This document shows positions 1 to 64,000 of a stretch of DNA of 64,000 nt, in pieces; within the stretch, counting starts at the first letter, position 1, and the number at the start of each line of letters is the position of its first letter. The translations under genes and the position numbers were made by a program. Under the pieces are notes generated by a model that was given only the letters and a program-made list of their open reading frames with translations, did no database searches and was not told the origin of the DNA. The stretch comes from a phage, in sequence record PZ091942.1, one strand, 5' to 3'.

Positions 1-56
1 TTTATGCCCGTAAAACAAGGGGGTAGTAAGTTCTGATAACGACAGCCCAGCTACTT

Positions 57-443
57 TTGACATTGACTATTTATTATGAGGCAGGGAATCAGCCAACCGC
101 TTGCAAAGCATTAGTAGCGGATACCGTAATAAACAGAATGTCACAACGAAAACTGACTGCCGAGCAGGTTATAAAACAACGAAACCAGTTCGAGTGGATA
201 CCCGTCTTATTAAAGAAGGAGAAGCCTTTTAAACGTTATGTAAAGCTAATTCGTGATGATAATCCTCTGACGAAGAAGTCAATCAGAGAGAGCGAGCGGC
301 TTGCAAGGCGTGCACTGAAGAAAGATTATGTGCCTTTATACAGTGGTACATACTTTCAGAGTAAGAGCGAAGGGGTGCCAAAGTGGTATACCAATCCTAT
401 GTATTGTGGTGATTTAGTGTTCAATAATAGTGCCCGTGACTGA
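57..443 (+). CDS. SleB/CwlJ-like cell-wall hydrolase domain protein
   Basis: TIYYEA..VINR..QFEW pattern resembles SleB-type hydrolase family; in-frame stop at 27-29 so gene begins in window; start uncertain (TTG 57 or ATG 138). Confidence 0.45.
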   Translation: MTLTIYYEAGNQPTACKALVADTVINRMSQRKLTAEQVIKQRNQFEWIPVLLKKEKPFKRYVKLIRDDNPLTKKSIRESERLARRALKKDYVPLYSGTYFQSKSEGVPKWYTNPMYCGDLVFNNSARD

Positions 444-644
444 TTCATAGGTGCCAAGATTGACAAACTAAATTCCCTTATAAATCACCTACTTATGATT
501 TTCTCTGCAAAAAGTGGTAGTGATTCGGAACCAGAGGTAATGACTGTATATAGACCTCTGAAAATTATTGATAGAAATTAAGTTTAGAAATAATAAATTC
601 TAAATAATATTTCTTATAATATCTTACTTTAAGAGGATAAAGAT

Positions 645-950
645 ATGACTTTAGAGGTTTATAAGTTCCTTTTCGTACTCACTGTAACGATTTCTACTCT
701 AGGATTTATTATTTTAAGAAATAAATCAGCAAGCTGGAAGCGTCGTTACGAGTTCCTTCTTAAGCTAGAGGAAGACTTTAATGATGCTACTCGACTTAAG
801 CTGGCAAAGATGCAGGAGCAAATCGAAGCACGTAATGATCGTTTGGCTTCTTTGGGTTGGGAGATTAAGCGTATTCAAGATCTCAATAAGCAACTCACTG
901 AAGAAATTAAACGCCAGAATGAGGAAACAGGAGATGCGCTCAAAGGTTAA
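645..950 (+). CDS. membrane-anchored coiled-coil protein (hypothetical)
   Basis: ATG with AAGAGGA RBS after AT-rich region containing TATAAT (615-620); N-terminal hydrophobic helix then charged coiled-coil. Confidence 0.55.
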   Translation: MTLEVYKFLFVLTVTISTLGFIILRNKSASWKRRYEFLLKLEEDFNDATRLKLAKMQEQIEARNDRLASLGWEIKRIQDLNKQLTEEIKRQNEETGDALKG

Positions 951-1110
951 AATTACCATTGGCGACACCGTTCGCCTTGTTGGTGGAACTATTACAGGTG
1001 TTATTCGTCAGAGAACAATAATTGATGGTGTTCTCTGTTATCTTGTTCAGTGGAATGGTGAATCCTCTCCTTCCTTCGAACGTCGTACTGATTTGGTGTT
1101 AATCAAATGA
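934..1110 (+). CDS. small hypothetical protein
   Basis: In-frame ATG inside track ORF 781-1110, chosen to limit overlap with 645-950; product has GDTVRLVGG..CYLVQW small-domain pattern. Confidence 0.4.
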   Translation: MRSKVKITIGDTVRLVGGTITGVIRQRTIIDGVLCYLVQWNGESSPSFERRTDLVLIK

Positions 1111-1349
1111 AAGTGAATTTCGAAATCGTCCCAAAGACTAAACAAAAGACGTTAACTTTCGGTGATTTATCTAATGGGGACATCTTCAAGTTTAAAAATC
1201 CCGACGATGACACTTTTTTCTTGATGAAGGTGACATCTACATTTTCGTCGGCTATGAAGTTAAGCAGCACCTCTGACATACTCAAGGTTTCTGCGAACGC
1301 TGAAGTTGAAAAGTATGAATACAAAATTCTTATTGAGGGTAAGCAATGA
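1107..1349 (+). CDS. small hypothetical protein, GD-x-F paralog family
   Basis: ATGA overlap with upstream stop; shares L..GD(I/V)F(K/R) N-terminal motif with ORFs at 1346, 2596, 5174, 6816. Confidence 0.5.
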   Translation: MKVNFEIVPKTKQKTLTFGDLSNGDIFKFKNPDDDTFFLMKVTSTFSSAMKLSSTSDILKVSANAEVEKYEYKILIEGKQ

Positions 1350-1576
1350 AAATTAATCTCCCATCTTTAGTTGTTACTAAAAAGCTCAGCGATCTACGTC
1401 CGGGTGATGTATTCCGTCTACCAACTAATTCTGAACACCTCTATCTAAAGACAGACACCTGCCTGAATGATATGCATCGTGTGGTTGGTCTTCGTCAGGG
1501 AACACTATTCCAGTTACAGGAACATCATGAAGTTATCCCTGTATTTGATGTTCAAGTGACTAATATTGGTGGTTAA
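1346..1576 (+). CDS. small hypothetical protein, GD-x-F paralog family
   Basis: DLRPGDVFRLP ... LFQL..VIPV closely parallels ORF 6816-7067 (DMSPGDVFRATEYP ... LFRLEIDMVVIPV). Confidence 0.5.
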   Translation: MKINLPSLVVTKKLSDLRPGDVFRLPTNSEHLYLKTDTCLNDMHRVVGLRQGTLFQLQEHHEVIPVFDVQVTNIGG

Positions 1577-1885
1577 ATGATAAATCTCAATATCCGTAGA
1601 GGTTTTTACCCTAAAGTCTCCTTCCGTGCTCAACTGGAGCAGCTTTCTGGTGTAACTTTCTTAGAGTTTACTTACAGCTGTGGTCGAGACAATCCCGGTT
1701 TCACTGTCACAATTGAATCTGGTTGGTTTAATATGACCATTATGCCAGAGGATGTTAACAATGCCCTTCGTGGTATTAAGTCCGGCGGCCTAAACCTTTT
1801 AGCTCCCAAGGTGGGTGATGAACTTCTTGCTGTGATTCGTAATGGTGTGGATAAAACAGCTAAGATGGTTGAAGCCCTTAAGTAA
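1577..1885 (+). CDS. hypothetical protein
   Basis: ORF abutting previous stop, same strand and codon style as neighbours; followed by repeat element A. Confidence 0.5.
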   Translation: MINLNIRRGFYPKVSFRAQLEQLSGVTFLEFTYSCGRDNPGFTVTIESGWFNMTIMPEDVNNALRGIKSGGLNLLAPKVGDELLAVIRNGVDKTAKMVEALK

Positions 1886-1893
1886 CATCGACT

Positions 1894-2004
1894 TATAGCC
1901 CTTGTGCTTATCAGAGGGCTATGTGAGGATGTTCCTCAATTAACTATAATCTCAATGCCATATGGCTCACCGCTAGGGAGAGACTTGTCTCAAACATCCG
2001 GTGA
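1894..2004. repeat. conserved intergenic element, copy A
   Basis: TATAGCCCTTGTGCTTATCAGAGGGCTATGTGAG (31/33 identical to copy at 7072) plus downstream block with GCTAGGGAGAG and AACATCCG..GATAGA shared with copy B. Confidence 0.6.
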
Positions 2005-2188
2005 TAGACTAAAACCTGTTTAATTTTCGAATGGCATTCCGATATGTAGGGGTATGTATCGGTTTGGGATAGAGAACAATCTAGGGGTAGAGAGTTCTCG
2101 ACAGTTTGTACAAGCGGAAGCCTTAACGTGTAGGGCTTCCCTTTATATTAACTGGCAATCCTGCCTCCATTAACAAAGAGAGAACGTT

Positions 2189-2329
2189 ATGAAAAAGACA
2201 ACCAAACGTATGAACCGTCCTGAACGTATGGATGCAGTAGCAAATGGTGCTCTGAAGATTGAGTCTGCTATGCTTCGTCTGACAACTAACATCCGTAAAC
2301 GTCAAGGTGATTGGTTCTATGGCGGCTGA
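2189..2329 (+). CDS. small basic hypothetical protein (46 aa)
   Basis: ATG preceded by purine-rich AAAGAGAGAA; below 60-aa track cutoff; MKKTTKRMNRPERMDAV... Confidence 0.3.
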   Translation: MKKTTKRMNRPERMDAVANGALKIESAMLRLTTNIRKRQGDWFYGG

Positions 2330-2516
2330 GCATGATGTTGGTATTCGTGAGATTATTCGTCTTGCGATAATTGATCATCCTAACAGTCGCAATGGTCTGT
2401 TGTTACAGATCTCTAAATGTCTTAATTGCGATCGAGATGTAGCGAAAGAGCTGTTCTTTGCATTCCTTTATAATGCAGATGATCGCTTCTTGAATAACAA
2501 GTTGCGTAGTGCTTAA
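2319..2516 (+). CDS. hypothetical protein
   Basis: In-frame ATG of track ORF 2307-2516 (track start is GTG); followed by terminator. Confidence 0.4.
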   Translation: MAAEHDVGIREIIRLAIIDHPNSRNGLLLQISKCLNCDRDVAKELFFAFLYNADDRFLNNKLRSA

Positions 2517-2521
2517 TAAGA

Positions 2522-2552
2522 GGCTGCCCTTCGGGGTGGCCTTTGTTGTTTT
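2522..2552 (+). terminator. rho-independent terminator
   Basis: GGCTGCCC-TTCG-GGGTGGCC hairpin followed by TTTGTTGTTTT. Confidence 0.6.
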
Positions 2553-2595
2553 AATTAAGGGACAACTCTTACTTAAACTAACAAGAGAGGTTGAT

Positions 2596-2847
2596 ATGTT
2601 CAATCGTTTATTTGACCGTAAAGGTCGCACTGACATACTGATACCCTCTATCGGTGTGCCAGCTAAGTTCGGTGAGATACGTGCTGGTGATTTCTTCATG
2701 GAATCGGGGCGTCTTCATCTGAAGATCAACCTTGAACACGCCGTAGAAATCCTCAGTGATGATAAGCCAATCATCGGCACTTCGGTGTACAGTGCAAACC
2801 ATACTGTATTTGTTGTCAATGTTCAGATTGAGATTAAATCGCCATGA
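2596..2847 (+). CDS. small hypothetical protein, GD-x-F paralog family
   Basis: ATG with AGAGAGG RBS 5 nt upstream (track start 2509 rejected); GEIRAGDFFMESGRLHL motif. Confidence 0.5.
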   Translation: MFNRLFDRKGRTDILIPSIGVPAKFGEIRAGDFFMESGRLHLKINLEHAVEILSDDKPIIGTSVYSANHTVFVVNVQIEIKSP

Positions 2848-3101
2848 AGACAAACTTCCGAGCAGCAGTTATTACGAAAGTAATAGCAGTTGGTGATGTG
2901 ATGATGCAGGTTCCTCTGAACACTCGTTACATTGCCATTGATCGAATGGGTTACGTGTGGGCTTGGAAGTGGAAGCCTATCTATAATGAACTGTTCGATG
3001 AATACCAGTGCGCTGGGCCTTACATGCCAACGTTGGTTGGTGTGTATGAAGACGGTCCTTGTCGTACTCCTCAGTTAATTGAACTACCGGCGTGTGTTTA
3101 A
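2844..3101 (+). CDS. hypothetical protein
   Basis: ATGA start/stop overlap with upstream gene; 85-aa ORF. Confidence 0.5.
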   Translation: MKTNFRAAVITKVIAVGDVMMQVPLNTRYIAIDRMGYVWAWKWKPIYNELFDEYQCAGPYMPTLVGVYEDGPCRTPQLIELPACV

Positions 3102-3102
3102 T

Positions 3103-3264
3103 ATGATTAAGTGGCTAAAACGTGTCTTCCATTGTCATGATTGGAAGATTATTAACACCCGTCCTCTGGTCTATACAGATTCAGATGGGAACAATGACAA
3201 GGGCACACGTTACGTTATTCAGTGTAAGGTGTGTGGTGATGTTAGTCATCGTGATGTAATCTAA
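3103..3264 (+). CDS. small Cys/His-motif protein, tandem paralog 1
   Basis: ATG 3103 (track start 3079 is TTG); KWLKRVFHCHDW ... QCKVCG shared with next two ORFs. Confidence 0.45.
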   Translation: MIKWLKRVFHCHDWKIINTRPLVYTDSDGNNDKGTRYVIQCKVCGDVSHRDVI

Positions 3265-3273
3265 GGAATCATT

Positions 3274-3438
3274 ATGATTAAATGGTTCAAACGTCTATTT
3301 CATTTCCATGAGTGGGAAGATCTTCATACTTATGAACTGACGATCACAAATAAACTTACTGACAGAGAGCGACAAGGGTTGCGTATCTACTCTCGCTGTA
3401 AAGTGTGTGGTCTGCACAAGAAAACAGACCTGATTTAA
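3274..3438 (+). CDS. small Cys/His-motif protein, tandem paralog 2 (54 aa, not in ORF track)
   Basis: ATG after AAGGAA; MIKWFKRLFHFHEW ... RCKVCGLHKK; below track length cutoff. Confidence 0.45.
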   Translation: MIKWFKRLFHFHEWEDLHTYELTITNKLTDRERQGLRIYSRCKVCGLHKKTDLI

Positions 3439-3447
3439 GGGGGTGTT

Positions 3448-3657
3448 ATGTTCTTTCGTAAGAAAAAGCCCGAAGATTCTGGATGTAAACATGAGTGGGT
3501 GATCACTGAAAACTTACATATCACTCACGCTAAAGACACTCCAGCTGAAGCGAAAGAGTCTCGTGTATCTCGTGTCTGTAAACGCTGTTTGAAAATAGAA
3601 CAGCACAAAGTCCCCGGTCATATCTATCACGATGTGGCCTTGCGTATCTTCAGTTAA
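3448..3657 (+). CDS. small Cys/His-motif protein, tandem paralog 3
   Basis: ATG after GGGGG; CKHEW ... VCKRCLK motif. Confidence 0.45.
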   Translation: MFFRKKKPEDSGCKHEWVITENLHITHAKDTPAEAKESRVSRVCKRCLKIEQHKVPGHIYHDVALRIFS

Positions 3658-3675
3658 ATAAATCCAGAGGTTAAT

Positions 3676-3984
3676 GTGAAACAAAAGCATTTTATCATCT
3701 CAACCTTACTACTAATGACAACCATTGGTATCATCTCTGTTAATAGTGCAGAGATTGGAGTTAAGTATCAGAGTGTTCAGCAATGCACTCTTAAAGAGCA
3801 TAGCTTAACTGGTATCAAAGAATCTCATGGTATGGTAAGAGATGGGCTTCTGTTTGTAGAAACAACTTCTGGTAATCGTGTCATGGCTATTGATGGCAAA
3901 GAAACAAAGTATGCCTACTTCCCTGATACAACAGGCTATTACACTTTTGAAGATAAGGATTGTAAGAAGTCTTTCTCTTTATAA
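3676..3984 (+). CDS. secreted hypothetical protein (signal peptide)
   Basis: GTG start with GAGG RBS; N-terminal hydrophobic signal-like segment LLLMTTIGIISVNSA. Confidence 0.45.
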   Translation: MKQKHFIISTLLLMTTIGIISVNSAEIGVKYQSVQQCTLKEHSLTGIKESHGMVRDGLLFVETTSGNRVMAIDGKETKYAYFPDTTGYYTFEDKDCKKSFSL

Positions 3985-3993
3985 ACAATTCAA

Positions 3994-4069
3994 GCACCCT
4001 TAGCTCAATGGATAGAGCAGCGACCTTCTAAGTCGTTGGTTACAGGTTCGAGTCCTGTAGGGTGCACCA
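3994..4069 (+). tRNA. tRNA-Arg (anticodon UCU)
   Basis: Cloverleaf read by eye: acceptor GCACCCT/AGGGTGC, D-arm GCTC-AATGGATA-GAGC, anticodon stem GCGAC/GTCGT with loop CTTCTAA, T-arm ACAGG-TTCGAGT-CCTGT, encoded CCA. Confidence 0.85.
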
Positions 4070-4087
4070 ATCAACGTAGGAGGGATC

Positions 4088-4414
4088 ATGAGCTGGGGTG
4101 GTGTAATTACCTTAACCTGTATCTTTATCGCCTGTGTAGCTCTTACAGGCTGCGTACAGCATCGTCCTGATGGATGGTGTGCATTATCGGTAGAAGGTGT
4201 CTGTGTTTCCCGTTGGCATAGCGGGGAGAAGATTCCTAGTGGTGAAATTGATATGCGTTATGCTGGTGCTTCTTGTTCCAATGGCGGTGCTGTTGACGAG
4301 AAGGCTTATGCAAAGCGTGATATGGCTACCCAAGGTGATTGGTCACGTTATGACTTCATCTCCCGTGGTGAGCTGTGTGGTGGTTCTGTGACAACAACAG
4401 GTAAGGAGTGGTGA
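4088..4414 (+). CDS. lipoprotein (signal peptide with lipobox LTGC)
   Basis: AGGAGG RBS 5 nt upstream of ATG; hydrophobic N-terminus ending VALTGC; Cys-rich mature region. Confidence 0.65.
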   Translation: MSWGGVITLTCIFIACVALTGCVQHRPDGWCALSVEGVCVSRWHSGEKIPSGEIDMRYAGASCSNGGAVDEKAYAKRDMATQGDWSRYDFISRGELCGGSVTTTGKEW

Positions 4415-4415
4415 T

Positions 4416-4670
4416 ATGTCTGGTCATTATTCTGATACGAAATCTCTGATTGAAACAGCGGCTCAGACTTCATGCCAACAGCAAGTAAGTATGTTGTTGG
4501 TTGATATTCGCAATCTACGCTGGCTTATCAAAGAAGGTCATCTTGGAAACGCTGCCTATTACAACGTTAAAGATATCCTTCGCCGCCAGCACTTTCTTAT
4601 CCACGGAAACGTGGTCACTCGCAACTATCAATGGAACGGTCAATGGTTACAGCAGCGTATGTCCTCCTGA
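4416..4670 (+). CDS. hypothetical protein
   Basis: ATG 2 nt after upstream stop; 84-aa ORF. Confidence 0.45.
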   Translation: MSGHYSDTKSLIETAAQTSCQQQVSMLLVDIRNLRWLIKEGHLGNAAYYNVKDILRRQHFLIHGNVVTRNYQWNGQWLQQRMSS

Positions 4671-4897
4671 TTTATGTTATAGGTTGGTGGTTAGCAGCCA
4701 TCGCAGTTAAGTGGTGCTTCAAAACCCATACATTCTACAACTTCTTCCATTCCTCATGGAGCGGTAAGCCTGATGAATATTCTATTTGGATGGTGATATT
4801 CTTCTGGCCTTTTATTCTGATCACTATCTTACTATTACCTTTCTTTATGTTAATAGGCTGGTTGTTGGATAAGGTGACAGCCTTTGTTACTAAGTAA
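4631..4897 (+). CDS. small membrane protein (2 predicted TM helices)
   Basis: Hydrophobic segments AAYVLLIYVIGWWLAAIAV and MVIFFWPFILITILLLPFFMLIGWLL; start may be the downstream ATG at 4643. Confidence 0.45.
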   Translation: MERSMVTAAYVLLIYVIGWWLAAIAVKWCFKTHTFYNFFHSSWSGKPDEYSIWMVIFFWPFILITILLLPFFMLIGWLLDKVTAFVTK

Positions 4898-4906
4898 TAT
4901 CGTGAA

Positions 4907-4930
4907 GGATTCTTACGAGAGTCCTTTGAG
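4907..4930 (+). terminator. terminator-like hairpin
   Basis: GGATTCT-TACG-AGAGTCC hairpin then TTTGAG directly after stop of 4631-4897. Confidence 0.4.
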
Positions 4931-5173
4931 ATAGGACTTCAGATCTCCTATCAACTAACCGCTCAATGTTGAGCATTTTAATCACATAAGCCCCTTAAGG
5001 GCTGGGTTTAATGCCGGTAAGCGTTTTACGCTATCCACTACAGCATCGGATTGTTAGGTCTTACATGCAATATTAATCAATAGGATATGGGAGGATTCGT
5101 CCCCTCCCCCTATTTATGAAAGCATTCTTCCGAGAGTTCTCTCATAAATTGGTCCATAACTAAAGGTGGTTAA

Positions 5174-5428
5174 ATGAAAGTTAACAAACCAGCAGGTAAG
5201 AGTGCAATACCTCTCAGTGCTTTGCGACTTGGGGATTGCTTCATGTACCCTAACAGTGAAGATGGTGATTTGTACATCTTATTATCTACCGAGTTCTCCA
5301 CTCGACTGTGCATCAAGGGCGCGGACGAGCACAGACTTGTAGCCTGTCTTAACACAGGCCGAGCGACAGCGCCTCGTAAAGATGTTGCTGTTATTCCTAT
5401 CAAAGCTGAAGCAACTATTAAGGAGTAA
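5174..5428 (+). CDS. small hypothetical protein, GD-x-F paralog family
   Basis: LSALRLGDCFMYPNSEDGDLY motif; first gene after a 270-nt structured intergenic region. Confidence 0.5.
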   Translation: MKVNKPAGKSAIPLSALRLGDCFMYPNSEDGDLYILLSTEFSTRLCIKGADEHRLVACLNTGRATAPRKDVAVIPIKAEATIKE

Positions 5429-5431
5429 GCA

Positions 5432-5695
5432 ATGGCTCTGACCATTAACAAAACTCGTATTGCGGATATTCCTCTAATGGTGGCAGGTGTTTCTATCGGC
5501 TCTTTCTTTACTTTGAAAGAAGATAAAGAACAAACCATTTACATGAAAGTAAACAAAAGCTCTAATGGTTGTGAATACCACCGAGCTGTGTCGATGCAGA
5601 GTGGATATGTTCGTAATATGGCATCCAATATGCCAGTTGGTGTTGTGTTTGAATCGGCAACTCTGGATTTAGTGGAGAAGATTAGTGAGACGTAA
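5432..5695 (+). CDS. small hypothetical protein
   Basis: Tightly coupled to 5174-5428; similar size and layout to the paralog family. Confidence 0.45.
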   Translation: MALTINKTRIADIPLMVAGVSIGSFFTLKEDKEQTIYMKVNKSSNGCEYHRAVSMQSGYVRNMASNMPVGVVFESATLDLVEKISET

Positions 5696-5942
5696 AGATC
5701 ATCCGAAGTATGTATCACTACTGGATGCAGTCCTTCTCTGCACATATTGGCTCCTCATTGTCGTTGGGGCTGTGCTGATGGTATGTGGTGTCGTACAGTT
5801 CTTTATGTATCTGCAAAGCGTGTTAGATATCACATTAGCTAACACTATAATCCTTGCAACTCTCGGTATTATTGCTTTCTGTGTGATTGTCTTCTTCGTT
5901 TGGTTATCTATGAACGACGACTCTACACACACCTTCTATTGA
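5685..5942 (+). CDS. small membrane protein
   Basis: Two long hydrophobic helices (LLDAVLLCTYWLLIVVGAVLMVCGVV; IILATLGIIAFCVIVFFVWL). Confidence 0.45.
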   Translation: MRRKDHPKYVSLLDAVLLCTYWLLIVVGAVLMVCGVVQFFMYLQSVLDITLANTIILATLGIIAFCVIVFFVWLSMNDDSTHTFY

Positions 5943-6140
5943 CAGGAGAAAATCAGTGAGAAAACGTGCCTACTCTGAAGAAGAAATGGTTAACTTGAAA
6001 GGCTTCGGTCAACGACAGCCTGACGGTTCAGTTATCTGGTACATTAACGGACAGAAAAAGGCAAGTAAATAAGCCCTCTTCTCTCCTCCCTTTAGCTACT
6101 ATGACGCCTCTCTTTTCGGCGCTGTTTTGGAGCTTCAAAA

Positions 6141-6554
6141 ATGTCTGGGAAATTCCCCAACGTAAGCAAGAAATTGGCTTACCTCACGTATAAAGAAAAC
6201 ATTGATCTTCTGGTCAAACTTTATCCGGCTTCATTCAACAAGCAATTCCCTCTTCCTTTGGAGCTTAACATCCATAAGGAGATCGCCCGTAAGACCGGTT
6301 GGTCAGCGGAGAAAACAAGCATGGTGCTCAACATCTGGACTACTCGTATGGAGTATGTGATGATGGCCTGTAGCACTGGTAAACGCTTCAAGCTGCACTC
6401 TGTAGCTATGAAGATCCGTAGTCCTATTGACCCTGAGCCAATGGCTGGGTTCAGCAGCCGTCTGAAATCTTTCCGTGATCGTGGTCGTGTAGTGAAGTTT
6501 AAGCACGACTTCTCTTATAAGTTTGGATACGAAGCGTTCCAATTCGTTGTTTAA
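6141..6554 (+). CDS. ProQ/FinO-domain-like RNA-binding protein (putative)
   Basis: LYPASFNKQFPLPLELNIHKEIARKTG...MVLNIWTTRMEYVMMACSTGKRFKLHS resembles the ProQ/FinO fold signature. Confidence 0.45.
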   Translation: MSGKFPNVSKKLAYLTYKENIDLLVKLYPASFNKQFPLPLELNIHKEIARKTGWSAEKTSMVLNIWTTRMEYVMMACSTGKRFKLHSVAMKIRSPIDPEPMAGFSSRLKSFRDRGRVVKFKHDFSYKFGYEAFQFVV

Positions 6555-6582
6555 TCTCTCTTTAATATAAGGTAATAAAAAC

Positions 6583-6816
6583 ATGTCTAAAGTTAGCGCA
6601 ATTGATGCCATCCGTCAGCCGTTCCAGTTTCAGTCCAAGTCAACTCAGACCCAAAGTGAACCGCGTCAGATTCGTCTGGGTGGTACAGAGAAGTCTGTGT
6701 TTGATATTGCGAAAAACAAAAGCGTAACCATCGTCGAAGGTGGTGAGCTGGTTAATGTTTCCCATCGTATCCGCACTGGCAAAACTGCCAAAGATCGTGC
6801 TAAGAAAGGTCTGTAA
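6583..6816 (+). CDS. hypothetical protein
   Basis: ATG preceded by AAGGTAATAAA, the same leader seen upstream of 28774. Confidence 0.45.
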   Translation: MSKVSAIDAIRQPFQFQSKSTQTQSEPRQIRLGGTEKSVFDIAKNKSVTIVEGGELVNVSHRIRTGKTAKDRAKKGL

Positions 6817-7067
6817 TGCAAATTGCTAATAAAACCCCTCCTGAATCAATTACCCAAGTAAAGGATATGTCACCGGGAGATGTATTTCGTGCAACGGAAT
6901 ATCCGGGGGATTTCTTTATTCGAATCCCCTCAGCATCTGTTGGTGGCATCGCTAAACCGGTAACAGCAGTTCAGCTAAGTACGGGTCATCTCTTCCGTTT
7001 AGAGATTGATATGGTTGTGATTCCTGTTCCAACAGCAATCCTCCGCTTCGACGGAGCCACAGAGTAA
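6816..7067 (+). CDS. small hypothetical protein, GD-x-F paralog family
   Basis: Paralog of 1346-1576; followed by repeat element B. Confidence 0.5.
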   Translation: MQIANKTPPESITQVKDMSPGDVFRATEYPGDFFIRIPSASVGGIAKPVTAVQLSTGHLFRLEIDMVVIPVPTAILRFDGATE

Positions 7068-7071
7068 CATC

Positions 7072-7200
7072 TATAGCCCTTGTGAGTATCAGAGGGCTAT
7101 GTGAGCTATTCTGGCTCAACTAACCTAAACTTAATTTAATCTTACCCGTATGGGGCCGATGCTAGGGAGAGGAACAGTCCTCGAACATCCGTCGGATAGA
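7072..7200. repeat. conserved intergenic element, copy B
   Basis: TATAGCCCTTGTGAGTATCAGAGGGCTATGTGAG plus GCTAGGGAGAG block; internal hairpin GAGGA-ACAG-TCCTC covaries with GAGAC-TT-GTCTC in copy A. Confidence 0.6.
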
Positions 7201-7308
7201 ATATTTTAAGAGCAGGTTATCCACAGATATTGGGTGATATCTATTTAATTGGCCTTAAAGCTTGGCTCTCTTAGGAGAGTCCTTTTTTAAGTTCAAAGAA
7301 GAGGTTGT

Positions 7309-7476
7309 ATGGATAATAAGTTGAAAGTTAAGTTCTTATTGGCAGCAATCTTTATTTGCTTAGCCACCGTGGGGTTTGCCCGTGTGACTTCCTTTGTATC
7401 TTGTGAATTAAGCAAGAACAACAGAGGGTCTTATAACTGGCTTACCAATCAATGTGATAAACAGGAGAAGTTATGA
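7309..7476 (+). CDS. small secreted/membrane protein (55 aa, not in ORF track)
   Basis: ATG after GAAGAGG; hydrophobic N-terminus KFLLAAIFICLATVGFA; stop overlaps ATG of next gene (ATGA). Confidence 0.35.
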   Translation: MDNKLKVKFLLAAIFICLATVGFARVTSFVSCELSKNNRGSYNWLTNQCDKQEKL

Positions 7477-7835
7477 ACCTACGCCCCATCAAAGGCCATG
7501 TGAACCTGTCTACGCTGCATAAAGTAGCAAATGATCTGGGTGGCATGGACGAGAATGATTTGGAGCAGCAATTGCTCTGGATTGCTCATGGCATCAAGGC
7601 GGCAAAGGCCAAAATGGCTCGTGCACAAAGCAAGTTAAAGGCGAATAAATATCTTATTCGTCGTCGTAATACCTTACCTCAGGATGTGGTGAGTTTGGCT
7701 GTGGCAGGATACAATGCAGCAGAGGTAGAACTTCAGGAAGCAGAATTCGAAAAAATGCGCTTCCAAGAAAACTACCGAAACTTCCGTAGCATTGCCTACA
7801 TTCGCAAATCTCTGGGCCTTCTGGTAGCAGAGTAA
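7473..7835 (+). CDS. hypothetical protein
   Basis: 120-aa ORF, translationally coupled to upstream small ORF. Confidence 0.5.
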   Translation: MNLRPIKGHVNLSTLHKVANDLGGMDENDLEQQLLWIAHGIKAAKAKMARAQSKLKANKYLIRRRNTLPQDVVSLAVAGYNAAEVELQEAEFEKMRFQENYRNFRSIAYIRKSLGLLVAE

Positions 7836-7846
7836 AGAGGTAAAAG

Positions 7847-9067
7847 ATGTTCCCTGTAACACTTCAAAGCTGGAAAGAATCAGAAGATGTTGTAACCGTC
7901 TGGCCTCCTTGTTATGGTTTCCTTAAAGCAGGTTACTATCAGGGTGGTGATTATGATGAAGATGATGAAGACGATGATCCTGACTACTACAACACGTATG
8001 ACAGCAACTACGGCTGGAATATCCGCATCAAGGTGTGGAGTAAAAATATGATGGTTCGTCAAGGCACTGCTGAAGAGAACGTTCTTGAGAATATGTTGCC
8101 TATGTCTGAAATCAAGTATATCTGGAACTCCGGAACACATCTTCCAGCTTACGGTGTAAGACGTTATGGTGATACTGAATATATCGCTACTCAGTATTTC
8201 CGTGAAGGGTTAGAAAATGAAGACCCTCGTCCTCCTTCTCATGTGGAAACATGGGCAGAAGAAAACAACCGTCCTGATATCACTGATCGTGTTGTTATGG
8301 AAACCTTTGCAGCATTCATGGATAAAGATCTTGACTCATGTCTGGTGTGGCATGAAGTAGGGTTCATGGGTGTTTGCACTGATGGCTGTCCCGCTGATCG
8401 TGCTCTGTTCTATCTGATGTTGAATCGCACATTCTATACAGATGATGAAAAATCTGCTGTGTATGAAATGTTGAACAAGATGTATAAGAAGGGCTGGTCT
8501 CCTTTAGCCTCTCTTGCATTCAGCCGACTTATCAACTCTTCAGTGGATGTATTCGGTAACGAACGTGTTGCTTTAACAGGGAATGATTACGATTCCTGTA
8601 TCTTCCAAGCATCTCTGTATACAGTGGGTGTTGGTAGTACGATGATTGAGCCTCGCCAGACCAAATGGCGACAGTGTGAATACACTGAAGGTGAAGGCCA
8701 CCTGCGTGATGAAGACTTCTCCAGTCTGATCTATCGCAGTGAAGGTGTTCGTGATTGTCGAGTGAACAACTCGATGTTCTTGCCAATCCTTTTGCCTCAA
8801 TATTGCCATCTGTCAGAAGATACCCGCCCAATCATCACAGAAAAGTCACTCTTGGTTGAATTTATCCGAGAGGTGACTGAATCTGAAACATCTTTTGCTA
8901 AAATTGTGTTCGGTTATAACTGGAACAATGAAACAGCTTCAGCTCGAAGCTACAACATGTATAACATTATCAGTAGTATGTCCAATGGACTAACAGGTAG
9001 TAATTATACAGTACGTCCCTCAGAAGAGTGGGAAAACATTTTGGAAAAATTATTCTTCAATAAATAG
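7847..9067 (+). CDS. hypothetical protein (first gene of candidate modification operon)
   Basis: ATG with AAAGAGG RBS; 406 aa with acidic DYDEDDEDDDPDYY stretch; no recognisable motif. Confidence 0.55.
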   Translation: MFPVTLQSWKESEDVVTVWPPCYGFLKAGYYQGGDYDEDDEDDDPDYYNTYDSNYGWNIRIKVWSKNMMVRQGTAEENVLENMLPMSEIKYIWNSGTHLPAYGVRRYGDTEYIATQYFREGLENEDPRPPSHVETWAEENNRPDITDRVVMETFAAFMDKDLDSCLVWHEVGFMGVCTDGCPADRALFYLMLNRTFYTDDEKSAVYEMLNKMYKKGWSPLASLAFSRLINSSVDVFGNERVALTGNDYDSCIFQASLYTVGVGSTMIEPRQTKWRQCEYTEGEGHLRDEDFSSLIYRSEGVRDCRVNNSMFLPILLPQYCHLSEDTRPIITEKSLLVEFIREVTESETSFAKIVFGYNWNNETASARSYNMYNIISSMSNGLTGSNYTVRPSEEWENILEKLFFNK

Positions 9068-9075
9068 AGGCGAAT

Positions 9076-10026
9076 ATGTCAATCTCCGCATCGACTGCTC
9101 CGGTAACACCATCAGAGGATTTTGGTGAGTCAGTGTTCAGAGGGCGAGCTTGTTTTGGTACTTTCAACTGTCAGCATATGTATTCTGTTACAGACATTAA
9201 CGGCGACAGTATCAATCGCTCAAACCTTCGTGACAGAACTTCAGAAATTGGAGTTATCAACTTCTGGCCTCACAACTTTTATGGCACACCAGCTAAAGAT
9301 ATCGAAAGAGCTTTAGTTGAAGCAACAGACATTTTTAACTCAATGTCTTGCTATAAAAACATGTTCTCTGTCACTTCGGTGAACTCAGTTGCCGTGAACC
9401 TTCGAGACCACCCAGCAGACAAGGTGTTTACTGGATTAATGACCCTCCGGAGTTATCTGGATGGGGATTTTATGGGAATGGAGTTCCTTCAGGAAGGCGT
9501 TCAAGACAAGGAAGAGTTACTCAAGCGACAACGAATCGGCTTAGCTTTACGCTTAGCTGGTTTAAGTCGTAACTTCTTTGGTCGTTGGGATTATTCACAC
9601 GATGTGGATACTGATGATGAATCAGCAGCGACCTATTTTAATGGTGACATGAGTGCAATTGCATTCTTGCCACTAGTCTGTACCACTGATGAATTTTCTG
9701 AAAACGTATGGGTTCAGAATGTGTTCGGTATTGACGATAACAGAGATGGTTATGTACGAAACCACAATGACGGAGTTCTCCGCAGTATGGCTCGTCGTCG
9801 TGACCAAGACCCTGACTATTACGAAAGTATGAGTGAGTGGTTACGTCTCTGGTCAATGTGTGCAGGCCACAAACGTGAAGTATTAGATCAGCGTATGGAC
9901 AGAATTACTGTTCAAAGTTTTATTGAACGTCTGATGCAAGCAGTACCTTCCTCAATGACACCAGAAGAAGCTGGTGCCCGTGTTGTTTCCCTTTTTGATG
10001 AACTCGTGGAGTATTACAATGACTAA
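9076..10026 (+). CDS. hypothetical protein (operon member)
   Basis: ATG with AGAGG RBS; 316 aa; no recognisable motif. Confidence 0.55.
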   Translation: MSISASTAPVTPSEDFGESVFRGRACFGTFNCQHMYSVTDINGDSINRSNLRDRTSEIGVINFWPHNFYGTPAKDIERALVEATDIFNSMSCYKNMFSVTSVNSVAVNLRDHPADKVFTGLMTLRSYLDGDFMGMEFLQEGVQDKEELLKRQRIGLALRLAGLSRNFFGRWDYSHDVDTDDESAATYFNGDMSAIAFLPLVCTTDEFSENVWVQNVFGIDDNRDGYVRNHNDGVLRSMARRRDQDPDYYESMSEWLRLWSMCAGHKREVLDQRMDRITVQSFIERLMQAVPSSMTPEEAGARVVSLFDELVEYYND

Positions 10027-10825
10027 GCGTGCTTTCCTTATTGGTTCTGACCCTGAAATGTTTGTTCGTACCGCTTCTGGTATTATCACCTCTGTGGCTG
10101 GTAAGCTGGGCTGTTCCAAAGATAACAAAATCGATCTGGCCCCTGATGTTCGTCTTCAAGAAGACAACGTTCTGGCTGAGTTCGATATTAACCCACAGAA
10201 AGGGTTTGAAGCGTTTGATGATAACATCCAGCGTGGTATTGATCTGACCAACAAAGTTCTCCATGAACGTGGTATGGAAGCTGCACTTGGGATTAGCTCC
10301 CATGTGTACACTTCTGAAGAGCTGGAATCATTCCACCCGTCAGCCTTCGTATTTGGCTGTACTCCTGATTTCAACGCCTTCACTGGTCAGAAAAACCCAT
10401 CTCCGGTAGCGACAGACAAAGGTCTGCGTACCGCTGGAGGTCACGTTCACCTCGGTGTTACTGGTACACTGGAAATTAGTCGTCAGACTCAGATGATGCT
10501 GGGTGTGCTGTGCGATTACTTCCTGTCACTTCCAGCGGTTGTGATGGACAAGGACACTCGTCGTAAAGAGCTTTACGGCAAGGCATCTGCGATTCGTTAT
10601 AAAGATTACGGTATTGAATATCGTTCTCTGTCAAACTTCTGGATTGGTGAACAGTCCACTCGTAAGTTTGTTTACGATCAAGTTGATAAGGTTATTCAGG
10701 GCTGTGACATGGAAACCCTCATGTCTCTGCATTCCCGTTTGCCTATCGAAAAGCTTCACAACATCATCAACAGCAACGATGTTAAAGAAGCGGATAAGTT
10801 CTCCTCTCAACTTCAGATTATCTAA
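10019..10825 (+). CDS. hypothetical protein, possible carboxylate-amine ligase-like (weak)
   Basis: ATG 10019 overlaps upstream stop (ATGACTAA); track start 9974 rejected; GSDPEMF..GCTPDF..GGHVHLG motifs. Confidence 0.5.
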   Translation: MTKRAFLIGSDPEMFVRTASGIITSVAGKLGCSKDNKIDLAPDVRLQEDNVLAEFDINPQKGFEAFDDNIQRGIDLTNKVLHERGMEAALGISSHVYTSEELESFHPSAFVFGCTPDFNAFTGQKNPSPVATDKGLRTAGGHVHLGVTGTLEISRQTQMMLGVLCDYFLSLPAVVMDKDTRRKELYGKASAIRYKDYGIEYRSLSNFWIGEQSTRKFVYDQVDKVIQGCDMETLMSLHSRLPIEKLHNIINSNDVKEADKFSSQLQII

Positions 10826-10834
10826 GGTGTTATC

Positions 10835-11461
10835 GTGAGCCTGTTAAGAGATTTTCAGCATTATTATTGCGGAACATGGATTGCCCAACGTGCAGAACGA
10901 GGGATTAATCTCCCTCTGTATGTACTCAACGTAAGCCAACCAAGCCGCTTTGGGGAAGATGACTTCTCCCACGAAGCCGAAATGGCCTTGACCTTTGAAG
11001 TTGAACGCTGGTCTAAGAACTCCGAAGGGCAGTTTGAGCGACAAGTTGTTCAGGGTATCCCTGTGTTTGATCAGAGTCTGATTCTGGAATCTCCAGATGT
11101 GGGCTATCTACAACATGGTAACAACATGGTAAGCTGGACTCATATCAACCCTGTTCGTCAGCGAGCTAAAGGTCTGATGGGGAACAAGCTGCGTGGTGCA
11201 CCTCCTTCAATGGGACGTTCAATTCCGGGAGAGCTGGTGTATAACCTGTTCAACCCTGACTTTGAAGGTCTGGTTACTCGCTTCATCTACATTAACCCTG
11301 TTGATGGTAAAGTTTATTACAAAGGGGCGCTTGTAGGTCAAGTTGATCTTTCTGCTGGTTACGGCGACAACGGTCGTCAATCTTTAAATCTTCTGGAGAA
11401 GTTCAAGCATATTTCTTCAGACCTGTCATCATATAATGTAGAGTTGGTGGAAACGTTATGA
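10835..11461 (+). CDS. hypothetical protein (operon member)
   Basis: GTG start after AAGG; ends in ATGA overlap with next gene. Confidence 0.45.
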   Translation: MSLLRDFQHYYCGTWIAQRAERGINLPLYVLNVSQPSRFGEDDFSHEAEMALTFEVERWSKNSEGQFERQVVQGIPVFDQSLILESPDVGYLQHGNNMVSWTHINPVRQRAKGLMGNKLRGAPPSMGRSIPGELVYNLFNPDFEGLVTRFIYINPVDGKVYYKGALVGQVDLSAGYGDNGRQSLNLLEKFKHISSDLSSYNVELVETL

Positions 11462-12558
11462 CAACCGTAGCACAAGTTTTTGGATACCGTAATGCTCGTC
11501 TGGCTGAGCCGCACCCAAGCATCGCTTTTCAGTGTGGTATTGGCATCGAGCTGGAAGTTGAAGGAACCTCTGAAATTGATGCAGACCTTTGGGTTTGTAC
11601 TGAAGATGGTTCACTTCGTGATGGCTGTGAGATGGTTTGCGCACGGCCTTACAACGGTGTAGAATTGCTTCGTGCTATTAACAATCTGAGTGAAGCAGTA
11701 CAAGACTCTGAAGCTGAAGGGACTTGGCGCTGCTCTACTCATGTTCATATGGATATGCGTGACGCTGATAGTAACATCCTGAAGAAAGTAATTCTTGGAT
11801 GGACGTTCTATGAAAAGATGATGTTCAAATGTTCTGGATACCATCGCTATCGTAGCAACTTCTGTCCTGCCTTTGCTGTTGTTCAAGCACAGGTAATGAA
11901 TGCTTCCGCAGCGTTCAACCGAGATGGTGAAGCCTTCTTCAACACTCTTGTTAATAGCTGGGACAAGTACACCTCCCTTAACCTATTACCTCTGGCTCAG
12001 TTTGGTTCTGTTGAGTTTCGTATCTCAGAGCCGAAGTGGAAGAAAAGCCAACTCCTGAATCTGGTCAACCGCTTCTTGGTTCTCAAGAAACTGGCTGTTG
12101 AATATGCAGATTTGGACAATGAAGCATACGTTGAGAAACTGAATGAGCTTCGCTTCGCTCCTATGATTCAGTATCTACCTCTGGACTACACGCCTAATGA
12201 TAATGATCTTACTGAAGGTTATCGTTTGGCTCGTGACATTCTGTTCTGTCGTGAACGTTCGGTTACTCTGGTTGGTCGTGTTCGTGTACAACAGACTGGC
12301 CCTGATGGTGAAGTCCTTATCAACTTGCGTGATATGGGTGACTTCTATGGTTTCTTGGGATATGTACGGGGTAATGCCAACTCTGTTTACGAAGAGATCA
12401 TGACATATTACACCCCTCAGATTGAAAACACTCGAATCGCAACGGTTCGTGAAATTCGTCACATGTTTACTTTGATGCGTGAATCAGGTAGCAGTGATGA
12501 TAACGTCACTGGTTATATTCCAGACCATCTGGAAATGCAATTAGAACGACTGCTGTAA
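11458..12558 (+). CDS. GS-like amidoligase (carboxylate-amine ligase family, putative)
   Basis: GIGIELEVEG ... TEDGSLRDGCE ... STHVHMDMRD pattern resembles glutamine-synthetase-fold amidoligases. Confidence 0.5.
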   Translation: MTTVAQVFGYRNARLAEPHPSIAFQCGIGIELEVEGTSEIDADLWVCTEDGSLRDGCEMVCARPYNGVELLRAINNLSEAVQDSEAEGTWRCSTHVHMDMRDADSNILKKVILGWTFYEKMMFKCSGYHRYRSNFCPAFAVVQAQVMNASAAFNRDGEAFFNTLVNSWDKYTSLNLLPLAQFGSVEFRISEPKWKKSQLLNLVNRFLVLKKLAVEYADLDNEAYVEKLNELRFAPMIQYLPLDYTPNDNDLTEGYRLARDILFCRERSVTLVGRVRVQQTGPDGEVLINLRDMGDFYGFLGYVRGNANSVYEEIMTYYTPQIENTRIATVREIRHMFTLMRESGSSDDNVTGYIPDHLEMQLERLL

Positions 12559-12635
12559 CACAATGGGCGCTCTGATAAAGGGCGCATTTAAAGGTTAATT
12601 AGATGAAAGGGTTTACCCTTCAGGTGGATTAGAAA

Positions 12636-14669
12636 ATTTGTGGTATCGTATTAGCTGGGGGCAACATGACCTCCACAGACTTAGACGTATTCAACCAGCT
12701 TCTGTATGCCGGAGTCTTCCGTGGTCAGCACTCAACTGGTGTGTTCGGTCAGCGTAAAAGTGATGCAAGAGTGTTTTCTTATAAAGAAGCACTTCCTTCT
12801 TATGCTTTCATGCTTCAGACAGAGTACACGAATATTACTAAGGGGCTTACGAACTATGTAGTTCCTCCAGCGTGGATTGTTGGTCATAGCCGACATGCCA
12901 CTCGTGGCGCTGTCAATGCTCGAAATGCTCACCCGTTCTCTCATGGTGACATTACTCTGGTTCACAATGGTACATTGATGGACCAAGAGCTGTTACCTGA
13001 CCATAAGAACTTCGAAGTTGATAGCGAAAACATCTGTCATTCAATCAACACCATTGGTGCAGCAGAGACTATCCAGAAGTTGGATGGTGCGTTCACTTTA
13101 ATCTGGCATGATGCCAAAGACAATACTCTGCATATCATTCGTAACGATGAACGTCCTTTCCATCTGGCCCGTTGTGGTCTGGATTGGTTTGGTGCTTCTG
13201 AAGAAGATATGTTGATGTGGATTCTTAATCGTTCCAAGTCACACAAGAACCGTATCAATGATCACTTTGAATGTAAAGTGGGAACTGAATACATCTTTGA
13301 TTTGTCTGGCAACCGTATGACTCTGACTCAAGAGGTGGAGCACAAGCTTCCGGTTTTTACGGTAACGAGTCGCTGGGGCGGCTATTACTCGAACTCCTCT
13401 CTATATCAGAACCAACAGACAAACAAATCAAGCAGCAGCACAAGCGACATTTACGGAAACAAAGACGACAAGCCCGGCGTGACAAGCGGGGACATTCGCC
13501 GTCGTAAAGCGATTGAAGATCAGAATAAACTGGCTGCCGATCGTGGTCTTCCATATCGTCGTGATGGTCGTGTGGATATCATCCCTCACGAGTTCCATGC
13601 TTACAACAACACTGACCGTGGTAAGATGGTTGGTTATATTTATGATGATGCTGCTCAAGAATATGTTGAGGGTGATGTTCATAATGTAGCCAAGAGTGAG
13701 TACTTGAAGGCTCTCGAAAACCCAAAGGTAGTGTATCGCGGGACAGTTGCTTGTATCTCCGAAGTGGACAGTATGATTCGCCTCGTACTCACTTCAGGGC
13801 TGTTTGTTGATGCTACCGATAAGGAGCCTCAAAGCACTACCGCTGATTTTGATGATGATATCCCTTTTGATTTAGAAGACTCCTTCATCACTAAGAATGG
13901 TGTGGAAGTCACTCGTAAGTTCTGGGAATCTCATTCTCATGGTGATTGTGGCGGTTGTGACAAGCACATTGAATGGAAAGATGCTAAGAAAGCTGTGTTC
14001 GCTTACCAAGCATATTGGCATCCGGCCTGTTTCGAAGCATTGTCCAAACCATCGGAAGAAGATGAAGACATCCCTTTAGGTGTCTGTGCTGTGTGTGGCA
14101 ATGTTAAAACTGATTTCGAGTTTGATAACGAAATGAGTAAACTTCGTGGTGAAGATATTTGTTATGTCTGTGCCAAAGAAATCAAAGACAAAGTGACTAA
14201 CACTACATTGTCTGAAGGTTACATTTGGACTAAAGCAGTTGACACAACTAACCCACGCCGCCCTGAAGTAGCAGTTCGTGTTGATCAGCGTATGCTTAGC
14301 CGGATGATCGTAATGGTTAGCTCAGCTAAGCGTTCTGGAGACATTGAACTGTCTGATGTTCCTAATTCTTATTTGGAGAAACGTGGTGGTGATACTTATG
14401 CCATCTCTGTTTATGGTCCAAAGAATGCCCCAAAGGAGGTGCCCGCTGAGAAAGCGGAAACATTTCCAGAAAAACAAACAACTCTCCGAAAAACAGTTGT
14501 CAGTTACGATGGACAGCGAACAGCTGAGTTCACAAAAGCCCTCTGGACTTCAATTGGGTTTTGTGCAGTCTGTTATAAACAAATTCCGTGGCGTGATGCA
14601 GAAGTTTGCTCACTAAACAAAGAAAACAGGGTGATCTGTAATTCAGATTACTGTAAAGGTAAACATTAA
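12636..14669 (+). CDS. class II (Ntn) glutamine amidotransferase domain protein with Cys-rich C-terminal domain; probable AUU start
   Basis: GHSRHATRG..NAHPF..HNG motifs; in-frame CGIV lies upstream of track ATG 12666 with no stop between; AGGTGG 8 nt upstream of ATT 12636; C-terminal CxxC pairs. Confidence 0.6.
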   Translation: MCGIVLAGGNMTSTDLDVFNQLLYAGVFRGQHSTGVFGQRKSDARVFSYKEALPSYAFMLQTEYTNITKGLTNYVVPPAWIVGHSRHATRGAVNARNAHPFSHGDITLVHNGTLMDQELLPDHKNFEVDSENICHSINTIGAAETIQKLDGAFTLIWHDAKDNTLHIIRNDERPFHLARCGLDWFGASEEDMLMWILNRSKSHKNRINDHFECKVGTEYIFDLSGNRMTLTQEVEHKLPVFTVTSRWGGYYSNSSLYQNQQTNKSSSSTSDIYGNKDDKPGVTSGDIRRRKAIEDQNKLAADRGLPYRRDGRVDIIPHEFHAYNNTDRGKMVGYIYDDAAQEYVEGDVHNVAKSEYLKALENPKVVYRGTVACISEVDSMIRLVLTSGLFVDATDKEPQSTTADFDDDIPFDLEDSFITKNGVEVTRKFWESHSHGDCGGCDKHIEWKDAKKAVFAYQAYWHPACFEALSKPSEEDEDIPLGVCAVCGNVKTDFEFDNEMSKLRGEDICYVCAKEIKDKVTNTTLSEGYIWTKAVDTTNPRRPEVAVRVDQRMLSRMIVMVSSAKRSGDIELSDVPNSYLEKRGGDTYAISVYGPKNAPKEVPAEKAETFPEKQTTLRKTVVSYDGQRTAEFTKALWTSIGFCAVCYKQIPWRDAEVCSLNKENRVICNSDYCKGKH

Positions 14670-14680
14670 GAGGTGAAGTT

Positions 14681-14914
14681 ATGGAAGTTCGTAAATTGAT
14701 GTTGGATAACGTTGTAACCACTCGACGTATCCCAATGACAAGCACAGGATGTGACAACCTTCGAGCTATTCAGAAATGGATGCAAGAGGGTATTGGGGGA
14801 CTGGTTAACTCTCCAGTTGAAATTCCTTTCCCAACCGTTATCAACAACGTGTTGGCTGACTATGTGAAATTGAAGGGGATTAAAGTTGAGCCTCATGTCA
14901 AGCAAGGGAGCTAA
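14681..14914 (+). CDS. hypothetical protein
   Basis: ATG with AAGAGG RBS; 77 aa. Confidence 0.45.
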   Translation: MEVRKLMLDNVVTTRRIPMTSTGCDNLRAIQKWMQEGIGGLVNSPVEIPFPTVINNVLADYVKLKGIKVEPHVKQGS

Positions 14915-15116
14915 GCCTCACCTGACAATGCTGGAGTATCAACAACTCCGACTTCAACAACTGGTAACGGAGCAGCGAAAGCTGTATCCGTTTGCTTTTA
15001 ACCTAATTGATTCACCAAGCGATGACCAAGAAGACGAGATGTTCGCCAAGTATTGGGAAATCGAAGTTAAAATTCAATCCTGTCGTAACGAAATTCTTAA
15101 ACTAAAAGGTATCTAA
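14886..15116 (+). CDS. hypothetical protein (start uncertain)
   Basis: Track start is TTG; in-frame ATGs at 14895 and 14928; no clear RBS. Confidence 0.35.
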   Translation: MSLMSSKGAKPHLTMLEYQQLRLQQLVTEQRKLYPFAFNLIDSPSDDQEDEMFAKYWEIEVKIQSCRNEILKLKGI

Positions 15117-15118
15117 AA

Positions 15119-16366
15119 ATGACTACTCGTATCCGTGTTCTTCCGTATGGCCCTTCTGATTCTGTTAACGCTCTGGTAACTGCCATTAATGATACTATCC
15201 GTGATGAACGTATCAACGCTAACGTAATGGGTCTTCTTTCAGAGAACAGCCGCTGGCGTTCTCGTGAAGGTGATGTGGTTGTGAACTACGGGAACCGTCG
15301 CTATCCTGAATCATTCTTTGGTTCTGCAACTGTTCTGAACAGCACAGCATCTCTGCATATGGCAGCGAACAAGCGTCGTGCTTTTAGCGTGATGGACCAA
15401 GCAGGTGTTAAAACAGTTGAATATACAGATGTTCAATCAACTGCTCAAGAGTGGTCAAACTCTGGCAATATTGTGTATGAGCGTCATGAACTGACTGGTC
15501 ACTCTGGTTCAGGCATTGTTGTTGTAGAGCCTCGTGATTCGGTTGGTCAAGCTGAACTGTACACCAAAGGTATCCTAGGCCCACGTCGTGAATGGCGTGT
15601 CCATGTGTTCAAAGGTGCTATCACCTATGTTCAGAAAAAGATTCGTCGTAACGGTTATCGTGAAGACCCTAACTATCGTGAAGATGTTCGTAACCATCAC
15701 ACTGGTTGGGTTTACTCAAGTTCCTTCACAGACGTTCCGAACGACACCTCTCTGATCAACGCAGTGAAAGCTGTTGAATCAATGGGTCTGGATTTCGGTG
15801 CAGTTGATATCATCACCAAAGGTCAAGAAGCATGGGTACTGGAAGTTAATACAGCACCGGGCCTAACTGGCACAACTCTGGATATCTACCGTCATAATAT
15901 CCTTGAGTTTGTTAAAGCTCAAAACCCTCTTTATACTCCTCAGTATAAAGTAGTTTACCAGACTCCTGTTGAAGCTCCAATCGAAGACGGAGACGGTGAG
16001 TTGGTTGCTGACAGTGAAAGTGCTGACGATGAAAACTTTGCACTGGAAGGCCAAGTAGCACAACCGGTTGATTCAGTTGATGTGGTTCCTGAAGAAATGC
16101 AACTGGAAGGTCAGATGAATACTCAAACTATTCGTAATGCACCTACTGGTTATGTGTTGTCTCGTGGTTATTGGATTGCCAACATCCGTCATGTTCATAA
16201 CAACCTGCAACCAAATGCAATGGCTGCCAATGTCATTCTGTTCTGTGATGGTCGTAACTTCTACCGCTCTGGTTGGAACGTTCCGGTCAATCCAGTCCAG
16301 ATTCATAACCCTCGCAAGTTAGAATCTGTCAATGTTGAAGGTAGTGAAGTAGCAGTAACTCTGTAA
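15119..16366 (+). CDS. ATP-grasp ligase (RimK-like)
   Basis: GHSGSGIVVVE and GAVDIIT..EAWVLEVNTAPGL match ATP-grasp nucleotide-binding motifs. Confidence 0.65.
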   Translation: MTTRIRVLPYGPSDSVNALVTAINDTIRDERINANVMGLLSENSRWRSREGDVVVNYGNRRYPESFFGSATVLNSTASLHMAANKRRAFSVMDQAGVKTVEYTDVQSTAQEWSNSGNIVYERHELTGHSGSGIVVVEPRDSVGQAELYTKGILGPRREWRVHVFKGAITYVQKKIRRNGYREDPNYREDVRNHHTGWVYSSSFTDVPNDTSLINAVKAVESMGLDFGAVDIITKGQEAWVLEVNTAPGLTGTTLDIYRHNILEFVKAQNPLYTPQYKVVYQTPVEAPIEDGDGELVADSESADDENFALEGQVAQPVDSVDVVPEEMQLEGQMNTQTIRNAPTGYVLSRGYWIANIRHVHNNLQPNAMAANVILFCDGRNFYRSGWNVPVNPVQIHNPRKLESVNVEGSEVAVTL

Positions 16367-16392
16367 TTAAATTAAACAAAAAGGAATTTGTA

Positions 16393-16635
16393 ATGTTGTC
16401 TATCGAAGATTTGATCAGCCGTGGAATGACCGAAGAAAAAGAGCCTCTGATTGTAGGCTCTCGTAAAGCTATTAACCAACTCTGTGAAGAGTTTGGCATC
16501 ACAAACAAGAGAATGATTGGTAATCAGTTCTCTGCAATCATCACCTTCCTCAAACGAGGTGATAAATATTCAATGGAATGTGTTGAGCGTATCATCGCAA
16601 TTGCACAAGAAGATAAGGGAGTAACAACTCTGTGA
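16393..16635 (+). CDS. hypothetical protein
   Basis: 80-aa ORF with ATG after AAAAGGAA. Confidence 0.45.
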   Translation: MLSIEDLISRGMTEEKEPLIVGSRKAINQLCEEFGITNKRMIGNQFSAIITFLKRGDKYSMECVERIIAIAQEDKGVTTL

Positions 16636-16817
16636 ATAAATATACAATCATGTTTCGTACAGTATCAGCAGAAGGGAATATTCAATCTCTGGACATTCAA
16701 GCAGACCGCTTTGAATCACTTGGAACAAATGTTAATTTCTTCCGAGGTGCAGAGCTAGTAGGTATGTTCCAATCTGATGTATTGACTGGTGTGATCAAAC
16801 ACTTCGAAGTAGAATAA
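16632..16817 (+). CDS. hypothetical protein
   Basis: 61-aa ORF coupled to upstream gene; followed by TAGCC..GGGCTA-type hairpin at about 16825-16848. Confidence 0.4.
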   Translation: MNKYTIMFRTVSAEGNIQSLDIQADRFESLGTNVNFFRGAELVGMFQSDVLTGVIKHFEVE

Positions 16818-16874
16818 TTTGCTTTAGCCTCTTCGAAAGAGGGGGCTAGTTCGAATTTAACTGGAGGTTGTAAA

Positions 16875-17291
16875 ATGGTTGATAATAAACTGGATATGTT
16901 TAAAAGTCGTATCTTAGATGTAGAGTATTCCAAAAACCTCTTTGAGAAACATAAGAAAGAGGCAAAGGAAGAATTAGAAAGTCTTCTGAAAGATGAAGAG
17001 ATTCCACTCTTTAATCGCTGGTGCCTGTTTATGGAGCACAGCTCCCTTTTCCCTGTGGCTTCTAGCTCTATCAGCAGAGCTGTTAACTATGCAGTAGACC
17101 GTTATTATGACTTGGAGAGATATCGAACCTACACCCTCTCTGATATTTTTGAAGAGTATTGGTTCAAGGAAAAAGAATTGTCGAACAGTGATCTTGTGGA
17201 AGCTGTTAAGGAGAGTTTTGAACTAATCTCTGAAAAAGATGTTCGATCAATCATCTTCTCCGGATATTCTGGTTTCCTATACGATTGGTAG
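16875..17291 (+). CDS. hypothetical protein
   Basis: ATG with GGAGG RBS; 138 aa. Confidence 0.5.
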   Translation: MVDNKLDMFKSRILDVEYSKNLFEKHKKEAKEELESLLKDEEIPLFNRWCLFMEHSSLFPVASSSISRAVNYAVDRYYDLERYRTYTLSDIFEEYWFKEKELSNSDLVEAVKESFELISEKDVRSIIFSGYSGFLYDW

Positions 17292-17297
17292 ACAGTC

Positions 17298-17495
17298 ATG
17301 AAAAAGATTTTACTCCTCCTCTCCTTATTCAGCGTATCAGCAATCGCCGCTGATGAATGCATCTCTAAAGATTCAGGGAGAGGTCAAATCGTAACTCAAT
17401 GTGGCAGCCATGTAACGGTTGTCGATTCTATAACTCAAACAATTCTCGTGTGTAACGGGACTTCTTGTACAAAAGAAATTCTAAACAAAAGGTAA
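17298..17495 (+). CDS. small secreted Cys-rich protein
   Basis: Signal-peptide-like MKKILLLLSLFSVSAIA then six Cys in about 45 residues. Confidence 0.45.
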   Translation: MKKILLLLSLFSVSAIAADECISKDSGRGQIVTQCGSHVTVVDSITQTILVCNGTSCTKEILNKR

Positions 17496-17499
17496 TGTA

Positions 17500-17931
17500 A
17501 TGTCTGATAAAGTATTAGTTGCAACGTATGGTTCTCTTCGTAAAGGTCAACACAACCACGCTATCAATGCTCGTGCCGGTGGTGTGTCTATTGGTGAAGG
17601 GTGGACAGTAAACAACTGTAACCTGTATCAGTATTGCACAGCATACTTCCCAAGTGTATCTCTGGTGCATGACAGCAATGGCAAGCCTGTTCGTGTAGAA
17701 GTCTTTGAAACAACCCAAGCTGGTCTGGAAGGTCCGTATGACGGTCTGGAAGGTTATCGTGGTAAAGACAATCCGTACACCTTCTATAATCGTACACTGA
17801 TTCCAGTAGTGCTGGATAATGGTGAAACTGTGGAAGCATGGATTTATCATATCGACGAAGAACAAGATGTTCTGGTTGAATCTGGTGACTGGACAGCGTA
17901 TCTGGCAGGTGAACAGGATGACAGTAACTGA
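17500..17931 (+). CDS. gamma-glutamyl cyclotransferase-like (GGCT/AIG2 family)
   Basis: N-terminal YGSLRKG motif and downstream VEVFE acidic residue typical of the GGCT fold; AAGG RBS. Confidence 0.6.
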   Translation: MSDKVLVATYGSLRKGQHNHAINARAGGVSIGEGWTVNNCNLYQYCTAYFPSVSLVHDSNGKPVRVEVFETTQAGLEGPYDGLEGYRGKDNPYTFYNRTLIPVVLDNGETVEAWIYHIDEEQDVLVESGDWTAYLAGEQDDSN

Positions 17932-18124
17932 GCGACAGAAGCTGAGAAAGCTTGAGTCTGATTACTTAAAGTTACGGTGGAAGATTAACCGTTATGATAA
18001 GTTTGTCAGTATGCTTGACCGCAATAAACATTCTGAAGATTTTATCATGAGAACCCAATCAGCTTTACAGGGTTTTAAAAGTCTTCAAGATGATGTGTGG
18101 GAAGAAATACGTTCGTTTTATTGA
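17918..18124 (+). CDS. hypothetical protein
   Basis: In-frame ATG of track ORF 17819-18124 chosen to minimise overlap with GGCT gene. Confidence 0.35.
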   Translation: MTVTERQKLRKLESDYLKLRWKINRYDKFVSMLDRNKHSEDFIMRTQSALQGFKSLQDDVWEEIRSFY

Positions 18125-18160
18125 AGAAGTCTGCTCAAGGAATTCCAAGGAGGATAGAGC

Positions 18161-19951
18161 ATGTCAAAGATCATCCTAGGAGATACAGGTTGTAAAGAAT
18201 GTATCTCTCATGGTCGTGATAAGACCCACAATCACATGATTCTCTTCCGAAATGAAGAGTCCGGTGAAGAGTGGGGCAGTTGTAATCGTTGTGGTAGTTA
18301 TGAAGTTTTCGAAAAGGGAACAACTCCTACACCGAATGAGAAGAAAGAACTATCCCCTGAAGAACTCCGAGAGATCTTAGACGATTGCTTAGAGCTACCT
18401 CAGGGTGAGCTTACTCGTCGTTTGATTCCTAAAGCTGTCTCTGAACGGTATGAATGTCGTATTGGTTTAAGTCAGACAGATGGGCAAACTCCTGACAGTT
18501 ATTTCTTCCCTCGTGAACGTGATGGAAACATTGTTGGTTATGAAGTTAAGCTTCTGGACAGCAAGAAGTTCTATTACATTGGCAGTGTTAAAGAAGCCGA
18601 CTTGTTCGGCATGGCTCAAGCACAGCGTGGTGATGTATACAACAAGAAGCTCTTCATCTTTGAAGACCCACTTTCTTGTATGTCTGGTTTCCATGTGCTC
18701 ACTGCGTTCACGAACGCTACAAACATCAAACCTGCTTGTGTATCTCTACCGTTCGGTGCAGGTTCAATCTCTTCCGTTCTATCACGTAACCGTGACTTCT
18801 TGAACGGTTTTGAGGAGATTGTACTCTGCATGGACAATGATGATGCGGGTGAGATTGCATTAACTAAAGGTCGTGCATTATATCCACATGTTAAGTTTGC
18901 TCGTATTCCGAAAGGAACCTTCACTTATAATGGTCAAGAGAAGGAGATCAAAGATGCGAACGACATGTTACTCGCTGGTCGAGGTCAAGAGCTATTCAAC
19001 AATCTGAAATACTCAGCGAAGCGGGAATCGCCTGCTGGTGCTGTTACTGTCTTTGATTGCTTAGAAGATGCTCTGAAGAAAGCGGAATGGGGTATTCCTT
19101 ATCCGTGGAAAACTCTGAATGAGATGACCTTCGGCATTCGTTGGGGAGAGATGGTTGCTATCGGTGGTGGTGTTGGTTCAGGTAAAACCTTAATCGCACA
19201 CGAACTGGTAGCATGGCTTTGCCTTGAACATGGTTTTAATGGTGGTGGCTTCTTCTTGGAAGAGAAGGTAGGCATGTCTGTTAAGAACATTGCAGGTAAG
19301 TCAGCATCTGTACCTTTCCACCGACCTGATGTTGAGTATGAGGAAGCTCAGTTACGTGACGAAGCACTTCGTTACGCTGATAAGTTCTTCTTGTATGACA
19401 ACTTCGGACAGAACGAGTGGGATGATATTAAGCAGTGTATTCGCTTCTGGGTAGTCGAGAATCAGTGTAAGTTTATCATTCTTGATAACATTACTGCGCT
19501 AGTCTCTCACCTAACTCCGTCTGAGGTGAATACAGAAATCAGTAAGATTGCTTCAGAGCTTGCTGGTATGTGTAAGGAATTAGACTTCACTGCTTTTGTA
19601 TTATCTCACTTGAATGCTCCGGCAGGTGGTGCTCCTCACGAAGAAGGTGGACAGGTGAAAGAAGTTCAGTTCACTGGTTCACGTTCACTAATGCGTTGGT
19701 GTCAGTGCATCATCGGTTTTGAGCGAGATAAGCAAGCTGATGGGTTAGGCAAGAACTTGTCAATCATACGACTCCTCAAAGAGCGTAACTATGGTCAGAC
19801 AGGTGTTTGCTACACCAAGTACATCAATGAAACAGGTCGACTTGTAGAACGAGAAGATCATGAAGTTGATGAAGCTAATCCGTTTGTCTTGACCAATGGT
19901 GAGGATGCAGCTTCTCTGCTCACACAAGACGGGGAGGCACGACCTTGGTAA
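18161..19951 (+). CDS. DNA primase-helicase (T7 gp4-like)
   Basis: AAGGAGG RBS; N-terminal zinc ribbon CKEC..CNRC, Walker [10 protein letters not shown], Walker B FIILDNIT. Confidence 0.85.
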
Positions 19952-20493
19952 AGAAAATATTCGCCTTCGATATCGAGGGTGATAATCTTTATGAGGGCAT
20001 CCAAAATGTCTGGTGTATCTGGATATTTGATGCTCTTACAGGTGAACGGTGGGGGTATCGCCCTCACCAAATTGAAGAAGCTCTTCACAAACTGAAAGAA
20101 GCTGATGTAGTTGTAGGTCATAACATTATCGACTTCGACCTTCCAGCTCTCTTTAAATTCTACTCTCATGTAATACCTTTCCACTTCAATGTCTTCGATA
20201 CACTTTGCCTGAGTCGTTATCTCAAGCCTGACCGTATTGGAGACAATCCAGAATACCCCAAAGGCGACCCTAGACATGGCCCTCGTGGTCATGGCCTCAA
20301 GCAATGGGGCGAATTCCTGGGTGAGCTGAAGGGTGATTATGGTGAGCAGGAAGAAGCATGGGATGCATTCACTGAAGACATGTTCACATATTGTGAGCAA
20401 GACGTTAACTTAACAGTTAAGGTTTACATGTGTCTTTGCCAAATGGCAGGATTTGATTATAAGAATCCCCCATCTCTCAACTGGAAAATGTAG
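19945..20493 (+). CDS. 3'-5' proofreading exonuclease (DEDDy, DNA polymerase exonuclease domain as separate gene)
   Basis: Exo I FDIEGD, Exo [13 protein letters not shown], Exo III YCEQD; TTG start with GGGGAGG RBS, overlapping helicase stop. Confidence 0.75.
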
Positions 20494-20495
20494 AA

Positions 20496-21944
20496 ATGAT
20501 TAAGATTCCATTGTCTGAATTGAACCTTCAAGAAGGAGAAGCCCTCAGTGTAGGGCTTGACCTAATTCGTAATTTGATCAGAGATAACGTAGTCCCTGAT
20601 GGTATCTATCCTGTCATTGCAGGTGGTGCTATCCGTGATACGTTCTTCCAAAATCGAACTCCGAATGATGTTGATATCTTCCTAGTTCAAGGAGGGCTTC
20701 GTTGGAACACTCGTCAGGAAAACAGCCCTGCTAACGTAGGTAATGCTGCACTTTTCCTTGACAACTTCTTATCTTGGACAGAAAGTAAGGGGCTTCAGGT
20801 TACATCTCGACTAATTCAGCCTGTTAACGGGACAACCTATGCTGAAGCGCTTTTCACTTTCCAAGAGATTCTGGAAATTGAGATTGATCAAGTTAAAATC
20901 CAGATGATGATTAATCTACCTTTGGATATGGATACTTTAAGCCGTCGCTTCCCTATGATCTGTCAAGGGTTTATGACTCTTGGTAATCTGTATGTGTCAA
21001 ACGAAGGTTTGTTTGCAATGTCATACACTCGTGACATTCCTGTGGTATCTAGTCGTGAAATGAAGTACGTTCACAAGAAGTGGCCTGAAGCAACTGTTGC
21101 AGTTTATAGCAGTTCTACCGAATATATGCACCTTGCAATGGGAGCTTTCGGTGAGCCAGAAGTTCACCTGATTAGTGATTTAGTTGGACCTATGGCTGGT
21201 GTAAATTTATATCAGAATCAGCGTCGTCATTATACCCTGAAGATGATGGAAACTATATTAAACATTCCTCAGGAAAGGGGTCGTAGTTATCTGGACGAGG
21301 AAGTTAACCTACAGACAGAATGGTCTAGTGGATTAACCACTATCGGTGCTGAAGCAATCACACAACCTTGGACTCCGGGAACCAACAGACGTGACTCTTG
21401 GCAACAGGAAGTCCCAAGATTCGCAGCCCCTTCTACAATGGACCCTCGTAATACTTTTAATGGCAGTTTTGGTAGTGCACGTTCTTCTGGGACGGACACC
21501 CACAACCGTACATGGCATGTTCAAGGGGGAACTGCTCGTCCTATTCCTTCTCCGTCAATGGGTGATTTACAGCGTTCTCGTCGTTCATGGGAAACAGTAA
21601 GCTCAGTTGTTCAGGGTCTACGTGCTGGTGATATAGAACGTGTAGAAGTTGGTGATTTGCCAACCCCTATGGAAGATCGAGTGTCAACTATAGCGGCTCG
21701 TGAAGCTGCTCGTGTTGGTTTTCCATCTTTAGCTAATGATGCTAACAATACTCCTCGACCTGTCGGTCGTCGTAACGGTCTGGCTCACTCTGACACTGCA
21801 CTTGGTGCAGAACTTCGAGCTGCTGCTCGTGAACTATCTGGTGAGCTTCATAACAACTTAGCAGGTGTTACACTATCTCGTGAAACAGCTCGCAACATGA
21901 TTAACAATTTGGCATCATCTGTACAAGGAAATAGAAACTCATGA
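20496..21944 (+). CDS. nucleotidyltransferase (Pol-beta superfamily, CCA-adding/poly(A) polymerase-like head motif)
   Basis: VIAGGAIRDTFFQNRTPNDVDIFLV matches GGxVRD...DxD head-domain motif; C-terminal 200 aa low-complexity. Confidence 0.45.
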   Translation: MIKIPLSELNLQEGEALSVGLDLIRNLIRDNVVPDGIYPVIAGGAIRDTFFQNRTPNDVDIFLVQGGLRWNTRQENSPANVGNAALFLDNFLSWTESKGLQVTSRLIQPVNGTTYAEALFTFQEILEIEIDQVKIQMMINLPLDMDTLSRRFPMICQGFMTLGNLYVSNEGLFAMSYTRDIPVVSSREMKYVHKKWPEATVAVYSSSTEYMHLAMGAFGEPEVHLISDLVGPMAGVNLYQNQRRHYTLKMMETILNIPQERGRSYLDEEVNLQTEWSSGLTTIGAEAITQPWTPGTNRRDSWQQEVPRFAAPSTMDPRNTFNGSFGSARSSGTDTHNRTWHVQGGTARPIPSPSMGDLQRSRRSWETVSSVVQGLRAGDIERVEVGDLPTPMEDRVSTIAAREAARVGFPSLANDANNTPRPVGRRNGLAHSDTALGAELRAAARELSGELHNNLAGVTLSRETARNMINNLASSVQGNRNS

Positions 21945-22474
21945 GTCTTTTAGGTTCTCAAGAATTACACAGCGTTATTGATAATGGCTTTTTAGATGCG
22001 GAGCATAAATATGTTAACGCTGCTAGCGTGGATATCCGTATTGGTGATACTATCCTTGTTGAAGAACAGGCTGACGGCATTGTTGACATTGATGCTAAAG
22101 AAAACCTCAAGTGGAAAGAAGTAAAAATCCCTGAAGATGGTATCGTTATCACTCCGGGACAGTTCTTCTTAGCTCACTCGATGGAAGAGTTTAACCTTCC
22201 AGATAATATCTCAAGCCTGTTTGTACTCCGCTCCTCAATGGCTCGTTGTGGTTTAAACCACCTCCATGCTGGTTGGGCTGATGCAGGGTTTAACAGCAGT
22301 AAACTAACCTTTGAATTTCATAACGTTACCCATAATCATAGCTTACGAGTTCGTGCTGGGATGCGTGTTGGTCAAATGGTTATGTTCGAACACTCTCACG
22401 CTGGTGATGACTCTTATGCAGTGAAGGGTCGATACAACGGCAGTAATGGTGTAGTTGCATCTAAGGGTGTATAA
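21941..22474 (+). CDS. dcd: dCTP deaminase
   Basis: ASVDIRIGD and LRSSMARCGLNHLHAGWADAGFNS..LTFEFHN match dCTP deaminase/dUTPase-fold signatures. Confidence 0.75.
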   Translation: MSLLGSQELHSVIDNGFLDAEHKYVNAASVDIRIGDTILVEEQADGIVDIDAKENLKWKEVKIPEDGIVITPGQFFLAHSMEEFNLPDNISSLFVLRSSMARCGLNHLHAGWADAGFNSSKLTFEFHNVTHNHSLRVRAGMRVGQMVMFEHSHAGDDSYAVKGRYNGSNGVVASKGV

Positions 22475-22479
22475 CCAAG

Positions 22480-22671
22480 ATGAAAGAGGAAAAAGCTACT
22501 TACTTAGCTGTTGGTTTTATAGTTGGGGCATTTGCTATGGGAGTATTTATATCTAACGTTGGTCCAGATTCTAGCGTTAAGATTGAGACGAGAAGAGCTG
22601 CTTGTGAAATAAATCTCCCTCGTAGTCAGGTCTGTGTAATGCAGTTTGTCCCTAAATCGGTTGACAGATAA
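22480..22671 (+). CDS. small membrane protein (1 TM)
   Basis: Hydrophobic YLAVGFIVGAFAMGVFISNV segment. Confidence 0.4.
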   Translation: MKEEKATYLAVGFIVGAFAMGVFISNVGPDSSVKIETRRAACEINLPRSQVCVMQFVPKSVDR

Positions 22672-22883
22672 TGGAGTTTGGAACAATGAAAAGACGTTGG
22701 GTAGTTCGTATTCACTGGAGTAGTGGTACAGAGTCAATGGGTATTAGGAATACCCGTCAAGAAGCTCGCGCTCATAAGAAGTTCTTGTTAAGTTGTGAAA
22801 GCACAATTAATAAGATCACTATCCACAAAGCTCAAGACTTTAAATCAGGTCGTTTCTATATCAGCGGAAAGGTACATTACTAA
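22671..22883 (+). CDS. hypothetical protein, tandem paralog a
   Basis: NTRQEAR..KK ... I.IHK ... SGRFYISGKVHY shared with next ORF. Confidence 0.45.
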   Translation: MEFGTMKRRWVVRIHWSSGTESMGIRNTRQEARAHKKFLLSCESTINKITIHKAQDFKSGRFYISGKVHY

Positions 22884-23098
22884 TGGATAAATTATGGGCA
22901 GTTCGTACTAAATGGGCTAACAAAGCTCTTGGTGGTGATTGTATTCAATTATTCAACACAAGACAAGAGGCTCGTCTTGCTAAGAAAACTATAAAAGCTA
23001 CAAAAGCTTTAGGAATCGCTGAAAAGGTGGAGATTCATCGTTGGATTGAAAATATCCATAACAGTGCTGGATTCATATCCAGCAAGGTTTATTACTAG
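22883..23098 (+). CDS. hypothetical protein, tandem paralog b
   Basis: NTRQEARLAKK ... AGFISSKVYY; ATGA-coupled to paralog a. Confidence 0.45.
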   Translation: MDKLWAVRTKWANKALGGDCIQLFNTRQEARLAKKTIKATKALGIAEKVEIHRWIENIHNSAGFISSKVYY

Positions 23099-23122
23099 TT
23101 GGTAGTAGATATGATAACTCTC

Positions 23123-23131
23123 AAATGTATA
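23123..23131 (+). promoter_or_regulatory. AAATGTATA promoter-like motif
   Basis: Near-copy of TAATGTATA motif, 37 nt upstream of ATG 23169. Confidence 0.3.
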
Positions 23132-23168
23132 TACAGTATAAGAATATTGTATGAAACAGGAGAGAGTT

Positions 23169-23498
23169 ATGTTAGATTTGAGTAAAGTGGCCCCGCCATC
23201 TGAAGAGATTAGCAAAGCTAAAGTTATGCAGCAGTTCTACCATCGGGATATGCTTGGTCGTTATATCAAGAATCGTGATGTTGTTGCATGGTCTATTGGA
23301 AATCAAGGTTATCTTCTCAAAGTGTTGCAAGTTACTGGCTCAACAGCCAAGCGTGTTAAGGTGTATGACCCTGAAATGGGGCGTTCTAAGTCTGTAGACC
23401 CACAGAACTGCATCGTTATTACCCAGCAAGTAATGGATAATATTGAACGCAATGTAGCGAACTCAACTAACTTAGAGGGAGAATCTCCAAATGCATAA
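23169..23498 (+). CDS. hypothetical protein
   Basis: ATG with AGGAG RBS (track start 23151 lacks RBS). Confidence 0.5.
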   Translation: MLDLSKVAPPSEEISKAKVMQQFYHRDMLGRYIKNRDVVAWSIGNQGYLLKVLQVTGSTAKRVKVYDPEMGRSKSVDPQNCIVITQQVMDNIERNVANSTNLEGESPNA

Positions 23499-24057
23499 TA
23501 ATGTCTTCGACTTACCAGAACTGACACGAGTGGGTTCTAGCAACCCATTCTCTACAACTGACTCTTCTATCTCTCGTCTAGAGGGAATGAATAAACTGAT
23601 CAGTGGTAACAGTCTAGAGCACATCCTATGCGGTGTGCAGGCTAACCTTGAGCTTCTACACATCAAAGCAAAGAATTATCACTGGAACGTCTCTGGAGCT
23701 GGTTTCCAAGGTGTTCATGGTATGTTCGATGAATTAGAAGACTATGCTCGTGAAACTGGTGATCGGGTAGCAGAGCGAATGCGTTATCACTGTATTAAAG
23801 TGGATGCAACAGCTAGTAGCTATCTTGGTTGTGCTTGGTTCCGAGAAGGTAACGCTGATCTCGACATGGACGGTATGCTTTCCGACATGTGCATGACTCT
23901 TATGTGTATGATTGAGAAGATGGATGAGTTTGATTCAGACTTGTGCACCTATCCAGTAGACCAGAGTATGCTTCAAGAAATTAATGAAGGTCTTGGCAAG
24001 TTCTGTTACTTCGTCAAGAGCAACATGTCCCACTCTAGTGGCGATGTGTCTTACTAA
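23491..24057 (+). CDS. Dps-like ferritin-family protein (putative)
   Basis: LCGVQANLELLHIKAKNYHWNVSGAGFQGVHGMFDELEDYARETGDRVAERM matches the Dps signature. Confidence 0.5.
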   Translation: MHNNVFDLPELTRVGSSNPFSTTDSSISRLEGMNKLISGNSLEHILCGVQANLELLHIKAKNYHWNVSGAGFQGVHGMFDELEDYARETGDRVAERMRYHCIKVDATASSYLGCAWFREGNADLDMDGMLSDMCMTLMCMIEKMDEFDSDLCTYPVDQSMLQEINEGLGKFCYFVKSNMSHSSGDVSY

Positions 24058-24078
24058 TCAAACCTCCGCCCTGTCTCT

Positions 24079-24300
24079 TTGTTTAAGAGGTGGGGCGAAC
24101 TTCTTTATAAGGATATGAATATGTTTTCAGCAATCGTATGGTCTGTGTGGGCAATTTTTGTTGGTGGTATCGTTTATCTGGCTCAGAAGCAGATGCTTAA
24201 AGAGAATCCAAATGATGCTAAACCTATTAAACATGGTAGCATTGCTCTGGTAGTTTTCTCTGTTGTCATTCCTTTCCTTCTCCACCTGTTGACTGCATAA
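24079..24300 (+). CDS. small two-TM membrane protein, tandem paralog 1
   Basis: IVWSVWAIFVGGIVYLA ... IALVVFSVVIPFLLHLL; likely start at internal ATG (MNMFSAIVW). Confidence 0.45.
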   Translation: MFKRWGELLYKDMNMFSAIVWSVWAIFVGGIVYLAQKQMLKENPNDAKPIKHGSIALVVFSVVIPFLLHLLTA

Positions 24301-24309
24301 GGGTTTGAT

Positions 24310-24495
24310 ATGATTTCACTGATTGTGTGGGCCGTGTGGTCATTAATAGTTGGTACTGTTATATATAAAGCTCGAAATTTAGCAATTAAAGAAAACCCAG
24401 CAGAAGAGGATGTTAAAGCTATCAAGCTGGGTAGTGTTGTTCTGGTACATTTTGCTATAACACTACCTCTTGTTATTATTCTTTGTATGCTATAA
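24310..24495 (+). CDS. small two-TM membrane protein, tandem paralog 2
   Basis: IVWAVWSLIVGTVIY ... KENP ... VVLVHFAITLPLVIIL parallels previous ORF. Confidence 0.45.
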   Translation: MISLIVWAVWSLIVGTVIYKARNLAIKENPAEEDVKAIKLGSVVLVHFAITLPLVIILCML

Positions 24496-24507
24496 GGAAT
24501 CCAAAGA

Positions 24508-24684
24508 GTGAAACTAAACCTACCTGAAGAATTACAAGCACATGCCATTATCGTTAGTGGCTGTGTGATGGGTCTTGGTCAAACAAAGAAGATTGCTCAC
24601 GACTTAGCAAAAGGTCAGTATAAATCTTTTATTGTTGTTCCTGCTACCCAGCGTCATATCAACCTGTTTATTAACAAGGAATAG
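24508..24684 (+). CDS. small hypothetical protein (58 aa, not in ORF track)
   Basis: GTG after AAGGAA; third-codon positions A/T-biased like confirmed genes. Confidence 0.3.
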   Translation: MKLNLPEELQAHAIIVSGCVMGLGQTKKIAHDLAKGQYKSFIVVPATQRHINLFINKE

Positions 24685-24685
24685 A

Positions 24686-24964
24686 ATGAGTAAAGTAATT
24701 AAGTTTTATAGTAATTCATGTGCTCCATGTGCAGCTATGGCTCCTGTGTTTAAGAAGGTTGTAGCTGATTACAACGTAGAGGTTGAAGAAGTAAATATCT
24801 CTGAAGGTGATGGTCGAGAGCGAGCCATTGAATACGGTGTTCGCAGTATCCCAGCCTTTGTTGTCCCTGACCGTAATAGTGGTGCACATTATAGTTTATC
24901 AGGTATGCAGACCGAAGCAAACCTGAAAGCATTTTTGGATACAGCTCTGAATGGTAATCGATGA
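24686..24964 (+). CDS. thioredoxin/glutaredoxin-like protein
   Basis: ATG with AAGGAA RBS (track start 24632 rejected); CAPC active-site-like motif and RSIPAF cis-Pro region. Confidence 0.55.
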   Translation: MSKVIKFYSNSCAPCAAMAPVFKKVVADYNVEVEEVNISEGDGRERAIEYGVRSIPAFVVPDRNSGAHYSLSGMQTEANLKAFLDTALNGNR

Positions 24965-25421
24965 TTTAGAGTATATCCCCGAAACTGGAGAGTTCTTCCG
25001 AAATGGTAAGAAGTTAGGAGGAACTCGAAGTAAGTACATAACCCTACGGTTTAAAGGGAAGGTACACAAAGCTCATAAAGTGGCATGGTTCTTTTATTAT
25101 GGAGAATGGCCTTCTTCTCAGATAGATCATATCGACAGAAACAAGAAGAACAACTCAATACAGAACTTAAGACTGGTAGACACTTCGACAAACTGCCACA
25201 ACCAGTTCGGGGCTAGAGTATCAAACAAGGAAACAGGGCTTCAAGGTGTTAAGGTTGTCAAATATAGATCAGGGACTATTAGATATAGAGCTGTTATCTG
25301 TATTGATAAAGTAGACATACATCTAGGTATGTATGGCACTGCCGAAGAAGCCCATCAAGTTTACATGAATCGAAAAAAGGAACTTTTAATTGAACGAACA
25401 ACTACAAGCAACACTGATTGA
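24951..25421 (+). CDS. HNH homing endonuclease (HNH_3/AP2-type)
   Basis: IDHIDRNKKNNSIQNLRLVDTSTNCHN HNH motif. Confidence 0.7.
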   Translation: MVIDDLEYIPETGEFFRNGKKLGGTRSKYITLRFKGKVHKAHKVAWFFYYGEWPSSQIDHIDRNKKNNSIQNLRLVDTSTNCHNQFGARVSNKETGLQGVKVVKYRSGTIRYRAVICIDKVDIHLGMYGTAEEAHQVYMNRKKELLIERTTTSNTD

Positions 25422-26043
25422 AGCAATGGGTAGTGACAAATCTGTAGTCAACGCAGCTAGGGTATCTTTCGGTGTTGTTCGAGAAGGTGACTTAAATGAG
25501 AGAGACACAAAACTTATCAATTTCCTTGCACGGGAAAAACACTGCACGCCTTTCCGTCATCCGACAATTAGCTTCCGATGCAAAGCGCCAATCGCAATTG
25601 CGAGACAGTTGGGCAAGCATCAAGTTGGATTCTCGTGGAACGAAATGTCCCGGAGGTATAAAGATGGAGCAGTTGAATGCTTTGTCCCTGAAGAGATTTT
25701 TGAAAGACCTTCAGACCTCCATGCAGGTTCGGGGAGCCTCCTTATCGGAGCCAATGGTGAAGCAGCAAAAGTAGCCTTTGAACGTGCTTATACTTTAGCT
25801 GTTCAGACATACGAAGGGTTGTTATCAGAAGGTGTTGCACCAGAACAAGCTCGATTCGTATTGCCTCAGGGCATGATCACTGAGTGGGTCTGGACAGGTT
25901 CTTTATTCGGTTGGTCAGAGTTATGTCGTCAGCGACTGTCAGACCACGCTCAGTATGAAGTACGAGTGTTTGCATCAACTATTGATGAAGAGCTTCGTAA
26001 AATCTACCCAATCTCTTGGGATGCATTACGTGAAGCCCACTAA
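25390..26043 (+). CDS. thyX: ThyX-like flavin-dependent thymidylate synthase family protein with non-canonical RHR motif
   Basis: AARVSF, HCTPFRH, KAPIAIARQ, SWNEMSRRY, SDHAQYE align with ThyX; RHR position reads KHQ; start TTG 25390 or ATG 25426. Confidence 0.7.
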   Translation: MNEQLQATLIEAMGSDKSVVNAARVSFGVVREGDLNERDTKLINFLAREKHCTPFRHPTISFRCKAPIAIARQLGKHQVGFSWNEMSRRYKDGAVECFVPEEIFERPSDLHAGSGSLLIGANGEAAKVAFERAYTLAVQTYEGLLSEGVAPEQARFVLPQGMITEWVWTGSLFGWSELCRQRLSDHAQYEVRVFASTIDEELRKIYPISWDALREAH

Positions 26044-26215
26044 AGCATGTAGCTTCTGTCGAAAGCAGAAGCTTCTTATCAATTTCAAGCTGAACGAGGA
26101 AACAGGTTTGGGTCATGCTTTTTGTCATGATTGCAGGCACTACCTCGAACAGAAGCAATACATAAACTGGTTGCATTACTGCAACCCTAACATCTATAAG
26201 CACAAGGTTATCTAA
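26021..26215 (+). CDS. small Cys/His-rich protein
   Basis: In-frame ATG of track ORF 25955-26215; CSFC ... CHDC ... HYC. Confidence 0.35.
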   Translation: MHYVKPTKACSFCRKQKLLINFKLNEETGLGHAFCHDCRHYLEQKQYINWLHYCNPNIYKHKVI

Positions 26216-26695
26216 ATGAAAGCTATTTTTGAAGGAAGGGAGTATGATGTTCCTGATTGGGTTAAATACATAGCTCGTGACTATGATAATCTGGTTTGGG
26301 CATATGGAGACGTAAGACCTGTGTTTAATGAAAACACTGGTAGTTGGTCTAACATGTCAAAATTACCAGGATTTATTCGGGCACTTGGCTCTTCTAGTCG
26401 TCCTGTAGGTTTCGCTGCTGACTCACTTGTTGAGGTTGGTGTTGAAAAGGAAATAGACAAGCCAGAAACGATTTGGGTTTTATCTTCAAGCACACCAATC
26501 AAGGGAAGTCGTGGGATTTCCTTCTATGTTGAGCCTGTCGCTTACTTCAAAAACAAGCCGACCATTAATGCTCTTATGTTAAAGAATATCCCTTATTCGC
26601 AAGTTACCACCCTGTTAGACAATGGGACAGTGCTTGTTGAGAATAACGGGACAAATCAAATCTTTTATGATTTAGAAGAAAGGGTTTTAGAATGA
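26216..26695 (+). CDS. hypothetical protein
   Basis: 159-aa ORF, ATG abutting upstream stop. Confidence 0.5.
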   Translation: MKAIFEGREYDVPDWVKYIARDYDNLVWAYGDVRPVFNENTGSWSNMSKLPGFIRALGSSSRPVGFAADSLVEVGVEKEIDKPETIWVLSSSTPIKGSRGISFYVEPVAYFKNKPTINALMLKNIPYSQVTTLLDNGTVLVENNGTNQIFYDLEERVLE

Positions 26696-26904
26696 AAGGT
26701 TTAGGATTAGGAAAGCACCGTTTTACTTTCCGCATCTCCGACAGGAACCCATACCCAACGAAGATTGAACCTTACGAGATCATCTCTGAGGTGTTTATCT
26801 GGCCTTGGCAGAGTATCTATGATGTTGCTCTTAAGTCCAAGAAGAAGCTGATACCTGTTGGTATTTGGGCTGATGTTGATTTAATTAAAATCGAAAAGGT
26901 TTAA
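26692..26904 (+). CDS. hypothetical protein
   Basis: ATGA-coupled 70-aa ORF. Confidence 0.4.
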   Translation: MKGLGLGKHRFTFRISDRNPYPTKIEPYEIISEVFIWPWQSIYDVALKSKKKLIPVGIWADVDLIKIEKV

Positions 26905-26905
26905 A

Positions 26906-27226
26906 ATGATTAATGATAATACATTTAGGACTGGTAACGGAAACGAGATTAGTCCTGCTGAAGTGATTAAACGACACAGAACACAGATGCTTATCCACTC
27001 CTATTTGTATTATTGGTTGGATGACCCAATCTGGTCTGACGATAAGTGGCAACAAGTGGCTGATGACTTAACCACCTTGCAGGAGATGTATCCCGAACCT
27101 ATTGGATTCTTTGATTCAGAGTTTGAAGGATGGAACGGTTCTACTGGTATGCATCTCCCACATGACGAGCGTATTGCTTGTATGGCTACTGAAGTATATC
27201 GTTTACATAAGGACAAATCAATCTGA
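26906..27226 (+). CDS. hypothetical protein
   Basis: 106-aa ORF; HSYLYYWLDDPIWSDDKW region of unknown significance. Confidence 0.45.
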   Translation: MINDNTFRTGNGNEISPAEVIKRHRTQMLIHSYLYYWLDDPIWSDDKWQQVADDLTTLQEMYPEPIGFFDSEFEGWNGSTGMHLPHDERIACMATEVYRLHKDKSI

Positions 27227-27404
27227 AATGTTTTAAATGTGAATCAACTCTTCTCCATTTGAACTCGAAAGTAATACGGGAGCTTGCCAAAGGCTCCCCG
27301 ACTAAAGGGAAGAATAAGAAGTTTGTCGAAATTAAGGTTATAGGTATACATTGTTCAGAGTGTAAATCCTGTAGCTTCTTATATGAAGAACACGGAGGTA
27401 GGAA

Positions 27405-28145
27405 ATGAGTCGTAGAGAATCTCGGAAAGCATCACGGAGAGAATTACGTCGTGAAGCTCTCGTCACCAAGAAAGGAAAGCGGGAATTTGAAGAAGTAGTT
27501 CTTGCTAAGCCGGTAGTACCTCAGAACCAATTCCAGAGTGAGCTACTCAATGCTATCAAGACTAAACAAGTGGTGTTCACAGACGCTCCTGCGGGCTGTG
27601 GTAAGACGTTCGTCATCACCTCTACTGTCATTGATGCACTGAAGAGTGGTAAGATTCAAAAGATTATCATTAGCCGACCCTCTGTTGGCATGGGTAATTC
27701 TCTTGGATTACTTCCGGGCGGGCTTCGTGATAAGTTCGAACCATACCTAATGCCTATTGTTGATGTGATTACTCAGCGATACGGTAAAGGTTTCTATGAA
27801 TGTCAGCTTGGTAATGGGAACATTGAGTTTGTACCTCTGGAATATCTCCGTGGTCGATCTTTCAATGATGCCATTGTTATTGTGGATGAGTTCCAGAATA
27901 CAACCAAAGATGAGGCATTCTCTATCATGACCCGCTTGGGTGAAACATCCCAGCTGTTCTGTATGGGTGACACAAACCAGCACGATATGAAAGGTCGAGA
28001 GAGTGGTCTTACTTGGGCTACCGAGTTTATTGATGAGCACGACCTGTATGAGTTCGCTGATATTGTTGATGGCGACTCAGGTGATATTGTTCGTTCTGGT
28101 TTCTGTAAAGCAATTGTTAAAGCTATGGAAAAGGATGGTAATTAA
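27405..28145 (+). CDS. phoH: PhoH-like ATPase
   Basis: GGAGG RBS; P-loop APAGCGKTF and ISRPSVGMGNSLGLLPGGLRDKFEPYLMP. Confidence 0.8.
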   Translation: MSRRESRKASRRELRREALVTKKGKREFEEVVLAKPVVPQNQFQSELLNAIKTKQVVFTDAPAGCGKTFVITSTVIDALKSGKIQKIIISRPSVGMGNSLGLLPGGLRDKFEPYLMPIVDVITQRYGKGFYECQLGNGNIEFVPLEYLRGRSFNDAIVIVDEFQNTTKDEAFSIMTRLGETSQLFCMGDTNQHDMKGRESGLTWATEFIDEHDLYEFADIVDGDSGDIVRSGFCKAIVKAMEKDGN

Positions 28146-28331
28146 ATGCAAGTTGCCCTAGTTATCCGAGACTGTGGTGATGGTACTTCTACCATTGACT
28201 TCTACAAAAACATTGAACAAGCATGTTTTGAGTGTGAAGAATTTAATGAAGATACCTGTGTAAATGATGGTGAACCAACTATTATTGATGTTCCTGACAC
28301 TTTTGTACCACCTACAGGGTGGTGTGACTAG
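28146..28331 (+). CDS. small acidic hypothetical protein
   Basis: 61-aa ORF directly after PhoH stop. Confidence 0.4.
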   Translation: MQVALVIRDCGDGTSTIDFYKNIEQACFECEEFNEDTCVNDGEPTIIDVPDTFVPPTGWCD

Positions 28332-28402
28332 GGCTGGCAACTAAAGCCACCCTCTCATAATGTATACTCCTTAGTGTACACTGATATGTTAAGGAGTTGT
28401 AA

Positions 28403-28717
28403 ATGACTGATAAGGCTAAAAGAGATTATGCACAAGAACGAAGAACTGCAATCGCAAGGGGTGAGACCGGCGTTGGTAGCAAGAGCGGAGATGCTCAGCG
28501 CCACCGTGCACGTCGCATCGTTGAAAAGCGCGATGGAAAAGCTGCTGTCCGAGGTAAAGATGTTGGACACAAACGATCAATCAAGTCGGGAGGTTCTAAT
28601 GCGTCAAGTAACTTACGTGTTGAATCAATCTCTGGAAATCGCTCGAACGGCGGCAAAAGTGGAGATCGTGCTGGAAAATCAGCAGGCGGTCGCAAAGGAG
28701 CTTTAAGCTCAAGTTAA
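28403..28717 (+). CDS. basic Gly/Ser/Lys/Arg-rich protein
   Basis: AAGGAG RBS; A/T-biased third positions (unlike overlapping frame 28428-28706); terminator immediately downstream. Confidence 0.45.
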   Translation: MTDKAKRDYAQERRTAIARGETGVGSKSGDAQRHRARRIVEKRDGKAAVRGKDVGHKRSIKSGGSNASSNLRVESISGNRSNGGKSGDRAGKSAGGRKGALSSS

Positions 28718-28722
28718 TATAA

Positions 28723-28756
28723 GGCTACCCATTTCGGGTGGCCTTTTCTTTTATAT
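28723..28756 (+). terminator. rho-independent terminator
   Basis: GGCTACCC-ATTTC-GGGTGGCC hairpin then TTTTCTTTT. Confidence 0.6.
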
Positions 28757-28773
28757 AACCTAAGGTAATAAAT

Positions 28774-29025
28774 ATGTCTAAAGTAACTTATATCACTGTA
28801 ACTGATTTCTTTCCTTTTCTGGATGTAACTGAAAGCTACACCTTCCCCGTGAGCAATGTTACAAGCTCTGTTGAGATGATTCAATTTAACCCAACAACAG
28901 CTCGTACTAACGTGGCTCTTCGTGGTCCTGATGGCAAGTTCATCTCCTTCCGTGATAAGAGTGTTCCTAAGCGTATTGCTAAGTCTATTGAAAACTTGAA
29001 ACCTTTCCCTAACTTTGGTGCATAA
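28774..29025 (+). CDS. hypothetical protein, tandem paralog a
   Basis: TARTNVALRGPDGKFISFRD ... NLKPFP shared with next ORF; leader AAGGTAATAAATATG. Confidence 0.5.
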   Translation: MSKVTYITVTDFFPFLDVTESYTFPVSNVTSSVEMIQFNPTTARTNVALRGPDGKFISFRDKSVPKRIAKSIENLKPFPNFGA

Positions 29026-29026
29026 T

Positions 29027-29284
29027 ATGAAGATCAGCTTAATCCAAATCCGTGATCATCTCTTTAATGGTGATGCTCAGACTCATGATTACAAGGTTAA
29101 TCAAGGACAACACCCTACCAATCATCTTATTGGAGGGATTTCTCTATTACCTAATAAAACAGCACGGACGAATGTAATGATTCGTGGTAAGGATGGTAAA
29201 TTCCTCTCTTATCGTGACCCTGAAATCTGTGATGATGTTCGTACAGCTATGAACAATCTGAAACCTTTCCCGACAGTGGAGTAA
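29027..29284 (+). CDS. hypothetical protein, tandem paralog b
   Basis: ATG 29027 (track start 29015 is TTG); TARTNVMIRGKDGKFLSYRD ... NLKPFP. Confidence 0.5.
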   Translation: MKISLIQIRDHLFNGDAQTHDYKVNQGQHPTNHLIGGISLLPNKTARTNVMIRGKDGKFLSYRDPEICDDVRTAMNNLKPFPTVE

Positions 29285-29287
29285 GTT

Positions 29288-29641
29288 ATGCCAGTACCTC
29301 AACGCCTAGAACGTCACTGCGTTCTCAAATGGGACAATATTCATGACAACCTCTCCATTCAAGAGTTTCGTCAGTTTATTGAATTAACAGCGAAGATTAA
29401 CCGAAACCAACCAGCTCGAAACTTTGTAGTGGTTAGTGATAAGTATCCTGAGTTGTATGAGCAGGTGTGGGGTATGAAACTTGCACAGGTTCAGAGGAAC
29501 AGTAATGAACGGAGAGAAGCTCGTAGGCAGCGAGCAGAAGATATTCCAGCAGTCTTTTATGTGGATGAATTGACGGAATCCTATGAACAGTTAGATATCG
29601 TTGAGGATAACCAAGCGTTCACTGATTTAATATACCAATAA
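29288..29641 (+). CDS. hypothetical protein
   Basis: 117-aa ORF. Confidence 0.5.
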   Translation: MPVPQRLERHCVLKWDNIHDNLSIQEFRQFIELTAKINRNQPARNFVVVSDKYPELYEQVWGMKLAQVQRNSNERREARRQRAEDIPAVFYVDELTESYEQLDIVEDNQAFTDLIYQ

Positions 29642-29657
29642 TTATAAGGAGTGGGTG

Positions 29658-31502
29658 ATGGATAACCCTGATAAGTTACCTTTCATAACGGAGATGACAG
29701 TCGCTGATATAATCTCAAAGCAGGCGAAGCATGGCGTCAACTTCCACAGAAGAAACGCTCGGTGGTTTGTTCACCTTCTCAAAGAGATTATTGTCAATAT
29801 TGATAAAGAACTGATTCCTCTCCTCCCCAAAATGCGGGTGGATGGTTCAACTTATTCGAAACCTTTTAAGAAGTCAGGTGCTTTGCAAAAGTGGCCTCAG
29901 CTCTATTGTGACAGAGTTGGTCTTAAAAGAGAAGATATCGGTGGGGCGTTTACTTGCGTTGAGTATGTAGACTTTGACCCATCGAAAGATGCACGTATTA
30001 AAGAAGCCTTGATGGATGAAGGCTTCATTCCTCCAGAGTGGAATACATCCAAGAAACCTTGGAATACTTATGAAATCCGTAAAGCGATGAAGAAGTATGG
30101 CACATATGCTGCTTGGTATTCTGCTTGGATGCGAGGAAACGCTAAAGAAAAACAGACAGCTGAGATGATTGATGCTGACATTCGTCGGTTCTTGGATAAA
30201 CACTTCCGTTATCACACTGTCAACTACATGAAAGCCTACGTCAGCGGTTTAGGTTTGAATCCTAATAGGAAGAAGCCTGTAACCTTTGATGAAATCAAGA
30301 AAGCTTTAGCCATGTCAAACAAGTGGCCTACAGCTCCTACAAACCTTGAGGAGACACTTGAAGAAGGTCTTGGTGGTGATCTAGGAGGTGTGGGAAGTCT
30401 GCTTAAGAGACGCGTTGTAGCGGCTCACAGACTTGGTTTGATTAGCGGGCTTATCGACAAGGAACGTAAAGATGGTAAGTTGTCCGCCGAAGCTAATAGC
30501 TGCGCTACTCCGACATTTCGTTTTAAACATCGCATTGTTGTTAATATTCCTTCTCGCGGTTTGTTTGGTCACGAGTGCCGCAGTCTTTTTCAATCTGACT
30601 ATTCCTCAGACGATAGTCATAACTATCCTTTCATCATTACCAACCATATCCCTGATGGGTGTTACGTACGAAAAGGTACTAACATTATCTACGAAGTGGG
30701 AAAACCGGGCAAGAAAGACAAACCTGTAGGTGCCTATAAATTCTATGTACCTGCTGGTCGTGAAATCTTCTTAGGTTACGATGGCTCTGGTCTTGAGCTG
30801 AGGATGCTAGCTCACTACCTTATTAAAGAATGTCGTGAGATGCTCGCTGAAGCAGAGCGAGAAAACAACCCAGCTAAGAAACGAGAAGCTGAACGTGGTC
30901 TAGCTTCTGCTGTTATGTACAGAGATATTCTTTTAGAAGGAGATATTCACTCACATAACCAAAAACTTGCTGGTCTTCCTACTCGCGATAACGCTAAGAC
31001 GTTTATATATGCCTTTAACTATGGGGCAGGTGACGCTAAGCTAGGAAGTATCGTAGGTGGTGGCTCTGACGAAGGGGCTATTATGAGAGCAAGATTCTTA
31101 GCAGAGAATCCTTGTATTGCAATCCTTATTGAACGTATGACCGAGAAAGCACAAAGTGGATACATCTACGGTGTGGATGGACGTCGTATTACAATGAGAA
31201 GGGATGCAACTGGAAAGGTTATGGTTCATAAAGCCTTAAATACGCTCTTACAGAGCGCTGGGGCGATTGTTATGAAGTATGCAATGCTATTCCTCAATAA
31301 ATGGATTGAGCGTGATGGTGTTCGTTGTGCGAAGGTTATCGACATGCATGATGAAGGCCAGTTCACTGTACATCGTGAAGATGTTAACAAACTTCGTACT
31401 CTCACTGAAGAGTGTGTTCGTAAAGCGGGTGAATACCTCAAGATGGAATGCCCTCTTGCATCAGATTGTAAGATTGGGCTTAACTGGAATCATACTCACT
31501 AA
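29658..31502 (+). CDS. DNA polymerase, family A polymerase domain (T7 gp5-like, lacks exonuclease domain)
   Basis: AAGGAG RBS; motif A DGSGLELRMLAHY, motif B RDNAKTFIYAFNYGAG, motif C MHDEGQ. Confidence 0.85.
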   Translation: MDNPDKLPFITEMTVADIISKQAKHGVNFHRRNARWFVHLLKEIIVNIDKELIPLLPKMRVDGSTYSKPFKKSGALQKWPQLYCDRVGLKREDIGGAFTCVEYVDFDPSKDARIKEALMDEGFIPPEWNTSKKPWNTYEIRKAMKKYGTYAAWYSAWMRGNAKEKQTAEMIDADIRRFLDKHFRYHTVNYMKAYVSGLGLNPNRKKPVTFDEIKKALAMSNKWPTAPTNLEETLEEGLGGDLGGVGSLLKRRVVAAHRLGLISGLIDKERKDGKLSAEANSCATPTFRFKHRIVVNIPSRGLFGHECRSLFQSDYSSDDSHNYPFIITNHIPDGCYVRKGTNIIYEVGKPGKKDKPVGAYKFYVPAGREIFLGYDGSGLELRMLAHYLIKECREMLAEAERENNPAKKREAERGLASAVMYRDILLEGDIHSHNQKLAGLPTRDNAKTFIYAFNYGAGDAKLGSIVGGGSDEGAIMRARFLAENPCIAILIERMTEKAQSGYIYGVDGRRITMRRDATGKVMVHKALNTLLQSAGAIVMKYAMLFLNKWIERDGVRCAKVIDMHDEGQFTVHREDVNKLRTLTEECVRKAGEYLKMECPLASDCKIGLNWNHTH

Positions 31503-31813
31503 TGATTGATATCAAAACTGAAGTTAAATATAATCCCAAGCTCAATTTTGATGCTTGGGCAAAACTGATTCTTAATATACCTCTCCAAGATGTGGGTTAC
31601 ACACAAGTAACCTGCACAGCAGAACTTCCTACTTATGGGTTACGTCCGTGGAAAGGCGAATCAGTTGTAGATGTGATAAAAGAGATGGTTAAAAGATGTG
31701 CCACTCAGTACGGAGGTGCATTAGAAGGTCGTCATTTCTACTACACCCGTAAGCAGGAATCAACACAATACGAAACTTTCATTGAAGTTAACCTCTTTGT
31801 GGTGGAGAAGTAG
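31502..31813 (+). CDS. hypothetical protein
   Basis: 103-aa ORF, start overlaps polymerase stop. Confidence 0.5.
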   Translation: MIDIKTEVKYNPKLNFDAWAKLILNIPLQDVGYTQVTCTAELPTYGLRPWKGESVVDVIKEMVKRCATQYGGALEGRHFYYTRKQESTQYETFIEVNLFVVEK

Positions 31814-32025
31814 TGATTAGTTCAGTGGAAGAGTTGAATGGTATTACGAAATGAACTAGTCATATTGATTAGTTCTTTTTAAGGAGACAAGGAAGTGGAA
31901 GAAGTGAAAAGTTCTGAATGGTGCTTGAATCAACAGAAGCTCGCACAGGATGAAGGGCGTTTTGAAGACGCTAAAGATTACGGTGAATTATTTCAAACAT
32001 GGGTAGAACGAGAGGAGAAAGCCAA

Positions 32026-32193
32026 ATGATGGACCTGATTCGTAAACCTGCTCCAAAGTGGAATATCTATTATCAAGACTCCACTGGTAAATTTCATAAC
32101 CAACTCGTTTACTCTGATGAAGAACGCGATGAAGTCGTTGCTCAGATTGAAGCAGACGGTGGTACAGTTCTCAAAATCTACGAAAGGAATTAA
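32026..32193 (+). CDS. hypothetical protein
   Basis: ATG with AGAGGAG RBS (track start 31999 rejected). Confidence 0.4.
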   Translation: MMDLIRKPAPKWNIYYQDSTGKFHNQLVYSDEERDEVVAQIEADGGTVLKIYERN

Positions 32194-32195
32194 TA

Positions 32196-32438
32196 GTGAC
32201 TCTAACCTCTAAAGAATTAAAAGAAACTCTGGAAACATCTGAAGGTAAACAACACCTCCTTGCACAGATTCACTCAATGAGTAAAGATACCTTACGTCAG
32301 GCTCTATATGAGCTGACCACTGCTGTTATCCAGATTGAAGCTAACGCTGAAGAAAGTTTGATTAAATTAGAAGCTGCTGATGCAGAAATCAATGGATTGA
32401 AGGTTCGTATTGCCGAGCTGGAAACACAAAATAAATAA
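32196..32438 (+). CDS. coiled-coil hypothetical protein
   Basis: 80-aa helical ORF ending at terminator. Confidence 0.45.
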   Translation: MTLTSKELKETLETSEGKQHLLAQIHSMSKDTLRQALYELTTAVIQIEANAEESLIKLEAADAEINGLKVRIAELETQNK

Positions 32439-32464
32439 GCTACCTTCGGGTGGCTTTTCTTGTC
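32438..32464 (+). terminator. rho-independent terminator
   Basis: AGCTACC-TTCG-GGTGGCT hairpin then TTTCTTG. Confidence 0.6.
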
Positions 32465-32476
32465 TAAGGAGCTGGT

Positions 32477-32869
32477 ATGAAGATTGGCTTAGATTATGAC
32501 GACACTTTTACAGCGGACAAAGAGATGTGGACACATATCGTAGGACTTATGAAGTCTAGAGGTCATGATGTTCGTATCGTGACTTACCGATTCGCTGAAC
32601 CTAATGGGTACACAAACGATGAATTGCTGGCAGATGCAGCTGTTCTAGATATCCCTGTTATCTTTTGCAATGGTGTTCAGAAGGATTCTGTCACTCAGAG
32701 CTTAGGTTTCTTTGTGGATGTTTGGATTGATGACTTCCCTGTTGGTATCCCTAAAATGGACCACCTAGAAGGTATGCTGAAGGGCGTAAGGCTTAATGAC
32801 CTTAGAGCAGCACCTCCAGTAGAAATAGCCTCTCCTAAGTATTCTGAAGAGCCTTTGGTGATACGATGA
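32477..32869 (+). CDS. HAD-like phosphatase (putative)
   Basis: N-terminal IGLDYDDTFT resembles HAD motif I (DxDxT). Confidence 0.4.
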   Translation: MKIGLDYDDTFTADKEMWTHIVGLMKSRGHDVRIVTYRFAEPNGYTNDELLADAAVLDIPVIFCNGVQKDSVTQSLGFFVDVWIDDFPVGIPKMDHLEGMLKGVRLNDLRAAPPVEIASPKYSEEPLVIR

Positions 32870-33048
32870 AGAAATTCCTAATCTGGTCTATTATCATTGC
32901 TCTATTTCTTTGGGTGATGGATGCTCTTGGGGATGCTAGCAAAGAAGACTGTGAGACCCGAATCTCAAGAGAGTTTAATGCACCTACCAAGTTTGTGGGT
33001 GGTCGCTGTTATGTTGAAGGTTGGAGTCGCACCAACACTCGTTACTAA
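32866..33048 (+). CDS. small membrane/secreted protein
   Basis: Hydrophobic LIWSIIIALFLWVMDALG N-terminus. Confidence 0.4.
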   Translation: MKKFLIWSIIIALFLWVMDALGDASKEDCETRISREFNAPTKFVGGRCYVEGWSRTNTRY

Positions 33049-33056
33049 GGATTAAA

Positions 33057-33281
33057 ATGATTTACGTTCACACTTACACGATTGGAAAGAAAGTAGTTGA
33101 CCGAGTTCATACTGATGAAGCAGAAGCTCAGGCTTCTCTAGCAGTTCTAGGTGGAAAGGTTAAGAATTACGTGGAGGCTGGTAAACCAGTTAGTAGTCCA
33201 CCTGTTCTAGAGTATCTTGGAACAAACAACCCAATCACAGCAATGTCAGTCATTAACGCTAAACAAAGGGAGATCTTATAA
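33057..33281 (+). CDS. hypothetical protein
   Basis: ATG with AAGGA RBS (track start 33021 is TTG). Confidence 0.4.
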   Translation: MIYVHTYTIGKKVVDRVHTDEAEAQASLAVLGGKVKNYVEAGKPVSSPPVLEYLGTNNPITAMSVINAKQREIL

Positions 33282-33484
33282 TGTCTAATATTTACGTCGT
33301 ACAAAGCGCACCACATATTAATGACTACAAATACCAAGTGATTGCTGACCGACACGAGCTACTAACCTTTGTTGACCTTATGGCTCTGAAAGAAGAGGTT
33401 GACAAGTTGGTATCAGATGAACAATCCCGGCTCTTGCAAGAGTCTCTAAGCGGAGATTACATCTGCGATGGTTGCACTATCTAA
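33281..33484 (+). CDS. hypothetical protein
   Basis: 67-aa ORF coupled to upstream gene. Confidence 0.4.
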   Translation: MSNIYVVQSAPHINDYKYQVIADRHELLTFVDLMALKEEVDKLVSDEQSRLLQESLSGDYICDGCTI

Positions 33485-33627
33485 ACGATATAAAGTCTGG
33501 CTAGACGAAGGAGCTGAGTATCCTGATGGTTCTGGCTGGAAAGTGATTCTGGAAACAGACGACATGGAGGAGGCTGAAACGAAAGCTGAATCCTTCAACT
33601 ACTCATATTATGAGGACACATACGAGA

Positions 33628-34206
33628 ATGGCTGAAGTTTATTTTGCAGGTGATGGTCACCTAGGCCATCGTAACATCTGTAACTTTAGGAAGAAGTTTA
33701 GTAGTATTGAAGAACACGACAAAGCTATCTTAGCAGCGTTTGACCATGTTACTAAACGTGATAAAACTTTCTTTACAGGTGATTGGGTGTTTGAGAAATA
33801 TGCACTTGATATTATCGCTGAAGTAAAAGGAGAGAAGCATCTTGTCTTAGGAAATCATGACAGATTAGAACTTCTCCCTGATATGATGAAAGTCTTTAGA
33901 CACATCAGTGGTGATTATAAGTACAAAGAGTTTTGGGTAACTCATATTCCTATTCACTCTGATGAAATGAGAGGAAAGTATAATATCTATGCTCATACTC
34001 ATAACTCTACTATCAAAGATTGGAGATACTTTTGTACTTCTATGGAACAAATTGATTACAGAGCTGTGTCTCTGCAAGAGATTAGAAAAGAGTTTGATAA
34101 AAGAAAGGAAGATGAACTTAATCTTCTTACTAAACAGAGAGAATCTAATCTTCAGTTTCAGAGAGAAGTTAAGTATACTAATCTAAATCAGTTTATTGAA
34201 TGGTAA
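33628..34206 (+). CDS. calcineurin-like metallophosphoesterase (Ser/Thr phosphatase-like)
   Basis: GDGHLGH, GDWVF, GNHDR, AHTH metal-binding motifs; start at second ATG of track ORF. Confidence 0.65.
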   Translation: MAEVYFAGDGHLGHRNICNFRKKFSSIEEHDKAILAAFDHVTKRDKTFFTGDWVFEKYALDIIAEVKGEKHLVLGNHDRLELLPDMMKVFRHISGDYKYKEFWVTHIPIHSDEMRGKYNIYAHTHNSTIKDWRYFCTSMEQIDYRAVSLQEIRKEFDKRKEDELNLLTKQRESNLQFQREVKYTNLNQFIEW

Positions 34207-34415
34207 GTTAATTAGTTTTCTTTTGATTTTAATAGAGAATCAAAGTCCTAGGAGTCCTCAACCTAAATCAAGGATTTCCTTAATTCTCTATTTTTATCTC
34301 GCAGGTGTCTCCTGCCCTTCCGGTAGTCTCTCAATTTCTAACAAACTTATGAGAGGTGGTTGTCCGCGCCTTATAGTCGTCGGTCCCGTGCAATAGTTTT
34401 ACTAGCTATACCATA

Positions 34416-34424
34416 TATACATTA
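34416..34424 (-). promoter_or_regulatory. TAATGTATA promoter-like motif (minus strand)
   Basis: Exact reverse-complement copy of the motif in the 34207-34554 intergenic region; no ORF start downstream. Confidence 0.25.
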
Positions 34425-34486
34425 CTGTTTGTTATTATCTACTACCAAAAAGGTTATAGTATAATAGAACCTTATCTGTATAGGTG

Positions 34487-34495
34487 TAATGTATA
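34487..34495 (+). promoter_or_regulatory. TAATGTATA promoter-like motif
   Basis: Exact motif 59 nt upstream of SSB ATG; TATAAT at about 34460-34465 nearby. Confidence 0.35.
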
Positions 34496-34554
34496 TAGTA
34501 TACCAACCGCTCAAAGAGAGCAACAATCTTAAATTTATATAAGGAAATATTAAT

Positions 34555-35295
34555 ATGTCTATGATCCCTGAACTGTCTGTATCCCGTAAATCCAACTACG
34601 ATGTAATCCCTGATGGCGAGTACGAAGCACGCATTGTTCGTGTAGTAGGTTTAGGTGTTCACAATCGTGACCCTTGGATTGACCCTAAGACCAAAGCAGT
34701 TACTCCTAAGAACCCAGCTTTCCGTATGGACTTGGCTTTTGAACTGATTGGCGTGGATGCAACAGGGATTGATAATGAAGGCAAACCTCTGGACCCTCGT
34801 CCTGCTTGCCAGTTTAAAACTTTCGATGTAAACCCACGAGCTAAGAATTCTGGTATTCTGAATTTGATTAAAATGATCGACCCAAGTGTTCAAGCACTGA
34901 AAGGTGATTTGGGTTGGTTTAAAGATATGCTGTTAGGTCAGCCTGTTAACATTCTGGTTAACTCCTATGTAAACAAAGCTGGGGAGAAGAAAAATTCTAT
35001 TAAGAGTATTACTCCAATCCCGACCAAGTATCGTGATGCAGTAGGTGCTCCTCGTAGCGACCTTATCTTCTTCGAACCGTATGCTGAGACTGATGCTAAC
35101 TTAACCGCTTATCAAGCTATGTTCCCATTCCAACGTAACCTTCTGACCCAAGCTAATGATGCTAAGAACATTCCTCTGGCTGGTCGTGAAGTTACTCGCG
35201 CTTCTGATACTGAACAGAAAGATGCGACTCCTAGTATCCCTACTATTAATGAAGAGCCGCAGTCTACCTTTGAAGAAGATGATAGCCCTTTCTAA
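34555..35295 (+). CDS. single-stranded DNA-binding protein (putative, acidic C-terminal tail)
   Basis: AAGGAA RBS; C-terminus ...TFEEDDSPF resembles the conserved acidic SSB tail ending in Phe. Confidence 0.55.
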   Translation: MSMIPELSVSRKSNYDVIPDGEYEARIVRVVGLGVHNRDPWIDPKTKAVTPKNPAFRMDLAFELIGVDATGIDNEGKPLDPRPACQFKTFDVNPRAKNSGILNLIKMIDPSVQALKGDLGWFKDMLLGQPVNILVNSYVNKAGEKKNSIKSITPIPTKYRDAVGAPRSDLIFFEPYAETDANLTAYQAMFPFQRNLLTQANDAKNIPLAGREVTRASDTEQKDATPSIPTINEEPQSTFEEDDSPF

Positions 35296-35318
35296 TGAAT
35301 CTCTCCTTGTAATAGCTT

Positions 35319-35346
35319 AGCCACCTTCGGGTGGCTTTTTTCGTTG
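35319..35346 (+). terminator. rho-independent terminator
   Basis: AGCCACC-TTCG-GGTGGCT perfect hairpin then TTTTTTCGTT. Confidence 0.65.
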
Positions 35347-35354
35347 GGGTTAAA

Positions 35355-35702
35355 ATGGAAAAGCTTCAAAACAATATAGGTTTCTTAGTCTTTACAGCTC
35401 TGGTTTTCTTTGGTGGTATGAAGTTTGAGCAATATCGAAATGATAGTAATGCTCTTGACCAAGAGAAGAAACAGCAAGAGATAGAGATAGAGAGAGCTAA
35501 GGCTGCTGATGAAGTAGCTCAGAAAGTTCTGACTGGTTTAACTAACTGGAAGAAGAACACAGAAACTATTTACAAAGAGATGCATTATGAAAAGACTAAG
35601 CCAGTTTTTTACAATGTGTGTGCTAGCGATGAATTTGTCAGCTTGTTCAACGAGCGACAACAGCAGGCAGCTAGTGCCCTTACCAACAAACCTAAAAGCT
35701 GA
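35355..35702 (+). CDS. i-spanin (Rz-like)
   Basis: ATG after GGGG; N-terminal TM helix IGFLVFTALVFFGG then charged coiled-coil; track GTG 35331 lies inside the terminator and was rejected. Confidence 0.6.
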   Translation: MEKLQNNIGFLVFTALVFFGGMKFEQYRNDSNALDQEKKQQEIEIERAKAADEVAQKVLTGLTNWKKNTETIYKEMHYEKTKPVFYNVCASDEFVSLFNERQQQAASALTNKPKS

Positions 35703-35847
35703 ATGCGATATAGACCTCCCTTTACTTCAGAGTGGACAAGGAGTAGCATTTGCAACAACACTTGAGTGGTATCAGGATAACTACACAATCTGTGCTGCTA
35801 ACCACAATGGTTTACTTAAAGCTCTCAAAGAGAGAGGAATACAATGA
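35587..35847 (+). CDS. o-spanin (Rz1-like lipoprotein), overlapping i-spanin
   Basis: Signal peptide ending in lipobox LSAC; begins inside the i-spanin gene in another frame and extends beyond it. Confidence 0.6.
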   Translation: MKRLSQFFTMCVLAMNLSACSTSDNSRQLVPLPTNLKAECDIDLPLLQSGQGVAFATTLEWYQDNYTICAANHNGLLKALKERGIQ

Positions 35848-36068
35848 TCAGAGCAGAACTTACAATACCAGAAGGCGTTACTCAGCTTCATGCAGTATGG
35901 GAGTATAACAACCAGATTTGGGGACGAACCTTTAAGTTCTTTGTCGATGGAGATCAATCCTATTGGGCCTATTATGACTCTGAAGAGGATATGTGGATTA
36001 AAGTGAGTGGCATTCAGACAGCCATCCCTTGCCCTGAAACGGCTATGTATTTATTCTGCGTAGTTTAA
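35844..36068 (+). CDS. hypothetical protein
   Basis: ATGA-coupled 74-aa ORF. Confidence 0.45.
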   Translation: MIRAELTIPEGVTQLHAVWEYNNQIWGRTFKFFVDGDQSYWAYYDSEEDMWIKVSGIQTAIPCPETAMYLFCVV

Positions 36069-36092
36069 TGTAAAGTAAGTTAAGGATGACTT

Positions 36093-36743
36093 ATGAAGAA
36101 AAAGACAACACCTACACGCTATCGTATTCATGGCATTCCTATTAAGTATTATCCAACCTTCGATGAATTCTATCGAGAGAACTGGAAAGTTGTGCATAAG
36201 TATTTTATGTATGACATTAAAGATTATCACGAAGCAGAGGATGTTGCTCAGGAAGTGTTACTAAACGCTTGGCGTTTTGTGTTTGCAAAGCAAGAAGAAC
36301 TTCTGCTCACTGATGAAAAAGATATTGAGCACATGACTTATCGTGTCAAGAATATCATCTGGTCGATTCGTTCTAATCGCCAGACAGTTGGAGACCGACG
36401 TATCTACTCTATTCCAGAGGCTGATATGTTTAGACCTCCTGAGATGAATTCATGGGAAAGCCCTTTAGAGATTGCAATGGATAAGCATGACTCTACTGGA
36501 GACCCATTCTTGGAATCTAGAATCTTTTTCTTCTTCCAAGACTTAAGTGATATTATGGATACCAAGAAAATGGCAAGCATGTTCTCTATGCTCTTCCTTG
36601 GAATACCTCATGATCACATCCAGCAGGAGCTGGGAATTTCACACGGAACTTTCTATCGCCGTTATGCAGAGAATCGTGATCTATATGAAGCGGTAGTAGA
36701 GAAGCACTTTGATAAAGAAGATCTTCAAGGGATGATTCAATAA
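36093..36743 (+). CDS. sigma-70/ECF-family sigma factor (putative phage sigma factor)
   Basis: TTAAGGA RBS; region-2-like [13 protein letters not shown] and C-terminal [23 protein letters not shown]. Confidence 0.55.
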
Positions 36744-37339
36744 TGAGTAAACCATTAGTAGTAATTCTGAATGGACCACCGGGTTGTGGTAAAGATACAA
36801 TCGCTAATTCTTGGTTAGAGAAGACACTCGGTAACGATGAGTTTAGACCGCATGTAAAGGCTTTTAAGGAGCCTATGCATCGAGTGGCTGCTGCTGCATT
36901 AGGTCTCCCTCTTCATGAGTTCATGGAGCTGTACAACGACCGTGAGTGGAAAGAACATAACCGTCCTGAATGGGGCGGTAAGTCAGTTCGAGACTTGATG
37001 ATTGTAACTAGTGAGAGCTATCTGAAGCCTATGTTTGGTGAGACCTGCATGGGTAAACTTGCTGTTAGTAGTATTCAACAACGCATCCCATCACAGAATG
37101 ATGTTATCGTCTTCTCTGATGGTGGGTTTAAAGCAGAAGTTGAAGAACTAGAGAAGCATTTCCATGTTCGAGTAGTTCAGATTCTCCGAGATGGCTGCTC
37201 CTTTGAAGGAGATTCCCGTTCTTATATTGAAGGAACAAACCTACCAACCTACCTCCTATTTAATGACCGTTCTGTAGAAGAGGCAGTGGAGGATTTGGAG
37301 TGGATTATTGAAGGGACACGGAGAGGTCTCTATGTCTGA
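36743..37339 (+). CDS. P-loop nucleotide kinase (deoxynucleoside monophosphate kinase-like)
   Basis: Walker A GPPGCGKDT at N-terminus; size typical of dNMP kinases. Confidence 0.55.
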   Translation: MSKPLVVILNGPPGCGKDTIANSWLEKTLGNDEFRPHVKAFKEPMHRVAAAALGLPLHEFMELYNDREWKEHNRPEWGGKSVRDLMIVTSESYLKPMFGETCMGKLAVSSIQQRIPSQNDVIVFSDGGFKAEVEELEKHFHVRVVQILRDGCSFEGDSRSYIEGTNLPTYLLFNDRSVEEAVEDLEWIIEGTRRGLYV

Positions 37340-38153
37340 TGTAATCTATCCTGAAGTAGCAATTGTGGATGCAGATGTTCTACGGTATGAGGTTGGTGCT
37401 CTTACACAAGAGCATCCTTTCCTAGACACAGGTCGTGTTCCAGTTGATTATGGATTTCTGATTGAACGTCTCCAACATAAGATTGATGTAATCATCTCAA
37501 GAGCTGGTTGTGAAAGAACAATCTTTTATTTCAGCGAAGGTGGAAACTTCCGCTTCGATGTTGCCAAGCAGCAAGGTTATAAAGCTAACCGACCTCCGGG
37601 AGAAAGGCCACATCACTGGCAGAACGTTAGTGATTACATCAAAGAACATTATCAGTACGTTGAAGTGTTTGGTAGAGAAGCAGATGATGCACTCGCTGAA
37701 CGGCAGCGTATAGAGAAGAACACTATCATCTGTACTCGTGATAAAGATTTGTTAATCACTCCCGGATGGCATTATCGCTGGGCTTGTGGTGAACGACAGA
37801 AAGAAGTACCACCTCATTATGTATCAGAGGAAGTAGCATGGCAGAACTTCTTCTATCAGATGTTGATTGGGGATAGTACAGATAACATCCCCGGATGTGG
37901 TGAGAAAGTTGAAATGATGTGGGGCGGTAATTTAGTTATGCGTCGTAAGGGTATTGGTAGCAAAGCTGCTATCAAACTTATTGAGAAGGTATTCGATAAG
38001 TGGACTCTTTATCATATTATACGAATGGAATACTATAAGAGGTTCGAGGAAGAAGCAGAAGCTAAGATGTTAGAAAATGCTCGATTGCTCTTCGTTGGAC
38101 AAGCTGAAGGCGACCTGTTCGATTGGTCGTGGTTAGATAAAACTTGGGAATAA
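37332..38153 (+). CDS. 5'-3' exonuclease / flap endonuclease (T7 gp6-like)
   Basis: ATG with GAGAGG RBS (track start 37308 is TTG); IVDADVLRY, GYKANR, GDSTDNIPGCGEK, GIGSKAAIKLI. Confidence 0.8.
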   Translation: MSDVIYPEVAIVDADVLRYEVGALTQEHPFLDTGRVPVDYGFLIERLQHKIDVIISRAGCERTIFYFSEGGNFRFDVAKQQGYKANRPPGERPHHWQNVSDYIKEHYQYVEVFGREADDALAERQRIEKNTIICTRDKDLLITPGWHYRWACGERQKEVPPHYVSEEVAWQNFFYQMLIGDSTDNIPGCGEKVEMMWGGNLVMRRKGIGSKAAIKLIEKVFDKWTLYHIIRMEYYKRFEEEAEAKMLENARLLFVGQAEGDLFDWSWLDKTWE

Positions 38154-38163
38154 GGATATTATA

Positions 38164-38355
38164 ATGGGTAAATTTGACTATCGTTCGTATGATGAAAATT
38201 CCTCTAATCGTGAGTCTCGCAAAGACCAGAAGATTAAACATCAAGCATTTGATCGTCGTACTGGACGTATCCCTCGTGCTGAAAAAGAATCACATCGTAT
38301 TAACAAACGTATTTGGGAAGACGCTGATATGGATGTAGGTTATGGCGAAGGCTGA
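38164..38355 (+). CDS. small basic hypothetical protein
   Basis: 63-aa ORF. Confidence 0.4.
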   Translation: MGKFDYRSYDENSSNRESRKDQKIKHQAFDRRTGRIPRAEKESHRINKRIWEDADMDVGYGEG

Positions 38356-38746
38356 GAAAACAAGATGTTCAAACCAGTGGACTGAAGCACGTTACAATTC
38401 CTTCATCAAGTCAGGGATTCGTTCTCTGACTAGAAAGTGGAAGCCTATGTTTGATGCTCTCAAAGAAGCTCAGACAGAACGTAAGACCAACCCTAAGACT
38501 GGCAAGCTGGCAATGCACTACAAGTGTGCCATGTGTGGTAATGACTCTCCTCTTAAGGAAGTAGCTGTTGACCACATTAATCCTATTGTTCCAGTGGACC
38601 ATGAAGCATCTTGGGATGAAATCATTGAGAGAGCTTTGGTTGAGGTAGATGGCTTTCAAGTCTTGTGTAAAGAACCTTGCCATAAGATTAAAACTAAGGA
38701 AGAGAATGATGCAAGACGCGAATTTAAAAAATCTAGAGACTCCTGA
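38342..38746 (+). CDS. HNH endonuclease
   Basis: CAMCG ... VDHINPIV ... CKEPCHKIKT HNH/zinc motif. Confidence 0.6.
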   Translation: MAKAEKTRCSNQWTEARYNSFIKSGIRSLTRKWKPMFDALKEAQTERKTNPKTGKLAMHYKCAMCGNDSPLKEVAVDHINPIVPVDHEASWDEIIERALVEVDGFQVLCKEPCHKIKTKEENDARREFKKSRDS

Positions 38747-39008
38747 AGAGAAGGAAGTCTTTGAATCTATGAACAAGGAAAATACAAATGATCAAGTATC
38801 TACGACACAAACTCTTCGCTTTAGCTATCGTAATTGGAGAGGCGAAGTTGCAGACCGCTCCGTTATTCCTTTACGAACCTCAGTTGCTTCTTCCCGTTAT
38901 CATAATGGGGGCAAACCTTGTTGGATAATGACCGCTTGGGACAATGACAAGAATGACATTCGAGAGTTTAAGCTCTCTGATATTATTAAGTATTATGATT
39001 TAATCTAG
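38706..39008 (+). CDS. hypothetical protein
   Basis: In-frame ATG with AAGGAAG RBS inside track ORF 38649-39008; last plus-strand gene. Confidence 0.35.
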   Translation: MMQDANLKNLETPEEKEVFESMNKENTNDQVSTTQTLRFSYRNWRGEVADRSVIPLRTSVASSRYHNGGKPCWIMTAWDNDKNDIREFKLSDIIKYYDLI

Positions 39009-39206
39009 GAGGTCTTATGATTGACTTCGAAGAAGAAAATTGGGATGTATGATGAATTCGATGGATTCTAATAGCCTTGGGTTTTCTCTTTGTTCTAATG
39101 GTTTCTATTAAGAGCAAGGACACACCCCTACTGTATAGTAGATATGGCAAGAGAAGTGATAAAGGTTTGATATCAAAATGTCGAATCTATATCTAGAAAT
39201 AAAGAA

Positions 39207-39245
39207 GCCCCCTTCCTTTTTACAGGTTGGGGGCTTTTCTTGTTT
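39207..39245. terminator. bidirectional terminator at convergence of the two modules
   Basis: GCCCCC / GGGGGC stem with 16-nt loop; T-rich on plus side and A-rich upstream, so U-tracts on both strands. Confidence 0.5.
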
Positions 39246-42200
39246 ACTCCTTAGCTCGAACTCTAACACGGAGTTTAGCTTGACGCTTACCTCTCTCCAA
39301 CTTGTCAGACAGAGAACCACGTTTGACTTTCAACTCTCCCTCGTCATTATACTTCTCCAAGAACTGTAAATACTCTTGTCGAGTAGTTGTCTTGTAAGAA
39401 GGAATCTTAACATCAGGATTCTCTTCAATCACACGTCTAATCTTCGCTACATCATCTCGCCCTAAAAGTTTCCCTTTAGCTTGTTCAGCAGTAGAACCAA
39501 AGATTTTCTCCAGTGCTCTAGATTTGTTACCACCCGCTGAAGCAGCACCAAGTTTCGCAATAGCAGAGTAATCGTCAGCACTAAACCAAGCCACTGGATT
39601 ATCTCCATATTGTTTCTTGTTCTCCGCAGCAGTTTGTAAAGCACGCACAAAGCGACGGTTATTACCAGCTTTGTCAGCACCATGAACCCTATCTAGAACC
39701 TCCGCTACACTAGCCAGCTCCTGCAAGTCTTTCCCTTCGATAAAAGCTTTCTCTGCTTTGTTAGCAAAGTCATCTTCCTGCTTCTTAATACTTTCCAGTA
39801 TATCAGAGGAGGCTTGAGATCTTTCATCTTCCGGCAACGCCGAACGAACTTTCTCCATTTCCAACTCTTCATCCTGAAGTTTCTTCAACCCAGAATCTAC
39901 CTTCTTCGCATCTTCGATAGCTTTCGAAGTGTCTGCATCCACCTCTACCTTTCCATCCATATCACCAGTTGCCTTAGCAATATCTTTCTCGATTGGTGTC
40001 ATCTTCTCAAAATCCTTAGCAAACTTAGAGATATCAGATTCAATACGAGAGCGAGCATTCTGGTGCTCAGTAGGAGTCATGGGTTTCTCCAGAAGAGAGT
40101 AACGGTTATCCATATAAGAACCTGCAAAGATTTCTGCATCTTCCTTAGGAATGCCCTTATCCTCCATAGAACGCATCAGGCGCTTGTGAATGTCATCACG
40201 TTGACGTTGTACTGCCATACGATCATTCTCTGCTTCCTGAGCTTCCTTGAGCTTCTTATCACGCTGTACACGAGAGTCAATGTCGAATTTACGGTTCATC
40301 TCTTCCGCTTGCTCATACATCTTATTCCACTTAGCTTCACGAGCATCTTCTTCCGCTTCAGTGAGTCGACGTTTACGGTCGATGTAATCACTCTCTGCGT
40401 TGTGGATACGTTCAATGATACTACGGAAACGCTCTGGTGGTACAGGAGAGTTCTTCTCATGGTGAGCTGCTAACTGTTTCAGCGTACGACCTTCCTGAGC
40501 TTCACGTACTGACTCTGGCAGATCTTTCATCAGTTTCTCCATCTCCGATTTCTGAGCCGCTATAGCTTCGAGAGACTGCCTTTCTGTCTCTACCGCTGCC
40601 TTGGCATCACTACGAGCCTTAGCCCTGTTACGGAGCGTATCAAGACGTTCCTGACGTGCTTGCAGGTGTTTAGCTGCTGCTTCGTACTGAGAGTTCTTAT
40701 TAGCTTTGTTGAACATGTTAACTTCACGGTTATAGGTGTTGATAAAGCCATCCCATATATCCTTCATCTGTCCCACTTCCAAAGCATCTTCCCTTCCAGC
40801 CCTCTCTGAAGCTTTAAACTTCCCATCTACAAAATCTTCCATCATCTTACGCATAGCATCTTTCTGAGCTGGACGTAATGGCTCTGCATCAAGAAGTGTA
40901 TTGATTTCACTGTGTAACTCTTTCTTCTGGTCAACCAGTTTAGGGGCATCAGCTTTGTCAATCTTCTTATTCTCTGCAAGAGCTTCCTCATACAGCTTGT
41001 TAAATTCATCATCACGTTGTTTCTGATACAGACGTTCAGACCTACGCTTCAGTGAATCCAAACTAGTCACGTTCCCACCAATACCTTTCTCCTCAGCACG
41101 TAATGCCTTGGTAGCAATATCAGAAGGCAGACCACGTTCCTTAACCCAATCAGCAAACGAAGAACGAACACGTTGTGACTTAGCAGCAGCAATACCCTGT
41201 TGAGAAGCAAGCTGGTTACGAGCCATCTCAGCATGACGTTCAGAGTTGTTCGCTTGGTCTTCCTGACGAATACGACGCATCAACTCTTTCGGGTCACCTT
41301 TATAAGAAAGGAAGTTCTCAGCTGTAGCTTTAGCCTTCGCACTTGCCGTATACAGAGAACGAGCAAAGCGATCTGCACGGTCTTTAGTAGCTTGACGAGC
41401 AGCACTTGACATAGCAGCCAGACGTTCGATTCCAGTAGCCGGTTTAACAGGCTCAGCCTCAACCTCAGGAGCTTTAGGAGCACGGGTAGGCAATGGCTCT
41501 GCTTGAACAGTTGGCTCCTCAGGGGCGCTCTCAGCAGCCTTGCTGGCCTCTTCTGCTTCTTGACGTTTACGAGCTTCTGAAACAGCACGACGTTGAGCAA
41601 CTAAATCTCTCGCTGTAGTAACTGGTTCTTGTGGCTCTGGCTCGGGAGTTGGCTCTTCCTGAATCTTACTAGCTTCGGCTTCCTGACGTCTAGCTTGAGC
41701 TTCCTTCAAAGCACGTCTTTGTGCGACCAAATCACGAGCAGTTAAAGGAGAGGTTTGAGGAGAGGAAATTTCTTCCGTCACAGTAGTAGCAGAAGGCTCC
41801 CGAACCGGTTCGATTTCCGGGTCATTTTGAGTTCTAAATTTAATGTCATCAACTTCAGGTTCTTTCTCCATCGCAGCACGAGCTTCATCAGCCTGAGCAC
41901 GAGCACGAGTTACTTCCATATCACTACGAGCAAGAGAACGAATAGCTTCGCTGTTAGCCGCCTGTTGACCTTCACGTTGAGAGCGAGCACGGTCAGAACG
42001 GAAACGGTTGAGAACATGTTTAGCAGCACCAAGTGGATTCTTAATCAGAACCGGAGGAGCAGCTTCTTTGAAACCGTCAGCAGTTAGAGAGGTCCAACCA
42101 CGGTCTTGGTTACTCATTAACTTAGCTGTGTTATTCAGAGTGAAAGCATCTTGGATTGGGTTGAAACCTTCAGGCATACCTTTGAGTTTCTTCAAACCAC

Positions 42201-43662
42201 CAATAGCAGTTTTCATCTCTGGAGATACATTATCAGAAAGCTTCTGTAGTTCAGTAGCTTTCTCAATGAAGTTATTGAAGTCTTCACCATCACGAGCTTT
42301 GAATCGGTTAGCTTCATTATAGAAAGTTTTGTAAGCATCAATGAAGTCACGGTCAGCTTGAGTACGGTTCTTAATATCCATAGCACTACCGGTAAAGTCA
42401 CCACTAGCACGAGCAGATGTTAATTCACGGTCAAGATTATCTAGTACGTCAGATAGAGACTTAGTGTTGTCTTTCGTATAGTCAGCCATTGCATCTTTCA
42501 TTGCTACAGCTTGTTTCTGGTTATGTTCGTTATCAGCGTTCGCTTTACCTTGACGCTTATTAGGAGCAGCAAGAGGATTCAAACCCGGAACATTAGAACG
42601 ATCTTCCAGAATAGTAGCAGCCTTCTCAGCACGACCTTGGTCAGTGTTCAGGATACGCTGAGCAGCAGGAGAATCCATAGCCACAGCATCAGTAACACGG
42701 AAACCATTCTCGTCCAGAAGGTTAAGGGCAGAAGCAGTGTTAGCATTGTCAGCTTTAGAATACGCTTCACGTAATTCATCAGCATTAGTAGCACTACGTA
42801 TCGCTTCATCTTCAGCAGCAATATCTGTCTTCACATGATCAGGAGTACGGTCAAAGACTTGAGGACTAGGACGACTTATCAATCCATGAACCCCACCGAT
42901 AGCCCCACCGTAAGCAGCACCCATCGCACCTTCTTCTACAGCACCTTCAATAATATTAGCAAGAGTAGTGTCATCACTATATTTGTTCTGTGCTTCAGCA
43001 GCACCTACAAGAGCACCACCTTTAGCACCAGCCACTGCGTTAGATGCTACACTCTGACCAACACGACCTAGAGTAGTAGAAGCAGTGCCTGTCATCCCCG
43101 GAAGAATCTTCTGAGCTGCAAAGTTAGCACCACCAACTAAACCAGCATCAAGAACAGACTTCTCTTCACCCTCTTCTGGAGTTTGGTCTGCATAAGCTCT
43201 ACCTGTCTCACGAGCTGCAATAACAGCAGCAGCTACAGCAGGGTTAGCAACTGTCAAACCGATATCAGCAGCGACACCAGCATACTGACCAGCTGACTTC
43301 CCAATCCCATCTTCAATCTTAGAGAGACGTTCTTCTAATAAATTCTTAGAGTTCTCTTGAATACGCTTACCATAGCTTGTCTGTGAACTAGTTAGATTCT
43401 CTCCAATCTCAACTAATCCACCAATACCTCTAGCAGCACTAGCTGCAATATTAGCACCACCTGATTGAATAGCATTGGACACACCTTGAGCAAAGTCACC
43501 AATTAATCCCGGTTGTTCTTCTTGTTTCAGAGCTGGAGCCGCCTCAGGAATTGTTCCACCTGCTGCTTTATATTGTTCTCGCATCTGAGACTGTTGCTCA
43601 GGGGAGGCATTCAAATACGCAGGGCTTTTAGAAGCTTCTTCCCACGGTTTTAAGTTAGCCAT
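39244..43662 (-). CDS. large virion protein (1472 aa; internal/ejection or tape-measure-like, function unassigned)
   Basis: AAGGAG RBS and TAATGTATA motif upstream; Gly/Ala-rich N-terminal segments then very long charged coiled-coil. Confidence 0.6.
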   Translation of the reverse strand: MANLKPWEEASKSPAYLNASPEQQSQMREQYKAAGGTIPEAAPALKQEEQPGLIGDFAQGVSNAIQSGGANIAASAARGIGGLVEIGENLTSSQTSYGKRIQENSKNLLEERLSKIEDGIGKSAGQYAGVAADIGLTVANPAVAAAVIAARETGRAYADQTPEEGEEKSVLDAGLVGGANFAAQKILPGMTGTASTTLGRVGQSVASNAVAGAKGGALVGAAEAQNKYSDDTTLANIIEGAVEEGAMGAAYGGAIGGVHGLISRPSPQVFDRTPDHVKTDIAAEDEAIRSATNADELREAYSKADNANTASALNLLDENGFRVTDAVAMDSPAAQRILNTDQGRAEKAATILEDRSNVPGLNPLAAPNKRQGKANADNEHNQKQAVAMKDAMADYTKDNTKSLSDVLDNLDRELTSARASGDFTGSAMDIKNRTQADRDFIDAYKTFYNEANRFKARDGEDFNNFIEKATELQKLSDNVSPEMKTAIGGLKKLKGMPEGFNPIQDAFTLNNTAKLMSNQDRGWTSLTADGFKEAAPPVLIKNPLGAAKHVLNRFRSDRARSQREGQQAANSEAIRSLARSDMEVTRARAQADEARAAMEKEPEVDDIKFRTQNDPEIEPVREPSATTVTEEISSPQTSPLTARDLVAQRRALKEAQARRQEAEASKIQEEPTPEPEPQEPVTTARDLVAQRRAVSEARKRQEAEEASKAAESAPEEPTVQAEPLPTRAPKAPEVEAEPVKPATGIERLAAMSSAARQATKDRADRFARSLYTASAKAKATAENFLSYKGDPKELMRRIRQEDQANNSERHAEMARNQLASQQGIAAAKSQRVRSSFADWVKERGLPSDIATKALRAEEKGIGGNVTSLDSLKRRSERLYQKQRDDEFNKLYEEALAENKKIDKADAPKLVDQKKELHSEINTLLDAEPLRPAQKDAMRKMMEDFVDGKFKASERAGREDALEVGQMKDIWDGFINTYNREVNMFNKANKNSQYEAAAKHLQARQERLDTLRNRAKARSDAKAAVETERQSLEAIAAQKSEMEKLMKDLPESVREAQEGRTLKQLAAHHEKNSPVPPERFRSIIERIHNAESDYIDRKRRLTEAEEDAREAKWNKMYEQAEEMNRKFDIDSRVQRDKKLKEAQEAENDRMAVQRQRDDIHKRLMRSMEDKGIPKEDAEIFAGSYMDNRYSLLEKPMTPTEHQNARSRIESDISKFAKDFEKMTPIEKDIAKATGDMDGKVEVDADTSKAIEDAKKVDSGLKKLQDEELEMEKVRSALPEDERSQASSDILESIKKQEDDFANKAEKAFIEGKDLQELASVAEVLDRVHGADKAGNNRRFVRALQTAAENKKQYGDNPVAWFSADDYSAIAKLGAASAGGNKSRALEKIFGSTAEQAKGKLLGRDDVAKIRRVIEENPDVKIPSYKTTTRQEYLQFLEKYNDEGELKVKRGSLSDKLERGKRQAKLRVRVRAKE

Positions 43663-43698
43663 AATTTCTCCTTATAAATAAAAATGTCCTACCTCCTA

Positions 43699-43707
43699 TA
43701 TACATTA
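43699..43707 (-). promoter_or_regulatory. TAATGTATA promoter-like motif (minus strand)
   Basis: Exact motif 36 nt upstream of ATG at 43662. Confidence 0.3.
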
Positions 43708-43727
43708 TAAGAGATAGGACTTAGGTC

Positions 43728-45359
43728 TTACTGAATCATCCAATCAACATTAGAAGACAGAGCACCATTAAGTTTGGGATTAGTTGCTGCACCACCAACA
43801 GCTTCATCAGCTTCTGCATCAAAAGTCTTGTATGGGTCATAGAAACCACCAGAAGGGATACCACGGTTAACCACAGCAGTTGCACGCTTCTTATCCATGC
43901 CAGAACCAATATAAGCATCAATTGTAGCTTTCTTAGATTCCAGAACACCCTTATCAGCGGAAGAAGCACCAACTGTTGCCTGCTTACGAGCATAAGACAG
44001 AGCTGCATCAGAAGGACGATAACCAGCTTTGAGAGACCAAGTGTTACCAGTCTTAACAAAGATTGACGGGTCTTCTGCAAAGTGGGATAAGTCATCTGCT
44101 TGCAGAGAGCGGTTAGCACCAATTTCAGCCCTTGCGGAGTTCATGATAGCCTGCATGTAAGCGGTACGAGCAGATTGATAATCACCATCTTTAATGGCTT
44201 TGTCTGCCAAATCCAAGTCTTTGTGAGACTGTTTAAACAGAGCTGCTTTTTCTGCCCACTGTTTAGCAACAGAGCCTTCAGCAGTATTCTGAACGTTACG
44301 AAGCTCTTTCGTACTGAAGTTGAAGCTCTGAGCAGCTTGTTCTGCACGGTCTGCTTTAACCTGATCACGATAGCCAATAAGCTCTTTCTGTTTAGCAAAC
44401 TGTGCATCGGCACGTTCTTCAGCAGCACGACGAGTTTCAGCAGCACGTTCACGAACCGACTGGTCTTGAATCTGTTGACGTCTATCCCACTCTCGATTAG
44501 CACGAGCTTCATCCTGAGCAGCAAGAGCCATCTTCTCCTGAGGACTAATCTGACGCATCTTCAACATCGAAGGATCACCAGAAGCTATAGCAGCAGCTAC
44601 AGAATCTTGAGAGTAACCTTGTTCAATCAGGTTATCACGGTTCAACTCCAACTGTTGTTTAGCTTCATCCTGAGATGCCATACCAGAACCAATCTGGAAT
44701 GCTTCAATCGGAGACTTACCAGACATAATAGAAAGACCTACACCCATCAAACCAGTATAGAAACTAGAGTTCTGATAGAAAGGTTGTTTCTGCATAGTCT
44801 TCCAAGCTTCTGCTGGATTCTTAGATTGAGCAACTTTAAGAATATCTTGGTTAACTCTTTCTTGGTCAGCAGCACGAGTAGCACCACCCATACCTTCACC
44901 TTGAGGAACTCCAGAAGCGATAGTGTTCATTACACCTTGTGCCTGCTGTACTTGTTCAGGGGCAAACTCTTTATCTGACTCTTCAATCGGTTTAGCAGGA
45001 GCAGTAACCGGAAGAGGACTAGAAGCAGGAGCTGCATCAGGAGGAATCATAGAACCTTCATCACCCGGATTAATACCAGCATCAACACCAGCCAAACTAG
45101 CAGGAGCAGTGACACCTTGTTGTTCATACAGACGTTGCTTGAATCCTGGATTAACCATAGCTTGCTGGTCAGCCTGAGCTTGTTGTACTTGTTCTTCTAA
45201 ACTAGCCGGTACAGCAGGACGCTGATACATAGAAAGGTCAGCAGCTGGGCCAGCAGGTCTAGACATGTAAGGAGAGGCCGTAACCCCTCTCTGACGATCA
45301 CCATAAATCTGATTTCGCGGGTCTTGACTACGAAGATACGCGTAAGATGTTTGTTGCAT
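43728..45359 (-). CDS. virion protein (hypothetical, 543 aa)
   Basis: AGGAG RBS; Pro/Ala/Gln-rich N-terminus then helical charged region. Confidence 0.55.
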   Translation of the reverse strand: MQQTSYAYLRSQDPRNQIYGDRQRGVTASPYMSRPAGPAADLSMYQRPAVPASLEEQVQQAQADQQAMVNPGFKQRLYEQQGVTAPASLAGVDAGINPGDEGSMIPPDAAPASSPLPVTAPAKPIEESDKEFAPEQVQQAQGVMNTIASGVPQGEGMGGATRAADQERVNQDILKVAQSKNPAEAWKTMQKQPFYQNSSFYTGLMGVGLSIMSGKSPIEAFQIGSGMASQDEAKQQLELNRDNLIEQGYSQDSVAAAIASGDPSMLKMRQISPQEKMALAAQDEARANREWDRRQQIQDQSVRERAAETRRAAEERADAQFAKQKELIGYRDQVKADRAEQAAQSFNFSTKELRNVQNTAEGSVAKQWAEKAALFKQSHKDLDLADKAIKDGDYQSARTAYMQAIMNSARAEIGANRSLQADDLSHFAEDPSIFVKTGNTWSLKAGYRPSDAALSYARKQATVGASSADKGVLESKKATIDAYIGSGMDKKRATAVVNRGIPSGGFYDPYKTFDAEADEAVGGAATNPKLNGALSSNVDWMIQ

Positions 45360-45373
45360 AATTAATCTCCTAA

Positions 45374-46342
45374 TTAAGAACTAGCCAACCCACCGATAAC
45401 CCCACCTGCTAACGCACCCCAAGGTCCGAAGGAAGAGCCTGCTGCTGCGCCACTCATAGCACCACCTAAGAAACCACTCCCACCACCTGAAACTTTATTA
45501 GTAGTCGTTGTTCCTAGAGCACCATTAAGTACACCTGCTGCACCGAGTTGGTTGTTGATATCTTGCCAGCCCCAATTGGCTGCGTTCTGAGCATTGGTAT
45601 AAGCATTGTCCAAATCAGACTGTTGCTGTTGTTGCTGTTGCAAACCAGCTGCCCATTGATTCTGCATCTGCTGTTGAGAAAGTTGACCTGCCTGAGTACC
45701 AAGGTTAGACATAGTGTTACCGATACCAGAGAGACCACTTAGAGCAGAAGCCTGAGATTGTCTATTACCAGACAGGATACTCTGAGCCTGATTAACAGCA
45801 GAGTCATAAGCACTGTTAGTAATGTTGGTTGCTGTATTCTGCATCTGATTCAGAGCATCACCCTGAGCAAAAGATTTAGCCATACGTGCACCTGAACCTT
45901 GCTGACCAGCATATTGCTGAGCCAATTGAGGAAGAGCATTACGAGCCAAGTCTTGCTGAGTTTGTTCATTGTTTGCTGTAATAGCAGCCTGAACAGCATC
46001 GTCATCATAGAGCTGACCAGCCAGAGCACCAATCTGTTCTCCAGTGATTTGACCAGAGTTAGCCAAGTTATTATAACCAGCATTAGCTTGGTTGAGATAA
46101 CCTAAACCAGATTGAGCAGCATCCATATACTGAGAAGAGAGAGCACCTAGTGCCCCTGATTGAGAAAGGTTATTCAGAGCCTCAGTTTGGTTCTGATTAA
46201 AACCTACATTGTCTTTATAAACATAATCGCCTGAACTTGTGTTATTCACCTGATTGACTAGTTGGTCAATATAATTTTGAATATATTCAGGTCTTGTCAT
46301 TTTGGAAGTAGACGTGCTACCCCCTCCACCAAATAAACCCAT
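45374..46342 (-). CDS. Q/N/G-rich virion protein with Gly-rich hydrophobic C-terminus, paralog 1
   Basis: AAGGAGG RBS; low-complexity Q/N/A/S sequence; C-terminal GAMSGAAAGSSFGPWGALAGGVIGGLASS. Confidence 0.55.
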   Translation of the reverse strand: MGLFGGGGSTSTSKMTRPEYIQNYIDQLVNQVNNTSSGDYVYKDNVGFNQNQTEALNNLSQSGALGALSSQYMDAAQSGLGYLNQANAGYNNLANSGQITGEQIGALAGQLYDDDAVQAAITANNEQTQQDLARNALPQLAQQYAGQQGSGARMAKSFAQGDALNQMQNTATNITNSAYDSAVNQAQSILSGNRQSQASALSGLSGIGNTMSNLGTQAGQLSQQQMQNQWAAGLQQQQQQQSDLDNAYTNAQNAANWGWQDINNQLGAAGVLNGALGTTTTNKVSGGGSGFLGGAMSGAAAGSSFGPWGALAGGVIGGLASS

Positions 46343-46351
46343 AACTCCTCC

Positions 46352-47401
46352 TTAGTTCGCCCCGAAGGCTCCGAGAACACCACCTAAAATATTACTCCCA
46401 GCTGTAGACAACCAGTTACTCTGACCAGAAGAGTTGGAAAGGTTAGACCCACCAATCATAGGACCAGCCATACCAGATTGACCACCAGAAGCATTGTAGG
46501 AGTTCCAAGCATTCGTAGTTTGTTGACTAGGAGTGAATGCACCTAACCGACCTGCAATACCTAGACCAGTGACACCAGCTCCAAGAAGCTGTTGAGTTGT
46601 ATTAGGAGCGGCTCCTTTGTTAGTAATTGTGTAACCAGCCATAGGACTTACTGAGTTTAATACATTCAGTTGGTTGTTGAGTTGATTCCACCCATATTGT
46701 TGACTACCAATAGCGTTCTGCCAATTAAGGTCAGCTTGTGCTTGATCTTGCTGTTGCTGTAGATTGCCAGCAGTAAGTTGGTTCTGAATAGCCTGTTGAG
46801 CAGCTTGTGTACCTTGAGCACCAAGATTCAAATTCTGTCCAGCTAATCCAGTCTGAGCATTAAGCAACCCTTGTTGGAAAGAGTTATTAGACTGGAGCGC
46901 ATTAACACCCAAGTTCTTGCCAGAGATGCTACGAGACAGATTAGTATTAGCAGAGTTCAAAGCAGCACCTTGAGCAGAAGCACGACGGAGAGAACCTGAG
47001 TCAGAGCCATTACCGAGAGATACATTAGAAGCTGCTTTACCAGTTGACTGAGCAAGAGCTGAGTTATTAAGTCCAGAACTGAAGTTATTAACATCGTCAG
47101 CACTGATAGAGTTATTACCTAGGGCAGAGTATTTCTGAGCTAGAGTATTCATCTGATCTAAACCTTGCTGTGTACGAGGAGTGTACATACCACTCAACTG
47201 ATTCAAGGTAGAAGAGTTAGCTAGGTTAGAAAGAGCAGCTTGTTGGTTAGGATTGAGACCAGCCAGTTGCTGAGAGATGAAACCAGCATCATTGCTATTC
47301 ATATTCTGAGCATTAGCTACAATCTGTTTTAACAGAGCATCAACCTGAGAAGATGGAGCCACTGTAGTTTTAGTCTTAGAAGCAGACCCGAATAAAGACA
47401 T
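46352..47401 (-). CDS. Q/N/G-rich virion protein, paralog 2
   Basis: AAGGAGG RBS; same composition and C-terminal GGVLGAFGAN tail as 45374-46342. Confidence 0.55.
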   Translation of the reverse strand: MSLFGSASKTKTTVAPSSQVDALLKQIVANAQNMNSNDAGFISQQLAGLNPNQQAALSNLANSSTLNQLSGMYTPRTQQGLDQMNTLAQKYSALGNNSISADDVNNFSSGLNNSALAQSTGKAASNVSLGNGSDSGSLRRASAQGAALNSANTNLSRSISGKNLGVNALQSNNSFQQGLLNAQTGLAGQNLNLGAQGTQAAQQAIQNQLTAGNLQQQQDQAQADLNWQNAIGSQQYGWNQLNNQLNVLNSVSPMAGYTITNKGAAPNTTQQLLGAGVTGLGIAGRLGAFTPSQQTTNAWNSYNASGGQSGMAGPMIGGSNLSNSSGQSNWLSTAGSNILGGVLGAFGAN

Positions 47402-47413
47402 ACGTCCTCCTTA

Positions 47414-48208
47414 TTATTTAGTAACACCAACACTTGCCAGACGTCTAAGAACGGCTTGTGTCTGTGGGCTGTATTGAGAACCTGCTTGAGTTGGTGCATG
47501 TGCTCTTTGAACTGTTTGAGACTTAGGAGCCTTGCCTGCTAACATTGCAGCAGCAGCTAGTGCAGCATTACCAAAGTTCTGTTGTGGCTTCTGGTCTTCC
47601 CCAGCTTCTTCTACATCATCAGAATAGAACTCAGTAGGAGAACCACCAAGAGCACCTGTTTTAGCAGCAGCAATCTCAGCTTGAGTAGGAGCATTAGCAG
47701 CACCTTCCCTAGTAACCAATTCAGGAGAGAACTGATTCACTGGCTGTACTGACTGTAAAGCACCTATTGGGTTAGCAACCTGACCAGCAGCATCGTTAGC
47801 TGTATAGAAAGGAAGGAAGTTCTTATTGTTCATAGAGTCCAAAGCCTGAGGTGTGAATCCTTTCTTACCAGCGAACATTTGTTTTGCTCCACCCGTCCCT
47901 TCAGAATATCCCACCATAGCTTTCTTCACATCACCATTAAAAGCTTTCAAGTTATCTCGAATGTACCTAGCACCCATGTCAATGTTTTTGGCTGGGTCTA
48001 AACGATCTTCTAGTTTGTATCCATAGTCTTTAGCCAACCCTTTACTGATTTGCATTAAACCTACTGGCCCTGTACCTGATGCAACAGAAGGTCTACCACT
48101 AGACTCCCTCTGAATGACTGCATGGATAAGAGCAGCAGGAATGCCATACTTCTTAGAAGCTTGCTGGACCATAGGGTCAAGCTCAGACACTCCCATGCGA
48201 ATTGTCAT
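47414..48208 (-). CDS. lytic transglycosylase (SLT domain)
   Basis: AAGGAGG RBS before ATG 48208 (track start 48250 rejected); QRESSGRPSVASGTGPVGLMQI SLT motif. Confidence 0.8.
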   Translation of the reverse strand: MTIRMGVSELDPMVQQASKKYGIPAALIHAVIQRESSGRPSVASGTGPVGLMQISKGLAKDYGYKLEDRLDPAKNIDMGARYIRDNLKAFNGDVKKAMVGYSEGTGGAKQMFAGKKGFTPQALDSMNNKNFLPFYTANDAAGQVANPIGALQSVQPVNQFSPELVTREGAANAPTQAEIAAAKTGALGGSPTEFYSDDVEEAGEDQKPQQNFGNAALAAAAMLAGKAPKSQTVQRAHAPTQAGSQYSPQTQAVLRRLASVGVTK

Positions 48209-48221
48209 AAAATCCTCCTTA

Positions 48222-49253
48222 TTATAGACCCGCAAAAACTTTAGCCGCATTTATTACCGGAATTGATATGTTAATGGCAGAGTTAGAACCTAGGTCATAG
48301 TTGGTAGACCACTGGAACATATACCTACCATAGCCAGTACCTATAGAAGATCCTGTCATTACATGAGATCTCATTTGCTGATAGTACCAACCACTACCAC
48401 TACCCCGAATAGCACCTACACCAGAGGAGAGTGGTATCATTGGGTATGCCATACCAGTATCACCTCCAGCAGAACCTACAAAATTATCAACAGTAAAAGG
48501 TGTTCTATTAGTAGAGAACACACACTGAGTTGTTCCGGGAGAATAAATATTTAATCCACCATTGTGCTCAGGAACTCCTGCTCCATTACAGAATACTGCG
48601 ACCCTAGCAAATACAGAACCGCCTTCGTTAGAGTTTCCGTTATTATAAGATCTGTTCTGATATACACGGATCACTCTATCTCCAGATGTATAAGAAAGGC
48701 CAACCCCTCCGTCAGACCAGTTAGCAAAGACTACAGCATTAGGCATATAAAACCCACCAATGTCAGGAATCTGTAAAGCGCCGTTTATAGTCCCTTGCCA
48801 AGCCCAAATACACTGACCAACAACACCAGCATCAGAGATAGAGAAGTAATCAGCTGTATTAGAGAAGGTAATACCATAATTTCTGTCAGCTCTTGGGTAG
48901 ATTTGGTAAACGTTAAACCCACAATCAAACAGGGGGTTACTTCCGGGATTCTGGTTTAAGTTAACTCTGAAAGAGGAGTTATTCTCTACATAAATGTTAT
49001 TAACACAATAAACATCAGGAACCAAGTTAGGAGGAACTTCCCACTGCCAGCACAGAGATCCAGTAGGGACGATAATTATCTGACCGCTACCATCCCAACC
49101 ATTAATAGGGAAAGATCTCCCACCCCCATTAAAGTTGAAACTTCCACTAATAGAGTTCTTAATCTGAGGGAATGTACTCCCACTATCAATAAACAAAGGA
49201 GCCGGAGAGGCTGGCCCCGGTCCTACAGGTTGACACCATATTCCATATGCCAT
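48222..49253 (-). CDS. virion structural protein (hypothetical)
   Basis: 343-aa Gly/Asn/Ser-rich beta-type sequence within structural operon. Confidence 0.55.
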   Translation of the reverse strand: MAYGIWCQPVGPGPASPAPLFIDSGSTFPQIKNSISGSFNFNGGGRSFPINGWDGSGQIIIVPTGSLCWQWEVPPNLVPDVYCVNNIYVENNSSFRVNLNQNPGSNPLFDCGFNVYQIYPRADRNYGITFSNTADYFSISDAGVVGQCIWAWQGTINGALQIPDIGGFYMPNAVVFANWSDGGVGLSYTSGDRVIRVYQNRSYNNGNSNEGGSVFARVAVFCNGAGVPEHNGGLNIYSPGTTQCVFSTNRTPFTVDNFVGSAGGDTGMAYPMIPLSSGVGAIRGSGSGWYYQQMRSHVMTGSSIGTGYGRYMFQWSTNYDLGSNSAINISIPVINAAKVFAGL

Positions 49254-49254
49254 A

Positions 49255-50265
49255 TTACCAACTCCCTATTCTAATTCTCAAAGCACCACCACCATCGTAG
49301 AAATCAATCCTGTTACCATTCATCCACAGCTGTGCCCCACCTGTACCACCCATAACAAAATCCCCACCAACCGTAAGTCTCCAGTTAGAACCACTCATAG
49401 AGCCAGCAGTAATCTTGTTAGCAGTAAGGTTAGCAATCTGTCCATCTTGAATCCACACGTTATCAATCTGAGCAAATTGGATTCGAGCATTAGCAATCTG
49501 AGCAGTTGTAATGTTGACATTCTTGATATCAGCGAATTCCATTCTAGCTCTACCACCTTCAAAAACAAAAGGAGTGTTACCAGAGTTACCATCACCGACA
49601 ATAAACTTGTTAGCTGTTACTTGGAATTGACTATTCGTACCGTTGTTAGTAAGTTTAACTCCAGCATACTGACCGTTAACAGAAGAGTTGACACCCCATG
49701 TAGCTTCATAGCTGTCTAATCTCATGTATTGAGAAAGAGAGTTCTGTACGGTAGTAACCTTACCATCCACTTCAGCAATCTGAGTACCCTGAGCAGTAAG
49801 TTCTGTTTGAACTAAAGCAATCTCCTCTCCCTGTTCGTTCACAATCCCTTGTACTGTCTGAATCTTTAAGTCATTACCTTCAATAGAAGTTTTGAAACCT
49901 GCAACTGTACCATCCAATTTAGTAGGAGGATTAGTGCTTCTATCCCAAATATCTTCAGTGGATAGATTACCCATCTGTGTTTGGATATCAGCAATTGCTG
50001 TTTCAATCTCTGTAGTAATTCGGTTCTCAAGTTCATCGAATTGTAGATTCATTGCATGAAGAGCTTTAATACGAACATCTATCTCATCATGAATCTCGTC
50101 GATTGCTTGGAACATTTGATTGGTTGCTGTACTGACTTTCTGTAATTCGTCATAAACTGCAACGTTATATTTATCCGTATCCTCTACATTGTTTAGAAAC
50201 CCAACGTTGTAGGGAAGTGTGGTGTTGTTTCTTCCAGTATTCTTACGAAAACCTCCAGCACCCAT
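49255..50265 (-). CDS. tail-associated structural protein (hypothetical)
   Basis: ATG 50265 with GGAGG RBS (track start 50277 is TTG); coiled-coil N-terminal half, beta-rich C-terminal half. Confidence 0.5.
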   Translation of the reverse strand: MGAGGFRKNTGRNNTTLPYNVGFLNNVEDTDKYNVAVYDELQKVSTATNQMFQAIDEIHDEIDVRIKALHAMNLQFDELENRITTEIETAIADIQTQMGNLSTEDIWDRSTNPPTKLDGTVAGFKTSIEGNDLKIQTVQGIVNEQGEEIALVQTELTAQGTQIAEVDGKVTTVQNSLSQYMRLDSYEATWGVNSSVNGQYAGVKLTNNGTNSQFQVTANKFIVGDGNSGNTPFVFEGGRARMEFADIKNVNITTAQIANARIQFAQIDNVWIQDGQIANLTANKITAGSMSGSNWRLTVGGDFVMGGTGGAQLWMNGNRIDFYDGGGALRIRIGSW

Positions 50266-50280
50266 AAGTACCTCCAATTA

Positions 50281-50310
50281 TAAACAATAAAAGGGAGCCG
50301 AAGCTCCCTA
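50281..50310 (-). terminator. rho-independent terminator
   Basis: Minus strand AGGGAGC-UUCG-GCUCCCU then UUUAUUGUUUA. Confidence 0.55.
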
Positions 50311-50314
50311 TTTG

Positions 50315-53300
50315 TTATCTTCGACCGCCAACAGCAAACTCTATGGTTAGACCATTCATAGACGCATTACTGTTAACATCATTATCTATAACATTATAGA
50401 ATAGGTATGGATGGTTCAGTCTGACTGCTACGTGACGATCTACACCAACCCTATACTCTTTAGTAGAGTGATTATGCCCATACTCGTTAGAGAACTGACT
50501 ACCACCTGCTTCAAAAGTATAAGTCCCCGTTCCTGTTACTTGAGGTCTGAATCGGTTAATGTGTTTCTGATTCCATTCGTTAGTAATGTTATCAAAATCA
50601 ATCCCCGTTCTCTCTAGTCTCATTTCCAGAGGTTTCTCTATAACCACATCATTAGTTCTGTCATAGATGTAATCTAAAGCTCCTATATCAACTTGATAGA
50701 ATCCTTTCAAGAAAGAACCTATGATTGTAACTCGCTGACGGAAGTTAGTTGCATCTTTTCTCCACACCAGTTTGTCAATCGAAGGGTCATCCCAAGTGAT
50801 CTCTTGGAAGTCAGCCCAGATAGGACCACGTTCCAGAACCGGAGGATCAACAAGACCAATACAATAAGAATAAGGAATCGTACGGAAAGACCAAGTATCA
50901 AACTCGTAGTTCCATACAGCTGCCTTAGTACAAGCAAAGCTTTCTTTAGGTTCACCCGGACCTACATAAAGAACCCACACTTCTTTCTTGTCCTGATGAA
51001 GATGAACTCGTGTAGCAATTGGGTTCACTAAACAAATCTCATTAATGAGCATGTTCTTCACTCGGTTAGAAGCAATAGATTTCTTAGAAGCACCATTATG
51101 TAGAATGACGTCGTTCTGAGTTACTACAAAGTGACCACCCTCAACTTCCACCACACATTCAGGAGCAAGGATACCTGAATCGTTAAACAGCTTCTTAAAC
51201 ATCAAAGGCTGATAGGTGTTGTTAGTAGGAGAACCAATGTAGGTTTCAAACTCAGTATACACGAACAGGTAATCTTTCAGAGGAAGAACCTCTAACAAAC
51301 TACCGTTAGAGTCAGCCAAGTCAATATACCCTGCGTAACCATTCTCAAGAGCTTCTGTCTGTCCTACGATGTTAGCTGCTAGGTCAGAAGTTACTGCTCG
51401 GTCGTATGCATAATCATCCCAAAGCTCAGGAGCCTTGTTTTCCTCTGCAAAGTTAGACCAACGTAAACGAAGAGGATAATGAGTAGTAACACCAGAAGCG
51501 TTAGACTCTCTCATATTCAGAGCAAACAACCTATTATTAAAAGCCCTTACTCGTTCACACTTCCAGTTATACTTCTTAACAGAAGGGTTGCCATCTGCAT
51601 CAACAACTGTCTGTTCACCCCATCCCGGAAGATCAGTGAAGTATTCAGAATCGAATTCCTTAACCTGAGGAGTTTCGTAGTGAGTAGTTGCTACTGCACA
51701 GTTAGAAATGATTGCATGATACCAAGGGTAATCATCAAACGCATCGTAATCTTTCTGGACCATCTGGCTTACAGTACAAGTCACCTTAATCTCACCCTTA
51801 CGAATAGCAGTAAGTTTCAAAGTAGGGTTAGTTGTAGAGGTAGTAGAAACATAACCACTCTTATCAACCGTCCACTTGTAAGTGTAACTTCCAGTAGGAG
51901 ATGCTGTAGCTGTGATAACAATTTCTTCACCTACATCAAGAGAAGCATCAATAACATCAAGAGTAACTCCAGTGAGAGGAGGATCATTAGCAAGCATTGC
52001 TGCTCTACCAAATCCTTCCAAATCCATAACGTTGGAGTAGTCGTAGAAGTTATTCCCTTCTGACATCCCTGACGTATCAATACCAATTGTATCAGTGTCA
52101 AAATAAGTAACTTCTTCTGACTCAACAACCGGTTCTTCTACAGGAGCTTCTGTAGTGATAGCCATTGCTGACATAGCCCTACTTGCCAAACGAGAGGATA
52201 GGTCAACTCGAACAGTACAAACTGCTGAACGACTTCCCTCTGCTGTCACTGCTGTAATCTCCGTATAACCTGCAAGCAAACCAGTGATGGTAGCTTCTGT
52301 TCCTGTGCCAGATACTGTAGCAATATTTGGATTAGAAGAAGTCCAAGTGATTGCTTGGTTAGGAGCATTAGCTGGGCTAACAGTTGCTGTCAAGATATAC
52401 TGAGTACCACGACTCATTTGAACATCTGTCTGGCTTAATGAGATACTATCAATCTGAGGAATCGCTGTTACTACACAAGATGCAGTCTTTGTCCCATTGT
52501 CAGCGGTGATAGTTGCCTGTCCTTCTCCAAGAGCTGTAAGAACAACCGTCTTAGTGTTAGCATTAGGAGAAACCGAAATCAAAGATGGGTTAGAAGAAGT
52601 CCAAGTTACAGAAGGTTTACCTGTGATAGCCGTAAGAGTAGAAGTACCACCTTTACGCATAGTCAGTGTATCTTGACTCAGATAAATACCAGAATCACCA
52701 TCAATAATGTTAACTGCAATCTGAGCTGAGATGGATTCATCAGCTGTGCTCACTGTCACAACTAGGTTACCTTCAACTGCTTTAGAAGTTAGTGTAGCTT
52801 TCTTAGAATCAGTAGGATCAACCTCAATACTACCATAAGAAGAGTTACTCACTACCCAAACTAGGTTAGCATTCTGTGCATCTACTGGTTTAACTTCAAC
52901 TTCAAGAATCTTGGTCTGGTTAAAGTTCATGGATACAGAAGTCTCTTTAGGGGAAATGCTAGAGACCACTGGATAAATCTTAATTGTCGCTGATGCTTTC
53001 TTCGTAGCTGTAGCAACCTTACGGCTGATATCAGTTAAACTTTCATCGGTAAGTTTATACAGTTTCTTATCTGTACCTACCACAAGGAAGCTAGTACCTG
53101 CGCTATAATAATCGAAAGGCATTGAAAGGAACGAGAGAGGAGTCAGATCTTTATCTTCGTCTACATAAGAAAGAGGGGCATTGCCCCCCGTCTTAAAGAC
53201 TCTCTGCTCAACAAACCGAGCATTAATAGCGTTAGTGAAAGCATTTGGTGCTAAGTCAGTAGGTGCTTGGTCAGCGATAACCCCAACTGCGCCTAATGAT

Positions 53301-53320
53301 TTAATCGGATAGAGAGCCAT
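50315..53320 (-). CDS. large tail protein with Ig-like (Big_2-type) repeats
   Basis: AAGGAGG RBS; several tandem Ig-like segments (e.g. TLTAITGKPSVTWTSSNPSL..., TVSPANAPNQAITWTSSNPNIATV). Confidence 0.6.
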   Translation of the reverse strand: MALYPIKSLGAVGVIADQAPTDLAPNAFTNAINARFVEQRVFKTGGNAPLSYVDEDKDLTPLSFLSMPFDYYSAGTSFLVVGTDKKLYKLTDESLTDISRKVATATKKASATIKIYPVVSSISPKETSVSMNFNQTKILEVEVKPVDAQNANLVWVVSNSSYGSIEVDPTDSKKATLTSKAVEGNLVVTVSTADESISAQIAVNIIDGDSGIYLSQDTLTMRKGGTSTLTAITGKPSVTWTSSNPSLISVSPNANTKTVVLTALGEGQATITADNGTKTASCVVTAIPQIDSISLSQTDVQMSRGTQYILTATVSPANAPNQAITWTSSNPNIATVSGTGTEATITGLLAGYTEITAVTAEGSRSAVCTVRVDLSSRLASRAMSAMAITTEAPVEEPVVESEEVTYFDTDTIGIDTSGMSEGNNFYDYSNVMDLEGFGRAAMLANDPPLTGVTLDVIDASLDVGEEIVITATASPTGSYTYKWTVDKSGYVSTTSTTNPTLKLTAIRKGEIKVTCTVSQMVQKDYDAFDDYPWYHAIISNCAVATTHYETPQVKEFDSEYFTDLPGWGEQTVVDADGNPSVKKYNWKCERVRAFNNRLFALNMRESNASGVTTHYPLRLRWSNFAEENKAPELWDDYAYDRAVTSDLAANIVGQTEALENGYAGYIDLADSNGSLLEVLPLKDYLFVYTEFETYIGSPTNNTYQPLMFKKLFNDSGILAPECVVEVEGGHFVVTQNDVILHNGASKKSIASNRVKNMLINEICLVNPIATRVHLHQDKKEVWVLYVGPGEPKESFACTKAAVWNYEFDTWSFRTIPYSYCIGLVDPPVLERGPIWADFQEITWDDPSIDKLVWRKDATNFRQRVTIIGSFLKGFYQVDIGALDYIYDRTNDVVIEKPLEMRLERTGIDFDNITNEWNQKHINRFRPQVTGTGTYTFEAGGSQFSNEYGHNHSTKEYRVGVDRHVAVRLNHPYLFYNVIDNDVNSNASMNGLTIEFAVGGRR

Positions 53321-53329
53321 GCTACCTCC

Positions 53330-54133
53330 TTAGCTAATACGTCTCCAAATGTGTGCTGCTCGGAACGGTGGTAAAGTGTTAATAGGCTGACGAGAGATAT
53401 CATCATAACCAAAACTAACAGAACCTGAGATTGAGTGTGAGTGAGTGTTTGTGTCAGTTACTTGAGTATAACCACCACCCGGACTATACCAGTTAGGGCT
53501 GCTGTTATGACCACTAGCATCCCCTCGGCCCATCGTAATGTTATGTGCGTGAGAGTAGGAGCTAACTTGGAAACTAGAACCGTTGATTGTCGTCAGAGGT
53601 ATGTTATCAGCACGAACTGTATTGAACACACGACCACCTGTACCACCTGCTTGGAACTCAACACGTTGTGCGTTAGGAACAGAGCCATCAGGGTTAACAA
53701 CACCAGTACCCATGACAACACCAGTTACTTTAGCCCAAGAGCCGAAACCAAGAGAACTAGAATCACCGGGGTTGATATCTTCTTCAGTGATATAGTAAGC
53801 ACCAATACGATAAAGTTTATTCTGCATCCAATTCAACATGAAAGCTTCCATCTGACCTTTGGTTACAGCATCTTTATCACCAGTGCCCGGAGTCAGGTTT
53901 TTAATCATCAGATTACCAACATCCATAGCATCGCCAGTAAAGGTGATTTTCTCTGACAAAGCCTTGAAGGATTCAGAAGAAAGGTTCACTGGTTCAGTAA
54001 TGTTAGGGAATGTGTTAATCAAGACTTGCTTGATAAGGCGGAGTTGAGCCGCCCCTTCATAAATATAATCCCTGTCACGAGGGTACAGGGGGTTTAAATC
54101 GGTAGTAACTACCGCTGTAGTTTCAATAGCCAA
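53330..54133 (-). CDS. tail fiber-like protein with HxH motifs
   Basis: TTG start with GGAGG RBS; SYSHAHNIT and THSHSISGS HxH motifs like those in fiber tips. Confidence 0.5.
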   Translation of the reverse strand: MAIETTAVVTTDLNPLYPRDRDYIYEGAAQLRLIKQVLINTFPNITEPVNLSSESFKALSEKITFTGDAMDVGNLMIKNLTPGTGDKDAVTKGQMEAFMLNWMQNKLYRIGAYYITEEDINPGDSSSLGFGSWAKVTGVVMGTGVVNPDGSVPNAQRVEFQAGGTGGRVFNTVRADNIPLTTINGSSFQVSSYSHAHNITMGRGDASGHNSSPNWYSPGGGYTQVTDTNTHSHSISGSVSFGYDDISRQPINTLPPFRAAHIWRRIS

Positions 54134-54145
54134 AAGGCACCTCCA

Positions 54146-54637
54146 TTAGTATTTACCTGTGGTGTATAGGTCTGCTTCTGCAACCCTTCGGTTGTGAAGT
54201 CCCGGACTCTGCTGTTTTACACCTCTGACTGTTATCTTATCCCAACGTAAGAACTCTGAGTAAATATCACCCTTAGCATCTCCGTTGATCACTTTCCTAA
54301 GTTTAGAAGTTGATAAGGCCCCACCACCAACGTTAAAGTTGAAAGAGGTGAGAGCATCAAACTCGTGGGTTAACAAAGGAACCCTAATATTTTTCTGAGT
54401 AGCACGAACAGAGTCTTGTGTGTCTCTATCTAGCAGAGCTAGACAATCCTCTATAGAATACGTTAATCCTTGTCTAACCGGATAACCATTCATATCGCGC
54501 GTAGCCCCTACACATATAGTCCAGATACCTGCGGAATCTTTATAAGCCTTGGTTCTCATACCCTCATGCTTCATGATGAATTCCATTCCAGCTGGGCTTA
54601 AGTTTAGTTGTACAGGTGGCAATGCGGCGTTATCCAT
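54146..54637 (-). CDS. lysozyme (glycoside hydrolase family 24, T4/P22 type)
   Basis: AGGAGG RBS; catalytic region KHEGMRTKAYKDSAGIWTICVG (Glu...Asp...Thr spacing). Confidence 0.8.
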   Translation of the reverse strand: MDNAALPPVQLNLSPAGMEFIMKHEGMRTKAYKDSAGIWTICVGATRDMNGYPVRQGLTYSIEDCLALLDRDTQDSVRATQKNIRVPLLTHEFDALTSFNFNVGGGALSTSKLRKVINGDAKGDIYSEFLRWDKITVRGVKQQSPGLHNRRVAEADLYTTGKY

Positions 54638-54666
54638 TTCTAACCTCCTTTTGTGGTCCCTTTAAA

Positions 54667-54885
54667 TTAAGGTAGTATCTTTCTCAGAGCGTTAGATTCA
54701 GCATCAGGACAAATAACAACTAGATTATTTTGAATGGTTCGCTGCTTACATTGAGAACTAAGTTTCTCTACTGGAGCAGGTGCTGTAACTAATGGATGAA
54801 CTGCGCTTACAGGGATTGCAGTAGATACCACGACTCCTGCACCTAAACAAACTAAACCATATACAGCTTGTTTCATCATTTTCAT
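54667..54885 (-). CDS. small signal-peptide protein adjacent to lysozyme
   Basis: AGGAGA RBS; MKMMKQ then hydrophobic AVYGLVCLGAGVVVSTAIPVSA; two Cys in mature part. Confidence 0.45.
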   Translation of the reverse strand: MKMMKQAVYGLVCLGAGVVVSTAIPVSAVHPLVTAPAPVEKLSSQCKQRTIQNNLVVICPDAESNALRKILP

Positions 54886-54949
54886 TTGAGTGTCTCCTAT
54901 AAATTAACCTCTTGGGATATATTAGTTTCATTACCTATTCACTAGTTTA

Positions 54950-54973
54950 ACTTCTAAAAGCCCCCGAAGGGGC
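54950..54973 (-). terminator. rho-independent terminator
   Basis: Minus strand GCCCC-UUCG-GGGGC then UUUUAGAAGUU directly after tailspike stop. Confidence 0.55.
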
Positions 54974-54979
54974 AATCCT

Positions 54980-57169
54980 TTACTTAGCAGCCAGTTGAGC
55001 TTCTAACTCTTCTACACGCTTCAGCAAATTCTGAACAACCTGCATAGTGTCAAGTAGCATAGGAGTTGTGTCTAACTCTTTCTGCTCTTTCAAAGGTTCA
55101 CCCTTTTCAAGTCCGGGATACTTACGAGTTTTGACATATAAAGGTTCTACAGTCTCTGCTTGCTGTGCAATGATACCACGACGAGAGCGATTTTCTTCGT
55201 CATTGTTGTAAACAAAAGATTTGAACTTCAGTCCTTTTATTACTTCAATAGCTCTTTCTGCATCAATATCAACAATGCTGTGTTTCAGCTTTTCATCTGA
55301 CACACCATTCCTTGTGTAACTAAATTCCCCCGAGTTAGTGCTGCCGTAAATCTGTCCTTTAGTGTCGAAGAAGTATCTACACCAAACACCGTTATCACCA
55401 GCAACCGAAATCAAAGCTTCCCCAAAACTATTACCACCCGGCAACCACTGATGGAAGCCCACTTTGGTAGGATATCCAATCGGTTTGATCGCATAAATAG
55501 ACATTCCCGGAATGATAGCATCTTGAAGTGTTGTGTTGACAGTGACGTTATAGCCAGTAATACCATCGGCATTATCAGCACTTGTTACATCTGCCCAACC
55601 TTGACCGCCAACAAAAGAGTAGATAGTGTTGAATTTACCATTGTTACGGAAATTGATTTTCCCATTCTCAGAGAAACTGTACTGAGTGGTAGTAGACCCC
55701 TGAGCTTCTAGTATCGCAGAACAAGCACTTCCCCAAGAAGAGGAAACATACATACGAGCATATTGGGAAGAGGTTGGGTTAGTATATTTAGATTCTACCT
55801 TACCACCAACCACAGAAGTATTTAAAGCCGGAGCTGCGCTATCACTGTTGATAACAGACCAAGAAGTGTTAGCTGCTACAAAACCACCATGAGCACGGAT
55901 AGTCCAAACACCAACAAAGTTACGACCCATGATTTCTGTGTTACTACGACCATAAACTCCATTATATCTGGAAGCCTTAAACTCAATAGTGTTATATCGA
56001 CCATCGACTGGCCCAGACCCCGGAGGTATTGTATCCCCTGTACCTTGAGGAAAGAAGGCATTGCTAGATTCAAATGCATTGGTAGCTACTCCAAAAAGCT
56101 GGGCATAAGTTCCAGCAGAATATGCTGCAACAGAGCCAATAATGTCAGGGGCCGCAGAATCAAATACTTGACCATTAGCTGCGGAAGCACCACCATCACC
56201 TCGTCCATAAAGAGCCGGAAGGGAATTAGGCTGAATACCGTTTCGGTCTGGAACACGGAAAGTGGTGGAGCCGTCCCCTGTGGAGTACCTACCTCTCTGG
56301 TAAGGGTCTTCTAGCCAAAGAGAGTCACTGATTGGAGATAGTAATTGTGCATAAGCCCATAGGTCTGGATAATCAGCACGATTTAAAAGTTGACCATCAG
56401 AAAAAACTTCAAAAGCTGGGATAAAAGCACGACTATCACGAAGATGGAAATCACCAATACCAAAGTTGGAGATACCACTCATGGTAGGACCACCAGAACC
56501 ACCACCCTGATTCTTAAGCTGACGGTAGGTAACTGCATCATAATCTCCTACAGCATCTGCAACAGTTACTGGTTGTGTAAAGGTTACTTTCTGGGTCATC
56601 TGAGTTATATCAGAGTTAATACCAGTACGATTTACACCAATGGTGCGACCCTTAGAGTCCTTAACATATGAACCAATCGCTGCAAAGGGAAGTTCATCAA
56701 TCTCAGGACGATAACGTTTTGAGTAGATAGGATACTTGGTTTCTACACCACCATCATTTAAATCTACAACTTGAAGACGACCAGCAGTGTGGACTTCTAC
56801 ACCTTGAACAGAAGAAGCATAACTGCCAATCTTGATAGTATTCTCTGGTGTTACTTTAATCATGTCAACAGATTCTACACCATTAGAACCAGCAGCACGG
56901 AAAGGTACATCATTAGCTACAAAAGGATCAGCTTTAAACAAAGCACCCTCCATGATAGGAGAGATTGAATCTGCAACATAAACTTTAGTAGCACCTTCAG
57001 CTTTAGTTAGATACATATTCTCAGCGTCAGTTTTCTGTAAATACTTATTAGTTAGGTTAATAGCGCCAGCAGCTCCATCAACAGTAGAGACACCAACAAC
57101 AGCAGCATCTCTAGTTACAACTACGTGAGGCATCATTATGCCAGATTTGGGCATTAATTCTCTAGACAT
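54980..57169 (-). CDS. tailspike/tail fiber with C-terminal intramolecular chaperone (peptidase S74-like)
   Basis: AAGGAG RBS; C-terminal SDEKLKHSIVDID...coiled-coil resembles the auto-cleaving chaperone domain. Confidence 0.65.
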   Translation of the reverse strand: MSRELMPKSGIMMPHVVVTRDAAVVGVSTVDGAAGAINLTNKYLQKTDAENMYLTKAEGATKVYVADSISPIMEGALFKADPFVANDVPFRAAGSNGVESVDMIKVTPENTIKIGSYASSVQGVEVHTAGRLQVVDLNDGGVETKYPIYSKRYRPEIDELPFAAIGSYVKDSKGRTIGVNRTGINSDITQMTQKVTFTQPVTVADAVGDYDAVTYRQLKNQGGGSGGPTMSGISNFGIGDFHLRDSRAFIPAFEVFSDGQLLNRADYPDLWAYAQLLSPISDSLWLEDPYQRGRYSTGDGSTTFRVPDRNGIQPNSLPALYGRGDGGASAANGQVFDSAAPDIIGSVAAYSAGTYAQLFGVATNAFESSNAFFPQGTGDTIPPGSGPVDGRYNTIEFKASRYNGVYGRSNTEIMGRNFVGVWTIRAHGGFVAANTSWSVINSDSAAPALNTSVVGGKVESKYTNPTSSQYARMYVSSSWGSACSAILEAQGSTTTQYSFSENGKINFRNNGKFNTIYSFVGGQGWADVTSADNADGITGYNVTVNTTLQDAIIPGMSIYAIKPIGYPTKVGFHQWLPGGNSFGEALISVAGDNGVWCRYFFDTKGQIYGSTNSGEFSYTRNGVSDEKLKHSIVDIDAERAIEVIKGLKFKSFVYNNDEENRSRRGIIAQQAETVEPLYVKTRKYPGLEKGEPLKEQKELDTTPMLLDTMQVVQNLLKRVEELEAQLAAK

Positions 57170-57180
57170 TTAAATCTCCT

Positions 57181-57200
57181 TAAAGCTCCCCGAAGGGAGC
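57181..57200 (-). terminator. hairpin (attenuator-like) between fiber and tailspike genes
   Basis: Minus strand GCUCCC-UUCG-GGGAGC followed by UUUAAGGAG (weak U-tract, overlaps RBS). Confidence 0.35.
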
Positions 57201-57209
57201 GTTATTGTT

Positions 57210-59768
57210 TTACTCAGAAGGCATCTCAACACGAACCGAAATGAACGCATCCTTAGGAATATCAATAGGATCTCCGTCAGAAAAACCTTCCAGCTCGTTT
57301 CTAGCAAAAGCTGGAGATGTTGAATGGGTTCTATGATAGGTTTTAACTAAAATAGAACCATCCTCTTTAACCTCATAATCAAGCCAAACCCTAGGCTGTT
57401 TGTTGCGGTCAATAGGGATTTCAAAGCCTCCGTCGATACCTCCCCATTTTGCATCTGCGTTTAAACCAAGGCAACCAGTAATCAGATATTCACCAATACC
57501 CTTCCGGATGACACTAACCCCATCAGATTCATCATTCGTTTCATATCGACCATCGGTATAAATATTAACTACTGGAGATGCCGCTTTGATAAATCCACCT
57601 GTATCAATAATGGTATTTTTGTTTGTAAGACAATGGACATATTTTGTTGTTCCATCTGCAACCTTTATTGCGTAAGATACACGACCGTAACCTGAGGCTT
57701 CTCCACCAGCTCCTGCATATGACACACCGTGGGCAACCCAGAAGTTAGTATCCTCTGGCTGCATATACCAGTAACAGTTAAACATGTCTAAAGTAAACAG
57801 ACCACTTCCGGCGGCATGTTGGACTCGCGCACCAGTACCGCCCGTACCTGTGTTTGCTGGAGTGTTACTCAGCGCCCCAATGTTGCTTCGGGCACCAGCA
57901 GCATCACTAGCACCTGTACCACCACTGGAGATTGGTACATTACTAAGAGTAGCAACAGAACCTAAACCCAAGTTAGACCTAGCCTCCGCAGCATCACTAG
58001 CACCTGTCCCGCCTTTTGCTACTGGAACAATATCTAATGTAGAAAGAGATTTAAGTCCTAGATTATCTCTTGCACTAGCAACATCTGTTGCTCCAGTGCC
58101 CCCTCTCTCAACTGACAAAGCTACAGTACCGACCAACCCAGCCGTGGTACGGTAACAACCCCATCCGTTATTATCAACAAACATGTAGGTTTCTTTATTT
58201 GGAGATAAGATCTTAGTCTCCCCAGAACCTTGCTCTATTCTGTCTAAATCTAAATTTACCTTAGCATCATTGGGATTCTTTGCACCTGTTCCACCCTGAG
58301 TGACAGAAAGCGCTGTTGTAAGCCCTGCGAGAGATGTTATATCAGAGTTTGCACCAGAAGCGGCAGCACCTAAAATAGACCTAGAGATATTTACGTTGCC
58401 TGTAATCTCATCAGGAGCTTGATTATTTACCGTGACAACATAAGGTCTCTGAGCTTGTACAGACCCGTCATACTGAGAATCTTTATCAGAATCCGGTGCT
58501 CTTATTGCCTCCCCTCCAGTCCAATCAGGAAGTCGAATGTTAATGAAATTAGTAGAATCTGCATCGGTAATCCCATCTGCTAACTTACCCCAAGAGAAGT
58601 ATTGTTTAGCTCCTGCTTGCCATTCAGTTTCAGAAACAACAGGAAGTTGTCCGCTGACAAGAGATGGACCTAAATCTGAAGCAGACTCTTTTGATACCAA
58701 ACGACCATCAGCAGGAAGAACCCCTGGGTAGGAGATATTCTTAGCTGGGTCATAAGGGAACATTACCATCTCACCAAGATACAGAGAAGGGTTCCCTGTT
58801 GGAATCGTGATATCAATGTTACCACTTGAGTCTGGAGAGCGAGAGTTAACAGTTAGGATACGGCCTTCTGTTTTAACTGGAGTAAGGGTCTTATCAGCCG
58901 CAACAGTATAGAATTCATACTTCGTTGAGTCCCACACCAAAACCTTTTCTCCTACCTGTCGGTATTGGGCATCTAAATCAGCTTCAGCTTTCGATTGGTA
59001 TGTTTTAGTTGTTTTATCAAACTTATCGTTAATCTCTTGGCGACTATATTGAGCAACGTTCAAAACATTATCTAAGCCAACCGTGTTTTTATTAAGAGTG
59101 AGAGCTACATCTCCAGTTTGTTCTGGACCATCATTAACTTTGATAGAACGAACAGAGGGGATCAGGTTAGCAATATCACTAAGAGTAGTTTTGTAAACTT
59201 TATTATCATCCGCATCTACATAGAAACCAATATCACCAAGAACAGGAGTTCCAGATGGTGCTGTATTTAAATCAGTAACGGAGCCATCACGACCCGGCTC
59301 ACCTTCAGGAATCCCAAGCTTGATTTCGCCAGTCTGGTTGTTGAAAGAGCCAGTAGCTTCAGAACCCGGAGGAAGTGTAGTCACTGTAACTTTCATAGCC
59401 AACAGAATGTCAAGCTGCTGATCAACTTCGATTAGTTTTTGGTTAATCAAAGCAATAGAGTTGTTAGCATTAGCAACAGCTGCGTTAGTCTGTGCAATCA
59501 ATTGCATCAGTCGAGCATCTTGATCTTTAAAGTCCTGTTTCAGATCTTCAATATCTTGCTGTAACAGAATACCCTGCTTATAAAGTTTCTCTACTTCAGC
59601 AATAAGATCATCAACTGTACCAAACTTAGACTCAGCTAAAAGTGCCCAATATTTAGAATCAGCAGCATACTCAGCTGCTTGTTTGTAAGCTCCAATAGAG
59701 CCTTCTGTTGCACCAAATTGACCTACGTTATTTACTACGTTAGGTTCTTGGTTGTTATAAACGATCAT
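57210..59768 (-). CDS. tail fiber protein with phage tail-fibre repeats
   Basis: AAGGAGA RBS; N-terminal YKQAAEYAADSKYWALLAESKF; four GGTGA(x)D..AR.NLGL repeats. Confidence 0.65.
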   Translation of the reverse strand: MIVYNNQEPNVVNNVGQFGATEGSIGAYKQAAEYAADSKYWALLAESKFGTVDDLIAEVEKLYKQGILLQQDIEDLKQDFKDQDARLMQLIAQTNAAVANANNSIALINQKLIEVDQQLDILLAMKVTVTTLPPGSEATGSFNNQTGEIKLGIPEGEPGRDGSVTDLNTAPSGTPVLGDIGFYVDADDNKVYKTTLSDIANLIPSVRSIKVNDGPEQTGDVALTLNKNTVGLDNVLNVAQYSRQEINDKFDKTTKTYQSKAEADLDAQYRQVGEKVLVWDSTKYEFYTVAADKTLTPVKTEGRILTVNSRSPDSSGNIDITIPTGNPSLYLGEMVMFPYDPAKNISYPGVLPADGRLVSKESASDLGPSLVSGQLPVVSETEWQAGAKQYFSWGKLADGITDADSTNFINIRLPDWTGGEAIRAPDSDKDSQYDGSVQAQRPYVVTVNNQAPDEITGNVNISRSILGAAASGANSDITSLAGLTTALSVTQGGTGAKNPNDAKVNLDLDRIEQGSGETKILSPNKETYMFVDNNGWGCYRTTAGLVGTVALSVERGGTGATDVASARDNLGLKSLSTLDIVPVAKGGTGASDAAEARSNLGLGSVATLSNVPISSGGTGASDAAGARSNIGALSNTPANTGTGGTGARVQHAAGSGLFTLDMFNCYWYMQPEDTNFWVAHGVSYAGAGGEASGYGRVSYAIKVADGTTKYVHCLTNKNTIIDTGGFIKAASPVVNIYTDGRYETNDESDGVSVIRKGIGEYLITGCLGLNADAKWGGIDGGFEIPIDRNKQPRVWLDYEVKEDGSILVKTYHRTHSTSPAFARNELEGFSDGDPIDIPKDAFISVRVEMPSE

Positions 59769-59777
59769 AGGTTCTCC

Positions 59778-60524
59778 TTATCTGTTTCTACGAATGCCGT
59801 ACACTTCACGAGAGCTATTAAGACGGCTAATGGTTCGAGGGATTACAAGAGGTGACCCTGAGTATTCTGCTTTCTTACTCTGCTCAACAATTTCATCTAG
59901 AATTGCTTTACCAAGAGCAGACCACTTCTGCACTCCATTATCATCTTGAACAAACAAAGAAGCATGGCGTAGAGTAAAATAGAGAAGCAGTTCAGGAGCA
60001 ATAGTCAGAATAGCACTTGTATCTTCGTCTTCATGGAATTCTGGAGGGTCAGCATAATAACTCAAAACCACAGCATTATCAGCAGGAATCTCAGGTGCTC
60101 CATCATCAGGATAAATAGGAGTGTCTGCATCAATGAGTGGGTAGAACATAAAGCGACTACCTAAACGAGCAAACATCACATCACCTTGATTCCAGTTGGA
60201 TGGGTTAATAGAGTTATTTCTTTTCATCCAATCAAGTTCTTCAGGAGAGGTTGCTCGGAACATCATCCCATTCGAAGCTCTCATAATCCATTGTGCTTCT
60301 AAGAAGTCAGGAGGGATAAAACAGATACCATCCTTAATATCTAAATATACTTCTTTTTCCAGAGGAGGGATTCGTAAGTTACGATAGATTTCTTTCTCTG
60401 CAAAGTTAATAAAGTTTGGAATCTGATTAACAAATTCATCATCATCCCTATCGGCCCAGAGCGACACAGCCTTTTTAAGCCAGCCATAGGTATTGATAGG
60501 GTAAGCCACTTCAGGCATCGCCAT
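59778..60524 (-). CDS. virion structural protein (hypothetical, 248 aa)
   Basis: AGGAGG RBS; translationally coupled to tail fiber gene. Confidence 0.5.
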   Translation of the reverse strand: MAMPEVAYPINTYGWLKKAVSLWADRDDDEFVNQIPNFINFAEKEIYRNLRIPPLEKEVYLDIKDGICFIPPDFLEAQWIMRASNGMMFRATSPEELDWMKRNNSINPSNWNQGDVMFARLGSRFMFYPLIDADTPIYPDDGAPEIPADNAVVLSYYADPPEFHEDEDTSAILTIAPELLLYFTLRHASLFVQDDNGVQKWSALGKAILDEIVEQSKKAEYSGSPLVIPRTISRLNSSREVYGIRRNR

Positions 60525-60588
60525 AATTGTGTCCTCCTAGTTGTGTATAGACAAAGAGAATACATTACACTTGGTCCTGTATAGGTCT

Positions 60589-60618
60589 TAAAACAAGAAA
60601 AGCCACCCGAAGGCAGCT
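60589..60618 (-). terminator. rho-independent terminator
   Basis: Minus strand AGCUGCC-UUCG-GGUGGCU then UUUUCUUGUUUU after collagen-like gene. Confidence 0.65.
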
Positions 60619-60624
60619 TTATTC

Positions 60625-61719
60625 TTAAAGTGACTTAACTGCAATTATAGCCGGAACTTGGGTTGCAGTGGTCTCTGTTCCAGAAGATGGGGTGTATACA
60701 AACCCTTCATAATATTGGCTGTTTGTAACATCATAGATTAGGAATCTAAAAGACCTATTCTGTGCTGATCCCCATGTGTATTGGAATATGCGAGCTGTGG
60801 CGTTGTTCGCATAAGTATTTACACCTGAAACCTTTTTGATAGAAGTAGAGTCAGTGTAAACAGCTTCACTTCTAAGAGTTATTGATTTTCCTGATGTATT
60901 GGAAATCACAATCTCAAAGTTGGCAGAAGTTGTACCCCTCAACCCTATGGAAACTCCCGGAGAATTAGGAAGTAGTGTAGTATGGCTTGTAACATTTACG
61001 CCCGGACACATTCCTTTGGTTGTAAAGACGGATTGACTATTCGCAGCATCCTTCCCAGCAGGACCAGTATCCCCTTTATCCCCTTTCAATCCTTGTGGTC
61101 CAGCAGGGCCTTGACTTCCAGTAGGTCCTTGTTGACCTCTGATACCTTGTGGACCAGCCGGTCCTACCGGACCTTGCGGACCTTCTGCTCCTTGTGATGC
61201 TAAGAGCGCCCAATAGGTTTCATCAGTGGGTAAATTACCTAGGTTATCTCCTTCAAAAACAGAATAATAACTGGCTCCTTGATATCCAACTGAGTTGTTT
61301 TTTGTATAACTGACACTTACATCCCAAGTGCCCATCCATTCTAGCCCAGCTGGTCCTACCGGACCCCGTGGACCTTCCACTCCTTGCGGACCCGCAGGTC
61401 CTTGCTCGCCTTGAACTCCTTGTGGGCCTATTCCTCCGTCAACTCCATCTTTTCCAGCAAGACCTTGTGGACCTTGAGGACCAGCCTCACCTTGAGGGCC
61501 GCGCTCCCCTTGAGGACCAGCGGGACCCGGTTCTCCACCTCCCGGTCCTACCGGACCTTGCGGACCTTCTGGACCTTGTTCCCCTTTAAGTTCTCCGGCT
61601 AGGAATTTCTCGTATGCAATTATTGCTCCACTGAAGGGGATTGTTTTATCGTCATTTACATCGTAAAGCCCGTGACCATAAAACACACCTGCCTTGTGCC
61701 CGTTCTCTATATCAGCCAT
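60625..61719 (-). CDS. collagen-like repeat protein (fiber or decoration)
   Basis: GGAGG RBS; long runs of Gly-X-Y triplets ([16 protein letters not shown]..., [13 protein letters not shown]...) with non-collagen C-terminal domain. Confidence 0.7.
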
Positions 61720-61746
61720 TTAAACCTCCAAAGATTTCAGTATTCC

Positions 61747-61776
61747 ATAAAAAGAAAGCCACCATAAGGCGGCTTT
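61747..61776 (-). terminator. rho-independent terminator
   Basis: Minus strand AAGCCGCC-UUAU-GGUGGCUU then UCUUUUU. Confidence 0.6.
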
Positions 61777-61780
61777 AGTA

Positions 61781-62677
61781 TTAGGCGGCTTTAACACCAG
61801 CAATTGTTGCATAAGCCTTGGATGTAGGATCACTTGCAGCCCAGACTTCTATTGTGAAAGGGGTTTCTATTGTACGAGAAGGGGCTGTGTATAAACCACT
61901 CTTCCCTCCAATTTGACCAAAACCAATAGGAGCTACAAACAATAAGTCAGTATCAGAGCTACCATCAGAATATCCTACAGTTCCTGAAAATTGTACTGTT
62001 TCACCGTAAACCAGAGCAGGAACTTCTGTTGGCTGGATAGTAACACTGGTTACGGTTTTAGGCTTTGGGGTAACACCTGTGAATTCACAAGTAGCTGTCA
62101 CAAGAGGTTTAGTCTTGTGTGTAGCTGCAACAGAGACTGTACCCGTAGCAGTATCAGCAAGAGTCAAAAGACCAGCTGCACTAATAGTACCTGCTTCAGT
62201 AGGGGTTACAACAAAATCGTAATCACCACCAGCAGAATTGGTTACAGTAAACATTGTAGAGAAGGCAGTAGTAGAACCACCGACTTTACCAGCAATAGGA
62301 CCACGACTTACAATTGTAGGTTCAGGGTCAGCAATAGCTGAGATCGTAGATGTACCGGATTTCCCACCTTTAGTAGCTTTCACTGTAATCGGGGTTTCTT
62401 GCGACGCACTCGGTGCAGTGTACAGTCCAGAAGCAGAAATAGCCCCACCACCCTCAACGGACCAAACAAATCCAGTTGTTGATGTGGAGCTATCACTCAT
62501 TTGTGCTGTAGCTGTAAACTGCTGAGTAGCCCCCGTCGGAAGGCTTGCAACCGACGAAGGACTAACAGTTATGGTATCTACTGTTACGCCGCCACTGCCT
62601 TTCCCGCAGCAGTGAACAGAACGCCGGAAGCGTACGGGTTGCGGTGACGCAGACCAACTTCCATCTCGATCATCCAC
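61781..62677 (-). CDS. Ig-like (Big_2-type) domain ORF, probable -1 frameshift extension of major capsid protein
   Basis: Overlaps capsid 3' end in -1 frame; no plausible start/RBS before the first Ig-like strand; two Ig-like repeats (TVDTITVSPSS...QQFTATAQ; TVTSVTIQPTEV...VQFSGTV). Confidence 0.55.
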   Translation of the reverse strand: MDDRDGSWSASPQPVRFRRSVHCCGKGSGGVTVDTITVSPSSVASLPTGATQQFTATAQMSDSSTSTTGFVWSVEGGGAISASGLYTAPSASQETPITVKATKGGKSGTSTISAIADPEPTIVSRGPIAGKVGGSTTAFSTMFTVTNSAGGDYDFVVTPTEAGTISAAGLLTLADTATGTVSVAATHKTKPLVTATCEFTGVTPKPKTVTSVTIQPTEVPALVYGETVQFSGTVGYSDGSSDTDLLFVAPIGFGQIGGKSGLYTAPSRTIETPFTIEVWAASDPTSKAYATIAGVKAA

Positions 62678-63645
62678 TTCTCGTAAGAACCATCTTTAGC
62701 CAGTTCAGTACGCTTCGGAGCACGAAGGACCATCTGAGTCCAGTCAGAGCTGCGGAAGAAGTAAACTGCATCAGCAGGCATCCAACGGTTAACTACGATC
62801 TTGTAGCTCTGGCCCAGCGGGTCAGTGATGCTATTTACTTCGTAGATGAACTGCTTGGTGTTTTCGAAGATACGCTGACGAGAGCCAACGGAGTTTTCTT
62901 GCAGCTTAGCAAAGATTGCTGCATGAGCAGGGTTAATCATGATGATGTCTGCTTCAGAACCTGCGGTATACAGCTGAAGGGTCATATCAAAGATATCTGC
63001 TTCATCAAAGCCGATGTTAGCAACCGGATTAGATGCGTTCTTAGCAACTTTAACAGTTACTGCACCAGTATCCGGGTCAGCCGGGCCATCAACAGTTTTG
63101 TTAACGTTCGTACCAGTCAAACCACCGTGAGCACACAGGAACTGGAAAGCACCAGTCTTACGAGCTGCATGAGTGTCATTCAGGCCACCCTGAGCAGGAT
63201 CAGCTGCTGAGTTAGTCAGATACTGGTCAGCCAGAACGTCGGTACGAGCCTGACCGGACAGCAAGATTTTCTCGAGGTCACGTTTAATCTCTTTACCTTT
63301 CTTCTCCAGCTGATACATCAGTTCACGACCACGACCGTAGTTAGCGGTGGTGTTAGCGGTATCAGATACACGAACTACTTTACGCAGAATCTGAGTAACG
63401 TTAGATTTGATAACGGTCGGTTTCATTTCGCCGTCTTCAGCGCGAGAGCCTTCAACGTGTGCGTTGTTAGCATCAACACTTGCCAGTGCATCGGTCTGCC
63501 AGCTGAAAATAGTCTGGTTGATAGACTCTTTACCAGTCATAGACACAAACGGGGTATCCTGCGGGGACAGAACAGAAATCCAGTTAGCAAAAGAAAGTTT
63601 TTTACCATTCTGGTCGTAAGATACAAATAAAGTTGGATTTGCCAT
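62584..63645 (-). CDS. major capsid protein (putative)
   Basis: 353-aa ORF with AGGAG RBS after a partial upstream gene; followed by frameshift ORF and two terminators; assignment rests on context. Confidence 0.6.
   Translation of the reverse strand: MANPTLFVSYDQNGKKLSFANWISVLSPQDTPFVSMTGKESINQTIFSWQTDALASVDANNAHVEGSRAEDGEMKPTVIKSNVTQILRKVVRVSDTANTTANYGRGRELMYQLEKKGKEIKRDLEKILLSGQARTDVLADQYLTNSAADPAQGGLNDTHAARKTGAFQFLCAHGGLTGTNVNKTVDGPADPDTGAVTVKVAKNASNPVANIGFDEADIFDMTLQLYTAGSEADIIMINPAHAAIFAKLQENSVGSRQRIFENTKQFIYEVNSITDPLGQSYKIVVNRWMPADAVYFFRSSDWTQMVLRAPKRTELAKDGSYEKWMIEMEVGLRHRNPYASGVLFTAAGKAVAA
62599..62605 (-). promoter_or_regulatory. candidate -1 ribosomal slippery heptamer G GGA AAG
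   Basis: X XXY YYZ heptamer 4 codons before capsid stop; -1 shift reads GGG AAA GGC AGT GGC GGC GTA into the Ig-like ORF; coordinates approximate to 1-2 nt. Confidence 0.4.
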
Positions 63646-63685
63646 GTTATGTTAGCTCCTATACTATTAAAAAATAATTTGTCGA

Positions 63686-64000
63686 TTAATCTACGAGATA
63701 CTTAAATGCATCTTCGTGACGAATGCGACCCTCTGAAAATGCCTTGGCAACCTTAGCGTTGTCTGGCGTATTGGAAGAACGAGACTTAGAAGCATCGGAC
63801 TTCACAACCTTACGTGGAGCACCAGGACGTTTAATCTTAGCCATCACCTGCTGCTTACCTTTATCAAATTGGTATGCTTTGTGCAGAGCAAGGAAGATTG
63901 ACGGACGGTTCTCTTTCAAGACTTCTTCTTCAGTAGCACCGAGATCGATTGCATATTGCATCAGATTCTGATAAACGCTGTCATCCCAATTAGGAATCTC
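63686..64000 (-). CDS. virion morphogenesis protein, 5'-truncated at window edge (scaffold or portal C-terminus?)
   Basis: Reading frame stays open upstream of track ATG 63961 to the window end; product unassigned. Confidence 0.4.
   Translation of the reverse strand, partial: EIPNWDDSVYQNLMQYAIDLGATEEEVLKENRPSIFLALHKAYQFDKGKQQVMAKIKRPGAPRKVVKSDASKSRSSNTPDNAKVAKAFSEGRIRHEDAFKYLVD

Follow-up and report, generated by a model that had tools for sequence, protein, structure and literature searches.

Assignment of a phage gene to the gp36-type alternative sigma factors of phiEco32-like podoviruses

A gene for a 216-residue protein in a 64-kb stretch of phage DNA (hereafter the window) can be assigned with high confidence to the alternative sigma factors of the phiEco32 gp36 type, divergent two-domain sigma factors with the architecture of the ECF (group IV) class. 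Judged by sequence comparison, it is the orthologue of phiEco32 gp36 and a sigma factor of the phage's own. The gene is already known, as it has been annotated, biochemically characterized and structurally solved in close relatives. The finding adds no new biology, since the RefSeq record of phage ECBP2 already labels the same protein sequence as a sigma factor. For annotation, the sigma gene is identified here together with its partner and promoters in the window, which offers an explanation of how a phage without an RNA polymerase (RNAP) of its own times middle and late expression. By orthology with gp36, the protein is expected to bind RNAP and to support promoter-specific transcription.

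The sigma factor gene and its relatives

The sequence of the window identifies it as that of a phiEco32-like podovirus (Gordonclarkvirinae, Suseptimavirus). A megablast search with positions 34000–40000 returned 99 phage records, nearly all from Escherichia phages of the Gordonclarkvirinae. The best match was ECBP2 (Suseptimavirus), with 96.3% DNA identity over 100% of the query. The 216-residue open reading frame (ORF) proposed by an earlier sequence-only reading is intact, starting with an ATG at 36093 and ending with a stop codon at 36743. The AAGGA ribosome-binding site in front of it lies at a place equivalent to an annotated ribosome-binding site of phage SU7 (Table 1). The protein shares its entire sequence (100%) with ECBP2_0031, labeled 'RNA polymerase sigma factor' in RefSeq, and is 97–99% identical to the products of SU7, TH42 and related phages. 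Its phiEco32 counterpart is phi32_36 (gp36, ABY52837), annotated 'RNA polymerase ECF sigma factor', with which it shares 175 of 214 positions (~81%) in a global alignment. Compared to gp36, the window protein has a two-residue insertion in the inter-domain linker. It also matches PHROG 1740, 'RNA polymerase sigma factor' (E = 8.8e-45), and, over residues 1–215, chain F of PDB 9m7y (E = 2e-119).

The stop codon of the sigma gene and the start codon of the gene that follows share 1 nt (TAATG), which suggests translational coupling of the two genes. A decayed or non-functional copy, kept by chance, is extremely improbable given an intact ORF with a ribosome-binding site and a coupled downstream gene, homologues that are at least 80% identical in all 99 related phage records, and 41 invariant alignment columns, functional residues included, among homologues down to 43% identity.

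Table 1. Positions in the window of the sigma factor gene, its partner gene and the gp36-type promoters.
Feature	Position	Strand	Remarks
Sigma factor gene, 216 aa	36093..36743	+	Orthologue of phiEco32 gp36 (by sequence comparison); identical to ECBP2_0031
Ribosome-binding site AAGGA	36082..36086	+	6 nt before the ATG of the sigma gene; SU7 RBS annotation
gp79 orthologue, 80 aa	16393..16635	+	tblastn 77.5% identity, E = 6e-41; PHROG 8339, E = 5e-50
Middle promoter, phiEco32 P68 / ECBP2 P66	23101..23131	+	GGTA at -37..-34; aAATGTATA at -15..-7; predicted TSS ~23138
Middle promoter, phiEco32 P58 / ECBP2 P54	28336..28366	+	GGCA at -37..-34; TAATGTATA; predicted TSS ~28373
Promoter, phiEco32 P40 / ECBP2 P35	34465..34495	+	TAATGTATA; predicted TSS ~34502
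Late promoter, phiEco32 P26 / ECBP2 P24	43699..43729	-	TAATGTATA; AAGACCTA at -37..-30; predicted TSS ~43692
Late promoter, phiEco32 P13 / ECBP2 P11	60559..60589	-	TAATGTATT; AAGACCTA at -37..-30; predicted TSS ~60552
Orphan antisense gp36-type promoter (candidate)	34416..34446	-	Exact TAATGTATA with P68-type -35 element TGGTAGTAGATA

Membership in the sigma-70 family

The protein falls below the thresholds of the standard sigma models. The Pfam Sigma70_r2 model gives 19.2 bits where 24 are required, NCBIfam TIGR02937 gives 21.1 where 42.9 are required, and the Sigma70_r4 and r4_2 models have no match in the window protein. Profile searches for the two sigma-70 regions, proposed earlier as a check, thus recover region 2 below its cutoff and leave region 4 unmatched. 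The lack of any sigma-domain match, which the sequence-only reading had named as evidence against itself, is narrowly avoided at the Pfam level and clearly overturned by a fold search and an exhaustive profile search. All 20 family members searched reach Sigma70_r2 at E<0.1 (best E = 1.9e-5), and for one of the family, P0020, a PF04542 (Sigma70_r2) domain is on record as precomputed. Region 4 is nearly invisible to sequence models, with 2 of 20 members at E<0.1. A family profile, run against 1.84 billion representatives, matched proteins at E-values between 5e-7 and 8e-4. Sigma70_r2 is present in eight of the top ten matches checked, and most of those checked also have r4_2 and Sigma70_ECF, in each case above or near the curated cutoffs. 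Most of these alignments are confined to query residues ~20–62; longer ones, to bona fide ECF sigma factors, cover residues 23–196 (P0029) and 22–162 (P0031).

The fold and profile searches place the window protein among the ECF (group IV) sigma factors, with a two-domain sigma2 and sigma4 fold and neither sigma1.1 nor sigma3. Domain limits were transferred from gp36 (PMC12276001), with an offset of +2 after residue 118, and define a sigma2-like domain (residues ~1–103), a sigma3.2-like linker (~104–139) and a sigma4-like domain (~140–216). No cognate anti-sigma factor was recognized adjoining the sigma gene; such a partner is typical of the ECF group, not strictly defining. An ordinary helix-turn-helix (HTH) DNA-binding regulator, TetR-like or other, which would not replace a sigma factor, has next to no probability. 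Matches to such regulators span only the generic HTH, whereas over its full length the protein matches one whose structure shows it at the place of sigma on RNAP. In addition, each of the 20 family members has a match to sigma region 2 in its N-terminal domain, and the residues contacting the clamp helices and the flap-tip helix are kept. The protein is a useful case of a genuine sigma factor that goes undetected by the standard Pfam and NCBIfam sigma models when their curated cutoffs are applied.

Conservation of functional residues

We compared the 23 gp36 residues that are named in the 9m7y work as contacts to the clamp helices, the -10 and -35 regions, the flap-tip helix and gp79. All are identical in the window protein, except for a conservative replacement of M138 by leucine, and 20 homologues, down to 43% identity, show little or no variation at most of them. 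The five contacts to the β' clamp helices (D44, E47, E49, D50 and E54) are all identical to those of gp36, and D44, E47 and D50 are invariant across the sigma family. The eight -10 contacts (E79, H80, Y83, R84, W90, S91, S94 and N95) are likewise unchanged, as are the -35 contacts Y186 and R187 of gp36, which correspond to Y188 and R189 in the window, and the groove that receives gp79 (F146, M164, L167 and I169 in gp36). The segment that had been described as region-2-like comprises residues 48–60 and lies in the helix whose acidic residues bind the clamp helices. That description holds, with the refinement that -10 recognition is carried out by residues 79–95 and not by this segment. The C-terminal HTH noted at the same time corresponds to residues 176–195 and holds the -35 readers Y188 and R189.

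Substitutions relative to gp36 are concentrated at residues 20–29, 68–78 and 115–135. The two phages belong to different genera and 19% of the positions differ (39 of 214), so a functional sigma factor with a promoter specificity unlike that of gp36 was considered. The two-residue linker insertion speaks for it, as do distant family members in which the base contact H80 is changed to asparagine, including one such clade without the motif upstream of the gene-40 homologue. Nevertheless, we consider a changed specificity very unlikely, as every reported -10 and -35 base-contact residue is identical to that of gp36 and the phiEco32 consensus is found at syntenic positions; the P68-type promoter of the window (site 23123) is identical to phiEco32 P68 from -38 to -7.

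The replacement of H80, which contacts -11G, by asparagine was seen in the distant homologues P0012–P0014, P0016, P0017 and P0020. Contigs of one clade with this change (L006 and L007; sigma factor ~55% identical) retain, of the promoter set, only the AATGTA motif of the P58-equivalent site, and their synteny is kept. The combination of H80 replacement and motif loss hints that promoter specificity has drifted among the members of the family.

The gp79 orthologue

A small partner protein, not mentioned in the sequence-only reading, is encoded ~20 kb away from the sigma gene. The ORF of this gp79 orthologue lies directly downstream of an ATP-grasp gene, as in phiEco32 (Table 1). The 13 named contact residues are all either kept or replaced by similar ones; residues L6, L9, V10 and M14 of gp79 are I, L, I and M in the window protein. 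In phiEco32, gp79 inhibits the sigma70- and sigmaS-holoenzymes and stimulates the gp36-holoenzyme 3–4 fold. By analogy, its orthologue may displace the host sigma70 and stabilize the phage sigma factor on RNAP.

gp36-type promoters

The gp36-type consensus is tAATGTAtA, with the start site 6–8 bp downstream (PMC8948821). The promoter register was taken from the structure, with A at -34 and G at -37. Only the exact nonamer and a rule that includes the -35 register discriminate promoters from chance. The exact nonamer TAATGTATA was found four times versus 0.55 expected, a count reached in none of 100 shuffles. A scan that allowed one mismatch to it showed no enrichment (23 found, 18.2 expected), and the bare AATGTA hexamer occurs at chance frequency (40 found, 43.8 expected). 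The rule, which combines T or A at -15 with AATGTAT and A at -34, narrows the 40 hexamer sites down to 7, with six in intergenic DNA and five located 27–67 nt upstream of a co-oriented gene start.

Five intergenic sites in the window, each upstream of co-oriented middle or late genes (23123, 28358 and 34487 on the plus strand, 43699 and 60559 on the minus strand) correspond to the ECBP2 promoters P66, P54, P35, P24 and P11 (PMC8948821 Table S3); the sixth published ECBP2 promoter, P4, falls past the window end. The P68-type promoter is intergenic, 27 nt upstream of a co-oriented ATG. The P40-type promoter precedes a 246-aa gene (34555..35295), and SU7 has an annotated promoter at the equivalent place. 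The P26-type promoter precedes the gene of a 1472-aa virion protein. According to the literature, all phages of the phiEco32 subgroup, ECBP2 explicitly, have the sigma factor, gp79 and the promoters (PMC8948821), and the same set is stated for SU10 (PMC4281155).

Both late promoters share AAGACCTA at -37 to -30, and the middle promoters at 23101–23131 and 28336–28366 have GG(T/C)A at -37 to -34, with A(-34) common to all. It is possible that this difference is the sequence basis for the middle and late promoter classes.

Genomic context and transcription of the sigma gene

The sigma gene is preceded by Rz-like spanin genes and a 74-aa ORF (35844..36068), and followed by genes for a dNMP kinase, a 5'-3' exonuclease, a 63-aa ORF and an HNH endonuclease, after which comes the convergent gene of the 1472-aa late protein. 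The DNA-processing genes expected next to the sigma gene are thus present. The earlier statement that the window encodes no phage RNAP also agrees with our data: the nine largest ORFs (at least 480 aa) have no RNA-polymerase Pfam domain, and the ECBP2 genome annotation lists no phage RNAP.

A strong intrinsic terminator (35319–35336, plus strand; AGCCACC-TTCG-GGTGGCT followed by TTTTTT) is located directly downstream of the gene-40 homologue. It separates the P40-type promoter from the spanin genes and the sigma gene that follow, so that the promoter used for the sigma gene in Suseptimavirus becomes a point in question. As an autoregulatory gp36 promoter, we considered TAATGTAAA at 36066–36074 (plus strand), which lies 19 nt upstream of the sigma ATG, overlaps the stop codon of the 74-aa ORF and is kept in SU7 and ECBP2. 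It was rejected, as it has neither A(-34) nor G(-37) and is absent from phiEco32. It is probably a non-functional chance occurrence, although a weak autoregulatory promoter specific to the genus is possible. A consensus scan of 33500–39600 for sigma70-type promoters gave 19 sites versus 13.3 ± 3.9 expected; nothing convincing was found for the sigma gene, the best site having 9 of 12 matches.

The second gene of the Rz-like spanin pair (35331..35702 and 35587..35847, plus strand) is embedded in, and overlaps, the first. The pair is part of the middle module, at a large distance from the genes for holin and endolysin; in ECBP2, these two belong to the late module. In ECBP2, an additional HNH endonuclease gene, ECBP2_0029, is present between the dNMP kinase and exonuclease genes (32657–33100 of that genome). 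The window has no equivalent, and the two genes overlap directly (37339 / 37308 junction); the difference looks like a presence/absence polymorphism of a homing endonuclease. The 1472-aa late protein (39244..43662, minus strand) is the product of the first gene after the P24/P26-type promoter and has no Pfam domain, and its ECBP2 label, 'putative liver stage antigen', is uninformative.

The phiEco32 system and the proposed mechanism

The gp36/gp79 system was reportedly discovered in 2008 by Savalia and dissected in 2012 by Pavlova. It was dissected again in 2022, and a cryo-EM study followed in 2025 (PMC8948821, PMC12276001). In phiEco32, sigma70-RNAP transcribes the early genes and gp36-RNAP the middle and late ones, whose promoters have a common AATGTA centered at -11.5. 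The gp36 protein was found bound to host RNAP in phiEco32-infected cells; in vitro, it directs RNAP to the middle and late promoters of the phage (PMC12276001, PMC8948821). PDB 9m7y is a cryo-EM open complex of gp36 with E. coli RNAP, promoter and the co-factor gp79 (NAR 2025; PMC12276001). In this structure, the N-terminal domain of gp36 (residues 1–103) is located on the clamp helices like sigma2, the long linker passes through the cleft like sigma3.2, and the C-terminal domain (138–214) is located on the flap-tip helix like sigma4 (PMC12276001).

The mechanism outlined here for the window is derived by orthology from phiEco32; the orthology itself, residue conservation, fold, partner, and presence and placement of promoters were computed in this work. 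Host sigma70-RNAP would transcribe the early region, including the gene of the gp79 orthologue, and the sigma gene would be reached by read-through. The gp79 orthologue would then bind outside the RNAP clamp, its N-terminal helix entering the RNA exit channel and evicting sigma70 region 4, such that host and early transcription would be shut off. Next, the phage sigma factor would bind core RNAP, with its N-terminal domain on the β' clamp helices (via D44, E47, E49, D50 and E54), its linker passing through the active-site cleft like sigma3.2, and its C-terminal domain on the β flap-tip helix. This holoenzyme is expected to recognize tAATGTAtA at -15 to -7, where W90 and Y83 would stack at the fork junction and E79, H80, S91, S94 and N95 would read bases, and Y188 and R189 would contact the -35 region. 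The N-terminus of the gp79 orthologue may re-dock on the C-terminal domain of the sigma factor (F148, M166, L169 and I171), stabilizing the open complex. The likely targets in the window are the three plus-strand promoters of the middle module (23123, 28358 and 34487) and the two minus-strand promoters of the late module (43699 and 60559). The suggestion of the sequence-only reading that the protein could direct host RNAP to middle and late promoters is supported by its orthology with gp36.

Comparison with other phage and bacterial sigma factors

Phage sigma factors of the gp36 type, including phiEco32 gp36 and its orthologues ECBP2_0031, SU10 gp32 and that of NJ01, share with the window protein their length class, functional residues and gp79 partner. 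The gene order is also the same, with the sigma gene followed by the dNMP kinase, exonuclease and HNH genes and then the convergent giant late gene, and tAATGTAtA promoters are found at the same genome positions in phiEco32 and the window. The upstream neighbor differs: where phiEco32 has the macro-domain gene gp37, the window has a 74-aa ORF.

Salmonella phage 7-11 gp47 (SaPh711_gp47) and Cronobacter phage GAP52 gp73 are sigma factors of phiEco32-like podoviruses with C3 morphotype, encoded at an equivalent genome position. The 7-11 gp47-type sigma factor binds the core RNAP of E. coli and drives transcription from late promoters (PMC8948821). However, the 7-11 and GAP52 proteins are only ~15% identical to gp36 and use a bipartite GTAAtg-N16-aCTA promoter, and phages of this type have no gp79 homologue, middle class or host shut-off (PMC8948821). 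The window is clearly a member of the gp36 branch, not of the 7-11 branch.

Sequence identity to bacterial ECF sigma factors (for example M. tuberculosis SigE, SigH and SigL, E. coli sigmaE and B. subtilis SigW) is 11–21%. Compared to ECF factors, gp36 has a first helix turned by ~70 degrees, a shorter sigma4-like recognition helix and a different groove for the flap-tip helix (PMC12276001). Typical ECF promoters do not resemble the gp36-type -10 element AATGTA, and regulation is by the phage activator gp79, which is also a sigma70 inhibitor, in contrast to the cognate anti-sigma factors of the ECF group.

A candidate antisense promoter in a conserved intergenic region

The remaining exact nonamer is located back-to-back with the P40-type promoter, on the opposite strand (Table 1). 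No minus-strand gene lies downstream of this orphan site. Its -35 element TGGTAGTAGATA is otherwise found in the window only at the P68-type promoter, and the composite TAATGTATA+TGGTAGTAGATA element occurs exactly twice per contig, on opposite strands, in phiEco32, ECBP2, NJ01 and KBNP1711 (IMG/VR). The site is absent from the published promoter table (PMC8948821 Table S3) and may be new, although it may have been reported earlier in the 2012 transcription study. The distant clade represented by L006 and L007, in which only the P58-equivalent motif is kept, is uninformative in this regard.

It is conceivable, though on balance doubtful, that the sigma factor uses this site, besides the six published targets, to produce an antisense or non-coding transcript that is conserved and unannotated. 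If so, the antisense transcript would extend into the upstream plus-strand genes, where it might, for example, curb their read-through or act as a regulatory RNA. An Rfam scan of 33000–40000 at E<=1 gave no match. The site lies in a 350-nt intergenic region whose conservation among phiEco32, SU7 and the window exceeds that of most coding sequence, and a 210-nt minus-strand RNA from the block at 34207–34410 has a folding z of -3.3. This highly conserved block lies between a phosphoesterase gene and the gene-40 homologue, and its plus strand resembles a terminator, with a T-run after a long hairpin (ATAGAGAAT...ATTCTCTAT).

Follow-up and report, generated by a model that had tools for sequence, protein, structure and literature searches.

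The major capsid protein (MCP) gene of the phage DNA analyzed here very probably specifies two proteins, the standard MCP and a longer form that would arise through a programmed -1 ribosomal frameshift at the 3' end of the gene, orthologous to the frameshift of phages phiEco32, SU10, Paul, and YF01. Ribosomes that shift would read on into a series of Ig-like domains. The frameshift has already been published for this phage group, and the reading offered in a preliminary description of this DNA is correct, not new.

The window, that is, the whole 64,000-nt stretch of record PZ091942.1, belongs to a Kuravirus-like coliphage (subfamily Gordonclarkvirinae, phiEco32/SU10/NJ01 group), and the locus is part of the late/virion module on the minus strand. 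When 2.2 kb around the locus are used as a query, 123 phage records match; the best, with 92% identity, are those of Escherichia phages pEC-N1203-2Af.1, NJ01, and 172-1. The MCP gene, which defines the zero frame, lies at 62584..63645 on the minus strand and encodes 353 aa (38.7 kDa); the sequence and the list of open reading frames (ORFs) both bear out the original placement of the gene and its C-terminal sequence FTAAGKAVAA, which is followed by the stop codon TAA at 62586-62584. An AGGAG sequence is present at 63660-63656, 10 nt 5' of the MCP ATG. The protein belongs to the Pfam family SU10_MCP (E = 4e-78; 263 bits against a cutoff of 24.1) and matches the solved SU10 major head protein, 7z45, with E = 2e-222. 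The gene order (portal, scaffold, MCP, extension, terminator, adaptor) is that of the relatives, and in the window a collagen-like gene is inserted ahead of the adaptor gene. The terminator-like intrinsic hairpin with its T-run (61755..61776, minus strand) is the single such hairpin at the MCP/extension locus. It is located 3' of the extension, 5 nt past the extension stop, and terminators are annotated at the equivalent place in Paul, SU10, and Privateer; this terminator (61776-61755) would end the MCP/extension transcript.

The slippery heptamer, G GGA AAG (the pattern X XXY YYZ), is present at 62599..62605 on the minus strand, in phase with the MCP codons, and is the proposed site of the -1 shift. 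A check of the phase confirms its initial assignment (62605-62599) four codons before the MCP stop: in the zero frame, four sense codons follow the heptamer and then comes TAA. Gly348-Lys349 is encoded in both frames at this position. The -1 frame extension (61781..62599, minus strand) begins by re-reading G62599 and comprises 272 codons and the stop TAA at 61783-61781. Its translation is GK, then GSGGVTVDTITVSPSS..., open as far as that stop, and it reproduces the shifted codons GGG AAA GGC AGT GGC GGC GTA ACA given at the outset. The ORF list holds the same frame, as had been reported, as an ORF of 298 aa from a GTG (61781-62677), and the frame is open from 62695, i.e. from 30 codons upstream of the heptamer. 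The computed fusion product has 621 aa (65.3 kDa), 349 residues of MCP and 272 new ones; it is larger than MCP (38.7 kDa) by 26.6 kDa and not by the approximately 28 kDa first estimated. A trypsin site (between K349 and G) coincides exactly with the fusion junction, and the predicted chymotryptic peptide spanning the -1 junction is TAAGKGSGGVTVDTITVSPSSVASL.

Long -1 ORFs behind such heptamers are rare in the window. Within its ORFs of at least 150 aa, there are 35 in-frame X XXY YYZ heptamers, and one of the 35, that of MCP, opens a -1 ORF of at least 60 aa (272 aa); over the whole set the -1 ORF length has a median of 6 and a 90th percentile of 26. When the 816-nt extension is shuffled, 0 of 20000 shuffles remain open. 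Because one heptamer in 35 opens a long -1 ORF and no shuffle stays open, the -1 layout is more than chance.

Loci for comparison were gathered from IMG/VR, INPHARED, and metagenomes, and those with an MCP at least 91% identical form the close group (n = 21). GGGAAAG is present in phase in all 21 close relatives and also in Privateer. Within the close group, however, 49% of the degenerate (synonymous) codon columns are invariant, so that an invariant heptamer carries little weight by itself. A stretch of codons 40-60 nt upstream of the heptamer, GAA GTT GGT CTG CGT CAC CGC AAC, is likewise invariant and is kept even in distant relatives. These are preferred codons in E. coli, and the stretch was set aside as a signal and judged to be codon bias. 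An open -1 ORF of 178-545 aa is found in every close relative except in the SU10 record. The extension has 178-180 aa in most of them, 272 aa and three domains here, 272 aa also in two Logan contigs (L077-L078), 372 aa in EP335, 437 aa in L025, and 545 aa in Paul. Thus, extensions of very different length stand behind one fixed slip site.

In the SU10 record the -1 frame is shut after 11 codons and the Ig sequence carries on in the zero frame, a layout with which a remark in the YF01 paper agrees (PMC9965538). This closed frame would suit the idea that the 353-aa MCP alone matters and that the -1 ORF, whether silent or in decay, is left over from an earlier separate gene or in-frame fusion. 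So would the uniform MCP of SU10 virions, in which, as the YF01 paper relates, cryo-EM and SDS-PAGE gave no extended form (PMC9965538), and the in-frame extensions of MCP paralogues in SeKF_80, GAP52, and L013, in which fusions have moved between frames. A remnant is nevertheless hard to reconcile with a frame that is open for 272 codons (0/20000 shuffles), with a confident fold prediction, or with a frame open in all 21 close relatives but the SU10 record despite the gain and loss of domains. It also conflicts with the substitution pattern: compared with seven relatives, the -1 frame of the extension has a dN/dS of 0.18-0.31, and by this measure the extension is coding sequence under purifying selection. 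A remnant ORF is therefore extremely improbable. Since those studies of SU10 virions gave no extended form and the SU10 record closes the -1 frame, the extension is dispensable, at least in the laboratory.

The recurrence of the two-frame layout in 21 independently assembled genomes and contigs also argues against slippage of RNA polymerase, or an indel introduced in sequencing or assembly, as the origin of the long form. Nothing specific favors such an origin, and the SU10 case illustrates that indels do occur in deposited sequences of this stretch. The longest homopolymer at the slip site is three bases (GGG, AAA), far shorter than the runs required for transcriptional slippage, and the chance that either process accounts for the long form is practically negligible.

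In the proposed ribosomal mechanism, most ribosomes would pass G GGA AAG without leaving the zero frame and stop four codons later, yielding the 353-aa MCP. A small fraction would slip while the P site has tRNA-Gly paired with GGA and the A site has tRNA-Lys, the single one of E. coli (anticodon UUU), paired with AAG. Both tRNAs would then re-pair one base back, on GGG AAA, and reading in the -1 frame would resume with GGC. The resulting 621-aa product would consist of MCP residues 1-349, a GSGG linker, a Big_2 domain, an unassigned module, and a Big_2-like domain, and both products would be made from one mRNA ending at the terminator. The long form would be built into the prolate head as a minor subunit, with its domains displayed on the outside. 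Such surface display of Ig-like domains is argued by analogy with related systems, as is the probable function of the displayed domains, weak adhesion to glycans of the cell surface or the environment. The frequency of slippage would be a few percent, taking as a guide lambda G/GT, where this heptamer gives about 4%.

The RNA around the heptamer contains several potential structures. Both hairpins named in the preliminary description (AACAGU/ACUGUU and CGUCGG/CCGACG) exist; their part in frameshifting is weakly indicated. Hairpin 1 (62563..62586, minus strand), which appears in the minimum free energy (MFE) fold, pairs UAACAGU with ACUGUUA across a 10-nt loop, and its 5' arm holds the MCP stop UAA. 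It starts 12 nt past the heptamer here and 9 nt past it in phiEco32-type sequences. It is AU-rich, and in pair counts taken over 15 distinct sequences six of its seven pairs are invariant, which precludes a covariation test. Hairpin 2 (CUUCGUCGG...CCGACGGGG; 62531..62559, minus strand), examined by pair counts and RNAalifold and with a putative role in frameshifting, starts 39 nt past the heptamer. Two of its pairs change on both sides (UA/GC, GC/UG), and the structure slid by -1 scores equally. RNAalifold lengthens it to 62572-62514, with one additional covarying pair, and the fold of the 85 nt 3' of the heptamer has z = -2.4. Folding, pair counts, and RNAalifold reveal no convincing stimulatory structure at the canonical spacing of 5-9 nt, and inspection by eye of the 14 nt upstream of the heptamer reveals no element resembling a Shine-Dalgarno (SD) sequence. 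Because the heptamer is itself highly shift-prone in E. coli, the lack of a stimulator is not taken to exclude the frameshift (PMC5009743). The conserved hairpin 39 nt past the heptamer could be a long-range stimulator, an idea advanced jointly with the reading of a single insertion and head decoration given below; the two together are unlikely.

Two other candidates were not adopted. A hairpin enclosing the heptamer (CACUGC/GCAGUG), noted for SU10 (PMC4281155), keeps four to six of its six pairs in 14 of 15 sequences and has one compensatory change, but it cannot be a classical downstream stimulator because its 5' arm lies upstream of the slip site. An influence of a phage-encoded tRNA on the slip was also discarded: the sole tRNA gene in the window, for tRNA-Arg(TCT), is judged irrelevant.

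Most GenBank and RefSeq records annotate the extension as a stand-alone "Ig domain containing protein", and this practice supplies the main case for a separate gene with its own start, which would encode 239 aa from the ATG at 62500 or 298 aa from the GTG at 62677. A separate Ig coding sequence (CDS) is annotated in SU7, NJ01, EP335, Bas92, and SU10, and public collections contain a 239-aa call (P0001) that is 98% identical to the window ORF from ATG 62500. The annotated starts, however, vary between records. When every ATG, GTG, and TTG of the -1 ORF is listed with the 20 nt upstream and judged by eye, no SD sequence is visible before any candidate start. The first ATG of the ORF is that at 62500; it corresponds to residue 34 of the extension, inside domain 1. 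To this extent the earlier statement that neither a ribosome binding site nor a start precedes the first Ig strand is confirmed. A start at this ATG, besides having no SD by eye, would delete the first strands of domain 1, and the Met is replaced by Lys in four lineages (phiEco32, SU7, ECBP2, Bas92). The GTG at 62677 is situated within the MCP coding sequence and has merely a GAGAA directly abutting it. Finally, the -1 frame of Privateer is closed right up to the heptamer, and products of the size of a fusion are supported by mass spectrometry in relatives. An independent start of the Ig ORF was rejected on the lack of an SD by eye and the unconserved first ATG, and a separate gene is very unlikely.

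Frameshifting, by comparison, has been documented in several relatives. The SU10 genome paper identified GGGAAAG and, citing phiEco32, describes MCP forms of 38.5 kDa and 55.4 kDa by mass spectrometry (PMC4281155). The GenBank record of Paul joins the two frames in one CDS with the note "Frameshift at GGGAAAG", which refers to phiEco32 (PMID 18294652); the frameshifted capsid protein of phiEco32 is represented here by this note and by the papers that cite it. The YF01 paper extends the mechanism to the whole group and gives extension sizes from 500-550 to 892-894 aa (PMC9965538). In virions of the Proteus phage Privateer the capsid protein gave two bands, and mass spectrometry detected the minor form (PMC7881722). 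For the present phage the case is built from the signal, its phase and conservation, the selection on the -1 frame, and the fold, and it is in the relatives that the protein product itself has been seen.

The relationship to the Kuravirus group (phiEco32, SU10 gp9+gp10, Paul, YF01) is one of orthology. The MCPs are 92-99.7% identical in amino acid sequence, the identical GGGAAAG occurs at the same codons and is followed by a Gly-rich linker, the first two extension domains are common (domains 1 and 2 align with those of NJ01, phiEco32, Paul, and others), and the scaffold gene, MCP, extension, and terminator occur in the same order; the difference lies in the length and domain number of the extension. 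Privateer has an MCP of the same family (57% identity), GGGAAAG at the MCP 3' end, and a -1 extension of 169 aa, but it belongs to the Grimontviridae, and its heptamer abuts the zero-frame stop and directly follows a -1 stop. Because these stops bracket the heptamer (-1 upstream, zero downstream), in Privateer the shift can occur nowhere but on the heptamer itself.

Other systems resemble the locus in the shift site or in the layout. In lambda G/GT the identical G GGA AAG is read by E. coli ribosomes close to a downstream zero-frame stop. However, the proteins are unrelated, and the lambda product is an assembly chaperone found outside the virion, not a capsid subunit. G_GGA_AAG is among the sequences that are highly shift-prone in E. 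coli (PMC5009743), and at lambda G/GT about 96% of reading of GGGAAAG is in the zero frame, the shift depending on the modification (thiolation) of tRNA-Lys(UUU) (PMC3296357). The parallel that had been drawn with T7 gene 10A/10B is sound for the layout: in T3 and T7, also short-tailed coliphages, a -1 shift late in the major capsid gene yields a minor, longer capsid protein. It does not extend to the shift site or to the type of extension. The T7 site begins G_GU and is subject to an unexplained long-range effect of a CCCC more than 200 nt downstream, and the T7 extension, unlike that of T3, is not Ig-like (PMC5009743); the heptamer here is G GGA AAG and not a T7-type site. For the gene 10A/10B frameshift, the YF01 paper quotes about 10% slippage (PMC9965538). 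Thus, the resemblance to T7 is one of layout, not membership, and T3 is closer by virtue of its Ig-like extension.

The extension begins with a Gly/Ser linker, GSGG (62588..62599, minus strand), which connects the capsid body to the first domain and differs in length and sequence among relatives (GGG, GGS, GSGG, VGS). An AlphaFold model of the extension, built with 54 homologues, has a mean pLDDT of 95.8 and contains three beta-sandwich domains, where two Ig-like (Big_2-type) repeats had been claimed; domain 1 alone passes the Pfam Big_2 threshold. Domain 1 (extension residues 7-86; 62342..62581, minus strand) is a Big_2 Ig-like domain by Pfam, by AlphaFold, and by a sequence match to 6qvk. 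Its Big_2 (PF02368) score is 31 bits when the 274-aa stretch beginning at the heptamer is searched and 24.7 bits for the domain alone, against a cutoff of 22.8. Domain 2 (residues 95-177; 62069..62317, minus strand) is modelled as a beta-sandwich and is without a Pfam family, as Pfam matches none at E up to 10. It is present once in most relatives and about five times in Paul, the repeats being read from the Paul translation. Domain 3 (residues 183-266; 61802..62053, minus strand) is modelled by AlphaFold as a beta-sandwich and is Big_2-like in sequence; it scores 15.4 bits (E = 0.019) for Big_2, under the gathering threshold of 22.8. Its identity to domain 1 of related phages is 43-48%. As modelled, then, domains 2 and 3 are Ig-like by fold and not members of Pfam Big_2.

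The best fold matches of the extension model are tandem bacterial Ig-like arrays (Leptospira LigA and S-layer proteins), and further matches include the Ig-like nozzle domains of SU10 itself, NCAM, cadherins, and titin. Searched by sequence against solved structures, the extension gives a single weak match, to the 448-aa capsid chain 6qvk, in which residues 349-418 match domain 1 (E = 7.5e-4). This chain, presumably phi29 gp8 with its BIG2 domain, also carries a Big_2-type domain at the MCP C-terminus; in contrast to the arrangement here, the domain is fused in frame and is carried by every subunit.

Beyond the close group, Ig-like extensions arise from the same MCP 3' end via other heptamers, and at least five different heptamers are found at this position across the wider relatives. 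GGTAAAG (G GUA AAG) is present in Aeromonas phage LAh_8 and in several contigs of 82-90 kb, and three of the sequences with this heptamer (L008-L010) have a GC-rich hairpin 6 nt downstream. CCCAAAA (C CCA AAA) is present in PJNS034 and L037, CCCAAAG (C CCA AAG) in L034, and AAAAAAG (A AAA AAG) in L013. In addition, MCP paralogues with in-frame C-terminal extensions are found in SeKF_80, GAP52, L013, and L035. The in-frame paralogues and the varied heptamers agree with a published view in which recombination places Ig-like domains either in or out of frame, and the frame in which they arrive then sets how they are expressed (PMC5009743). The locus illustrates this known principle of mobile Ig-like domains, for which expression in frame or through a frameshift is a matter of chance.

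The main value of the analysis is in correct annotation. Most records and automatic gene callers split the locus into MCP and a free-standing Ig protein with arbitrary starts, and the evidence favors a single gene that gives two products. In phage-therapy candidates of the group, differences in the displayed domains may affect adsorption or surface retention.

The window differs from the annotated members of the group at two places. Domain 3 and the collagen-like gene (60625-61719, between the extension and adaptor genes) find no match at the DNA level in the phage collection and are absent from the annotated kuraviruses searched. The collagen-like protein, which has a weak CBM_5_12 signal, has no Kuravirus orthologue in the phage collection. 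Conceivably, in this sublineage a single insertion in the gap between the extension and adaptor genes brought in both domain 3 and the collagen-like protein, and the two cooperate as a new head decoration; coupled as it is with a stimulatory role for hairpin 2, this proposal has a low likelihood. If the insertion did occur in this way, the collagen-like protein might, for example, form a fiber that is anchored on, or cooperates with, the Ig array displayed through frameshifting. The same arrangement of domain 3 and the collagen-like gene is present in three unannotated Logan contigs (Logan/ENA), and the three-domain extension with its collagen-like neighbor amounts to a small variation in the architecture of a known system.

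The heptamer G GGA AAG (62605-62599, minus strand), the proposed -1 frameshift site near the 3' end of the major capsid protein (MCP) gene, sits in the loop of a perfect 6-bp stem, CACUGC (62614-62609) paired with GCAGUG (62598-62593), which spans 62593-62614 on the minus strand. Between four and six of the six pairs are retained in 14 of 15 distinct relatives, and ECBP2 carries one compensatory change (T-A to C-G).

In wider relatives whose MCPs are 58-66% identical (L008-L011, L032, L033, and L038, Aeromonas phage LAh_8 among them), the canonical heptamer is replaced by G GUA AAG, at ~4912-4918 in L008-L011, again at the MCP 3' end. Downstream of it lie -1 frame, Ig-like extensions of 90-171 aa, and in L008-L010 a GC-rich hairpin (GCGCCC-CUAC-GGGCGU) begins 6 nt 3' of the heptamer. 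The opening G_GU of this heptamer is also reported for T7 gene 10 [reviewed in PMC5009743]. More distant MCP relatives have still other heptamers at the same position: C CCA AAA in L022 (PJNS034; at 3385) and in L037, with extensions of 132 and ~212 aa; C CCA AAG in L034, with an extension of ~91 aa whose beginning is similar to domain 2 of the window's extension; and A AAA AAG in L013 (at 4921), with an extension of 42 aa. The sole annotation of the extension stretch in PJNS034 is a separate CDS for a hypothetical protein; L037, L034, and L013 are unannotated contigs.

In the SU10 record (L016, NC_027395; 3538-3700), the -1 frame is shut after 11 codons and Ig-domain sequence resumes in the zero frame beyond the MCP stop. 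Together, these features of the deposited sequence imply that it differs from all other group members by a one-base indel; contig L031, near-identical to the SU10 record, does not have this indel. In the NJ01 RefSeq record (L002, NC_018835; 1657-2718), the MCP has no annotated CDS despite an intact ORF, and the annotated Ig ORF begins at an internal start.

Frameshifting is not the only way to produce a decorated capsid subunit. The 7-11-like prolate phages L020 (SeKF_80; 2501-4270), L021 (GAP52; 3529-4629), L013, and L035 carry two to four tandem MCP paralogues; in some of these, the C-terminus is extended in frame by 58-277 aa. Such paralogues are an alternative to frameshifting.

The frameshift junction lies immediately 3' of the Lys349 codon (62599-62601, minus strand), giving …TAAGK|GSGG…, so a tryptic peptide cannot span it unless cleavage is missed. 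The C-terminal peptide specific to the zero-frame MCP is just AVAA. These two features may be the reason why published evidence relies on band size plus peptides from the extension.

Domain 3 of the extension (61802-62053, minus strand) is Big_2-like and paralogous to domain 1; it shares 43-48% identity with domain 1 of relatives. No DNA match to it is present in a collection of 50,697 phage records; the three-domain extension was found only in unannotated ENA/Logan assemblies (P0001-P0003).

Between the terminator of the MCP extension and the adaptor gene (59778-60524) lies a gene for a 364-aa collagen-like protein (60625-61719, minus strand; Pfam Collagen, 7e-17; a weak CBM_5_12 match, E=0.15) with its own ribosome-binding site, GGAGG. 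No gene occupies this position in the annotated kuraviruses searched. The nearest phage matches (~30% identity) are proteins of Dhakavirus and Rogue1-like phages, labelled collagen-like "tail fiber" or hypothetical proteins. Logan contigs L077-L079 also carry the gene, called there as two ORFs (68 and 239 aa).
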